Below are positions 1 to 64,000 of a stretch of DNA of 64,000 bases, piece after piece (positions within the stretch are counted from its first letter, which is position 1; each line of letters opens with the position of its first letter). A model generated the notes under the pieces. The model saw nothing but the letters and a program-made list of their open reading frames with translations. It ran no database searches and was not told the DNA's origin. Source of the DNA: Octopus vulgaris (Eukaryota); assembly GCA_951406725.2 (NCBI GenBank), contig OX597815.1:94302001-94366000 (forward strand), read 5' to 3'. Both the position numbers and the translations under genes were made by a program.

Positions 1-502
1 ACGAGGCACGACTATGTTTGAAAGAAGTTACAATATTAATGTAAAATGTACATACATGCAGAGAAAAAAAACCCAAAGAGGACTTAACAAGGAAAAAACA
101 TCGATCAGACAAGACTGGTCGGTGTAATTCAAGATAGTTACCTTATTCAAAATTTAGCCAGGGGTAAGGGAGACAATCTGATAAAAGTAGGAACAAAAAA
201 CGAATGTATGAAGTAGAAAAATGCTATAAAATTACAAGTGATAAAAATGACATATATACTTAACACATAAGGATATACAATCATTTAGTTATAATTATCA
301 GTGTGAGGAATTTTTGTAAGGACATCAAAAAAGGTTTAATAAAATAAAGTAAATTAAAATAAGATACAATAAGGTAGAATACTTATTCTATTGTATTTTT
401 TCCCTTTCGTCTCTCTTACTATTATTACTGTTATTTTTTCCCTTTTTAAAACTTGCTTGCAAATATCAAATTTTTCCCTTATTACCCCATTTGCATTCTC
501 CC

Positions 503-590
503 TTGGGCAAGCGTCTCCTACTATAGCCTCGGGCCGACCAAAGCCTTGTGAGTGGATTTGGTAGACGGAAACTGAAGGAAGCCCGTCGTA

Positions 591-656
<66 letters not shown>

Positions 657-880
657 TGTGTGTGTGTATATGTTTGTGTATGGTGTTTGTTCCCCCAACA
701 TTGCTTGACAACCGATGCTGGTGTGTTTACGTCCTCGTAACTTAGCGGTTCGGCAAAAGAGCCCGATAGAATAAGTACTAGGCTTACAAAGAATAAGTCC
801 TGGGGTCGATTTGCTCGACTAAAGGCGGTGCTCTAGCATGGCCACAGTCAAATGACTGAAACAAGTAAAAGTGTAAAAGA

Positions 881-882
<2 letters not shown>
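503..882 (+). mobile_element. tRNA-derived SINE (family A), 5'-truncated, with internal (TA)n/(TG)n microsatellite
   Basis: Matches other copies in the window (cttgggcaag...gccgaccaaagccttgtgagtggatttggtagacggaaactg...cagtcaaatgactgaaacaagtaaaag). Confidence 0.85.
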
Positions 883-931
<49 letters not shown>

Positions 932-933
<2 letters not shown>

Positions 934-1331
934 AGGTGCAATCGAGGCTGTGTGGTAGGAAGCTTGTTTCTCAACCACACGGTTCCGGGTTCAGTCCCAC
1001 CCCGTGGCACTTTGGGTATGTCCTCTGTTTCAGCCTCTGGCCGACCAAAGTTGTGTGAGTGGTAACTGAAAGAAGCCCGACGTATGTATATACATATACA
1101 TACATACACACACACATGTATGTGCGTCTTTGTGCTTGTGTTTGTTCTGCAAGGTACTTGACAGCCGGTCTTGGTGTGTTTACGTCCCCGTAACTTAACG
1201 GTTGGGCAAAAGGGACGGCTAGAATAAGTACCAGTCTTAAAAAGGAAATAAGTTCTAAAATGACTCAAGGTGTTGCCTCAGCATGGCCGCAGTCTAATGA
1301 CTGAAAACAAGTCAACGATAAAAGATAAAAG
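932..1331 (+). mobile_element. SINE family A, diverged full-length copy
   Basis: A/B-box-like head (ggctgtgtggtag...ggttcagtccc), same body and tail as other copies. Confidence 0.8.
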
Positions 1332-1411
<80 letters not shown>

Positions 1412-1454
1412 GTCTATCTGTCTATCTATCTATCAATCTATCTATCTATCTATC

Positions 1455-1493
<39 letters not shown>

Positions 1494-1494
1494 A

Positions 1495-1529
<35 letters not shown>
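1332..1529. repeat. (TCTA)n microsatellite
   Basis: Direct reading. Confidence 0.95.
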
Positions 1530-1599
1530 ATTTAAAAAGTGTCCTGGAAGTCATAACATACTAACAAATAATTTGGATTCAGTATTTTCGCACAACGCT

Positions 1600-1945
1600 T
1601 CTATATTCTACCCGGGTTGAAAACAACCATCAGGTCACAAGACACGTAGGTGGACAGAGGTGGAAGTAGGTTATATAAGAGACAAAGAAAACGTAAACTT
1701 TATTCTCTTAATTAACTTTATGTCACCCTATATTCCAGTATATAATCTTCCTTACGTATAATACAGACATTCAGGGTAACGGAATGACACCAAACAATGG
1801 ACAAGAAGACCATGAAGCCGACCAAAGACAAGATGGCGAAATGATCTCACCCACTACCTAGGGCCTACATGGCCACGACTGGTCAGAAAAACAGCGATGG
1901 AAGGAGTCCAGGGTGGGATTCCTCCTTAAGGAGCGATGAAGCCCT
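1600..1945 (+). mobile_element. RTE-clade LINE 3' end remnant
   Basis: Degenerate translation ...RPKTRWRNDLTHYLGPTWPRL...RW...FLLKER*, typical of an RTE C-terminus. Confidence 0.55.
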
Positions 1946-2777
1946 GGATATTCGATACAAACACACACACACACACATGTATGTGTGCCTATATATATGT
2001 ATATATGTTAATTATTCTTTACATGGTAGCAATATATATGTCTGATAGTAGATTTTCTTCGAGATATTTTTACTACTAAAGACATGACAGTGTTGCAGCA
2101 TAATCTTTTTATTACAGACATTTTGTTTCTCATATTTCCATATTAGTTGTCTGTCTTTAATTTGGAACTATAAAGTTCCTAAATGTCTCTCCTGAAAAAG
2201 TTTCAAAACTTCTAGAATGCACTTTATACACCACTTATCATCCTATCATTATGACTATCTCCATCATCCCCAACACTTTTAACACGAACAACAGTTCCAC
2301 TGTCGTCTACACACAGTACCGTTATCATTTGTACTTTCACTCTCGTTACCAGCATTATCATCACTATCATCATGACCACCACCATCACCACCACTATCAC
2401 TGCCACCATCACCTTCACCATCAACGTCGCCGTCAACGTCACCACCACTACCACCACTGTTATCACAGTGGGACAGTAAATGCTGTGCGGTATTTAGCTT
2501 TCTCCCTCACTTTATCAATTTAAATATCAAATTTCACTTAAGATAACTTTCTTACTTTTACCATTATATACATATTTCCTCTTTGACATGTCGTCTGGGG
2601 ACCGTCTAGCCGGCGCGAAACTCTAACTAATGGGTATAATGGAACAATAGTCAACCATATATATTACTCTACGAATATTATATATTATATGACAATGCAG
2701 AAGGAGTACTATTTATATACTTAGTAGCTTTACAAAACAAATAAATATACACATGCTCACACACACACACACATGCT

Positions 2778-2862
<85 letters not shown>

Positions 2863-3797
2863 GTGAATAATTACATCTAAAAGATGTGTTCCCTTCATTC
2901 ACTTTCGGATATAATCTCGGGTAGATGTAGTTGATGATGTGAGACTGTGTCCAACGTTCATTGGTTACTTATATCATGAGCCCTAACATTCTCTCGTTGA
3001 CGGGTCGGCAGTAATGGCCAAGTAAATCACTGCCTATCTCCTCTTTCTGTCTCTCAGTTTAGCTCTTCTCTCATGCCCCATAACCAACAATGGACATCTT
3101 TTGCTGGTTTCTCCTCACACCGCAAACGGTTGTTTTACAATCATTCCACTGGTTGTGAGCATTCTCTATCCTGATTGGACAAGGAATCATCTGTAGCCAA
3201 CCTCGAATGGGAATAGCTGTGTTTACCATCCCTTCTCGCTGAACTCTTGCAAAAGTTTAAACAGCTCCACCTCTATCATCATAACCACCAGCACCAGCAG
3301 CAGCACCACCACCACCATTACGTAAAGGAATTGCAAGCTCCCTTACAAGTTTAGCATCATGTTCCATGATTGGATCTTTCGTAGTAGATCGTTTCTTCAT
3401 GCAGTGATTGACGTCTTTCAATTCTTTTCTCACAAACTTGATATATGGTTCTGGGGCGTTTCTTGGATTTCTCTTGCTCAGTTTATTGTTATTGGTTGAT
3501 GTTACTGGGGTTTTCTCCCTTGATTGTTGTTAATAGATTTTCAACATTTCGTGAGTGATTGTCATCTAATTACAAAGATAATCTCCGTAATCGAGATTTT
3601 TCAACACACTCTCTTCTAGGCTCCATCGTGTCTGTCTGTCTGTATGTGTGTGTGTGTGTGTGTATATGTGTGTGTGTATGTGTGTGTGTGTGTATGTGAG
3701 CGTTACACAAGCACACAGAGAATACACTCTCTCTCTCTTTATAAAATATGCATATATATGCAAATGTATACATACATACATACATACATACATACAT

Positions 3798-3971
3798 AGG
3801 GGTGGCTGTGTGGTAAGTAGCTTGCTTACCGACCACATGGTTCCGGGTTCAGTCCCACTGCGTTGCATATTGGACAAGTGTCTTTTACTATAGCCTCGGG
3901 CTGACCAAAGCCTTGTGAGTAGATTTGGTAGACGCAAACTGAAGCCCGTCTTATATATGTATGTATGTATG

Positions 3972-4016
<45 letters not shown>

Positions 4017-4222
4017 ATATATGTATATATGTGTATATGTTTGTGTGTGTGTGTTTGTCCACCCACCATCGCTTGACAACGGATGTTGGTGTGTTTACGT
4101 TCCCGTAACTTAGCGGTTCGGCAAAAAGTACCGATAGGATAAGTACTAGGCTTACAAAGAATAAGTCCTGGGGTCGCTTTGCTCGACGAAAAGCCGTGTT
4201 CCAGCATGGCCACAGTCAAATG
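3798..4222 (+). mobile_element. SINE family A, full length
   Basis: gtggctgtgtggtaagtagcttgc...ggttcagtcccactgcg head, internal microsatellite, aacaagtaaaaga tail. Confidence 0.9.
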
Positions 4223-4397
4223 ACTAAAACAAGTAAAAGAATAGGGGTGGAGGGCTGACGATGAAGGGGAAGGAGAAGGTGGGTAGGAGTGAAGAGAAGA
4301 GAGAAGGAGAGTAGGATGAAGAGAAAAAGTAAGACTCGGAACAAGAGAGGAGAGGTGGGTGGGAGGAAGTAGGTATGAGTGGGCGAGGAGGAGGAGG

Positions 4398-4853
4398 TTA
4401 GATGAAGAGGGGGAAGAAAGTTGAGCCCATTGGCACAAAGGAGCGAAGAGAGAAGATTAATCCTTGTTCACGGCGCAAACGGGAGTCCGGATGGTCCCTG
4501 TGCAAGGACAATCCGAACACGGACAGATGTTGCAATGAGTGACCGGTAGAGCGGAATTGGCGTGAGATTGGGGTGTCATTGCCGAGTCGGATGTCTTGGA
4601 GGTGTTTCGCGAACCGGTCAGCCAAGCGGCGTCCCGTTTGCCCGATATATAGAGAAGGGCAAAGAGAGCAGGAGATGCAGTAGATGACATTGGTAGAAGT
4701 GCAAGTGAAGGAGTCGGTGATGTGATAAGGTCGATGATGGGTGCCGGTGAGGAGGGTGGTGTTGGAGAGGTAAGGGCAAGTGCGGCAGAGTGGGCGGGAG
4801 CAGGGGAACGAGACGGGTTGGGAGGTTGGGTTAGGGATGAAGCTGTGGACCAT
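4398..4853 (-). pseudogene. Penelope-like element GIY-YIG endonuclease fragment (Neptune-like Cys linker)
   Basis: PCSRPLCRTC linker, NVIYCISCSLC...YIGQTGRRLADRFAKH, terminal RLRREQGLI. Confidence 0.85.
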
Positions 4854-5548
4854 GAGGTCTCGTAGGTTGAAATTTCATGAACTATTGTCTGATGTATTTA
4901 TAAGTATTAGATTTAAATATTTTCGTAAAGCCAAAACAGTGCAAGCTATAGAAGATGAATAGTTTTTGGTAGATCTTTAAAATATTATTTATGTAACGCA
5001 ACGCATTCCTTATTTTTTTTACCCATTTGTAGAATATTCTTGGAATATTTTTTGTGCGACATCTGTTTCTGTCTCTTTCTCTTTCTTCGCATCTCTTTTA
5101 CCATCCTCTTTGTCTCTCTGTTTCTCTCTCTTCCCTCCCAATACCCTCCTCTGTTGCTTCGTCCCTCTACTCTCCACGAATTTTCTCTCTCCTCCCACTA
5201 CCACGTGACCCGTGACTATCTAAACTTCTCTCTTCTTTTTTTTCGCTTTGTCGTTGACGAAATCGGTTACGCTTCTTTGCTATTCTACCCCATTTTCTAC
5301 ACAGCTTGTTTACCTCTTCCTTCTTTGACTTTCTATCTTTTATTCTCTTTTTTTAATTTTAATTTTTCTTTGCTTTACCCATATTCGTCCGTCTGACAGC
5401 CACGCGGCTTTATTTTTTGGTTGTATATATGTCTTGCTACTAGTCAAAAACTCCGCATACCGGAGGCCAGCAAGTGTATGGGGTCATCATGAGAGAATGC
5501 GCGCCGTTTCGGGTCCTTCCTCTCAACGGTATCAATGCATACCACCCC

Positions 5549-6639
5549 GCCACAAGGGAAGTGCAGTTGTAATAATGGATACATCATACTATAGAAATCT
5601 TGTAATTTCCTTGCTTGATGACGACCTACATTATGAAAAAATTACCAACTACACCTCACAAAAAATAATGAAAACTCTATCTTCACTAATTAAAACCCAT
5701 GAAAAGGAACTAACAACCAAAGAGATTGACTTTCTAACAAACTTTAAATGCAAACCTAGCCTTTTCTATGGTCTGCCAAAAATTCATAAAAGCCAAATTA
5801 TAAATGAAACCATTAAAAAATCACCAAAGACATACATACACACACCTAACCCGGGGGACCTAAAACTACGACCCATTGTAGCTGGCCCAACCTGTGAAAT
5901 ACACAGACTAAGTCTATTTATGGACATCCTCCTGAAACCCTTTCTTAAACATATCGATAGCCATATCAGAGATGACTTAGATATGTTAAACCACATTCCA
6001 AAAAAAGCCAAGGAAGAAACAATCCTGGTTTCATTTGATGTAGTTAACTTATATACCAGTATACCTCATAATTATGGACTAGAGGCAATACAGTTCTGGC
6101 TGGACCAATTTCCGGAAGAAATACCAAAAAGGATCAGTAAAGAATTCATTACTAAATCAATTGAATTCATCCTACATAATAACCACTTCATGTTTGACAA
6201 TACATTTTACCGTCAAAAATCCGGAATTGCTATGGGTACAAGGGCAGCACCAGTCATTGCGAACCTAACAATGGGCTACATGGAAATAATCATCTACCAG
6301 GAATCTTTATCAATCTTTGGAAACCCCCTTTCTCAATACATAAATTGGAAACGATTCTTAGACGATTGTTTTATACTCTGGAATGAAAACACAGATAAAC
6401 TCCTAAAATTTAAAAACCTATTGAACAGCATAAACCCAAATATACAGTTCACAATGGAATACAACCAAAAGGAGCTCCCGTTCTTGGATATACTAATTAA
6501 AAAAATTAACCTTAAAATAGAAACAGACATTTTTCACAAAGCCACAGACGCCAAACAATACCTTCTTTTAATTCATGCCACCCAAGACACACTAAAACAA
6601 ACATCCCCTTCAACCTTGCAAGAAGGATATGCACAATAG
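5549..6639 (+). pseudogene. Penelope-like element reverse transcriptase, 5'-truncated, frameshift near 6565
   Basis: KGSAVVIM, FYGLPKIHK, LRPIV, SFDVVNLYTSIP, GIAMGTRAAP, WKRFLDDCF, LPFLD. Homology continues in another frame (FNSCHPRHTKTNIPFNLARRICTIV). Confidence 0.92.
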
Positions 6640-7526
6640 TGTCAGAACAAAATACCAGGAACTTTAGACTGCAAGAACTCAAAAACACCCTAATTGACAG
6701 ACATTACCCAGCTCAACTCATAGAGGATGGGATCAGACGTGCAACAGAAATCAACATAGAAACTTTAAGAAAAGTTCAACACAACAACACACCTTCCCCG
6801 AAAATACTACCTTACATATCTACATACAACCCCAGAAACAAAGAAGCCTTCACCATCACCACCCAGAATTTACCAATACTTCATAAGGACCCCGAATTAA
6901 AGGAAATTCTAAACATACACCAAATCATTAAAAGCTACAAACAACCTAAATCACTTAAAAAGATTCTCACAAAGGCAAAATTGCTTTCTGAAATTACGGA
7001 TGCAAAAGTAAAAAAATGTGGTAGATCGAACTGTGCAACATGTCCAAACCTGCTAGAAGGATCAGAATTCCTCTTTAAAGAGGGACAGAAATTCAAGATC
7101 AAATCTAACTTTACTTGTGCCTCTGAAAACATAATTTATGTCATAAAATGCTCGGGCTGCCACCGAGACTACGTGGGATCCACAGGACTATCACTCAGAT
7201 GTAGATGCACACTGCATCGACAACAGATTGCATTCCCAGAATACAGAATGGTACCTTTTAGTGAGCACATTGAGAAATGCGCAAAGCAACTACTACCACA
7301 ATTTTTAATCTTTCCATTTTACCAATGTGCTATCGGATCATCAACACAAATTAGATTAAACAAGGAAACATTCTTCATTGAAAAGTACAAGCCCAGACTT
7401 AACCATGCCAACATACTGATACAGAGAAATTCACACCAAGGGAAAAGGAAAAAAAATTTTAAGCGATTATCTCCCTTACACCGGAAGAAATCACTCATTA
7501 CCTCCCCTTATTTAGAACTCTTTTAA
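6639..7526 (+). pseudogene. C-terminal part of the same Penelope-like ORF: thumb/linker and GIY-YIG endonuclease
   Basis: CGRSNCATC linker, IIYVIKCSGCHRDYVGSTG, HRQQI, SEHI, RLNKETFFI. Confidence 0.9.
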
Positions 7527-7571
7527 ACATAAACATAACGATAACTCTATTCAACATAAACATAACGTCGT

Positions 7572-7610
7572 AAGAAATTTGAAAAGCTAAACGCGAAACC
7601 GGTCTTTCTT
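7572..7610 (+). ncRNA. Degenerate minimal type I hammerhead in the 3' pLTR of the Penelope-like element
   Basis: aagaaa-(t)TTGAAAA-gc/gc-GAAA-ccgg-TC-tttctt. Helix I is perfect, the CUGANGA box is mutated. Confidence 0.6.
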
Positions 7611-7723
7611 CTAAACTATGTCATTGTAAGAAAAAAAAATTTTTAATATTCTTCAGACATATTGACGCAAATATATATATTTTTTAACCTTTAAGCCTTC
7701 TGTAGTTTTTTCACTTTTTACTA

Positions 7724-7804
<81 letters not shown>

Positions 7805-7807
<3 letters not shown>

Positions 7808-7968
7808 CGCAGGCGTAGCTGCGTGTTGTTAAGAAGCTTGCTTCCCAGCCACATGCTTCTGAGTTCAGTCCCACTGCGTGATACCTTGGACAAGTGTCTT
7901 TTACTATAGCCTTGGGCCAACCAAAGCCTTGTGAGATTTGGTAGACAGAAAACTGAAAGAAGACCGTC

Positions 7969-7970
<2 letters not shown>
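7805..7970 (+). mobile_element. SINE family A 5' half
   Basis: aggcgcaggcgtagctgcgtg... head up to the microsatellite. Confidence 0.8.
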
Positions 7971-8052
<82 letters not shown>

Positions 8053-8206
8053 GTCTATAACGATGTTATATTTGCAATTCCATTATCCAAGGAAAGTGGT
8101 GTGTAGAAGTGGTAGAAATGCTTCCTGTCCATGGTATGTAAATTCCTTTTCCAAAATAACTCCTCATATTGAACTTTATTTCCCTCTATTTAACTATCTC
8201 ACATCG

Positions 8207-8252
8207 TTTCTGATGAAGGGATATCCCTAATATCCCAGAAACAGCTGTAAGA
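8207..8252 (+). ncRNA. Minimal type I hammerhead ribozyme in a solo pLTR-like insert (about 8057-8320)
   Basis: ttt-CTGATGA-a-gggatat/atatccc-a-GAAA-cagctg-TA-aga. Intact core, palindromic helix III. Confidence 0.8.
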
Positions 8253-8598
8253 GTAACTTCATCTTTATAAATGTCCTGAAATTTCACACAGCCTTGGCTT
8301 TGTTGTCTCATTTTATTTAACATATACATACTCAAGCAATGATACTCCTCACTCGTATCATTATTGAACCGAGAGTTTAACTACGGCCCTTCCATAGCAC
8401 TTACATAACGTTACCTCCACCTTGGGTCTTCTGGATAGTTTTAATCGAATTTCGCGTAGTAGGAGGGACGAGCGTTTTGCGTGAAACTTTGTAGTTGGAG
8501 AAAGAAATAACACATTTATATCAATAAATAAACTCTACAACAATTATTAAATACAACTTTTTCATTTGCAACATTATACATACATGCAAACATAATCC

Positions 8599-8688
<90 letters not shown>

Positions 8689-8832
8689 TTGTTTGTCTAT
8701 CTGTATATTAGTATTATGTATATATATACATACATGCACGCATAAAAATATATAATAATAAAAATATATATGCTAATCAATCATAATATATATAAGAATC
8801 ATGAAGATAAATAACCACACACGCATATACGC

Positions 8833-8901
<69 letters not shown>

Positions 8902-9055
8902 TATATTTACATACATACGTACATACATATATATATCTGCATATGTATATATAGACATATATCTTGCATAGATATACACACAACCACATATCTACACATA
9001 TCTATAGATATATATATGCATACATAGATAGATGTGTGTGTGTGTGTATACATAC

Positions 9056-9108
<53 letters not shown>

Positions 9109-9284
9109 CAGAGAAAGTGAGAGAGTGAAAGAGCGAGAGAGAATGAGAATGATAGAGAGAGTGAGACAGATGCATAAACTTACATACATGTACGTACAGA
9201 CATGCACACACGTACACGCGCCCCCACTCACTCATATAAAATGGGAAGCATTTGTCCGCGAAGCAAAGGAGAGGAGAGAGCGAA

Positions 9285-9318
<34 letters not shown>

Positions 9319-10265
9319 GCAGACAGGAGATAGAGAGATAGAGAGATGAAGGTGGAGGGAGTGGGAAGATCAGTGAAAAGGAGATGGAGAAAGACGTTGA
9401 AACAGTCATCCTTGACCGTATTTCATGAAGTCAGACGATTCTGTGCATATTGTAGTCTATAGCGTAATTTGTCTCTGCGGTTGTGTGTGCATGTTTTTGT
9501 TGTGTGTATGTGGCACATGAGTATAGTTGTTGTGTTTATGTGGATATTTGTTTTCAACATGTGTTGATGTTCTTGTGTACACCCATTTCAACTGAAATAT
9601 ATCTAGTGATGAATTGGGTGAGATTTGGCTTTTGTATCTATCAAATCTAACCATCGTGTAGAAGTGTTCTTCGTTACCATATTTATATGTACATACATAA
9701 GAAAGTTGTAGATAATTTAAGGTAGGGACCTCAACCACCGGGCTGCGGAACAGCACCGAACCGCACAGAGGGAATAAATGTTTAAATTTATTTCTACTTT
9801 ATTTACTACTGTAGTCTGCACGGTGTCTTTCCATATTATACGTATTATATGCGTGTATGTAATATATTCTTTTCTTCTTTTCTTCTTTTATAAATTTCAG
9901 CCCAAACTCTATGATTGGCTTTTGGTGAAGGAGTTTGATATTGCTGCCCTATTTTGAGTTTCTTGCCATTATGTAAGGTTCATCTCATATTTTGGGCAGC
10001 AGAAGGTCAACTTGTTTCTTGGAAATATCTACCCACATTGATTATATATCTCTCTACTTTTGACAAGATTTCAAATAGCCGTGGGTCTTTGAATCCCAAG
10101 CTATTGCAGTACTGTTTCTCACATTAGATGGGACAGATCGTGCCTTTGGAACAGTGCGGTGACGTCCTGTTCGGGGGCTGGTTTAACACTCAATGCTAAA
10201 ATTTGGTGCCGACCCCTCTAAGAGTTTCCTTTTGTATATCACCGCATTTCTTCCATGGATTAGAG

Positions 10266-10447
10266 TAGTGCTCCGCAACCTATTTTCACTTGCGATACAC
10301 ATATTCTTTTCAAAATTCATCGGCAAACCTGAACTAAAACTATAACTAAAAGTATAGGGGAAAATTATATTCAGGTTATACTGCGGCACACCTAGCACCG
10401 TCTCGTGGCACACCACTGCGCCGTGACGTACCGGTTGCGGAGCACTG
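10266..10447. mobile_element. hAT-type MITE
   Basis: TIR (t/c)agtgctccgcaacc / ggttgcggagcactg. 8-bp TSD gattagag/gcttagag (7/8 match). Confidence 0.8.
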
Positions 10448-10992
10448 GCTTAGAGTAGTAATTATTTCAGTCTCTTCCAGTAGCTCAATTGTTCCATTGA
10501 TGCCATCTTCATGGTGTAGCATTGCTGAATTGCCTCTAGTTCTGCTATTAAACTTACTCTGGGGTCCTCATAGTTGAGTAAGCCAGGCGGCTGAGAATAA
10601 ATTTCCTGCATTGGACCAGCTAAATTACTTGGTCATTTGTCCAAAATTTTCTTAGAATCTATCCCGCCACTCACCAGCACACTGCCACCGTCATGGTGTT
10701 ATGTACATGAAACGATGCAACCTTACTTATATCAATCCCAAAATCACACACTGTATGACTCTGGGATTACCGCTCCTTTTGGTCTAAACTATCTTTGTTA
10801 AGGCATATTAGCGCAAACTAGTTGATATCGGATGGCTTCGAATTTTCCTGCATTAAACTGCATGTTAATTTTTTCAGCCCATTTATACACGACTTCTAGG
10901 ATTAAGTGGATTTTAAATGTCGAACGGCCACAATGAAATTCTGTATTTTCAATTACAACTTGACGACAAATATATTATGATGAAAATAGCTG

Positions 10993-11056
<64 letters not shown>

Positions 11057-11223
11057 CGTGTGCGTGCGGGTGTGCATTAGTGATGCGTGAGATTTTGAAT
11101 TGAAAACCAGTTTACTCCATACATTTGTTCTGTGCACGCACTTTATAACAGAAAGGACATTCACTAATCCACACACTCGCACACGTTCGTTTATACATAC
11201 ATACGTACATACATACGATACTT

Positions 11224-11258
<35 letters not shown>

Positions 11259-11289
11259 CATATGTATACATATACATACACACACACAC

Positions 11290-11392
<103 letters not shown>

Positions 11393-11397
11393 TATAC

Positions 11398-11449
<52 letters not shown>

Positions 11450-11519
11450 TATATAGACACGTACACACACACACACGCACACATGTATTTAATGAACGCT
11501 TACATCCTCTATATCATTG

Positions 11520-12180
11520 ACATAGAAGACAACGAGGTAATGGAAATTAGAAGCTTGAAATGCGACAGTTTATAGTCGTAGGCTTAATGTTCCTTCATAA
11601 TTACCATGTGGTGGTCATCTGTATGGTGGGTGTATTTGGGAGGTTAACAAAGCGTATATTCGCTGCTTCTTTCAGTCGTCTTACATTTCATTATTGTTAA
11701 TATTCTTGACTTTGTTTCGCAAGTTGTTGGTGACTTCCTTATCCCCAACAAATTATCAGCCATGCCTGATTTTTCTCACTCCTCTAATTACGAGTTTTCT
11801 CTAGTCCTACTTTTAGGGGTGACTACTCTCACCTTCGCATTCATTGGCATAACTTTATGGAATACAAAATACATAGTTTCTGTTCATGATTTCACATGAT
11901 AGAAGTTTTGATCAGGGGAGATATCGCCGAAGAGTAGATATGTTTCTTAGTACTATCCTGATATTGTATGGAACCCTCTGCAAAGTAAACAGATCTTAAC
12001 TCTTGTATTTCTGCTCTTGGCAACTGATGCTATGCTTTTAAGGTAGTTTTTATTCTGAAGTGTCTTTCTAATTCTGATCATGTTGCGAAAGGCAAATATT
12101 TTTTCCTAATTCTAAAACCGTGTGGGTCTTCAAAGCGGCTTTAAGACAGATACCAACTATATATATGCAACCGTGATTCT
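11520..12180 (-). pseudogene. Old Penelope-like GIY-YIG remnant
   Basis: Degenerate minus-strand translations ...PLKVGLEK...EKSGMADN...RRLKEAANI. Confidence 0.6.
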
Positions 12181-14507
12181 AATACCCTAAATATCTGAAG
12201 GGAATGAATTGGTCAAGTTCAACAAACCTAGCATTCATTATAGGTAATTTAATAGCAGAATTAATAGCAGGTGCATATCTTTCTTGGAAAGACAATGACA
12301 AAAATGAATGTGTATTACATACATACATACATTCATTCATACATACATACATACATACATACATACATACATACATACATACATACATACATACATACAT
12401 ACCTCATGCATTCAAGTCCCATACACACGTGTACGTGAGTATGTATACATACGTATGAAGATTATTTCTAGTTCAATATATATTCCCTTTTTAACAACAC
12501 ATCTGAAATAAAAGGAATCTACATAGTAGGAACCTAATCTATAAACTTGCAACACAGTGGAGAAAGTTACTGAAATAGCTTTTGTTAATACATAGCAAAC
12601 TAGATATGTTTGCATTCAGACTCACCTTTATTAAGAGAAAAAGAAAAAAAGGAGAAAAGGAGAAAAAAGAAGCTGAATGACTGCAATGATATACAAAATA
12701 AATTGTAAACAGACAAAAGAATGGAATATGGAAGTGACTAACGATGACCGATATCAAGAAGTCGAAGCCAAAGCAGAGGAATACAATAGACTCACATGTT
12801 TGTACGCTGAACAAGAAAGAAAAAGTTTGAAAGCAATAGGAAGTGGTCATTTATTAAATGGAGCTGTATCAGTGACCAGAATGCAGTTTTGCAACGAAAA
12901 TTTTGACACCACAAGAAATAAATGAAAGGTGAATTTAACAGCAGTTTTTCTATTAAATGGGCAGAATGCCTATTCCACGGTGTAGTTGTATCAGTTTCAA
13001 CTCATGGGCCAAGAACCTGTCACATACTACACATGCACAGCTCTAAATAAAGCTAAATACATTTTTCTTGAACATGTAGAATGGATTTCGCGTACTGGTA
13101 TTGTAGCTGATAATGCTAGGTCGTCAACTACAGATTATCACGTAAATATCGATGAACATCTATTAAAGTGGAAATTTCTCAGAAAACCCTTTTCTATTAA
13201 TTTTTTCAAACACACACTCACACACACACACATTCATTTATTAATATTTAGCAGAAGTAACAGAGTGACTCAAAGTTCAAGAGTTTGCGTTGGCACTTAT
13301 CAAACCAGTTACTCTGTTACTTTTACAAAATATTAATAAAAATATACTTACACTCATATTTTGAGTTCTATTTTTCCTGCTTACATCAACATATACACAC
13401 ACACATACACCCCCCGCCACATATTCTTTTAATTGTGGATGTACGCTTCAATCGGTTTATAACCATATAACGCGCGAAGAAGTAGACAACATAAAGAAGT
13501 GAAGATTAACATTCCACTGTAGGCTTGGAAAGTTTTTGAGTGTGGAATGTTAAATTAGGAGATGTGCCTTCCAGATATAGGACAGATATAATTCCGGTCT
13601 GGTATTAACGTTAAAACGGCAAAGTTTAACTTCCCATTTGTCTAGCTTCAAAAATACAGAAACATTTGCCAAAAAAAAATTTAAGCATCTTCGAAGCATA
13701 GAGCAGTCACTGAAACTTCCACTCCATAAACAAACTCTGCTTCTTCTATGAAAAGAATGGTTGTTATATTCATTGTATAATAAATACGTATACAAATATA
13801 AAGGTAAATATTTGTTTGTTTTGTTTTACTCAGTTCTCCTTCTCTTTCCCTCATTTTCAAATGTACCAGCGTTCCTTTGGAATTTTTCCTAGCTTTGGTC
13901 GTTTTTTCTTCTTACTGACACTCGTTTCTCTTTGTTATGTTTCTCTCCATCTCACTTATTCTTCTTCCTTCACCCTTATCCCTCTCCCTTCATCCCTTAC
14001 GCTTCACTGTTTTAATAATTGTCATCCCTATCACTACACCTAACTTATTTATCTACCATCATTAATGATGTGCTAACAATGGTTATTTTTCACGCAAAAA
14101 ATTATCATGGCGTATGCCCAGATATATTTTATCTGTCATTACGTTCACCCATCAATTAAATCAATTAATAAGATTTACTAGATACATGATACTGTCGTAA
14201 AATCCGTCATGCTTATTATACAACCGCACGAGGGATAATAATGGTGTTATCAAGTGGACGACGCCGTTTCCAGTTTTTGGCTCTCATCAGTAATCGAATA
14301 ATTATATTTTGAAGCCGTTGTGAAATTGCATTTATAGTTACTGATGTAAAATTCATAACTAAATCAGGTAGCCTGATTTGAGTAATAGGCACATTTTCAG
14401 GTGTTAGTAAACTATAAATTCACTTCTCTTTTTCTCTTTCATTATTTTTTCGCTTGTATATATAAAATACATTAAATAATCATCGTATTCCAATTACCTT
14501 CACTTTT

Positions 14508-14548
14508 CATGAGCGACTATCTAACATGAGCGACTATCTAACATGAGC
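14508..14548. repeat. 17-bp tandem repeat catgagcgactatctaa x2.4
   Basis: Direct reading. Confidence 0.9.
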
Positions 14549-14708
14549 TACGTATTCATTTTTTTTTTCTTCGATAAAGTTTTCAGAAATAACCCAGTAA
14601 GTTTACTGCCAATTCCGTTAAATATTTATGGACCTTGCTAGCATATAAAATTATCTATGTAATGTAGGATAAATATCTACATTATCCTATATTATATCAG
14701 TATAACCA

Positions 14709-14776
<68 letters not shown>

Positions 14777-14993
14777 ATATATAATATATCATGGTTATAT
14801 ATATATATGTATACCAATATATCTATATATATACACACATATACGTCTATATATATACATATAGATCTATAAATATATATACATATAAATATATAGATAT
14901 GCATTTAAATATACATATAAATATATAAACATTTATATATATATACATATATACATATGCATCTATACAAATACATCTATAAATGTACGTCTG

Positions 14994-15024
<31 letters not shown>

Positions 15025-15529
15025 ACACATCTATATACATACATATATATGTACGCACATATATATATATATTTATAAATATATATATAAATATATACAT
15101 ATATATGTATACATATACATACATATATATATACACATATATACATATATATACATACATATACATATACATATAAAATCTCTCTCTATATATCTACACA
15201 TATACAACTAGGCATATACATCTATATACATGCATATCTATACATATATTTGTACACATACACACATATATACACATATATACATGCATACATATATTTA
15301 TAATATTTATACATATATATGCATATAAATCTCTATATATAAAATGCATATATGCATATATATATATCTACACATATACATGTATACATATACAGCTATA
15401 TATATATACATATATATGGATACATATGTGATATATATACATAATATATGTATGTATGCATATGTGAGATAATAGTCTCACTTTAATAGTTTAAGTATTA
15501 ATATTGAAGCTATTAAACTGAAAGTATCT

Positions 15530-15765
15530 CATATTACGATAGGGATGTTTGTGTTTCACTTTTGACACGTAATACTGAAATAGAGTAACAGATTGCTCTG
15601 GGCTCGCATTAGGCAAGAAGTTGAAAATGTTTTTGGCCCATGACAATGCATGTACCCTAAATAAGGCATGTGTAAAATTTGAAAGAAGTCGGTTGAGTAG
15701 TTCTCGAGTTTTAGGGATTCACACAAACAGACAAACACAGACACACATTCTCAGTTTTATATATT
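15530..15765 (+). mobile_element. Helitron/Helentron-associated non-autonomous element end
   Basis: Shares ttcacttttgacacgtaa with 49394 and has a similar aaaattt...ga...gtcg...acagac...ttatatat terminus to the 47870-49590 element. Confidence 0.6.
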
Positions 15766-16973
15766 AAAATATATACATATATACTACATTGCTTGGCTTT
15801 TTAAAAGTGGAAACCAAATGTTCTTCAATTTATATGCCACTATGTAAGACGATTACTTGCTGGATAATGCTGTCCTGATGTTCCTGTACATATGAAAAAT
15901 TTTGTGGAGACTAGTGATCGACAGCTGAATTGCTCAATAAGAGTAAATATAACCACCACCACCGCCACCATGACATCTCACCTCGACGAAGAATTCTGTC
16001 CGAAACATCAGACGTCATTTCTTGCTAGCATAAAGATATATTTCATTTTGTGAACTCTCTTTTTCCTTACTATTTGCCAATACAAGATATCACTAATTTC
16101 CTTGGATTCTACTGCTTCATTACATTTCAAAAGTATGGTAAAGTGTAAATGTCGCCCTGTCTTTACCATTTTTAAAAAATTTTTCTTCTTCAAAAGAAAC
16201 GGCTTCTGTATATAGTAGAAATCAACATCAAAGAAGAAACTATTCCCCAGACTGTTGCTTTAACCATTGCGGATTACTACGAAATTTTTGACCGAGCAGA
16301 TTTCAGATCAAAAGTGTTTCAGCTTTGACCTTACCATTCCATTTCTTTCTTCAACTGCTTGTATCAAAATAACTTTTCTAATATGACCTTGTATATTGAA
16401 GGTTTCTGTACAGTGTAATTTGAAGGAAATTTGACGATTATTTCTTGTATGTCAACATTGATGGACAAAAAGCAAAAGTTATTTCAGTGGGATTTGAACT
16501 CTCAGTAAGGTATCGAAGAAATTATTTACGCAGCCACACGAATTGGATAGATACAGCAGCCGCATCTCCCACAAATCATACTCTACTCTCATAAAAAATG
16601 GATTCATCTGATAATATGGTCCGGCATATTATTATACACAAAAATCAGATGATCCGTTGATAAGGGAGCCTCTATACGGTCGAACAAGTTACTAGAAATT
16701 GCAGCCAAACCTTGTTCAAATCACAGTATAATCTCTTAAAAAAGAAGAAAGCACACAAAAGATAATGTAGTCCGAAATATACTGTCTGAAATAAGATGGG
16801 ATGATCATGAACTTTAACTGTAGCCTTTAATAAAACAGATAGAATAAGCTTCAAGTCAAGATCGTCATGCTGAAACTCCTTCGTTCATATTTTGGTGAAT
16901 CAAGAGTGAACTAAAATTAAACAACAATACATGATGTTCACGCTGGAATGCTTTTGATGACTCAAAAGTAACC

Positions 16974-17181
<208 letters not shown>

Positions 17182-17737
17182 TGCTCTGATGCAGTACCAG
17201 ACAGTGGCTCTCATAGCTCCTGATCTTAACTGATTGGAAGTGTTATCATGCACATTATTTTGTCTTGATATAAAAGATGGGCTACAGCAAATATTTTGTT
17301 CAATACCACAGATTTGCTTGTCAGTTGTTTGACCTTAACCAGCTGAACATGTCCCTTAGTGGCTGACGATATGTGCATTTCTGATCTCAAGCAGACGTAG
17401 TGGGGGATCATTCTAGCCATGTGTTGAGAGGAATTCTTTGGGGCTTGGATAATTCACGTCTGGAAACATAGGTGTTTCGTTCAACAGCCTTAAACAACCC
17501 TTATTCAGGGACCTTTTGAGCGGGATGGGCTACTCGACCAGAAGAAAATTCTAACTGGGCCCCACCTGCAAGGTCATGCGCTGTTTATCTTGATATGAGA
17601 TCACCATGTCGCGCACATATGGTTGTGATGCATGTGCCTGGTGTACCGTTATCAGACGGGTAGTCATGATGGGTATACTGGACTTCGTATATTTTACCCT
17701 ATTGTCACTTTGATGGCATGTACTGTTCTCTCACTCA
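17182..17737 (+). mobile_element. Non-coding interspersed element ending in an (AAT)n tail, possibly LINE-3'-derived or SINE-like
   Basis: Complex sequence bracketed by (AAT)n arrays, no ORF. Confidence 0.4.
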
Positions 17738-17761
17738 ATAATAATAATAATAATAATAATG

Positions 17762-17827
<66 letters not shown>

Positions 17828-17901
17828 TTAATCATAATAATAATAACAATAACAACAATAATAACAACAACAACAACAATAATAACAACAACAACAACAA
17901 C

Positions 17902-17947
<46 letters not shown>
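17738..17947. repeat. (AAT)n/(AAC)n microsatellite
   Basis: Direct reading. Confidence 0.95.
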
Positions 17948-17951
<4 letters not shown>

Positions 17952-18074
17952 TGTGGATCATTGAGTGCTAGATCTGCTTGGAATTGCAAGGAATGTAATG
18001 TTTTTCCCGAAAAGAAGCATGCTGGGGTGGAAAACTGAACTGACATCTTACGGTAAAAAAGCTTGGGCATCCTG

Positions 18075-18970
18075 GGTATCAGAAGAGGGATTTTCCAGGT
18101 GATAGCCTATCTCCGTTGCTTTTTGTTCTCTGCATGATACTCCTGACCTTGGTACTTAGGAAAATAAACCCGGAGTATCAACTAAAGGAAAAATCTCAAA
18201 CAATCAACCACCTCCTCTTCATGGATGATTTGAAACTGTATAGCAAAGATGAGACACAGGTGAGTTCCTTGGTGAACAGGGTTCACTGTTTTAGTACTGA
18301 TATTAGAATGGAATTTGAACTCAAGAAGTGCGGAATAATCTATCTAAAAAGAAGAAAGGTACAGTCCCTAGCCGGGAATAGATTTACCGAACAGAGACTT
18401 GATTAAACAAGTTGAAACGGAAGGATGCAAATACCTTGATGTACTAGGTTTCAACGAGATAATGGAGAAAGAAATGAAAGAGCAAATAAGGATGGAGTAA
18501 TTCCGAAGACTGAGGTTGGTGTTGCGCTCAAAATTGATTGGACGGAATATAATCGAAGCAGTTAATACATGGGCGATAGCATCACTTCGGTATGGAGCCG
18601 GAATTATAAAATGGCAAAAGAGAGTAATGAAGAAAATGGATACCAAAACCAGAAAAATGTTGACAGTATACGGAGCCTTTCACACTAAGAGTGACACCGA
18701 TAGGCTGTATTTGTCCAGAAGAAAGGGTGGGAGAGGTTTAATCAGTCGCTAGAGTTGTTTCGAAGCGGAGGAAAACAGCCTAGGGTAGTATATAAAAAAA
18801 TAAGGCCGTGGATCGACTGTTGAAACACTCATCAACACTGAAAATTGTGTAACTAAAGAAATATTTAAACAAGAAATTAACTAAAAAGGTGGCTATGGAT
18901 GAGGAGAAGTAACCTGAAGATGGAGACAGAAGCACTCATATGCTCAGTTCAGGAACAAGCTTTAAGGATC
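18075..18970 (+). pseudogene. R4/Dong-like non-LTR retrotransposon RT fragment
   Basis: IRRGIFQ(G)DSLSPLLFVL, INHLLFMDDLKLY, AVNTWAIASLRYGAGII, DRLYLSRRKGGRGL, ETEALICSVQEQAL. Multiple stops and frameshifts. Confidence 0.8.
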
Positions 18971-19449
18971 AGAAATTCTTGTCTCGCTGATGGCCACCAT
19001 AACTATGTCTAGTGACCGGAGATAGTTGATTAGGTGGCCTCAATTCCAAGGCGACCCCATCCTATTCTAAGTAAGGTCAAGTTCGAGAGAAGGAGGAAAG
19101 TGAGAAAAACTATTTGCATTAATTCTGTGGGAAGGAGAGATGTTTTGTCTCTCTGGTTAGCTGTAGGGGTTTCTTCAAACAGTTCTTTATAAATCTTTTA
19201 TTGATGCTCCCTCTGAAGTATTTCACTTCCTCGGAGCATTTGTTTTTTCTTGGCATTTTATGTTTTGCGTTGTTTGGCTAATGTTTGTGTGTGTTGGTGT
19301 GCGATATGCTTGTGTGATGAAAACGCACACCAAAAAGTATAAAGCAAGAAAAAAGAAAAGAGAAAATAACACGCCAACAATATCAGCTAGAAGGTTCAAA
19401 CTCATTGAAGAATCACCTCTCAACGACAATACACCAAGACCATCAACAA

Positions 19450-20375
19450 CATCATAATCACATACACAAGCAACATCACAAGCACCAGCCGGTTCCATTC
19501 CACACCCAAACCAAGTCCAAAAACAACAAAGAAACAGTATAGACTTCGCTGCTATAAACACAGACAACAAACAACGATACAAATACTTTTTGCAATGTAC
19601 TTTCTTCACCGTCACCTTTGCGACACGACATCTCTGAGTTATCAGAAGCGGGGAAACGGATGTTTTGGTGGTGGCTATTGTCTTTTTCTTCTTTGATCTG
19701 AAGGTTCTCAGCTGCTGCTGTGTTGGTGATGTAGTGACCTTTGAGGGCAGCATTTCTGTCTAGTGTTTGTTGCTATTACTTCTTGGCATTATTTGTGTTG
19801 TTGCTGCTCCTGTTGCTTTTACAGCTGCTTTGGTGGCTGTTGAGCTTAATGTTTCAGTTACTGTCATTGTTGCTATTCTTATCACACGCTGCTGTCGGTG
19901 CTGCTTTTTCCTGTTGGTGTTTTTGTTACTCTGGTGATGGTGTCGGAAGTGGCGATCTTGATTCTCTCAGCTTTTGCTTTGAGTAGAAATCCTTGAGATG
20001 TTTGTATCCGCCCTCAATTGTCTCCTATAGCCGTGAGTCGTCTGGTGGACTGATCAGATTCGGAATGAATTCCATGCTTTGGTGACTCTTTTGGATTAAG
20101 AACTCCATCCCTTGACCTGGCTAATTTTGTTTGTGCAGCATGTGGATCTGCAAGATATTGCTTTTGTCCTCTATGTCGAAGGAGAGAACCGCCACCAACG
20201 AACATATATTTACTTCTGGTGGTACGTCTACTATCTTTAACCTTACTACTCCACGGCTAAGGTAGGTTGATATGAGAACCGGTTCGTCACTCCTTAGGGT
20301 TGTTCTGGAGTGTTTCCTGGCCTCATCCTCTGCTGGAAATAGCACCTCTGCTGTACCTTCTCTACTAACTCAGCT
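19450..20375 (-). pseudogene. Decayed gag/ORF1-like coding remnant with a (CAA/CAG)-rich low-complexity region
   Basis: VLFPAEDEARKHSRTTLRSDEPVLISTYLSRGVVRLKIVDVPPEV. Similar organisation at 35580-36300. Confidence 0.4.
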
Positions 20376-20384
20376 CACCACTTT

Positions 20385-20532
20385 TGGTTTCAAATTTTAG
20401 TACAAGGCCAGAAATATTGGGGTAGGGGGTTCAGTCAATATCAATCGGCTCCATTACGCAACTGGCTTGTGTATCGTGTTCGAGAAAGGACGAAAGGCAA
20501 AGTCAACCTCGGCGAAATTTGAACTCAGAACA
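20385..20532. mobile_element. SINE-like family B fragment
   Basis: aaaggcaaagtcaacctcggcgaaatttgaactcagaac motif shared with 25095-25740 and 26810-27030. Confidence 0.7.
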
Positions 20533-20777
20533 AGAGAAAGGAGAAAAACAGGATAAGAGAGAATAGAATAGAAAGTGAAGATTATGAGCGACGAGAGGAA
20601 GGAAAGGAAGGAGAAAAGCACGAAGTAGGAGAAGGGCGAAAAGGGTGAAAGAAGAAACGGGGAGAATATTGACAATCAGAAGAACAATAAATATTACCAA
20701 GAAAAAACTTCGAAAAGCTTCCGATTCTTTTACTGTAGGAAAATAAAACGAAAAAAAAAATAGCGTTTTAGACAGCA

Positions 20778-20851
<74 letters not shown>

Positions 20852-21639
20852 ATATCTATATCTATAGATATATATATAATATACATAATCACACACATAT
20901 GTATATACATATATATGTATGTGTAGATGTATACATCTGTACATGCTTGTGTATGTCTATATGCATATGTAGACATACACAAATACATGCATACGCACGC
21001 ATACATACATATGTATATATATATATATATATATATACACATACATACGTATATGTATACACACACCAAGAAAGAAGATTACACCAGACTCAATAGAATA
21101 TTGATACAATGGAATATTGTTGACGAACAAACGAACATAGACGCTCTGACATCACAAATAGGTTTGGCAGCAGTTAGCTACGACAGCATAATGGGAAATA
21201 ATAGAATGATGTTATCATTGTGATGAAACAATAGGAGTAGGAGTCAGTTACGACAGAATAACCGAATTACTATTGAGGAAGAGATTGAAACAGTCACACT
21301 GACATCAAAATTTCCTCGCTATTCTCCAGTTTCAGTTATACAGGCACAGTATGTAATATATTGTGGTAAAAAAAAATGGAATAACTAAGATCATTCAGGC
21401 GATTAGTAGAAAAAGACTCACTCTAGGAGTGTTTAAATTGTAAGAAACAAGCTGGGGAAATAGTTTCAATTTGATCTTACTGTGGAAATGCCATTGGGAG
21501 AGGATATTGTCTTTAATGGCAACACTGGTGAAATCCGCGAATGTATTACTTATGTACAACCGTATTTGAATGTACTACTTATATACAGCTGTGTTGTGAA
21601 TTACACGATAAATGTTATTCGGCTGGAACTTACATTCGC

Positions 21640-21950
21640 CAGTCAATGTGGTCTCTACTAAAACTATGGTCTCAACTAGTTGCTAAATCTCCTTCAAATG
21701 AAACCACATCTTTAGAAATAGGAAGAAAACATTTGAAAATGTTGTCCGATATATACTAAATCAGAGAAACACAGCTGTCAAGCCAATTAGGGACCCTCCA
21801 CATGGTTACTCGAGTTACTAAAATTACACCTCGTTGTCTTAAAAATAGAGATGGTGGCGTTAGATAATAAAGTCCTGGACATTGCAAAATAATGGGAGGA
21901 TCATAGCTAGAATGTTTTTATTATGTCTGCACGATCAAGGATAAACCAAA
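21640..21950 (+). mobile_element. Old SINE-like family C copies (aaatctccctcaaatcacac...ggctggaatgcctttgatcatagg)
   Basis: Diverged motif recurring near 16550, 27150, 29400-30350 and 63310-63660. Confidence 0.55.
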
Positions 21951-22040
21951 GCCACCACCAGCACCAGTACCAGCACCAGCACCAGCATCACCAGCACCAG
22001 CATCACCATCACCACCACCATCACCACCACCACCACCACC

Positions 22041-22072
<32 letters not shown>

Positions 22073-22519
22073 CAACAATGCCAGCAGTAACAATTCCATT
22101 TATCTTAGATTTATCTATGTTCGTTTTATTCCTTTTATTCTACTTTATTCCTTTTTTGTTCTACTCAGAGTTTGAACTTTTCAGAGCCTCCAAAACACGG
22201 GGATGGAGTTGATGAACGAATTACACAAAAATCCTACCTATTTATTCAGGGGTTTCTCTGCCTTATGACTATTTCAAAACTCCATGTTACTTTTATCCCA
22301 CTGCTAAAATCATAGTCATCATCACCAGTTTAGTTATGAACCTATATACGAAAAATACTCAACATGATGGATGAGCAACTGAAGGAGACCTTAAACCTGT
22401 TTCTATTGGAAAGCTTTCTATACCTGTGTGTGTGTAGAAAAATGCTTATCCACTATTTTAAGGAAGGTATTACCTATGCTGGATATAACATTTATAGACA
22501 AAACGCTGTGTAAACGAAC

Positions 22520-23160
22520 CTGCAATGTGATCTAGTTCACACTCCCTTCGTTGAGGTGATAACTTATGTGCTATGCTAGGAGTAGCGGAGTAGGAGAGCT
22601 GTGTCGTATTGTGATTGAAAATTTTGCTGTATCTACAATGGCGGGGTTGATAAGCAAAACAAAATATAAGAAGAAAGTTTTGGAAAAGTGTGTAGTGACT
22701 TCAGGGTTGAGCTGAGGAGTATATCATATATATTTTTTGTTTATTTCTAGTCTTGTTATCATGATTTTGTGAGTTATTTGTAAGATATATTCCTGTTGAA
22801 GTCGTTGCATTTTGACACTTCGGTATAGTATGGATCGTGTTCGTTATAGTGGGGGTTTTGTGTCATATGTTTGTCACTAAATTCTTAATGATAGATTTAG
22901 AGAATTCAAGTATTTATTGATGTAGTGGAATTGATTGGATATTCTATATGGGCAATATAAGCTGCAATCTAAATCTAGGGTTACATCAAGGACATTTACT
23001 GCAGTGATTTTAAATCTCAGTTATTTGAAGAACTGGGGGCAGTCCTTCATCTTGTTTAGGATGCAGTGGTTACTAGTGGCAGTTGCAATAAATCTAGCTG
23101 TACGATATAGTTTTTGTCATATTTTATGGAGTATTTATGAGCCAAATCAACGCCTGTTAT
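22520..23160 (-). pseudogene. Penelope-like RT thumb remnant of the YRDD type
   Basis: VNVLDVTLDL...YCPYR...YINK...SIIKN and KIFNHNTTQLSYSATP in degenerate frames. Related to 40600-41300. Confidence 0.55.
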
Positions 23161-23946
23161 GCTAACATCGAAGGGGTAGTCGAATGTCTGTTATGTTGTT
23201 GTTATTATTATTGTTTTTGCTTACCCTTGAGTCATCAAAGATGTTTTGAATTCTGATGTACTTTGTGTAGAATATAGGATAGCGTCCGCTCATGTTCCAG
23301 TAATTAGAAGTATGGGTAGAGTGATGAAAGCATAACCATACCAGTATATGGTTATCATCGATGACAGCCACAAAGTGTACATAGTAATCGAGAAAAATAA
23401 CATGTTATAATCCTCCACATAACTTCGAAGTTACTAGTTTTCCCTTAAATGTTTTCGCTCACAACTTTAAGAACCAATACGGTATTCTCCCATACCGCTA
23501 GGCCACGTGATAAAAACGGAGACATTTTGATGAGCTGTAGCCTAAATTTCTCAGAGGCCCACACATACATTTAACTATGAGACGTTTGATGACACTGTCA
23601 TATTTTAGTGTTTGTGCTAATTTCAACATCATAAATATTGCACATCACAATATTTGCGTATTATTGCTTTTCCCACTTTTCTTTTATTAAATTCAACATT
23701 ACTTAGGTGATATACTTACTATGCAAAACTCATAACTGAGTTAGATATTTAAGGCGGGGAGATCTAAGACGCTGCAACAATATATTGAGAAGCTTGGCAA
23801 TAATCAATTTCCCAGATTACCATTATTTACGAAGCATAGAAAATATCGTAAAACTGTAAGATACCAGAGTGTTTAACAAAACGGCACATACATAATACAT
23901 ACATAATACATACTTACATACATTTATCATAGTGGCTCTATATATT

Positions 23947-23995
<49 letters not shown>

Positions 23996-24230
23996 TGAAT
24001 TAGTGTTTAAGGACTATAAAATATCCCCCTGAATTTAAGAGCACAATTGTTCACATAGCGTTCAGCTCCAATATATTATTACAGCGCAATAATCATGTTC
24101 AGACCTAGATATAGAGAATAGTACAAAGTAAATATTTCACAGATGTTTCATAATTTTACTCTAATTTAGATTGAAATTAGGAAACATATGTGAAATATCT
24201 ATTTTTCTACTGTTTTCTCCCTCCCCTCCC

Positions 24231-24281
<51 letters not shown>

Positions 24282-24479
24282 TATATATGTGTATATAAAT
24301 GTATATAAATGTATATATATATGTATATATGAATATATATATATATATATGTATATATGTATATACATATATATATATATGTATATATATATATATGTAT
24401 GTATATATATACGTATATATGTATATGTATGTATATATATATGTATATATGTATCTAGCTATCTATATATATATGTATC

Positions 24480-24513
<34 letters not shown>

Positions 24514-24767
24514 TGTATGTATGTATGTATCTATCTATGTATCTATCTATCTATCTATCTATTTATCAATCTATCTATCTATCTATTACGCAGAAGAAAT
24601 AAAATATAGGCATACTTGAGCGGTTAGGAAGTTTATTTTGTAAACATAAAACTTCGAGTTTGATTCCTCTCGGTGATATCCTTAACAATTGTATTTTTTC
24701 CATAGACAATAAGTGCTCGGTGTCCATCTGTTGTTGTTTTATGTTTATATCTTAAGCAAGTTTCTGA

Positions 24768-24965
24768 ATATATGAGGAAGTGCAGAAAAGTTCCTGGATT
24801 TAAGGATATCATGAAAGGCCTGGTTAGAGGCCTAACCTTCCGAGCTCTTTTACAGGGTTTAGAAAATCTGAAGGATCGCTGCAGTAAGTCAATCTGAGAG
24901 GGGAATATGATGAATAAAATCATAACTGATAGTCCTGTTTCTTTACCCAAAGAAACATAGTTTTT
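24768..24965 (+). mobile_element. Mariner-derived MITE remnant
   Basis: gaaaagttcctgg TIR-like start and a mariner-like C-terminus (GLENLKDRCSK...LRGEYDE*). Confidence 0.55.
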
Positions 24966-25094
24966 ATGGTACCATTCCTCAATGTTGTTCACATCTGCAT
25001 GATATGTATAAATATTTTCAAGGATATATTTTGATTTGATTTGTGTGTAATACTTTTAAACTCTTAAATAGTATGCACACACACCGACGCGTAC

Positions 25095-25740
25095 ACTCCA
25101 GTGCGTAACTGGTACTTATTTAATCGACCCCGAAAGGATGAAAGGCAAAGTCGACCTCGGCGGAATTTGAACACAGAACGTAGCGGCAGACGAAATACCT
25201 ATTTCTTTATTACCCACAAGGGGCTAAACATAGAGAGGACAAACAAGGACAGACAAACGGATTAAGTCGATTATATCGACCCCAGTGCGTAGCTGGTACT
25301 TATTTAATCGAACCCGAAAGGATGAAAGGCAGTATTTCATCTGCCTTTACGTTCTGAGTTCAAATTCCGCCGAAGTCGACTTTGTCTTTCATCCTTTCGG
25401 AGTCGATAAATTAAGTACCATTGCGTACTTGGGTCGATCTAATCAACTGCTCCCCCCACCGCAAAAAAAATTCGAGCCTTGTGCCTAGACAGAAAAGAAT
25501 ATTGAACAACGAAGTAAGGCAGCGAATTGGCAGATTCGTTACCGTACCCGACCAAATACTTATTGGCATTTCTTCCGACTTTACGTTCTGAGTTAAAATC
25601 TCCGTCGAATTCGACTTTGCCTGTCATCCTTTTGGAATCGATAAAATAGGTACCAGTTGAGGATTGGGGACGAAGTAATCGACTTTCCCCCTCCGACGTA
25701 ATTATTAGTAATAGCCGAAATTTGAAACCGGTATTAAACA
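25095..25740. mobile_element. Cluster of SINE-like family B copies, tandem then inverted
   Basis: ccagtgcgta.ctggtacttatttaatcga at 25098 and 25282, reverse-complement copies at 25335-25500 and 25510-25740. Confidence 0.8.
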
Positions 25741-26809
25741 ACGGATGAAGAAATATTTTATTTAATTTATTGCAGAAATATCTGGAAAATACATTAAATA
25801 ATGTCTCAAAAAGATTGTTTTATTATAACAGTCACTTTGTTTATAGTTACACTCTGTTCAGATGTGTGGGATTATATGAAGGGTGATAATTAATTCATGC
25901 TCATGAAGTCTTCCTATTACTTAATGTCGCATTCTGTTTGTAGTCACACACTTTTAAATTTGAACTCAGACCAATAATATATCAAACTACCAAACAAGAT
26001 TGAGAAGAATCATATACATGATCATAACATTGAGAACTGTAGATATACAAATATTGATTTCAGCGGAATAGACACTTCAAAAAACGAAAGTGTACAATAC
26101 TGACAATAGTTTTATTATTGAATATTTCAGTCTTTAATACGTAATTTTTTTGTTTTTTATAAAGGACATCTCTGTATGATATGGTTTAGAAACATATATA
26201 AGTTATGTAATGATGCAGCCGTAGAAAATCAAAATAATGCAGGCATTCATCTACAGATATCTCCAGGCATTCTCTTTAATTTATTTTGAATGCTACTGAT
26301 TCTTTTGAATCCCTTTTCAGAAGGCTTCAATATTGTTATACAAAACAGAATCAATAAAGTCACAAGAATGTTTAGCAGAAGGGTCCTGGTAATTAAGTGC
26401 ATGATTGATGCTATTGCATTGCAGTTACATAACTTAAAAGTATTACGTCTGTTTGAAAGTATCCAATCAAGAAAGCATTGTTTACTTTCGTTTTTGAGAT
26501 GTTAATTATATATGTTGCTTCATTATTGATATTGACACAAAGATACAAATCTGCGAAATGCGTGTAGTCGAATATATACACAGATATACACGTCCGAGAC
26601 CACTTCCAAAATAAGACTATTCTACTGATTCAACCTCAAGTTCTAAGAGGTGAGGTTTCACTTCTCTGCTGTTGTAAGCATTAGAGCCTCACCTATTCAA
26701 ATCGATGAAGAGCCTCCCCGTCATTACTCAACCTACGAGAAACAGCAAACAAAGCTTCCTTAAATGATATCCCCACAACCTTTGAGCAATAGGTTTATAT
26801 AATCTACAG

Positions 26810-27032
26810 TTTCAGGTGGGGAGGTAAGTCTATTGCAACAACATCAGTATCCACTTGGTGCATATTTTATCAACCCCGAACCGATGAAAACAAAGTCGAC
26901 CTCAGCAGAATTTGAACTCAGAACGAAAAGGCGAACGAAATGCCGCCAGGCATTTTACCCGGCGTGTTTACGATTCTGCCAGCTTATCGCCTTCGATATC
27001 TTAAATATTGACTTCAAATTTTGGCACAAAAC
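26810..27032. mobile_element. SINE-like family B copy
   Basis: caaagtcgacctcagcagaatttgaactcagaacg. Confidence 0.7.
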
Positions 27033-27394
27033 CAGAGTAGTATTTAGTTTGGCCCTCTGGATTTAAATTTCAATATTTTCTGCTAAACCTCTAATGGCGG
27101 CAGACTAAATTCTAGTGAATGTGAGTAAACAAGGGAGTCTTACTAACTCCCTCAATTTGCAACAAATAGCAGCTTAACCTTTCAAATCCCCCTTTACAAT
27201 CTTAAATAGAAAGAAATCTTAAAGACTCGGGATAGCCACAACTAGAACGCCTTTGATTATAGTTCAGTTAGGTTCGATCAGGGACTAACAACGGCCTGCA
27301 TTAATATCATACAAAGTTTATTTTCCCTAAAACTTGCAGTCAATGTTAAAAATTAAATTATTGTCTGAAATAGAAATATTTGACATCGGTAGTA

Positions 27395-29315
27395 GAGGAA
27401 AATGAAAATTAGATTCCAAGAAAATTCCATTCATGAAATTACTACCCAATAAACTTCACCTATAGAAAATTCCGCCCACACCGTCCCACTTAAGAAAATA
27501 GATACAAAACGTCAACTTTACCCCTATGTTTTTGACTTTTTTCATCTGACTCAGAAAGAATGAAAGATAACTAAGAGCTTGGTGAAACTTGAATCATAAG
27601 GCTGTGCTTCGTAGTCATCAAGAGTTGCAAAACTTTGAGCTAACAGTTTTCGTAGTGCTACTCTGCAGCAGTACTTTTTTTCATCTGAGTGGAATGGGAC
27701 ACTACACACCGCCTAGTGTGGGAATCGAAATAACAATTTTATGATCATGAGCCCAGTAGCAAAATATCTTGGCTATGCTTTCACAAATAGGAACTGAAAG
27801 AGTAAAAATATTTTATAGGTTGGAATACTTAACTTTAACTAGCTTTGAACTTTCAACTCTTATGATTTGCATTAAATATCGACACATATAATAGGATAGA
27901 ACATTCTATTATTCTACTAAAAAATATCAAAAGATGGTATGATAAGCAATTAACACGAAACACTATATTAACTACAGGAAAAACGAGACCCTATTATAAC
28001 ACATATATAGAATGTACGGAGATTTTGGTGTCATTATAAAAAGTAGATAGTTTTTACTCTCATTTAAAGCTTTTAACTGTTTTGTTTGTTTATTCCTACA
28101 TAATGGAATTGACATTCATTCCTTTTGAAAAGGGAAAGACAAAAAATGGTGAAGTTAATTATATTTAAAAAATGCACCAGTATAATATAATAAAAATAAA
28201 GTATTAGGGATATGAACGGTTACTAAGTACGGATTCATTCATCTTGAATTGTAGTGAATCAGAAATTATTTTTCCTTCTGGAAATCACATACATCGACCA
28301 TTAAGTGCAATTGTGGAAGCAAGGAAAGGTGTAAATTCTATGTGCATTGTAATTAAAACGGGAGGAACTACATTTTCACATGATATACTTGCATCTGTTA
28401 AGGTGCAACAAGGAGACGGAACAAAAGCATACCTGAGAAATATATGCAACCTTTTTCGTAGAATACAAAATTAGAGACATAACTTTTTAAGACACTTGCA
28501 TTACCAGCATATCGACTAACTATATTCCTGATTTATTCAAGTTTCTTCAAGTTGGCTTGCTATTCTTGGTATTCGATATGATTCTTGTTATCGATAGCCC
28601 CGAACAAATCCTTATATTTGCGTCGCAGCCTGGCGCGTAATGGAGCATTTAAATATTCAACAAAGTTTCGGAATCAACTCTTTAAAATTCAAATTATTCT
28701 TAAAGAGTCCTTTTATCCGAAACCTTTTTGCAGTTATCCTTTAGATTTCTGTTTAAATATTTATTTTTCAGATAGTATAACGAATGAAAGTGATGCACTT
28801 TCAAAATTTTTCGAAATTCCTCAACTGTTTAATGTTGAACAATTTTGAAGAAGAAAACCATACGATTTTAGCAGAGAAGTGCAGTACCATAATGATTCAA
28901 CAGTCACCTGTAATATAAAATGTTTTAATGCTTTTTGTAGTAGTTTGGCATCATCTTTAACAAGTATGTATGAAAATTTATGGAAACTATTACATAAAAA
29001 GAAACCCTTATTCAGGCCAATTTGTTGCACATTATGCGAGAAGATCCGAGTTATCATGGAAAATATTCGGAAGTGTAAATGCTAAAAATCAAACATCTCA
29101 TGGAGTATTTAGAAGAAATAGTTACATAGTAATTATTCAACAGTGCCACTTATAATCCTCTTTAATTATTCCTCAATGCTTTAAATGTTTCATTTCGATG
29201 TGGTTTTTACAACATAATTTAAATAATGTTTTTTGGTGGCATTTTCATGAGTGGCATTTTCAAGAGTAGAATTTATTGGCTGGAATTTTTATGAGTCTAA
29301 CTTTTGGAAAACCGA
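27395..29315. mobile_element. Possible decayed MULE/Mutator-like DNA transposon
   Basis: Clusters of aaaattcc-like motifs at 27400-27480 mirrored in reverse at 29230-29315. Weak minus-strand coding remnant at 28550-29060. Confidence 0.35.
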
Positions 29316-29399
29316 AAATTATAGATATCACCTATAAATGTGCAAGACACCAATAGTCATCGTCGGATAAAGGCTGAACAAGCTGCAATAAAGCGTAAT

Positions 29400-30350
29400 A
29401 CAGCAGGATGTTGTTGTTTAGCTGAAGATCAATCCTGATTAAGCAGATTTACATTTAAAGGTATTACACATTTAAGTCTACCCTTTTCATTCGTTGTATC
29501 TAGGACTGCATTATATAAATATTCCTTCTGTGACATTTTAAAGATGTTAGGGTGAGATTTTAGGAAAGTTTTGCTGCCATATCTAGTAGGTCGACGAAAA
29601 CTTTGACATCTAAGAGTATATATTATTACTATGAACTACCAAGGACGGTGAATTGGCAAAATAATTCTAAGTATATAACTGATACTCATTTTACCAATTC
29701 TACTGAAGAAACAATAGCTTAGTTGCTTCAGTAATATCTGTATTAACTAAATATTAAATACTAAATGAACCAGGCAGGAATCGTCTCTGTGGTAGCTCGA
29801 TCTGCTAAATTTCGCAGTCAGATCTTCTTCATACACCACTCTACCGTTTTAGAAAAGAATTCATTAGATACTGTAGTATCAGGATAGACATGGCTGGAAT
29901 GCCCTTGTACATAGGTCAGTTCGAATAGGTTAAACAACAACAAAAACTCTTTTGACCTGTTAGAAATTACTTTCTAACATATTATACAAAGAAATGCATT
30001 TATGAGATAAATATAGCATTAAATAAATCATCTGTGGAAATAATGAAGACGTGATGGTCACAGCTGGGATGCCTTTAATAGGGCTTCTTGATCAGATTTA
30101 ACCGGTAGCTAGAAAACTAAACTGCATTAGAGGTAATAAGGAAGCCTCTATATAAACGCGCGACCTGCTAGAAACAAGAATTAAACCTCCCTCAAATCAC
30201 ATACTCTGGTCTTACAAAGAAGGAAACGACATATTAAATAATACAATCCTAGATATCCCTCAACATAATGGCATAGTTACTGCTGGAATGCATTTGATCA
30301 TTATTCTGTTCGAGTCTTCGAGCTGACGTACGAGGACTAAACAACAAACA
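29400..30350. mobile_element. Cluster of four old family C SINE-like copies
   Basis: One minus copy (29400-29595) and three plus copies (about 29780, 29950 and 30150). Confidence 0.6.
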
Positions 30351-30980
30351 GCTACTAAAGTTTATTTATCCTATGACCCCACCAACAATATCATAGTTTT
30401 ATGTACTGTTACATATTTTACGACTGGAAAGTAGATAATTTATTGAAAATATTCAGATTCGTTTTCATTTTTTTACCTTCAAAAGGTCAAAATTCAATAG
30501 GAAACATCTCTTCATAGTTGGAGGCGATTTACTGAAACAGAATATTAAAAAGATGTGGCATCATCATAAAAAACGATTGTAGAATACATTTCCACACACA
30601 ATTAAAACAACAATAACAGCAACAACAACAAAATTTATCCTACAACTGTTTGATGTTTAATCTTCTGTGTTTAGTGAGATGGCCATAAAACATAAACATT
30701 TAAAGTATTTGTAATTTGTTATAGCTTCCGGTGAATAAATTTGTTGCATAATAATATTGATTCCTGTAGTTAGCGATTTGAAAGAAAGGAAAAAAAAAAA
30801 GAAAAGGAAAAGGAAAAAAGAAAAAAAAAACGCCCTGAAAGCTGCCGGGAGCAATATTTGTGTTGTATGTTGAATTCATTCCGAATGAAGTCATTGCATT
30901 TCAGAACCGCGGTTGATATGTTTTGCAAACGCATGATCTTTAAAAATACGTCATTTTTTTCCCCCAAAAAGGATATGCTT

Positions 30981-31070
<90 letters not shown>

Positions 31071-31208
31071 ATATGTATATACACTGATTTGTTCTGCTTT
31101 TTATATTTAACCCTACAGTCTCTTATGTGGTGGTTTAATAAAGTATGTGATTGAGTATTATCTGGTAATTGATATTTGATTTAGATGTATTTCTCCATTT
31201 TCTTATCT

Positions 31209-31278
<70 letters not shown>

Positions 31279-31332
31279 TACATACACACACACACATATC
31301 CATGCATCCATCCATCCATCGATGTATATATT

Positions 31333-31364
<32 letters not shown>

Positions 31365-32694
31365 TATATTTAGTTGCCATATTTCCCCAAATCTGTAGTT
31401 TCTGAAGGACTTATGGTATTAACTTCCCATTCTGGTTTCTAATATCCGGTTATTCAATACCCAGTGCGAAATCGATTGGTAAGATCTGCTGAAAGGAATC
31501 TACAATACTGTATACTTTGATTAATATGTGTGTGTGTGCGCACGCGCGTTTGTGTTTTGTGTGTGTCTGTTTTTGTGCGTGTTTTTGTGTGTTTATATTT
31601 GTGTGTGTTTCTGTATATATGTATATACATAAGACATATACCACGCGGGAAACACCAATTATATTTAGTCCTTTTGATTATCTATTTCCGTGAGCATTTA
31701 GAGATGTGTGTTAGTTAATTACTGGCAATATATTTCTGGCACAAAGCATATGACATTATATATTACTTGCACGGAATTCATATGGGCTATGGAGAAAAAA
31801 ACAAAAAAAAAAAACAAGTGTCAACTACTGTAGAATTTGAAATCATAACCTGCAGGTATGATTATTTAATATTCCTATATTTAATTTTACGCTAAAAGAC
31901 TCTTTCTAATTTTCATACTACTTCATAAATATCTGTAGACGACTGGGTCAGTCTAATCAAACGGTAATATAACTGGTACTTATTATTTCGATTCGCTAAC
32001 TATATGTTACCATCTATATGTCCAAATCGATTTATTGGTCAGAGTATTTATAACAATTATTTATGGCTACACAAGCAGTTTTATCTAAACGATTTTGTAG
32101 CCATCTTTGTTTATATGTCCAGTAGCAGTCGTAACAATTTAGCAGGCTTAACTAAACAATTTTGTAATTGAAATAAAATTAGGATTCCAGTCTTCCAGTC
32201 TCTCAGACTTTCAGCACGAATAAATAATTTCAAAGTATTAATGGAGTCAGTTTATTGTAACCGTAACAAAACGTTTCTCTCTCTGTCTCCCTATCTCTCC
32301 GTTCTCCCCCCTCTCTCTCAAGCTGTACATTATTAAGTTAAATCGTCTCTCAACCTTACACATCAACCTTTTAATTCAGTTATATCTACACATATTATCT
32401 TCCATAATATCATAGTGTATTCATTATATCCATTCAATATTTTTTGTATGACTTGTTTAGTTATTATTCCGTGAAAAACGAGCAATAATAATGATTCTTT
32501 TATTATTGGCCACAAGGGTCTAACATACAATAAAACCGTGTTATACAAAAAGGGTTTACAAAAGGGGATGTACACATGTATGTGAGTACATATAGGTACA
32601 TATGTATATGAGTGTGCGTACGTGTATGTGTGTATATATATATGTATATGTGTGTATATATATATGTATGTATGTATATATATATGTATGTATG

Positions 32695-32741
<47 letters not shown>

Positions 32742-32865
32742 CAACAATTGAGGAATGGCCTTAATAGGCCATTCGACCCACTAGAAAGAGCAGCCAGGAC
32801 TCAAACCGCCAAGTAGTGGTAATTCAGAAATTAAAGGAAAATTTAAAAACATTTACCCTAATTCA

Positions 32866-32964
32866 TCTTTAGACAATGTATTGTTTCGGTGTTTTTAATG
32901 GCAAACCAGCTTAATTAAATTAAATTAAGTCAATTAACCAAAGGCTACACCTCATCGGTAAAGA
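32866..32964 (-). ncRNA. Type I hammerhead motif, copy 1
   Basis: Reverse complement of the 33601-33699 motif with one substitution in the helix III palindrome. Confidence 0.75.
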
Positions 32965-33600
32965 GGCCAGGAGAGACGGATATACACGAGGCATCTGTAT
33001 CTATGCCCTAGGAATATCTGCCCTAAAATTTTCAAAACCATCGTACTCGCGCCAACTTATCAGCAGTAAATATAAACTGCTGATTCAATTTCAGAATTAG
33101 TCAGAAAATCATCAATTAATCAATATAGGGTAGCAAAAAATTCAATAGAAATTTATCGCCACCAGCGGTCTAGTGAGAAAGAGAAAATAGTCAAAGACTA
33201 TATATATAAATTCAACAACAATTGAGGAATGGCCTTAATAGGCCATTCGACCCACTAGAAAGAGCAGCCAGGACTCAAACCGCCAAGTAGTAGTAATTCA
33301 GAAATTAAAGGAAAATTTAAAAATTTAAAAATTTAAAAAATTTAAAATTAGGGTAAATGTTTTTAAATTTTCCTTTAAATTTTCCTTCTCACTAGACCGC
33401 TGGTGGCGATAAATTTCTATTGAATTTTTTGCTACCCTATATTGATTAATTGATGATTTTCTGACTAATTCTGAAATTAAATCAGCAGTTTATATTTACT
33501 GCTGATAAGTTGGCGCGAGTACGATGGTTTTGAAAATTTTAGGGCAGATATTCCTAGGGCATAGATACAGATGCCTCGTGTATATCCGTCTCTCCTGGCC

Positions 33601-33699
33601 TCTTTACCGATGAGGTGTAGCCTTTGGTTAATTGACTTAATTTAATTTAATTAAGCTGGTTTGCCATTAAAAACACCGAAACAATGCATTGTCTAAAGA
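33601..33699 (+). ncRNA. Type I hammerhead motif, copy 2 (U4C variant, long helix II)
   Basis: tcttta-CCGATGA-ggtgt...acacc-GAAA-caatgcattg-TC-taaaga. Confidence 0.8.
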
Positions 33700-34074
33700 T
33701 GAATTGGGGTAAATGTTTTTAAATTTTCCTTTAATTTCTGAATTACTACTACTTGGCGGTTTGAGTCCTGGCTGCTCTTTCTAGTGGGTCGAATGGCCTA
33801 TTAAGGCCATTCCTCAATTGTTGTTGAATTTATATATATAGTCTTTGACTATTTTCTCTTTCTCACTAGACCGCTGGTGGCGATAAATTTCTATTGAATT
33901 TTTTGCTACCCTATATTGATTAATTGATGATTTTCTGACTAATTCTGAAATTGAATCAGCAGTTTATATTTACTGCTGATAAGTTGGCGCGAGTACGATG
34001 GTTTTGAAAATTTTAGGGCAGATATTCCTAGGGCATAGATACAGATGCCTCGTGTATATCCGTCTCTCCTGGCC

Positions 34075-34173
34075 TCTTTACCGATGAGGTGTAGCCTTTG
34101 GTTAATTGACTTAATTTAATTTAATTAAGCTGGTTTGCCATTAAAAACACCGAAACAATGCATTGTCTAAAGA
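34075..34173 (+). ncRNA. Type I hammerhead motif, copy 3
   Basis: Identical to 33601-33699, 474 bp downstream. Confidence 0.8.
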
Positions 34174-34394
34174 TGAATTGGGGTAAATGTTTTTAAATTT
34201 TCCTTTAATTTCTGAATTACTACTACTTGGCGGTTTGAGTCCTGGCTGCTCTTTCTAGTGGGTCGAATGGCCTATTAAGGCCATTCCTCAATTGTTGTTG
34301 AATTTATATATATAGTCTTTGACTATTTTCTCTTTCTCACTAGACCGCTGGTGGCGATAAATTTCTATTGAATTTTTTTGCTACCCTATATTGA

Positions 34395-34444
<50 letters not shown>

Positions 34445-34575
34445 CACACACACGCCTATATATATATATAAGGCAAGGTATAAATAATGGTTAATGCACA
34501 TTTCTTTGTTGTAGTAAATTCGACTAGCGGCTGTTTCCGATTTTCCTTATAGGTTTGTTTATAGATCAATTTACT

Positions 34576-34620
<45 letters not shown>

Positions 34621-34623
<3 letters not shown>

Positions 34624-34850
34624 GGTCTCAAGATGAACCGCATGAAAACGAAGTTCATGCAGTCAGACAACGTACCAACAGGTCGAATGGTGATCGGCAG
34701 TGATGAAATAGAGGAGGTAAAGGAATATGTCTACCTGGGACAGGAAGTGAATATATGCCAAGATATCGAAAAGGAGATCTCACGGAGAGTAAGGGCCGGA
34801 TGGAAGGCGTTTAATGGCATAAGGGATTTGCTCAAGGGCAGGTTGAACAG
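34621..34850 (+). pseudogene. RTE-clade LINE RT C-terminal fragment
   Basis: GLKMNRMKTKFM...IEEVKEYVYLG...EISRRVRAGWKAF. Confidence 0.8.
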
Positions 34851-35560
34851 GACCCACCTCAAGACTAGTAGCAAATTCCAACCGTTTCAAGAGAGAGGGC
34901 TTACCCGGAAAACAAGAATAAAGAGTAGTGTCATCAGCATAAACATTAATGAGTTGAAGAACATTGACAGAAAGATCGTTTATGTAGATGAGAAACAGAG
35001 TTGGATCAAGAACAGTGCCTTGAGGAACACCGAGGTTGATAGAATACTCAGGTGTAACACCGTTCAGAGTCACATGTACACAACGACAAGAAAGGATTGA
35101 CCTGATAACGTCAAAGACCTTTCTTCATACTCATTAGGTAGAGAGCTTATGGAGCAAAGCAGCATGCCAAACCCGATCAAATGGTTTGATATATCAAGAG
35201 CTATAGCACGATCCTCTTCAGATTAATCCATAAATCGGGTCATGCGGTCTGTAATAACAGTCAGATCAGCAGCAGAACGAGAGCCACGAAAGCCATACTC
35301 AACATCAATAAGGAGTTCCAAGCTTTCAAGAAACTCAACCAGCCTGTTGCTGATGAGTCGTTCAAAGGCCTTGCTAACAATCGAGAGGAGACTAACAGAA
35401 CGATATATGCTTGGATCAGAAGGCCCACCATCATTCGCGAAAAGTGAGACAACATTAGATACCTTTCAGCAAGATTGAAACAAGACTTAGCAAGACAAAA
35501 ATTAGATGACTTAGAGAACAAAGACTACATCTCAGGAGTTGATTATTTCTAGACTGTCAC
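34850..35560 (-). pseudogene. CR1/L2/Jockey-group LINE RT fragment
   Basis: GVPQGTVLDPTLFLIYINDL, YADDTTLY, ALDISNHLIG/FDRVWH, YGFRGSRSAAD. Confidence 0.85.
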
Positions 35561-35579
35561 AGGAATGGTAAGGAGGGTT

Positions 35580-36300
35580 AGTAATAGAGAAGGAGTTGAA
35601 TATTTTTGTGTGTTGTTGCTGTTGCTTTCTCGGTGTTGCCGTTATAGTTTCGGTTGTAATTGCTACTGCTGTTCTCGTTCCTATTCGTGCTACTGCTGTA
35701 CGTTACTTCTGGTCTTGGTACTGTGGTGTCGGTAGTAGTGTGTGTGGGGTCTCCTTTTGCCCATTGTTTTGAGAGAAGAAAACTTGGAAGAAGCTTCCTG
35801 CACCGCATAAGTCGGATCTTGGCTTTTGGCCCTCAATCGCAACTTGCACTCCACTCCGTTTCGTAAGGGTATTAGATCTGGGATTTTCTTCACCTCTCCA
35901 GGTTTGATCTGGAGAAGGATCTCTACTATGGCTCCAGACTAAAACTTCTCCGTTCGCTTTACTTCGAGTAAAGTTTCACTGTCGTCGAGTGCTACACGCT
36001 AGCAACCACCTGATATCCAGATCAAGTGGCAGTCTATCTTAACGCAACAGATACTTCTCGCTAAATAAGTTGGGTAGAGGGTAAAATACCTGTCATACAC
36101 GAAAGCTATGGAGTGCTTCAACATGAGTACTTCGCTTGTGAAAAGGACCGCCACGCTCTCGAGCTGTCTTGCCCTCTATATATTTCTTTCATAGCTCTTT
36201 CCACCTGGGCTTGTGTCACTGATTCCAAGCGTTTGGTTTTAGCTGACACGCAGCGATAAGAAACCGTCTTTCTAGTAGTTGCTGCTAATTTCTCATCTTG
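35580..36300 (-). pseudogene. Decayed gag/ORF1-like remnant
   Basis: KKIPDLIPLRNG followed by a degenerate zinc-knuckle-like YLCGAGSF and an (AAC)-rich tract. Parallels 19450-20375. Confidence 0.35.
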
Positions 36301-36470
36301 CAAATTGTTTAGCCTCTGTGAGTCTTGTCTCTTTATTGCTTAATGAGAACTTAAAAATGTCGATGATTTTGCTGCCGTCCCAACAAAAAATTGTCTGTCT
36401 ATGAAGCTGCCCGCTCGATTTTCTCTGTCTTCGTTATTCATGTTCTTGTTATTCTTGCTGCTGTTGTCAT

Positions 36471-37203
36471 TATTACCCTGCGCGAATAAGCAAAAGCAGG
36501 CTATTGTAATCACTCGTCCTTGTCTGTGTGTTTGCAAAATTACTGGAAAACAGCTGGACGGATTTTCACCAAATTTGGTAGAAATACTCATTGGATGAGT
36601 GGCTCGAAATAATGAAAATTTGGTTTGATTATCTGCAAACATACATAAATACATACACAGATATGCGACTGTGTGTATATGTATATGTGTGTGTACGTGT
36701 ATGTGTGTGTGTATATGTGCGTGCGCGCGCGTGTATTTGTGTGTGTGTATGTGTGTGTACAGTGATGGATCCGAAGGGTTTCGTTTATTTACGAGTTGAT
36801 TTTTTAAAATTTCCCCGGAGTATAAATACCTATAATGGCGACACTTAAATAAGGGAAAAATAAATAATCGAACTTAGAAATTTCCCGATAAGCAAGTGGT
36901 CATATTATTTATATTCTACAACGAACTTCAGTACTTTTGATTCTCCTGCTATCATTCAAAGTCGTTCAAAGCACTTCTCAAATTCTATACAATATTCTCT
37001 ATAAGTATTTCATTTTGTTCACTTTCTTTTTCATATGAATCGACCATCGTCTGCGTGTTTATAGATCATAGTGTACCTATGTGCGTAGTAACGTGTGGGT
37101 ACATACATACATACATACATACATACATACATACATACATACATACATACATACATACTTACATACATACATACATACATATATGCATACATATATACAT
37201 AAA

Positions 37204-37237
<34 letters not shown>

Positions 37238-37548
37238 CATACATACATACATACATACATAAATACATACATAGATATGCGACTCTGTGTGTGTGTATAT
37301 ATACAGTGATGAATTCGAGGGTTTCGTTTATTTACGAGTTGATTTCTTAATTTCACTGGAGTATAAATACCTATAATGGTGATACTTATAAAAAAATTGA
37401 ACTTACAAATTTCCCGATAAGCAACTTTAAACAAACACTTACTAGGCTTAATTCAGGTAAGCAACGCATTGTAAGCCACAATATAATTTGCGAAAAAATT
37501 TATCTGCGCGCAGGGTATGCATCGCCCCTCCGATGCCGTTTTTCCTTG
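36471..37548 (+). mobile_element. DINE-1/HINE-type non-autonomous Helentron element
   Basis: Subterminal inverted repeats taccctgcgcg / cgcgcagggta, 3' hairpin gcatcg-cccctc-cgatgc followed by a T-run, internal microsatellites and a duplicated ~170-bp block. Confidence 0.75.
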
Positions 37549-37974
37549 TTACTGTTGTTGCCACCGCAACTTTCATTGCTGCTGCTGCTGTTGTTGTCGT
37601 TGTTGTTGTTGTTAAGCAACAAGACGGGTAAGGGTGATTAGGTTATGGTCTAGGGCTTAGGGGCGGGAGACCCCAGACCTTGGGAAAATAAAATTAGTCG
37701 AGGGTTCTTCGTTGACGCCCGACACCACTGGGAGGTGGCCCTCGAAGTCGCTGGAAACGGAGCTCTCCAGGTCCAAATTCTTGAACGGCTGCTGCTGTTG
37801 CTGTTGTTATCACTGTTTTTCTTGTTGCTGCTGTTGGTGCTGCTGCTGTTGAGCGAACGGTCTTCGTTCCAGAGCTCGCAAGATGGGAGAAGTCCGAAAC
37901 GTGGTCCTTTGCTATTCGTAAGATCCGCAGAAGAGAAAGCAGGTCAACCCCCAACACCGATGGATGAATGCGCA

Positions 37975-38203
37975 TCCAGGCTCAGCGGTTGCGTAGGAAG
38001 TCAGGGACAAGAAACAGGAAGAAAGAGTGAGAGAAAGTTGGCGCGAAAGAGTACAACAGGGGTCACCCCACCCCTGCCAGAGCATCGTGGAGCTTTTAGG
38101 TGTTTTCGCTCAATAAACACACACAACGCCCTGTCTGGGAATCGAAACCGCAATCCTCCGACCGCGAGTCCGCTGCCCTAACCATTGGGCCATTGCACCT
38201 CCA
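37975..38203 (-). mobile_element. tRNA-derived SINE family D, 5' part
   Basis: Reverse complement of the 55190 head (ggaggtgcaatggcccaatggttagggcagcggactcgcggtc). Confidence 0.85.
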
Positions 38204-38670
38204 CTGCTGGTGCTGCTACTGTTGTTGGTATTGTTGCTGCTGCTAATTTCGTTTTCCGGCATGTTAGTTGGACTTTGAACTGTAATCATAGCAGTTTGCT
38301 CCTCCTCTTCGCAAGCATTGCTGTTGCTTGTGTTGCTTTCGTTAATGTTATTGTTGTTGTTGTTGATGATGATGCTGGTGTTGTTCAGCCTCCGCTCTCT
38401 GACAAGCTGCTAGCGGTGTGAAAACCTCATGCTACATCCTCATTCAAACAGCTTGTAGGCGTTAACGCCACCATGATTTCGAAACCAGAAAAAAACAGAA
38501 TATTAAAGCAATCATGATCTAAGGAGTACAGTTTAGAGGTCTCACTCTTCCCTATTGAATTAGGGGGGAGGTGGAGTCTTATTTAAAATTCTAACAAAAA
38601 TTAACGGGAATATTTCCAACAAAATTCAACAAACATTTGAGAGCCGACGCAAACACGTGTAAACAAGCCG

Positions 38671-38730
<60 letters not shown>

Positions 38731-39141
38731 GCTGCAATTATAATTTCTAGGGTTTCTGAAAAAACAGATTTTACAAGTGTGTTTTCAGAAATAGTTTAAC
38801 ACAATCTGTCAATAATATGGCTGAGAGTAAAATATCACAGTGATGTATATTGCATTATAAATAGGAACCCGCTAGCATATCAGTTATGTAATATGATGAG
38901 AAGAGAAGAAAAACATTCATTTAAGATTTTCAAAGTAATCAATAGACAAGTACTTCCTTTATGAGTGTTGAAGATGTAAAAGCAAAAGAGAAAGATAACT
39001 ACAAGAAAGGCGGTTCATGAAGATTCTTTGACTATATAGACATTTCAGATGAAAGTGTATGTGTAAAAGAAACAGATACTTTCGGTGTTATTATTTCTCC
39101 TCTGCAAGATATATTTTAGTCAGCTTGGCAAGATTGAGGTA

Positions 39142-39217
<76 letters not shown>

Positions 39218-39585
39218 CCACCACCATCACCACTAGCAACAATAATTAAGGTGCTGACAATGATGATGATGACAATTGAAATAATAAAAATATAAAAATC
39301 TCTGACAAAGGCTATTTACAACATTTCTAAAAATAGCCCAACAATTGCTGCTTCGGCCAGGGTTAAGATACAGGACTCTTGACATGTTCAACAAAGCGTG
39401 ACGCCTAAACCAATCAGCTCAACCAACCAATCAGCTTAAGTAATTGAGTGATACTACACACTGATTGGTCAGAATACAGTTTGCAAAACCTAGCATCTGG
39501 AGCCTACACAGCTGTATTTAAAGCACAGATTCAATCATCTCGCTACAGTCAAAAATTGTGAAGCATGACTGTCACCACTACTACA

Positions 39586-39630
39586 TGAACCTGAAGATTG
39601 TAGAATTTAATGCATGAAAGTACTAGTTCA
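39586..39630 (+). ncRNA. Minimal type I hammerhead in a pLTR-like segment (about 39300-39740)
   Basis: tgaac-CTGAAGA-t-tgta/tgca-t-GAAA-gtac-TA-gttca. Upstream ccaatcag repeats and tatttaaa. Confidence 0.78.
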
Positions 39631-39932
39631 ATCAGAATGAACATTTAACATTCTATTATTTTATTTTATTTTATTATATTATATTATATTATCTTATATC
39701 ATTATAAGATTGTAAATAAAACGTGAAAATCAGACAAGGTTGGAATTCCTTTTATTAATATATTCTTCTATACACAATCACACACACCCGTATATATATC
39801 TATATATATATATATATATATATGTATATGCATATATGTATTTATTTATGTATGTATATATATATATATATGTATGGATTCAATTATGCATATATAAATA
39901 TACATACATACATACATACATGCATGCACACA

Positions 39933-39992
<60 letters not shown>

Positions 39993-40061
39993 CACTTCGT
40001 AGTGCTCAAGAGATTTGAACTTGAGCAGGTAGAGGAATAGATGTAAGGACAAGCAAATCGT

Positions 40062-41768
40062 TATACAAAAATTATTAAATACAATTAGTAAAAAAATGTA
40101 CTTATGTATAGATATAAAAAAGTCCGTCTTGCACGGAATGGAAATGATATCGGGAATTAAGGGGGTTGAGTAGGAGTTTTATGAGTCGAGCAGTTGTTTC
40201 TGGGGGTTTGGTGACACAAAATAATGCTTGCAACTTAATTCCGTCATCGGATACCACCAGCCTCCGTCTACAGGGAAGAATCTTAAATTCGAGGTGTTGA
40301 CAGAATGGAGATTAAATCTGGAATGATTTTGTGGAGAACTAAGTGCATTAGAAAGAGGACTTGGAGTGTCTTTAGATAGAGAGTAGTGGGAGGAGAAAAT
40401 AGATTTTGGGGTTAGGGTTAATGATGAGGCTAGTGATAATAATAGAGGTAGAAAGTGTGAGGAAGGGGGAAGGGTGGTTTCGGTAGCATGTGAAAGATGA
40501 CCTTTGTGCTTGTATGAAGGCTATAGAATTAAAGGTTGAGATAGAGAAGCGGGGATGGCTATTATTTGAGGGAAATGAGTTTTAAGCTTAGTGTTGGGAA
40601 TATAGTAGATGTTTTCGCGGAAGCCGCTTATTTGGAGGGCCTGATTATAGTAAGGGGCATGAGTGTTAAAAATGTCTTCATTAGCAAATAAGCTAGAGAT
40701 TCTGATATATATGTCTATGACTACGCTAGTAAGGGTAAGTTTAAGGTGATTAGAGAGGACATTTATGTATTGTAAAGATTGGTTTTGTTTATAGAAAGGG
40801 TGGTATAAATTTGTGTGTAAGTCGAGAGTAACGTCTAAGAAATTGGCTACCTTAGGGTCAATTTCGAATGAAATACTTAGATTATAGTTTTTAAAAAATA
40901 GGGCTTTCTTAGTTCGTTCCTCTGACGGTCGAGATTATCTAATTGTTGAAAACAGTGCGTCATCCCTGTATAGTCCGCTGGATAGGTTGGGGAAGTATTG
41001 TTTAATTTAAGTAACCTGGGATGAGTCCAATGCACTCATGGTTATATCGAAGTAATCCGCAAATGAGTTGCGGGTTAAATTATTATCCTTAACGTGAATT
41101 AGAGTCTTCCTCGCAGCCAGGATAATATTGATGTCCGATCGGGAGATGGGAGCATATTTTCGGGCGAAGATTAAGATTTTATTTAAAAGAACTGATGATA
41201 TTTATGAATAATAATTTGAGATGTCAAACTGAAGGAAATGGGCGTGTTGTTTATCATGAAGAGAGTGAAACCAAATGCAATTCCAAAGTGAAAGCTTATA
41301 GTTAGTTCGAACAAGTGGTAGAATACGATCAATGATGCATGCATTTACTAATTCGACCTAAGTCGGATTACTTAATAGATTCTCTGATGTTATTTATTCT
41401 TGTAAACACAGGTACTACGCATCTTTCACGCACTTTGCCAAATCTATATAATCCCATTATAAGTTTCCATTTCCCCAAAAATTTTAAACCAAGACACGCA
41501 AAAAATCCACAAAATCATTTAATCTCCATTCTGTCAACACTTCAAATGTAAAATTTTCTCCTGTAGACGGAGGCTGGTGGTATCCAATGATAAAATCAAG
41601 TTACAAGCATTATTTTGGATTACCAAACCCCCAGAAACAGCTGTTGGACTAGTAAAACTCCTACACAACCCTCTTAATTCCCGATATCATTTCCATTCTG
41701 TGTATGTCGGACTTTTTTTTATATGTATACATTTTTTGTATTAATTATATTTAATATTTTTTGTATAT
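40062..41768 (-). mobile_element. Penelope-like element remnant (YRDD RT) bracketed by inverted ~260-bp pLTRs
   Basis: FLQFDISNYYS, FDITMSALDSSQV and GLYRDDAL on the minus strand. 40062-40325 is the diverged reverse complement of 41512-41768. Confidence 0.8.
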
Positions 41769-41857
41769 CGACTTTGCTTAACTTGCTTACCCTTACATTT
41801 ATTCCTATATATACATACATGTATGTATGTATGTATGTATGTATGTATGTATGTATG

Positions 41858-41888
<31 letters not shown>

Positions 41889-41890
41889 TC

Positions 41891-42284
41891 GAATTTTGAA
41901 TCAAAAGCGGCTCCTATGACGTAAACATTATCGATGTCACATACTGTATGTGTTTTGTTTGATCGCTCATTATTTAAGGGATAGCGTCATTATTTACGGG
42001 TATGCTAAGAAATACTGAATACATCGAACCAGGCGAAACAACTCACCCTGCAAGTGATCGAGAACGATGGATATTGATATTTTGCTGTATTTGCAGTTCG
42101 TCGACATCGAGCAATCAAGTCAACTAGTCTGGTTTGAGATATTCTGTGTCTTTTAACACTCGACGTCATAAAGAGATTTTACCCTCCGACGCTAATCCGC
42201 AGCTAATGAGCGTCTAAATAAAACACATACAGTACGTCACATCGATAATGTTTACATTATCAGACCTGCTTATAATTCAAAAAT
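41891..42284. mobile_element. MITE/foldback-like element with ~85-bp imperfect TIRs
   Basis: gtaaacattatcgatgt.ac.tactgtatgtgtttt.ttt and its reverse complement at 42205-42284. Confidence 0.65.
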
Positions 42285-43022
42285 TAGTTTTGTTTCACTT
42301 GTGCGGCGCTTTTGCACAGTAGTAGATAGATCCTACCCTATTTGCTTTTATACTTTAGACCAGCGATTGCATTTCGTTCCATTCGATTGCAGGATGCCGA
42401 CGAGCGGCAAATGCAGCGAAATATCGATATTCATCGTATTCAGTGAGTTGCCCACCTGGTTTCAGGTATTCAGTGTTTTTTAACACTCGGCCTCTTAAAG
42501 GGACTTTTCCCTCTGATGCTATTCCGCTGCTAACCAGCGCCTCAACAAAACATACAATAAGAATGTGACACTGATAAGGCTTATACATATTCCTATACAT
42601 GCACACACAAGCGCGCACGCAGACACACAGACACACACACACACGCGCACACACATGCACGCACACGCACGCACCCACACACACGCGCGGGAACACATAA
42701 GTACATGCGCGCGCAAACACTCACACATTTATAAGAAGTACACTCTAACATTTGAATCCCTTCCTCGCTTCTTCCACATGGTTATAACCTTGAACAGAGG
42801 TTCATAATGATGTCTACCTTGGATGAACATGTACAGCAGCTGAACCAAATAAATGCATCAATGGTCATTAGGAGACTTATCCAGCAGGAACACGTGTCCG
42901 AAAGGAAATGAATTTGAATTTAAGGAGAATAATACTGAAATAAACAAATTCTGAAAATATATAATTCTCTATTCTTCATTATGATGATATGATTATATAT
43001 ATATATTATGTACACACACACG

Positions 43023-43105
<83 letters not shown>

Positions 43106-43873
43106 AACATACACACAGAGAGAAGGGAGGAATGTAGAGACATTGATTATGAATAACAGTAATATAGTTGAAGGTATATGCAGTCAAGAGAATGTTCTTC
43201 ATACGGAATACAAAGTCCGTTGCTTATACTTTGCCTCGGATCTTCAACTTCTCATGAAATTATAAGGATGCTATCGTTGCATACAGAGTGTATTGGTCAT
43301 CTAATCCTGGCGGAATCACTACCTCCTTACGGTTGTGTAAAAATTATCAACACAAGAACCGGTGTAATAAATTTGAAAGCTTGACAAAATTGACGTTGAC
43401 GTGATTTGAATTCAGAGGGCAAATTACCAAAACTAATACCGCAACACACTCTATCCAAAGATCTAACAACTCTGCCAATTCACCGCCGCTGCTTATATAA
43501 GATAGTTGATACGAAAAGTTTCAAAACCAGAAGAATTTTTGTAACATGAAGTCATTGAAATATATTGCGTAGATCGAGTTATACATCGCAACCAAGAAGA
43601 TAATCATTCAATGTCTAGTGGTAACAAGATATATGTCGTTTGATTAAGAAGATAGCAAAGGAGCGCACAGAAACACAAAGAAGTAGATATACGCATATGC
43701 ACATACACGGCCATATGCATACAGACGAACATACATATATCATATACAAACATATATCTCTGATATCTAGCAGCTCTTCTTTCTAAGTTCTTATATGTCA
43801 ATAAAACTCAATACATACATACATACATATATACCTATTAATGTATGTATGCTAGCATGCATATGTACATACA

Positions 43874-43939
<66 letters not shown>

Positions 43940-44150
43940 CATACATACAAGTGGAAACACGTACATATATATATATATATATAAATAAATATATATGCCT
44001 TCGTGTACATGCTAAAGTGCCTACCACCTACCTACTTACCTACACACATCTATCTACTAAGGTGCGTATGTGTGAGTTAATTTATGTGATAAGATATTCC
44101 AGACTTCCAACATAAAGTTGCATTGAGCATTTTTATGTCTTTACGCTACA

Positions 44151-44194
<44 letters not shown>

Positions 44195-44205
44195 ACATTT
44201 ACACA

Positions 44206-44279
<74 letters not shown>

Positions 44280-44498
44280 AATTCTTTTATAATGCTTTTG
44301 TTGTTTACATCATTCAGGTATTGGGCAGTGGCCATACTGGAGCAGCATCTTCATTACATTAGTGAATTATATCGACTCCAGTATTTATTACACATGGGCA
44401 CCTATTTTAACGAATTCTGCTTGCCGAATTGTGAACCTACGGGACATAGATTGACACGCACATAAACAATACCGGCTTTTAGATCATAAAGATAAACG

Positions 44499-44543
<45 letters not shown>

Positions 44544-44880
44544 ACACTCACACACACGCGCACACACGCGCACACACGCACACACACACACACACACGCG
44601 CGCACACACACGCGCGCACACACACGCGCGCACACACACGCACACACACACACACGCACACACGCACACGCGCGCGCGCGCACACACACAGACACACTAT
44701 GTCTGTCTTTCTTTATCTCTCTTTATCACTCTGTCTCTCGCTCTCTCGCTCTCTCGCTCTCGTTCACTCTTTTGTTCTGTCTTCTTGTTGCTCACTCTTT
44801 CAGACATATGTATATATATATACATACATACATACATACATACATACATACATACATACATACATACATACATACATACA

Positions 44881-44914
<34 letters not shown>

Positions 44915-45529
44915 GATAGATATATGTTTATTTATTTATTGTGGTTGTCGACTCGTTATCAAACATGAACTACTTTTGTGCTAGATTTACAGTTGTATTG
45001 CCTCCTAGGCATAGGGTCCCATGCAGCCAAAGACACAACATACAACAGCATAGCAAGTTAAAGATTCCACAGTGTAAGACACCGACGGGGCTTCACCTAA
45101 GAATACGGTCGACCGGTGAATCGTGACTGCTGCAACCCTACTATATAGTATGTACGCTCACGAGCGGGGAACCTACGGAAATGGCGCTATGTCATTCCTT
45201 TGTTAGAAACCAGCACATTCCTTCTAGGAAGAATTCCATTAAATACAAAGTTACGGTAAACATATATACGTAAATACACACATACATACATACATACATA
45301 CATACATACATACATACATACATACATACATACATACATGCGTGTATAATATATATAGACATATGCATACATACGCATGCATACATACATGCATACATAC
45401 GCGCATACATACAAGCATACACACAAGCATACATATATATATATACATACATACATACATATATACATGCATATATACATGCTTATATTCATAATACATA
45501 TACATACATGCACATATATACATAAATAT

Positions 45530-45980
45530 CTACCTACATACATACATACATACCTACCTACCTACCTACCTACCTACCTACCTACCTACCTACCTACCTA
45601 CCTACCTACCTACCTACCAACCAACCAATCAACCAACGTACCTACCTACCTACCTACCTACCTACCTACCTACCTACCTACCTACCTACCTACCTACCTA
45701 CCTACCTACCTACCTACCTACCTACCAACCAATCTACCTACTTACCTACCTACCTACCAACCAATCAACCAACCTACCTACCTACCTACCTACCTACCTA
45801 CCTACCTACCTACCTACCTACCTACCTACCTACCTACCTACTTACCTACCTACCTACCTACCTACCTACCTACCTACCTACCTACCTACCTACCTTACAT
45901 ACCTACTTACCTACTTACCTACCTTCCTACCTACCTCCATACCTCCCTATCTACCTATCTACCGACCTACTTACCTACCT
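45530..45980. repeat. Long (CCTA)n microsatellite with (CCAA) interruptions
   Basis: Direct reading. Confidence 0.95.
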
Positions 45981-46065
45981 ACATATATACATACATTGCA
46001 CAGGCACATACATATACACACATCCATCCATCCATCCATTCATCCATCATACATACGTACATACA

Positions 46066-46097
<32 letters not shown>

Positions 46098-46254
46098 CAT
46101 ACATAAATATTTTATGGTTATTTTCATTAGACTAGACATTTATTAATGTTCTCAGAGTGCTCTCTGCACGGAAACGCATCATCAGTGTATTTTGCAATTG
46201 TTTTCTATACACACACGCACGGACGCACGCATGCACGCACGCACGCACGCACGG

Positions 46255-46298
<44 letters not shown>

Positions 46299-46841
46299 CT
46301 ATTAATGTATTTACATATATAAATGCGTGTGTAAGTACATGCACGTGTATGTGTTTGTCTGCGTATGTGTTTGTTTATTTTTATGCTCAGTTATAATAAA
46401 AACAACTTTCCATTAATCTAATGGGTTACTCTATACTTTTGTAGAGCACAGATTTATTATTCTTAAACAAAAATATTATCGACAGAGACTTCGAAGTTTT
46501 GACCAGCGAAGCCGTTGTCGGACTGTGATGCATTGAAGTTAATCTTGGCTATATGCAGCTTCTACTGAATTAAAATATTTGAACTTCACAGAGACTATAT
46601 AAAACCAAGGTTAACTTGAATTCATCGCAGTCCGACGATGAGGTTTAACTGCCTGAAACTTCCAAGACATTGTCAATAATAATCATTAAAAAAAATAATA
46701 TATGTGTATGTATGTCTATCATTCTGTATGTAGGTTTGTTGTTTGTTTGCTTGTATGTATGTATGTATGTATGTATGTATGTATGTATGTATGTATGTAT
46801 GTATGTATGTATGTATGTATGTATGTATATATGTATGTAAG

Positions 46842-46913
<72 letters not shown>

Positions 46914-47296
46914 TATGAGCAAATTAGCTAGTTAGAAAATCAGTATAAGAATGAAAACTGTAACTTTACTGAGAAGCAATTTTTATCACCACTTAAACAT
47001 GGCTGTTCCGTAGGAACCGACGTTACTGCCATTTTAACCACAGGAGGATGCTTCTTCCAGCTGGTTCTTAGATGCAATCTGCACCCGATAAATATTGCAA
47101 GCAGGAGAATGAAGCCCTACCGTCTTCTAGCCACGAGACTACCAGAGCGTACGGTTTCGACCTCTTTGTGGTCATCCTCGGTGGTGGATACTCGTCCCCC
47201 AGAGACAGCAGTAGTTCACTCCAGTTCGCAATATATACAAAAATATGATGCACAGTCATTGATCTTGCAACAAGCAAATTAGCTAGTTAGAAAACC

Positions 47297-47720
47297 ACTC
47301 TACATAAAGAGCAAATCCATTTTCCACAATACAGGAAAATTTCTCTCAGTGAACATATAGAAAAATGTGCAGATAACATCACACCAAATTTCACAGTTTT
47401 TCCCTTCTACCAGTGCAAAGACATAATTTCTCCACAAGAACGTTTAAATAAAGAAACTTTTTTCATCGAAAAATACCGAACACATCTTAATATGCACGTA
47501 TAAACAGCTTTTATCTTTTTACATATTTCAAATCACGATACATCACTGTACATAAATACCCTCACTAAACAAGTTTTTTGAAGCTTTTTTGTGTGTATAT
47601 ATATTCCCCTCCCCTTACCGAAAGTTGAACAGTTATCTCCCTTGCTCACAACAATAACAATAATAACGATAACGAATTACTTCCCCTTACTTTTCTATTT
47701 GTGAAGTCATTCACTCGTAA
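47297..47720 (+). pseudogene. 3' end of a Penelope-like element related to 5549-7526
   Basis: LHKEQIHFPQYRKISLSEHIEKCA...FPFYQC...RLNKETFFIEKY, homologous to 7210-7400. Confidence 0.85.
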
Positions 47721-47743
47721 ATATCATCACACACAACATGGAT

Positions 47744-47843
<100 letters not shown>

Positions 47844-48227
47844 TTATTTATATATATGTATATGTATGTACTAGCAGAGATACCAGGCATTGCTCAGGTT
47901 TAAAATGGCATAGTTTTGTGTATATATTACAGTTATGTTGAAACAGGTGATACGGGAATGTGTAGCATTGACGACAAAACACTAGTGGAGTAACTAAAGA
48001 GCTAATTTGACTAAGTGACATGTCATGCGTCCGTTTGGAGTATTCCAGGTCCTAAAGTGTAATGGAAAATTGTGGATGGCGCGGTATGTTATTTTTGAAT
48101 GCACCCCAAAGCTGTTAGTAGATATAATCTCCTTTGCGGCGGTCGGTGCTGCGTCTAACACGACCCACCATCTGAAGTTTTGACACTTCCTTCGAATTTG
48201 TTGTCCTACATCACTCATAAAGTAAAT

Positions 48228-48689
48228 TTAGAGGAACTGTGGTTGTTCATTTGTAGGTAACAGGGAAGCAATGAGATGATAATCTTGCCCCTGAACTTTG
48301 AACGTCGGTGTCAATCCATGCCCACCTATCTCCTTAGATGCACCAAAATATGTCATTTGAAAAGCGGAGTTGTATTGTCTGATATTGTTCAGAAAATCCT
48401 TTGATTGGATGGAAGTGCCTTCCAGAAGATCTATAAGAGGTTGAGGAGGAGCTGATAGAGCTGGTAATCTTACCTTACCGCCTGAGCAACACATGCTATT
48501 AGTTTCATTTGGAAATTTTGAAGCTTTGCAGTAACGACAATTTGAGTTTAGCACACCAATTTGGACAAAATTATAATTTTTATAAGAATGTGATGGATCA
48601 TATCTGAAAGCACTTCCAGAAGTTGTGAAGAACGAATTTGTATGTAGTCTGTTTCTGAGAGCTGTTCTGTTGAACGTCTGTTTAATCAC
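48228..48689 (-). pseudogene. Helitron RepHel N-terminal zinc-finger region
   Basis: CRYCKASKFPNETNSMCCSGGKVRLP...FLNNIRQYNSAFQMT.FG...FKVQGQ.YHLI.SLLP. Confidence 0.85.
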
Positions 48690-48724
48690 GAAAACGTTGT
48701 TTTAATGATTCAGCATTAAGTGCT

Positions 48725-49092
48725 GTAGCATGCTTTTGCTATCTTGGGAAAGTCTCATCTCGCTTCTGCCTTCAAACTCCATTTGACGTGCTGCAGCATA
48801 CGTTTGTTGATCTTGAGAAAGCTTCATCTTGATTCTGTCTTGAGACTCCATTTTGATGTGCTGCAGCATGCGTTTGTTGATCTTGAGAAAGTCTCATCTC
48901 GCTTCTGTCTTGAGACTCCATCTGATGTACTGCTGTTTACGTTTGCTGATGTTGAGAATGTCCCATCCTCCTGCTCTCTTGACACTCCATTTGACGTGCT
49001 GCAGTAAGCATTTGCTGATCTTAGAAAGTCTCAAATCCCTTCTGTATTGAGACGCCATCTAACGTGCTGCGGAATGCCTTTGCTGATCTGGG
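48725..49092 (-). repeat. ~69-bp coding minisatellite (about 5 copies) upstream of the Helitron ORF
   Basis: Repeats translate on the minus strand as approximately HAAARQMESQDRxxMxLSQDQQT. Confidence 0.8.
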
Positions 49093-49797
49093 AAATGTTA
49101 ATTCAAGGGTAAGTTTGTAATTGTAAATTCCTTGCAACTGTTGTGATAATGTTTCACTGTTAATTGAAGGGTAAATGTGTATTTTTATATACCTTCGACA
49201 CACCACTCCGCTGTCATGGCCGTAAAGACAGAAAGTTGCCGATGTGTAATGTTGTTTACATTGGGATATGAATTATTCATTTATTTCAAACATAATAGAA
49301 ATAAGATGGTGTTGGTGTTATCAAATTAGAATTAAAAATGAAATAATAAAAGTGAAACAATATTATATGACATTACAATATAGATCTTATTCTTTCACTT
49401 TTGACACGTAACACCGAACCAGTGCCAATATTATATTGTTTCAATCCAACTGAAAAAAAAATACATGTTGACACTGACGGGATCTGATACTAGTACCTTA
49501 TAAAATTTTATTTGATTTAGTCGAGCCGTTTGAGAATACATAGAATGCATAGAGAACAGATAGACAGAGAAACAAAGAATTATATATATATATATATATA
49601 TATATGCAGCACGGACTTTGTCAGTGAACAGGTCGCGGATTTTAGCGACGAAAATATCTTGACAAATTAAACTTAAATGTTGAAGTGAATCGAACGGCTT
49701 TTGTGTGTTTCTTAAATGGCTTATAAACACCTTGCACGCTGCAATCGTTTCAGCACACGATCTCAGATCAAATTACTTGCTATGCGAGTTCATCTCC

Positions 49798-49871
<74 letters not shown>

Positions 49872-50601
49872 CACGTACATACATATTTCTCTGTCTATCT
49901 CTGCTTATACGTCATGCAAATACATCATCGATGTATGTGACAAATGTTCATTACACGCACACTTACACAGAGAAACACGCTCACTTACGCATACACACAC
50001 GCACACATGCATATATACCTTCACTCGCACACATATACTCGTATATGTTACAATGATAAACCTCGTGCACTTATGACGCACGTGTTTCAATGAGTGTGTT
50101 AAAAATTGTTTGATTACGTACGGTGTGTTTATGTATGTACATGTTTATGTATACGTGTTTGTGGGTAATAGACAGACAGAAAGAGAAAGAGAGAGAGAGA
50201 GAGAGAGGAGGAGGAGGAGGAAGTGGAAAGAGAGAGGAAGGGAGAGAGCGGCTGTGTGACAATGTATGTTTTTGACAAGCAATGTTATGTAGATCAGCCA
50301 TATTTAATTGGTCAATCTGAAAGACGAAGCCAAACACCGAAAAATTGGTCAACAGAAGTCCGGAAGATATTTTCAGGAAATTGTAGGAGCTATTTCTATT
50401 GAGACTGATCATATCTAATCTAGTTCATCTCCTATTGATGTAAAAAACTTATTACTTTGCATGTTTGTTTATATGTATGCGCGCCCGCACGTGTGTATGT
50501 ATACATATATATGTGTGTTTCCCCAATAAAATATTTCCTACCTTATACATACATACATACATGCATACATACATACATACATACATACATACATACATAC
50601 A

Positions 50602-50682
<81 letters not shown>

Positions 50683-50685
<3 letters not shown>

Positions 50686-51277
50686 AATTAGTAAATAAAT
50701 GGCACAACTAAGTACCGATATTTACTGGAAATAGCGAACGTAAAAATACGACGCTAATGTGTAGCTTCACCGCGTATGTATTAGCAAAAATGCGTGTGTG
50801 CAACAAAATAGAGAAAAAAACCGTCTTACCTCCAGGGAGAGCATCTGAAAGAGGAAACACCCGGAAAATGGATAATGTGGTACCTGCAGGTTTCAGGTTT
50901 TGCAAGATATGTCTCTCACCCATATTTTGCTTTACCTTCTTCAGCCAAACATATACCAAGACGAAATCTACGATGTTACCACATTAATACTAACACACTC
51001 GACTGAAATACGGAACGCTAACAGTACGAGAAACGGTGAAGAAGTTTCAAAATATCAGTAATGCAATACAAAGTATTGCCTTCCAGTAAAAAGTAGCCCG
51101 TGAGGGAAAAATGCACAAATTAGTAAATAAATGGCACAACTAAGTACCGATATTTACTGGAAATAGCGAACGTAAAAATACGACGCTAATGTGTAGCTTC
51201 ACCGCGTATGTATTAGCAAAAATGCGTGTGTGCAACAAAATAGAGAAAAAAAACCGTCTTACCTCCAGGGAGAGCAT
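50683..51277 (-). mobile_element. Non-coding element of 1.4 x 432-bp monomer with an intact hammerhead, inserted in (TA)n
   Basis: 50683-50844 is repeated almost exactly at 51115-51277. Hammerhead lies in the unique part. Confidence 0.88.
50878..50947 (-). ncRNA. Type I hammerhead ribozyme, canonical core, extended helix II
   Basis: tgg-CTGAAGA-aggt-aaa-gcaaaatatg/catatcttgc-aaa-acct-GAAA-cctgcagg-TA-cca. Confidence 0.88.
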
Positions 51278-51405
51278 ATATATGTTAACCTCGTGAAGGG
51301 ATAGTTGCATCCAAGGAAATACTGGTTCAATACCTAGTATTGTTGGGGAATGAAATTCCTTTAAAGCAATATTATATATATATATAGTATGTATTAAGCA
51401 CATAG

Positions 51406-51832
51406 TTTATATCCAGTTAAATGGAGAAGAGAAAATGGAGATAAGGAAGCTAACAATTATTTATTATTAACAAATTAATCATCTTCGCTTCTTGCAGCCG
51501 TTTCAATTAATGCTCAACAATTAAATTAAAATGCGTACAATAAATTTGCATTTATGTGACACGAGCATACTGTCAGCAGAGAAAAAAAATAAAGTTGTAC
51601 CTTGGGATATTAAACGTGGACCTATCAATTCATTTCAGAAGGCACATATAACATCCCAAGGTATGTCTTCTTTTTCTCTTATGAAATTATACTCATGTCA
51701 CATAAATGCAAATTTCATGAACAGAGGATTAAGTGAAACGGCTGTAAGAAGCGAAGGTGACCAATTTGTTAATAATAAATAATTATTAACTTCCTTATAT
51801 CCATTTTCTCTCCTTCTTTTAACTGGATATAT
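51406..51832. mobile_element. Inverted pair of pLTR-like arms, each with a mutated hammerhead
   Basis: 51406-51590 is the reverse complement of about 51668-51832. Cores are CTGCTGA...GAAAcggctgCA and CTTATGA...GAAAcggctgTA. Confidence 0.7.
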
Positions 51833-51879
51833 GTGTACACACACACACACATGCGCGCGCGCACACGCAGACACATCTA

Positions 51880-51921
<42 letters not shown>

Positions 51922-51924
<3 letters not shown>

Positions 51925-53516
51925 TTGCGGCCAAAATGTTCAGAACGGCATTATTTTCGTCAGAAAAGTAGGTATAAATTTTTATCAAATTTCTTTTATA
52001 TTCTATAATTTTCACAGACAATAAATACGATATTATTTGTTATAGTCTGAGATTTTGGTGTAATTTGAGAGGATAATACAAAAGTCATGGATGATTTAGT
52101 GATTTACTGCAAAACCCATGGCGACCAAAAGGATCAGAACAGTTGCTTTTACTCCGTGTTTTAGTATATTGAACCGACGAACTCTAATGTTTTGAATTTG
52201 TTTACTTGACGGTTCGTTTACTAAACATTAGTAAGAATATCTGCAGTGTACTTTGTTTATATAATGCCACTTACTCCGTTACCAATTCATCAGCAGATTA
52301 TTAAGCTTCGAAAGAAGGATAATTTAAGTATTGGGTCTATTGCAAAGATTGTTAACAAGTCAAAAAGTGTTGTTCATGGTATTCTTAAGGTCTACGATGA
52401 TTGTGGTTCGTGTGAAGCAAGAAAGTCTTTAGGTAGGCCAAGAAAAACGACCAAGAGAGAAGATCGTGCTATGGTAAAGTTGGTTAAAAAGGACAGATTT
52501 AAAACTGCTGCTGCTGTTTCTCGGGAAATGGGCATTGTACTGAAGAAAACTTTATCTCGAAAAACTGTGTCTCGTCGTTTAGTTGAACATGACCTACAAG
52601 CAAGAGCACCTGCAGTAAAGCCACTGGTCAGCTCCAAGAATAAAAAGTGTCGTCTTACCTTTGCAACCGAACATGTTTTGTGGTCTCAAGAAAAATGGCA
52701 AACGGTGCATTTCAGTGATGAATCTAAGTTTATGTTATTTGGCTCAGATGGGAAAAGTAGGTGAAAAATTGTCGCCTAAATGCCTTAAGACTAGTGTTAA
52801 ATTCGGTGGAGGAAGTGTCATGGTTTGGGGGATGATATCTGGAGATGGTGTGGGGCCCTTTTGGTGCGATTACATGGAAAGGTAAATGCAGGAGTTTATA
52901 AACAACTTGTGAAAGATCATGTCTTGCCTGTGCTGAGAAATTCAACTAAGCGACCACCCATATTCATGCAGGACAATGCCCCCTGTCACAAGGCTAAGGT
53001 GGTCATGAACTTCCTCAAGGCTGAAAAGGTTATTGTTATGGATTGGCCTGCTCAAAGCCCAGATCTCAATCCTATTGAAAATGTGTGGAATATTCTAGGA
53101 GAACGTTAGAAAGCCAGAAATCCTAAAACAACCGAGTAATTATGGAATGCCCATCAGGAAGAAAATTGAATAAGATCATCCAGCAAGAAATTGAAAAATT
53201 AGTTTCCCCATGCAGTCGAAGATGTCAAAGTGTGATTGAAGCTAAAGGGCTTCACGCTAAATATTAAATAATTCCAGTATTCTCTGTCATTTTTGATTAT
53301 TTTGTTATTTTTTCAACCTTTCTGATCCTTTTGGCCGGCATGGGTTTTGCACTAAATCACTAAATCATCCATGACTTTTGTATTATCCTGTCAAATTACA
53401 CTAGAATTTCAGACAATAAATAATATCGTATTTATTGTCTGTGAAAATTATAGAATATAAAACAACTTTGATAAAAAATTATACCTACTTTTCTGACGAA
53501 AACAATGCCGCAACTG
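51922..53516 (+). mobile_element. Tc1/mariner transposon (DD34E) with ~220-bp IR/DR terminal repeats
   Basis: TA-CAGTTG...CAACTG-TA ends, long TIRs, internal direct repeats gcggccaaaatgttcagaac/gcgaccaaaaggatcagaac. Confidence 0.95.
52264..53267 (+). pseudogene. Tc1-family transposase, disrupted
   Basis: Paired-like HTH, GRPRKTT, FSDES, GGGSVMVWG, QDNAPCH, SPDLNPIEN (34 residues between D and E). Deletion, frameshifts and stops. Confidence 0.93.
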
Positions 53517-53742
53517 TATGTATATTCATATATTTACATATCTGTTTGTGAATTATTTGTGTATAAGTATATTTATGCGCATGTATGTTTTACGTGTGTG
53601 TAGTTTTTATGCATTTAAGTATTCATGCATATATGTATGTATATAGTATATGCTTAAGTAGTATACATATATATATGTATGTATATATATATCCCTACAT
53701 ATATGATAATAAAATAATAATATAAATAATATATAAATATAT

Positions 53743-53835
<93 letters not shown>

Positions 53836-54066
53836 TATATACATATATGTATATACCTATATATATACGTATATATACATGCATACATGGGTACAGGACA
53901 TAAAAAAACGTAGACAGAATGAGAAACGAGAACATAAAAAACAAAAACATTTTTTCGAACAACGAAAAAAACAAACAGAGAAACGAGACATGCAACATAA
54001 AGAACAATCACTTCATCAGTTGTCCCCCGTTTTATCTACTCCGCGTTTCGAAATTCTCACACACGC

Positions 54067-54123
<57 letters not shown>

Positions 54124-54301
54124 CACGCACACGCATACACACCTGCATATATGTGTTTTTGTAAACGAAGAGGTGTTATGATCATAGAATTGTTGAGACA
54201 GAAAGTAAGTGTGCTGCATAACTGAATCATTTAATAAATATAGTCCTCTAATTCCAACGATACTCAGGTCTACTACTTTTACCGCCACGAGCACGTTTTC
54301 A

Positions 54302-54353
<52 letters not shown>

Positions 54354-54421
54354 TTTTTTAATTTTATCTAGTTTCAGCTCACGAGCTGTGGCCAAGCTGG
54401 GGCACCGCCATATATATATCT

Positions 54422-54818
54422 TTTTATCTTTTACTTGTTTCAGTCATTTGACTGTGACCATGCTGGAGCACCGCCTTTAGTCGAGCAAATCGACCCCAGG
54501 ACTTATTCTTTGTAAGCCTAGTACTTATTCTATCGGTCTCTTTTGCCGAACCGCTAAGTTACGGGGGCGTAAACACACCAGCATCAATTGTCAAGCGATG
54601 TTGGGGGCCAAACAGACACACAAACATATACACACACATACATATATGAAAACATATATACGATGGGCTTCTTTCTGTTTCCGTCTACCAAATCCACTCA
54701 CAAGGCTTTGGTCGGCCAGAGGCTATAGTAGAAGACATTTGCCCAAGGTGCCACGCAGTGGGACTGAACCCGGAAACATGTGGTTCGTAAGCAAGCTACT
54801 TACCACACAGCCACTCCA
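54422..54818 (-). mobile_element. SINE family A, full length
   Basis: Reverse complement of the family A consensus. Confidence 0.9.
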
Positions 54819-54849
54819 TGTATGTGTGTCTGTGTGCTCGTCTCATTGT

Positions 54850-55040
54850 TCGTTTGCTATCTCCGGTGTAAGTGTGTTTGCGTTCACGTAACATAGCGGT
54901 TGGGTAAGAGACCGAGAGAATAAATATCAGGCTTCAAAAAAAAAAAAAGAAAAACATGTACTTGAGTCGATTCATACAATGGAAAATCAAGGTGGTGCCC
55001 CAGCTTGGTCGTAGTCTAATGACTGAAAGAAATAAAAGAT
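54850..55040 (+). mobile_element. SINE family A 3' half, diverged
   Basis: cgtaacatagcggtt...ggtggtgccccagcttggtcgtagtctaatgactgaaa. Confidence 0.7.
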
Positions 55041-55189
55041 AACTCCCATCTTTGTGACGAGAACTATGTTACTATATTTGTATGTATGCATGCATGTATG
55101 TATGTATATGTGTGTGTATGTATGTATGTATGTATGTATGTATGTATGTATGTATGTATGTATGTATATATGTATGTATGTGTATGTGT

Positions 55190-55572
55190 GGAGGCGCAAT
55201 GGCCCAGTAGTTAGGGCAGCGGACTCGCGGTCATAGGATCGTGGTTTCGATTCCCAGACCGGGCGTTGTGAGTGTTTATTGAGCGAAAACACCTAAAGCT
55301 CCACGAGGCCCCGGCAGGGGATGGTGGTGTTCCCTGCTGTACTCTTTCACCACAACTTTCTCTCACTCTTACTTCCTGTTTCTGTTGTACCTGTATTTCA
55401 AAAGGCCAGCCTTGTCACTCTCTGTGTCACGCTGAATATCCCCGAGAACTACGTTAAGGGTACACGTGTCTGTGGAGTGCTCAGCCACTTACACGTTAAT
55501 TTCACGAGCAGGCTGTTCCGTTGATTCGGATCAACCGGAACCCTCGTCGTCGTAACCGACGGAGTGCTTCCA
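55190..55572 (+). mobile_element. tRNA-derived SINE family D, full length
   Basis: tRNA-like head with A box (tggcccagtagttagg) and B box (ggtttcgattccc). Second copy at 37975-38203. Confidence 0.85.
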
Positions 55573-56181
55573 AATGTGTATGTATGCATCTATCTATTTG
55601 TATATATGAATGTATGTGTATGTATGTATATGCATGTATATATATGAATGTAGGTGTATGTATGTGTATGTATATATATGTATGTGTATTTATTTATGTA
55701 TATGTATGTATGTGTATTTATGTATGTATGTAAGTAACCACATAAAAGCAGACATTAAAATTACAAAACACATATTAGAATATTTTCATTATAGAAACAA
55801 CTATCACTACTACTACTGCTGAATATTACACAAGAATAGAATGATTTAAATTTATACCCAATAAAAGGAATATAAATTATATGGATCTTCTCTTAGACTC
55901 ATTGAAGCTCATAATTTTGTTAAGTGTTTCACTGGCACAACTGAGCAGGAAATGTGAGCTACCATGCTCGCTCGACAAACAGTTATTCGTATCTGTGCCC
56001 AGTAAATTGAACGGAATGATAATTACATCGGTCACGCTTTCTGTCTCGCCATAGTGCATGCTTTGCTTTATTTTTTCAAATCTTCCTTTCTACTAAAGGC
56101 ACAAAACTTGAAATTCGTGGGGAGGGAACTAATCGATTTCATCGATCCCAGTGTAATTGTATGTATGTGTGTGTATGTATG

Positions 56182-56215
<34 letters not shown>

Positions 56216-57034
56216 TGTATGTATGTGTGTGTGTGTGTGTGCGTGTGTGTGTATGTACATATGTATGTGTGCATGCGTGTGTACGTATGTACGTATGTAT
56301 GTGTGCATGCGTGCGTGCATGCGTGTGTATGTATGTACGTATGTATGTGTGCATGCGTGCATGCGTATGTATGTATGTATGTATGTATGTATTGTATGTA
56401 TGTATGTATGTATGTATGTGTGTGTGTATGTATGTATGTCTCTTCACTTTTTTAATTATTATAAATCTTCCACTGAGAAGGGCGCCAGTTTCCAAGAAAG
56501 ATGCAAGATGTAGTTAACAGAGACAAATTCACATTTGAAAATTGAGAAAAGTTTTGCATATTTTTACTCTTCCACTCACAGACTGGACTTGTAATGTACG
56601 AATCAGCCGGTCGATTTCTCTGAAAATCCTAGTTTATCCAGATACTCCTTTAAGCATTTACTAACAGAAACTAGTGCTCCAATTATTATTGGTATGAATA
56701 TGAATTCATATTCTGGATATAGAAGCTGGGGTATTTATATCTGCAGGGCAGCTAACCTCTGTGATGGTACACACCTTTGCTCCTCTGTCCTAAACAGCAA
56801 TATCCAGCCTGTTATGCTTACATTTGACTGAAGTTTTGATGGGAATATTCCATCAGTATTCTTTGAGTTGGTGTTTATGAATGTATTCCATAACAGAGGG
56901 ATTTTCTAAGTTTATTTCAGGAAGTCTTTTTTGCGGATGGCATTGCAAATTGTTCTCTGTATGTATGTATGTATGTATGTATGTATGTATGTATGTATGT
57001 ATGTATGTATGTATGTATGTATGTATGTATGTTT

Positions 57035-57575
57035 TTGTCAGGTCACATTCGACTGCTACTGGTAACATGTAACCCAGTACAACCTGTTGCATGGTCGGGT
57101 CGTCGGCGACTAAACCGGCAACCCCACCAAGCTTGTTTGATGAGGAGGGTGTATTGGACACCCTGCGGGATGAAAAACAAAACCCGTCAAAGGGCGGAGG
57201 AACTCTTGAGAGTCAACGGCATCCAATAAATGTCTTAAGGCTGGATCATGCGCGGGGACATAGAAATAATCGGACTGAATATCGGATCGCGCGGTTAAAC
57301 CATTGGGAGTGAAGGATTCCTAGCCTTTGTTAGGGCATCCTTCTAGGAGAAGGTAACTCAGGTAACTGGGATAACTCCGAAATAAAATCTGCGGCTCAGT
57401 GGTTACCAATGATGTTGACTTGTTCTTCTTTTCGGATTATGGCTGCTGTTGCTTAGTGAGTGGGATTGACTCAGTGCACATCCTTTCCTCACTTTAAAAA
57501 AATCAGGCATTGCACGATAACAACATTGATTAAGCTTCGTGCAATGGCCATACTCGATAACGAGGGGGCAGCCAT
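57035..57575. mobile_element. GC-richer interspersed element inserted in (TATG)n, possibly RTE-related
   Basis: Complex sequence bracketed by TATG arrays, no credible ORF. Confidence 0.35.
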
Positions 57576-57930
57576 CATGTATGTATATGTATGTATGTGT
57601 ATATATGTATGCATCTATCTATCTATCTATAAATGTATGTGTATGTATGTATATATATGTATGTGTATGTATAATGTATACATGTATGTATATGTATCTA
57701 TGTGTATGTATGTATGCATCTATCTATCTATCTATTTTTTTTCTTTTTTTCTTTTATTTTTTGTTCTTTTTTTCCCTTTTACGATCCTTTTTGATCGAAA
57801 ACCTACACCACCTTTTTTTTTGTTTCTTTTGTTTTTTGTTTTTTTTTTGTTTTTTTCATCCCCCAAAAGAAAAGCTCTACCTTGTAACTTGTCCCATCTG
57901 TGTGCAGCCCTGTGTGACCAATAAAGAAAC

Positions 57931-58006
<76 letters not shown>

Positions 58007-58007
58007 A

Positions 58008-58425
58008 TCTTTTAGCTTTTATTGTTTCAATGGTTAGATTACAGCCATGCTGGGGCACTGCCTTGAAGAATTTTTAGTCAAATGAATCAACTACAGTAAT
58101 CTATTTTAAACCCTGGTTCTTATTCTACCTGTCTCTTTTACAGAACCACTATGTTACGGGAACGTAAATACATTAACACCGGTTGTCATGCGGTGAAGGG
58201 GGATAAAAACAGACACAAAGACACACAGAGATACACACACACTCAGATATATACTGATATACGATGGGCTTCTTACAGTCTTCGTGTACTAAATCCATCC
58301 ACAAAGTTTTGATCAGCCTAAAGCTATAGTAGAAGACACTTGCCCAAGGTGCCATGAAGCAGGAGTGAACTCGGAACCATGTGGTTTGAAAGCAACCTTC
58401 TCACGCACACAAACACACCTGCTCC
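58008..58425 (-). mobile_element. SINE family A, diverged
   Basis: Reverse-complement similarity to the consensus. Confidence 0.8.
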
Positions 58426-58524
58426 TATAAACATTGTATAATTTACGCAAGTATAATGTGAAAGTACACATATACGTAAAGATATGTGTATTTATGTGGG
58501 TTTCTGCATTCGTATCTTTGTATA

Positions 58525-58888
58525 CTCTTTTACTTTTTTACTTGTTTCATCGAGCAAATCGACCCCGGGACTTATTCTTTGTAAGCCCAGTACTTATTCT
58601 ATCGGTCTCTTTTGCCGAACCGCTAAGTGACGGGGACGTAAACACACCAGCATCGGTTGTCAAGCAATGCTAGGGGGACAAACACACACACAAACACACA
58701 CACACATACATATATACATATATACGACAGGCTTCTTTCAGTTTCCGTCTACCAAATCCATTCACAAGGCATTGGTCGGCCCGGGGTTATAGCAGAAGAC
58801 ACTTGCCCAAAATGCCACGCAGTGGGACTGAACCCGGAACCATGTGGTTGGTTAGCAAGCTACTTACCACACAGCCACTCCTGCGCCT
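58525..58888 (-). mobile_element. SINE family A with an internal deletion in the 3' part
   Basis: Ends ccacacagccactcctgcgcct. The cagtcatttg...ctttag segment is missing. Confidence 0.88.
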
Positions 58889-59379
58889 ATGTACATGCAT
58901 ACGCAAGAAATGCCACGAGTTTCGTACTTTCTCTCGAAAGATGGTGATAAAAGCTTGTATTACATTTCATCTTTTACTATTCCTTTATACTGTCAGATGC
59001 TACTAAATCTTTTTCTTCTCCTTTCTTTCTCTCTTGCTTATATCTCTCGTGCTCCCGTGTTTCCTTTTTTGCCAAACGCAAATTCAGTATTTCCTGTGTT
59101 CCTCGCTTGTGATGTCGCTTTCACATGTCTTCTCTTTGTTTGTTTTGTTTTGTTTGTTTGTTTGTTTGTTTGTGACACTCACCCTCCTTCTAAAAAGATG
59201 TCATACCATCTCTTCGCTCACTCTTCAAACACACCGTCTTTACACTTCGTATTACGTTCTCTCTCTTACTCTTTCCCTTCCTCTTTCTCTTTCCCTCTCT
59301 TACTCTTTCTCTCTCTCTCTCTTACTCTTTATCTCCCTCTCCTACTCGCTCTCTCTCTGTTACTGTACACACATACATA

Positions 59380-59443
<64 letters not shown>

Positions 59444-59922
59444 TCACAGGCTCGGGTGCACGCACGCATTATATATATTTATATATAGCCATTCGTATAT
59501 ATCTAACGTATTTACTCGTGTACTTTATGCGGAAAATGAATATGAGCAATCAATGCCAAATTTTGTGGTTAGCATTATACTCAAGGATGAAGAAAAAAAA
59601 ATTATCAAAACCAAACTCCAATAACATACCTTAAAAAATGGAGATACCGAAGGCGGTCCCCCCGAGACATCTAACGACTAATGTACGTACTTCATTGCCT
59701 ACAGCTGTGAAACACCTTAAACAGCGAATAAGTCTAACAGCAATTATTAATTCTGATGGTGGTGTGTAACCACACACCATCAATGTGTTATTATTTAAAA
59801 GGGATTAGGAAAAGAGGTTTCAGTTTAAAACGTGAAAGTTACATTAATAGAGTAAAATGTTCACTTTATACCTTTATGATAATAGTGTAGGTCTGAAAAT
59901 GAGATTTGCTTATTGGGCAAAA

Positions 59923-60317
59923 GGATCTTTTCGGTTTGAACGGCAGTTTTTAACATAATTTCTAGGTAACTAAAAAATTTTAAACTACGTATACTGGTAG
60001 AATGTGTTTATAAAACATCTTTTTCTCTTGGCTTTATTGAGAAAATTCTATAGTTTGTTAGATATTTGTTGTTGTTTTCTTCAATTTCTGCAATTTCAAC
60101 CAATCAATGACCTCTATTGAGGTGAAAAACATTCTGTGCCGTATGAATATGTCCTTCGTTTAAGAAACAGATTGGGTTTATTTACATTTGTGAAGAAAAA
60201 AAGATACCTTTCCCCCCACCCCTAACCTTAACCCTAACAAACCCTAGGGTCATAATTATGGGTGACAATTTCATATGACACCGCTAGAAAAAACTGCCGT
60301 TCAAACCGAAATGATCC
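59923..60317. mobile_element. MITE with GG termini and a perfect 8-bp TSD (Merlin- or hAT-like)
   Basis: TIR ggatcttttcggtttgaacggcagttttt / aaaaactgccgttcaaaccgaaatgatcc. gggcaaaa on both sides. Confidence 0.88.
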
Positions 60318-61140
60318 GGGCAAAATTTAAAGCGCTGTGCCGTAGAATATGTTGCGAAGAATCACGATTGTGTATGCAATCTATAAAAATTTGGTGTTGC
60401 TGAGAGCAACATTAGTGTACGTAGAAAGAATAATTCTTAAGGGAAATCAGGGTCACTATCCAGAACTGAAGAAGAATTGGTTGAATGAGTAAAAGACAAG
60501 AAGAAAGATGTATGTATTATAACGCCGCATATAAAGTTATATGCTAAGGAAGCTGAATCAAGAAGTATGGCTGAAGTTATTTAAAGAACCAGTTGATGAA
60601 TCAAACTGATGGTTTTTAAGTGATAAACACAATTTATGAACGATGACCTCTCTTATAACCTGCGCTATAACTTTCGTTCAATAGCTGTTAAGCAAAAGTT
60701 ACTGAGTAGGAACTATGCCAGTTTTATTATTTGTTTTAGTTTTTTTTTTCCGTTTCTATGTTTTATGTGCTTTAAAATTGGCTGCAATATTACATTGGTT
60801 TCTTAAAAAATATAAATAACTATGGCTGTTCTCTGAGGTCACATTATATAATAGGATAAAATATATTACAACTTTCTCGCAGCGAAACAAAAGAAAAAAA
60901 AGTCACGTTACATTCGGAATTTGTATTTGAATAAATGCCGTATATGCACTTTTGTATGCATATCTACCTACCTACCTATGTATGTATGTATGTATGTATG
61001 TATGTATGTATGTATGTATGTATGTATGTATGTATGTATGTATGTATGTATGTATATATGTATGTATATGTATATGTATATATATATATATGCATAAATA
61101 CATGCATTCACACACACACACACATAACACTTACACACAT

Positions 61141-61197
<57 letters not shown>

Positions 61198-61198
61198 T

Positions 61199-61241
<43 letters not shown>

Positions 61242-62419
61242 CATGTATATAGACGTAGACATGTGAAGAGTTAGAAGTTCACTTTGCTTTTCTATTCAAT
61301 CTCACAGTGCGGCACCCTGGGCGAGTGAACGTCTTGATTAAATTATTTTAGAAACATTGAAAACACACGACACAATTTTTAGTTTTACAAAACGCTAGCA
61401 ATAAATTTTCAAGATCTAATTTAATTTTTTTCGGTTATTTCGGTCAGGAGATCATATTCACGAAGACAAGAAATGAAACACTTTTGAAATTTAAAAATCT
61501 TTCGAAGCGAACATGAAACATACCACCGTGGGAAAGTTGAAATACGCCTACTGCAGTCAAGCATTGTATCTTCGCAAGGAGTCAGTACAGTTTTATCCCA
61601 TTTTAGAATTCTGAGTTTCGATATCAACAGAGGCAAGCAATAAATTTAAACCGACAAACGCATGTGTATTTTTTGGAGACAAGTTATAACACTCGTCATG
61701 CATTTTGGTAGAATGATTTCCTGTAGAAACAATACTGTTGTCCTTTATAAATTTCCGAATCGATTGTACATAATAAACCCATTTTGGTAAACTATTATAG
61801 AAGTATTTTGAAATCAAGTTTAATGACTAGTTTTTAGAACTCTGTGTCAACGCAGTTTGAAAAAACAATATATTTTTGATTCTTCTTTCAACAATTTTAT
61901 TAATGAAATCAAGGTAGAAAATTAATTAAAAAACTTATCTACCCGAGAGCATGTATGTATGTATGTATGTATGTATGTATGTATGTATGTATGTATGTAT
62001 GTATGTATGTATGTATGCATGTATGTATGTATGTATTTGTGATGTATGTATGTATGCATGTATGTATGTATGCATGTATGTATGCATGCATGCATGTATG
62101 TCATTATTAGTCTTATTTCAAGATTTCTTGCCAATAAAGAGCCGGTTTCTAACCTAGATCCAATGCTCCTTTATTGGAATTTCAACAATGTCAAAAGGGT
62201 ATTTTTGTATGTATGTATGTATGTATGTATGTATGTATGTATGTATGTATGTATGTATGTATGTATGTATGTATGTATGTATGTATGTATGTATGTATTG
62301 TGTGATGTATGTATGTATTTGTATGTATGTATGTATGTATGTATGTATGTATGTATGTATGTATGTATTGTGTGTATGTATTGTATATATGTATGTACGT
62401 ATTTTATTTTTGTTTATTT

Positions 62420-62780
62420 TTTGACTTGCTTATTAGGCTGTGGTCAGTCTGGGGCATCACCTTGAAGTAATTTAGCCGATTGAATCGAACCCGGTATTAC
62501 ATATTTTGAAACCTGGTACTTACAGGGACGTAAATACACCAACACCGGTTGTTAAGCAGTGGTAGTGGTAAAATACTGACACAAAAACACACATACACAC
62601 GTAAACACGTCATATTCACATATACGATAGACTCTCAGTTTCCATGTGCCAAATTCACTCACAAGGTTTTGATCGGCTCGAGGCTATAGTAGAAGATACT
62701 TGTCAAAAGTACAAGGCGGTAGGACTGAACGCACAACTATGAGGTGGGGAAGTATACTTCTCACACAGTAGCCTGCGCCT
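62420..62780 (-). mobile_element. SINE family A, old copy
   Basis: Reverse-complement similarity. Confidence 0.75.
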
Positions 62781-63054
62781 GTATGTATGTATGTATGTAT
62801 GTATGTATGTATGTATGTATGTATGTATGTATTATGTATGTATGTATGTATGAATGTGTGTGTGTGTGTGTGTATGTATGTGTATGTATGTATGTATGTA
62901 TGTATGTTTTCTTTTGTTTTTAATTATTTAAAATTCTTCCTCTGAGGAAGGAATTGGTTTCTAACAAAGATACAAGGTTCCATCGATGGTATGTAGGTAA
63001 CGAAACCAATGTCACATTTTAAACTTGAAATCGTTTTGCATACTTTTACTGCCC

Positions 63055-63196
63055 TTTTAAAGCCTAGCCAGGCTCATGGGCCCGGTTTCCCGGTTTCTAT
63101 GGCGTATGTGTTCCCCAGCTGCGTTACTCATTTTTGCCAGCTGAGTGGACTGGAGCAACGTGAAATGAAGTGTTTCGCTCAAGAACACAACGCGTT
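63055..63196 (-). mobile_element. SINE fragment of another family
   Basis: gagtggactggagcaacgtgaaatgaagtgtttcgctcaagaacacaacgc resembles a SINE central region. Confidence 0.5.
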
Positions 63197-64000
63197 AATT
63201 GTGTTTCTTTCTGAAAATCCACATGTATCTATGTCTACGTATGTATGTACATACAGGTGGTCAAAAGTTTTTGTCTGTGTTCTTATATCATCGAGTTAAC
63301 GAAGGCTGCTTCAATGTGGTTGATCGACTTATTAGAAATAGCAACCAAATCTCTTTCAAATTACACACTACCTGCTAAAGCTACGCTGGATATATTGAAT
63401 AATGTACTCTGAGATAATCGACAGGACGGTCATGGTTGGAATCCCTTGAACATGGGGAACATAGGTTCCAAGTTCAACTTGATTGAGCAGACCTTCAGAG
63501 TAGGTGTTGGGGCCTTGATCATACCGTTTTTTATTTTTGTATACATAAATTGTCTTGGATTGCATTTTCCAGTGTGTGCTTCACATTTAAAAGACTATTC
63601 TGCGTGAGTCAAGAGAGATTTGGTTGCTATATTTAGCAGGTCAAACAGCTATGTAGAGACTCCAAATCGCTAGAGTTGTATGTATTTGCAAACACCTTTC
63701 TATTTGCATATCATCAGCAAATTTAAGGAGCAAATTCTGTTAGCTTTTCTTTGCAATGTGAAGTCAGTTCACCAGGGTATATATTACTCCATCTAGAGGA
63801 ACTTTCTCGATCGACTCTGCCTAGTGGCCTCAATTTGGTTGTGATATTTATTTCAAGGGCTCTACCTTATTCGCTACATTAGTTTCGAGGATTTGCAAGG
63901 TTACTTTTAGGTAACGAAGGCAGAATATGACTCACGACGCAGTGACTCTGAACAAATACCACGTGGTACGACATACAGTTCCGCCAATCCACCGCTCAGG

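Follow-up and report, generated by a model that had tools for sequence, protein, structure and literature searches.

What is a hammerhead ribozyme doing in a small repeat that encodes nothing, and from what kind of RNA would such a repeat be copied? The question is raised by a 595-nt insertion in the genome of Octopus vulgaris, found in the window analysed here (64,000 nucleotides of contig OX597815.1, assembly GCA_951406725.2, positions 94,302,001 to 94,366,000), in which a non-coding unit begins a second time before the insertion ends (Table 1). At stake are the role of the hammerheads of Penelope elements and the template behind partial tandems, which may be circular or a linear RNA made by read-through. 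Copying from a circle was put forward for elements of this kind in 2014 and 2020 (PMC4209133, PMC7229834) and is still a proposal, and the sole in vitro study found cleavage to be dispensable (PMC11167929).

The insertion is a young member of a non-coding, abundant repeat family with a hammerhead motif. Its two terminal copies (162 and 163 nt) are identical in 162 of 163 alignment columns at a period of 432 (blastn E 3e-77), with no mismatches and one extra A within an A-run as the sole difference, which bears out the almost perfect recurrence described in the original prediction. Counted in the RNA sense from the predicted hammerhead cut, the insertion begins at +37 (51277) and ends at +198 (50683). 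The circularised 432-nt unit holds no ATG ORF of more than 76 codons on either strand (71 sense, 76 antisense), and no coding relic was found within it. Runs of (TA)n had been described on both sides; this is correct for the left side, but the right side has only ATATAT followed by a different repeat. No target-site duplication could be distinguished from the TA run. The right-flank repeat of about 100 bp lacks its first ~11-14 nt at the insertion junction. Just after the cut, the unit carries an ATG with acceptor-like and donor-like sequences, a possible relic of the intron of a Penelope pseudo-LTR (pLTR). A donor-like site lies 12-52 nt after the cut in all four elements compared post hoc (the 432-nt unit, two further hammerhead units of 474 and 327 bp and the Penelope element of the same window), recalling the pLTR intron.

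Table 1. Positions of the insertion, its parts and related elements in the window
Feature	Positions	Strand	Basis
Entire insertion (non-coding 432-nt monomer, 1.38 units)	50683..51277	minus	repeat alignment
3' redundancy copy, pseudo-LTR-like; deepest-covered segment of the 432-nt family	50683..50844	minus	
5' redundancy copy (upstream unit, 5'-truncated)	51115..51277	minus	
Microsatellite (ATAC)n(TA)27 adjoining the 3' end, probable target site; (TA)27 at 50630-50683, preceded by (ATAC)n	50545..50683		
ATATAT filler (51278-51283), then separate high-copy ~100-bp repeat	51278..51370		
ATG at +37 after acceptor-like UUUCAG, then donor-like GAG/GUAAGA at +52	50824..50844, also 51257-51277	minus	sequence
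Type I hammerhead motif, predicted cut 50881/50880	50878..50947	minus	sequence and descriptor
Two segments complementary to the cleavage strand (predicted)	50953..50986	minus	50953-50957 from circular fold; perfect 10-mer 50977-50986 from local folds
Long imperfect stem (predicted), 51260-51197 with 50958-51041	50958..51260	minus	folding
474-bp family, tail-out inverted 1.26-mer and 2.15-mer, CCGAUGA-core hammerheads	32725..34399		
Third family, older, copies ~80% alike, unit of 327 bp, partial tandem plus inverted arm	41887..42602		
Decayed, near-complete autonomous Neptune-type Penelope-like element, ends in (TC)n(TA)n	5329..7805	plus	

The hammerhead motif has a complete core, as had been described, and the predicted cut lies exactly where it had been placed. 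Helix I consists of 3 bp (UGG/CCA), the core boxes are CUGAAGA (50944-50938) and GAAA (50894-50891), and helix II (50937-50895, 43 nt) is built of 4 bp, a 3x3 loop, 4 bp, an A.C mismatch, 5 bp and a 9-nt loop; helix III (50891-50882) is palindromic, and the cut is predicted after GUA. A descriptor made of the core boxes, the palindromic helix III and helices I and II matched the real window at four places (this motif, 42397-42431 and two sites within the 474-bp unit), and matched none of 5000 element shuffles and none of 30 window shuffles, an upper-end estimate of significance as the descriptor was composed after the motif had been seen. The Rfam search of the element returned no hammerhead and one unrelated match (E 7.9); window-wide, no hammerhead stood among the 150 of 251 matches listed, the matches being microsatellite-driven miRNA. 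The motif lies outside the terminal redundancy. With its single hammerhead, this locus could not free a unit on its own.

The 432-nt unit belongs to a dispersed family, as the original prediction had held against a single-locus tandem duplication. At least half of 44 sampled words were present in 20 of the 24 public sequencing runs listed (9 studies, 4 organism labels), and we compared the contigs of four runs (X5, X7, X10 and X18) with one non-redundant unit plus the right flank (50845-51370). Two DNA runs gave 1122 and 816 matching contigs, in identity bands from 85 to above 99% and mostly of 85-99%. Summed depth was 10^4-10^5, a figure that gives no copy number, while the listed long contigs with flanks had depths of 23-244, and this difference indicates that the family is large. 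Contigs of X7 and X10 (362 and 296 nt, two differences each) span the hammerhead and continue 17 nt past the start of the reference unit, so the 432-nt unit occurs closed head to tail and without an ORF in other samples. These contigs are unspliced, with no splice joints, although the two runs are only guessed to be RNA; none of the listed runs that carry the element is recorded as RNA. Exact-pattern scans found no matches in metagenome contigs and none in viral contigs. The unclassified ~100-bp repeat of the right flank (51280-51370) was likewise found in all four runs, where other copies are flanked by (TA)n and loose ends lie before 51280-51284 and behind 51350-51365.

The same contigs indicate how copies of the family end. 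Depth at 51133-51240, representing the RNA-sense 3'-terminal ~110 nt, was 5.7-fold (X5) and 7.3-fold (X18) that at 50899-51114, compared with about twofold expected from the redundancy alone; diverged subfamilies sharing 51133-51240 and overlapping short contigs may add to this peak. Among the 24 of 232 loose-end rows listed, 12 fall inside the element, and the best supported of these 12, with 7 contigs in X5 and 2 in X10, has a TA-rich overhang and lies before 51122, only 7 nt from the 3' end of the present insertion (51115 equivalent), while the six rows listed for X18 include none at 51122. Other loose ends inside the element resemble diverged subfamilies (e.g., one supported by 5 contigs behind 51239). 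In the RNA sense, the 3' end is thus largely fixed beside (TA)n, at 51115-51122 (about +190-198), and many copies are probably 5'-truncated stubs. Taken together, the best-supported end and the 3'-skewed depth argue for a fixed start with 5' truncation and not for random circular permutation. The circularly permuted ends that had been anticipated are not supported within the limits of contigs, which drop rare variants, so that minor permuted ends may escape the loose-end tables (24 of 232 rows). No strand-changing joints were found in the contigs of the four runs, and the present copy has no inverted arm.

Variants among the contigs bear on the hammerhead itself. The 12 fixed core positions are untouched by the 26 substitution rows listed for the unit, and the free position, 7, does vary (U replaces A in 40% and 31% of depth), a pattern suggesting that the motif is under constraint. 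As X5 has zero cover at 50845-50880, which we treated as a filter effect, and little at 50881-50898, it is mostly X18 that shows the 3' half of the core to be free of variants. One X10 contig has both sides of the helix II pair 50930/50902 changed (G-C to A-U) and the A.C mismatch repaired; it also carries G50935A, which breaks a helix II pair unless the partner, outside the view, has changed as well, and four further differences whose positions are not listed.

In folding predictions, the sense strand of the 432-nt unit reached z -4.6 as a linear and -4.3 as a circular molecule, the opposite strand z -3.1, and 12 control windows z -4.4 to +1.7 with 2 of the 12 below -3. Helix II is formed in the predicted fold (P 0.7); helices I and III have P <=0.006 and <=0.002, respectively, in the circle, and the cut site is paired to 50953-50957 with P about 0.7. 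The segments at 50953-50957 and 50977-50986 are thereby predicted to keep a single hammerhead unfolded. A perfect 10-mer complement such as that at 50977-50986 was reached in 12 of 3000 shuffles, and in the full-unit fold it pairs elsewhere; the 10-nt complement was also considered as a ligation splint and dropped, its pairing probability being 0 in full-unit folds. Two copies of the helix III palindrome have a computed duplex energy of -17.7 kcal/mol. When the long imperfect stem was compared with family variants, 3 of 8 kept and 5 of 8 broke the pairing with none compensatory, which gives no covariation support, and unit-wide 13 of 26 variants fell on unpaired positions against about 11 expected, giving no support to the fold. 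The predicted self-blocked state fits Penelope-type hammerheads, for which a palindromic helix III, a short helix I, a long helix II and low activity have been described (PMC4209133).

The window contains other elements of the same design, and the expectation of independent families was confirmed: three families and an autonomous Penelope-like element occur within it. Local alignment of the 432-nt unit with the 474-bp unit gave z 1.0 and -0.8 against 100 shuffles, in agreement with the lack of similarity noted by eye. In the 474-bp family both 3' ends, about +131-147 and +231, adjoin (TA)n, and the 2.15-mer of this family spans two hammerheads. At the centre of the 474 insertion (33324-33379) there is (AAAATTTA)n filler with a short forward piece from +9 after the cut, and the left-arm hammerhead has one substitution within the helix III palindrome. 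The hammerhead of the 327-bp family (42397-42431) has a CCGACGA core and a palindromic helix III. Of the five arms in the window, the present insertion included, three have a 5' end shortly past the cut, at +23, +25 or +37 (a post hoc P of about 0.009), and the other two at +161 and +281.

The Penelope-like element at 5329-7805 encodes a reverse transcriptase matching Pfam RVT_1 (E 1.5e-8) with the CX4CX2C linker of the Neptune/Nematis type; relatives of its C-terminal part carry GIY-YIG, and a frame break lies near 6560-6636. The named relatives of the retroelement protein in the window include Argonauta hians (51-52% identity) and Octopus bimaculoides, followed by bivalves. About 120-165 nt before the microsatellite end of the element, near 7577-7610, there is a hammerhead-like motif with a possible U3-A8 core, which we call degenerate because one extra base before the core made the descriptor miss it. 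On the sense strand, the 432-nt unit did not resemble either end of this element (z -0.2 and -0.6); no autonomous partner was thus found in the window, which counts against the account favoured below. An antisense match to its 3' end (z 3.8, 0 of 100 shuffles) was set aside as gappy, AT-rich, on the wrong strand and one of 30 comparisons.

Several other repeats share the window. A piece of a second GIY-YIG-bearing Penelope-type ORF (4401-4874, minus strand, Pfam E 3e-4, below the cut-off) lies opposite the main element, and by eye we take 40524-40934 (minus strand) to be a Penelope/Naiad-like RT piece, 18044-18403 and 34600-35124 LINE-like RT pieces, 52225-52761 a Tc1-like transposase relic and 48231-48701 a Helitron-like piece. 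There is also a 69/139-bp minisatellite at 48720-49089 (about 79% between copies) and a SINE-like family of ~400 bp with internal (TA)n at 501-1449, 3741-4240, 7770-8052, 54410-55179, 57964-58896 and 62520-62835.

Several features of non-autonomous Penelope-like elements are present in the 432-nt family: a pLTR partial tandem, a fixed 3' end (among the 24 of 232 loose-end rows listed), 5' truncation and, upstream of the 3' end, a hammerhead whose helix III is palindromic. With Neptune-type and other Penelope-like elements (Cervera and de la Pena 2014, PMC4209133; Craig et al. 2021, PMC8557442; Frangieh et al. 2024, PMC11167929), whose pLTRs carry hammerheads, it shares a partial tandem with terminal redundancy, 5' truncation, a microsatellite target, a 3' end 100-230 nt past the cut, a palindromic helix III, a short helix I, a long helix II and a donor-like site in the repeat; unlike the autonomous ones, it has no RT or endonuclease (GIY-YIG) ORF between the repeats. 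Chlamys elements such as MRC1 are likewise ORF-less Penelope dependants with pLTRs and head-to-tail copies, but they are algal and most of their clade is without hammerheads (PMC8557442).

By structure and copy number the family also belongs to the animal non-LTR retrozymes (Cervera and de la Pena 2020, PMC7229834; Li, Clavereau and Pollet 2026, bioRxiv 10.64898/2026.07.22.740005), with self-cleavage and a circle as putative properties. Shared with these are a non-coding unit of 150-450 nt (here 432) with a single hammerhead of type I, a large number of copies in the genome, a low GC content and co-occurrence with Penelope elements; a mollusc example is the mussel retrozyme of 350-390 nt (PMC7229834). 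Unlike retrozyme arrays in animals, the present copy is a dispersed 1.38-mer with one hammerhead, a (TA)n target and a 43-nt helix II, although dispersed monomers have been described as well (bioRxiv 10.64898/2026.07.22.740005). The predicted self-blocking is unusual among animal retrozymes, mussel excepted (PMC7229834). The 'active' class of the preprint consists of arrays with at least two hammerheads, against one at this locus of the 432-nt family, while the 474-bp family has its 2.15-mer; eight of nine frog dimers did not cleave (bioRxiv 10.64898/2026.07.22.740005). Plant LTR retrozymes and hammerhead viroids resemble the octopus unit in being highly paired, with a complementary segment that is predicted to block the hammerhead. 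However, the plant elements have a type III hammerhead inside each LTR and a 4-bp target duplication, where the octopus insertion has type I, outside the repeat, and no duplication, and there is no sign here of the RNA-RNA replication of viroids. The literature searched, with most subscription papers and the repeat databases outside the search, described no hammerhead element from octopus or another cephalopod. The original prediction of a general system thus stands as regards the design, but such elements already have a name, and the 432-nt family is a further example of known animal retrozymes and not a new system.

Mechanistically, we consider it probable that the element is a non-autonomous Penelope-like element (animal non-LTR retrozyme) copied in trans by a Neptune-type RT/GIY-YIG protein through target-primed reverse transcription. 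Minus-strand transcription of tandem or partial-tandem loci would give an RNA longer than the unit, in which the single-copy hammerhead would be mostly folded off and cut only sometimes, probably as a dimer through the helix III palindrome or with the aid of protein. The Penelope protein would nick the (TA)n run and start reverse transcription from a fixed internal site about 190-198 nt past the cut, most copies ending early as stubs of ~120 nt and a few passing the uncleaved hammerhead into the next unit and halting close to where the template has its 5' end, which would leave the terminal redundancy; the 5' end would be joined with AT filler and a small target deletion. The present copy would have started at +198, gone back through one uncleaved hammerhead and stopped at +37 of the upstream unit. 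Several steps have published counterparts: purified Penelope protein nicks AT-rich DNA, primes at fixed internal sites about 85 nt or more past the hammerhead cut and in vitro uses mainly uncleaved RNA (PMC11167929), and partial tandems, inverted arms, tails and a microsatellite bias make up the published Penelope signature, so that the inverted, partial-tandem, tail-out layout with unequal 3' ends of the 474 and 327 families matches described Penelope-like insertions (PMC8557442).

As to the template, a linear RNA with its 5' end at an upstream hammerhead cut is, on balance, our preferred candidate over a circle, with a small share left to other routes. From the upstream cut to +198 such an RNA measures 630 nt and the insertion 595 nt; the 1.38-mer, which falls 36 nt short of this RNA, fits inside it, so a circle is not required. 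The either/or of the original prediction, a circular or multimeric RNA, is a fair one, while the circle itself is unneeded. The competing account, which we regard as possible but doubtful, departs from this one solely in the template: double self-cleavage and ligation would give a 432-nt circular RNA, on which the Penelope enzyme would start at +198 and roll past the junction to make 1.x-mers. Related animal retrozymes of 150-450 nt do accumulate as circles (PMC7229834), the well-folded sense unit with its paired cut site would protect a circle, and a circle easily yields the 2.15-mer of the 474 family, which counts against the linear RNA by needing either a circle or a longer uncleaved transcript. 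However, circular and linear forms are predicted to fold about equally (-114 vs -115 to -120 kcal/mol), the opposite strand and two control windows fold well too, the single hammerhead of this locus could not release a unit, and a circle predicts no stop just after the cut, yet three of five arms stop there.

Other explanations do away with a mobile unit or with the Penelope machinery. The insertion might be a deletion remnant of an autonomous Penelope element, its pseudo-LTRs joined locally and immobile as a unit, and its design does match a pLTR, with most of the family depth in a 3' stub like that of truncated Penelope tails; we think this unlikely, since contigs from other samples and under other species labels cover the complete unit without an ORF, including the hammerhead-spanning contigs of X7 and X10, the redundancy copies are identical but for one A, and the unit lacks a coding relic. 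A SINE-like element moved by a LINE (e.g., RTE), with redundancy through template jumping, would also account for a fixed 3' end and 5' truncation by LINE-type priming, and what we presume to be LINE-like RT fragments lie in the window (see above). This seems to us quite improbable, as the inverted-arm partial tandems with unequal tails of the sister families and the palindromic-helix-III hammerheads are Penelope traits and no target duplication was found. A tandem duplication at a single locus with a chance motif has next to nothing in its favour beyond the missing Rfam match: the high-copy family in public runs refutes the duplication, and the shuffles without a match and the variants that spare the core speak against chance.

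We return, then, to the non-autonomous element copied by a Penelope protein and to what it would mean. A broader and more tentative suggestion is that the host has several unrelated viroid-sized RNA parasites of Neptune-type elements. Their self-blocked hammerheads would become active solely as dimers or through the Penelope protein, and the cut would set the template, either by forming its 5' end or by giving the junction at which a stable circle of 432 nt is closed and then copied by rolling from a fixed start. At least three independent, high-copy families without an ORF in one genome would supply many natural end points. Ends of the 5' side just after the cut, a hint in our data, would separate the linear from the circle models. 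If the parasite reading is true, thousands of copy ends would record what Penelope hammerheads are for.
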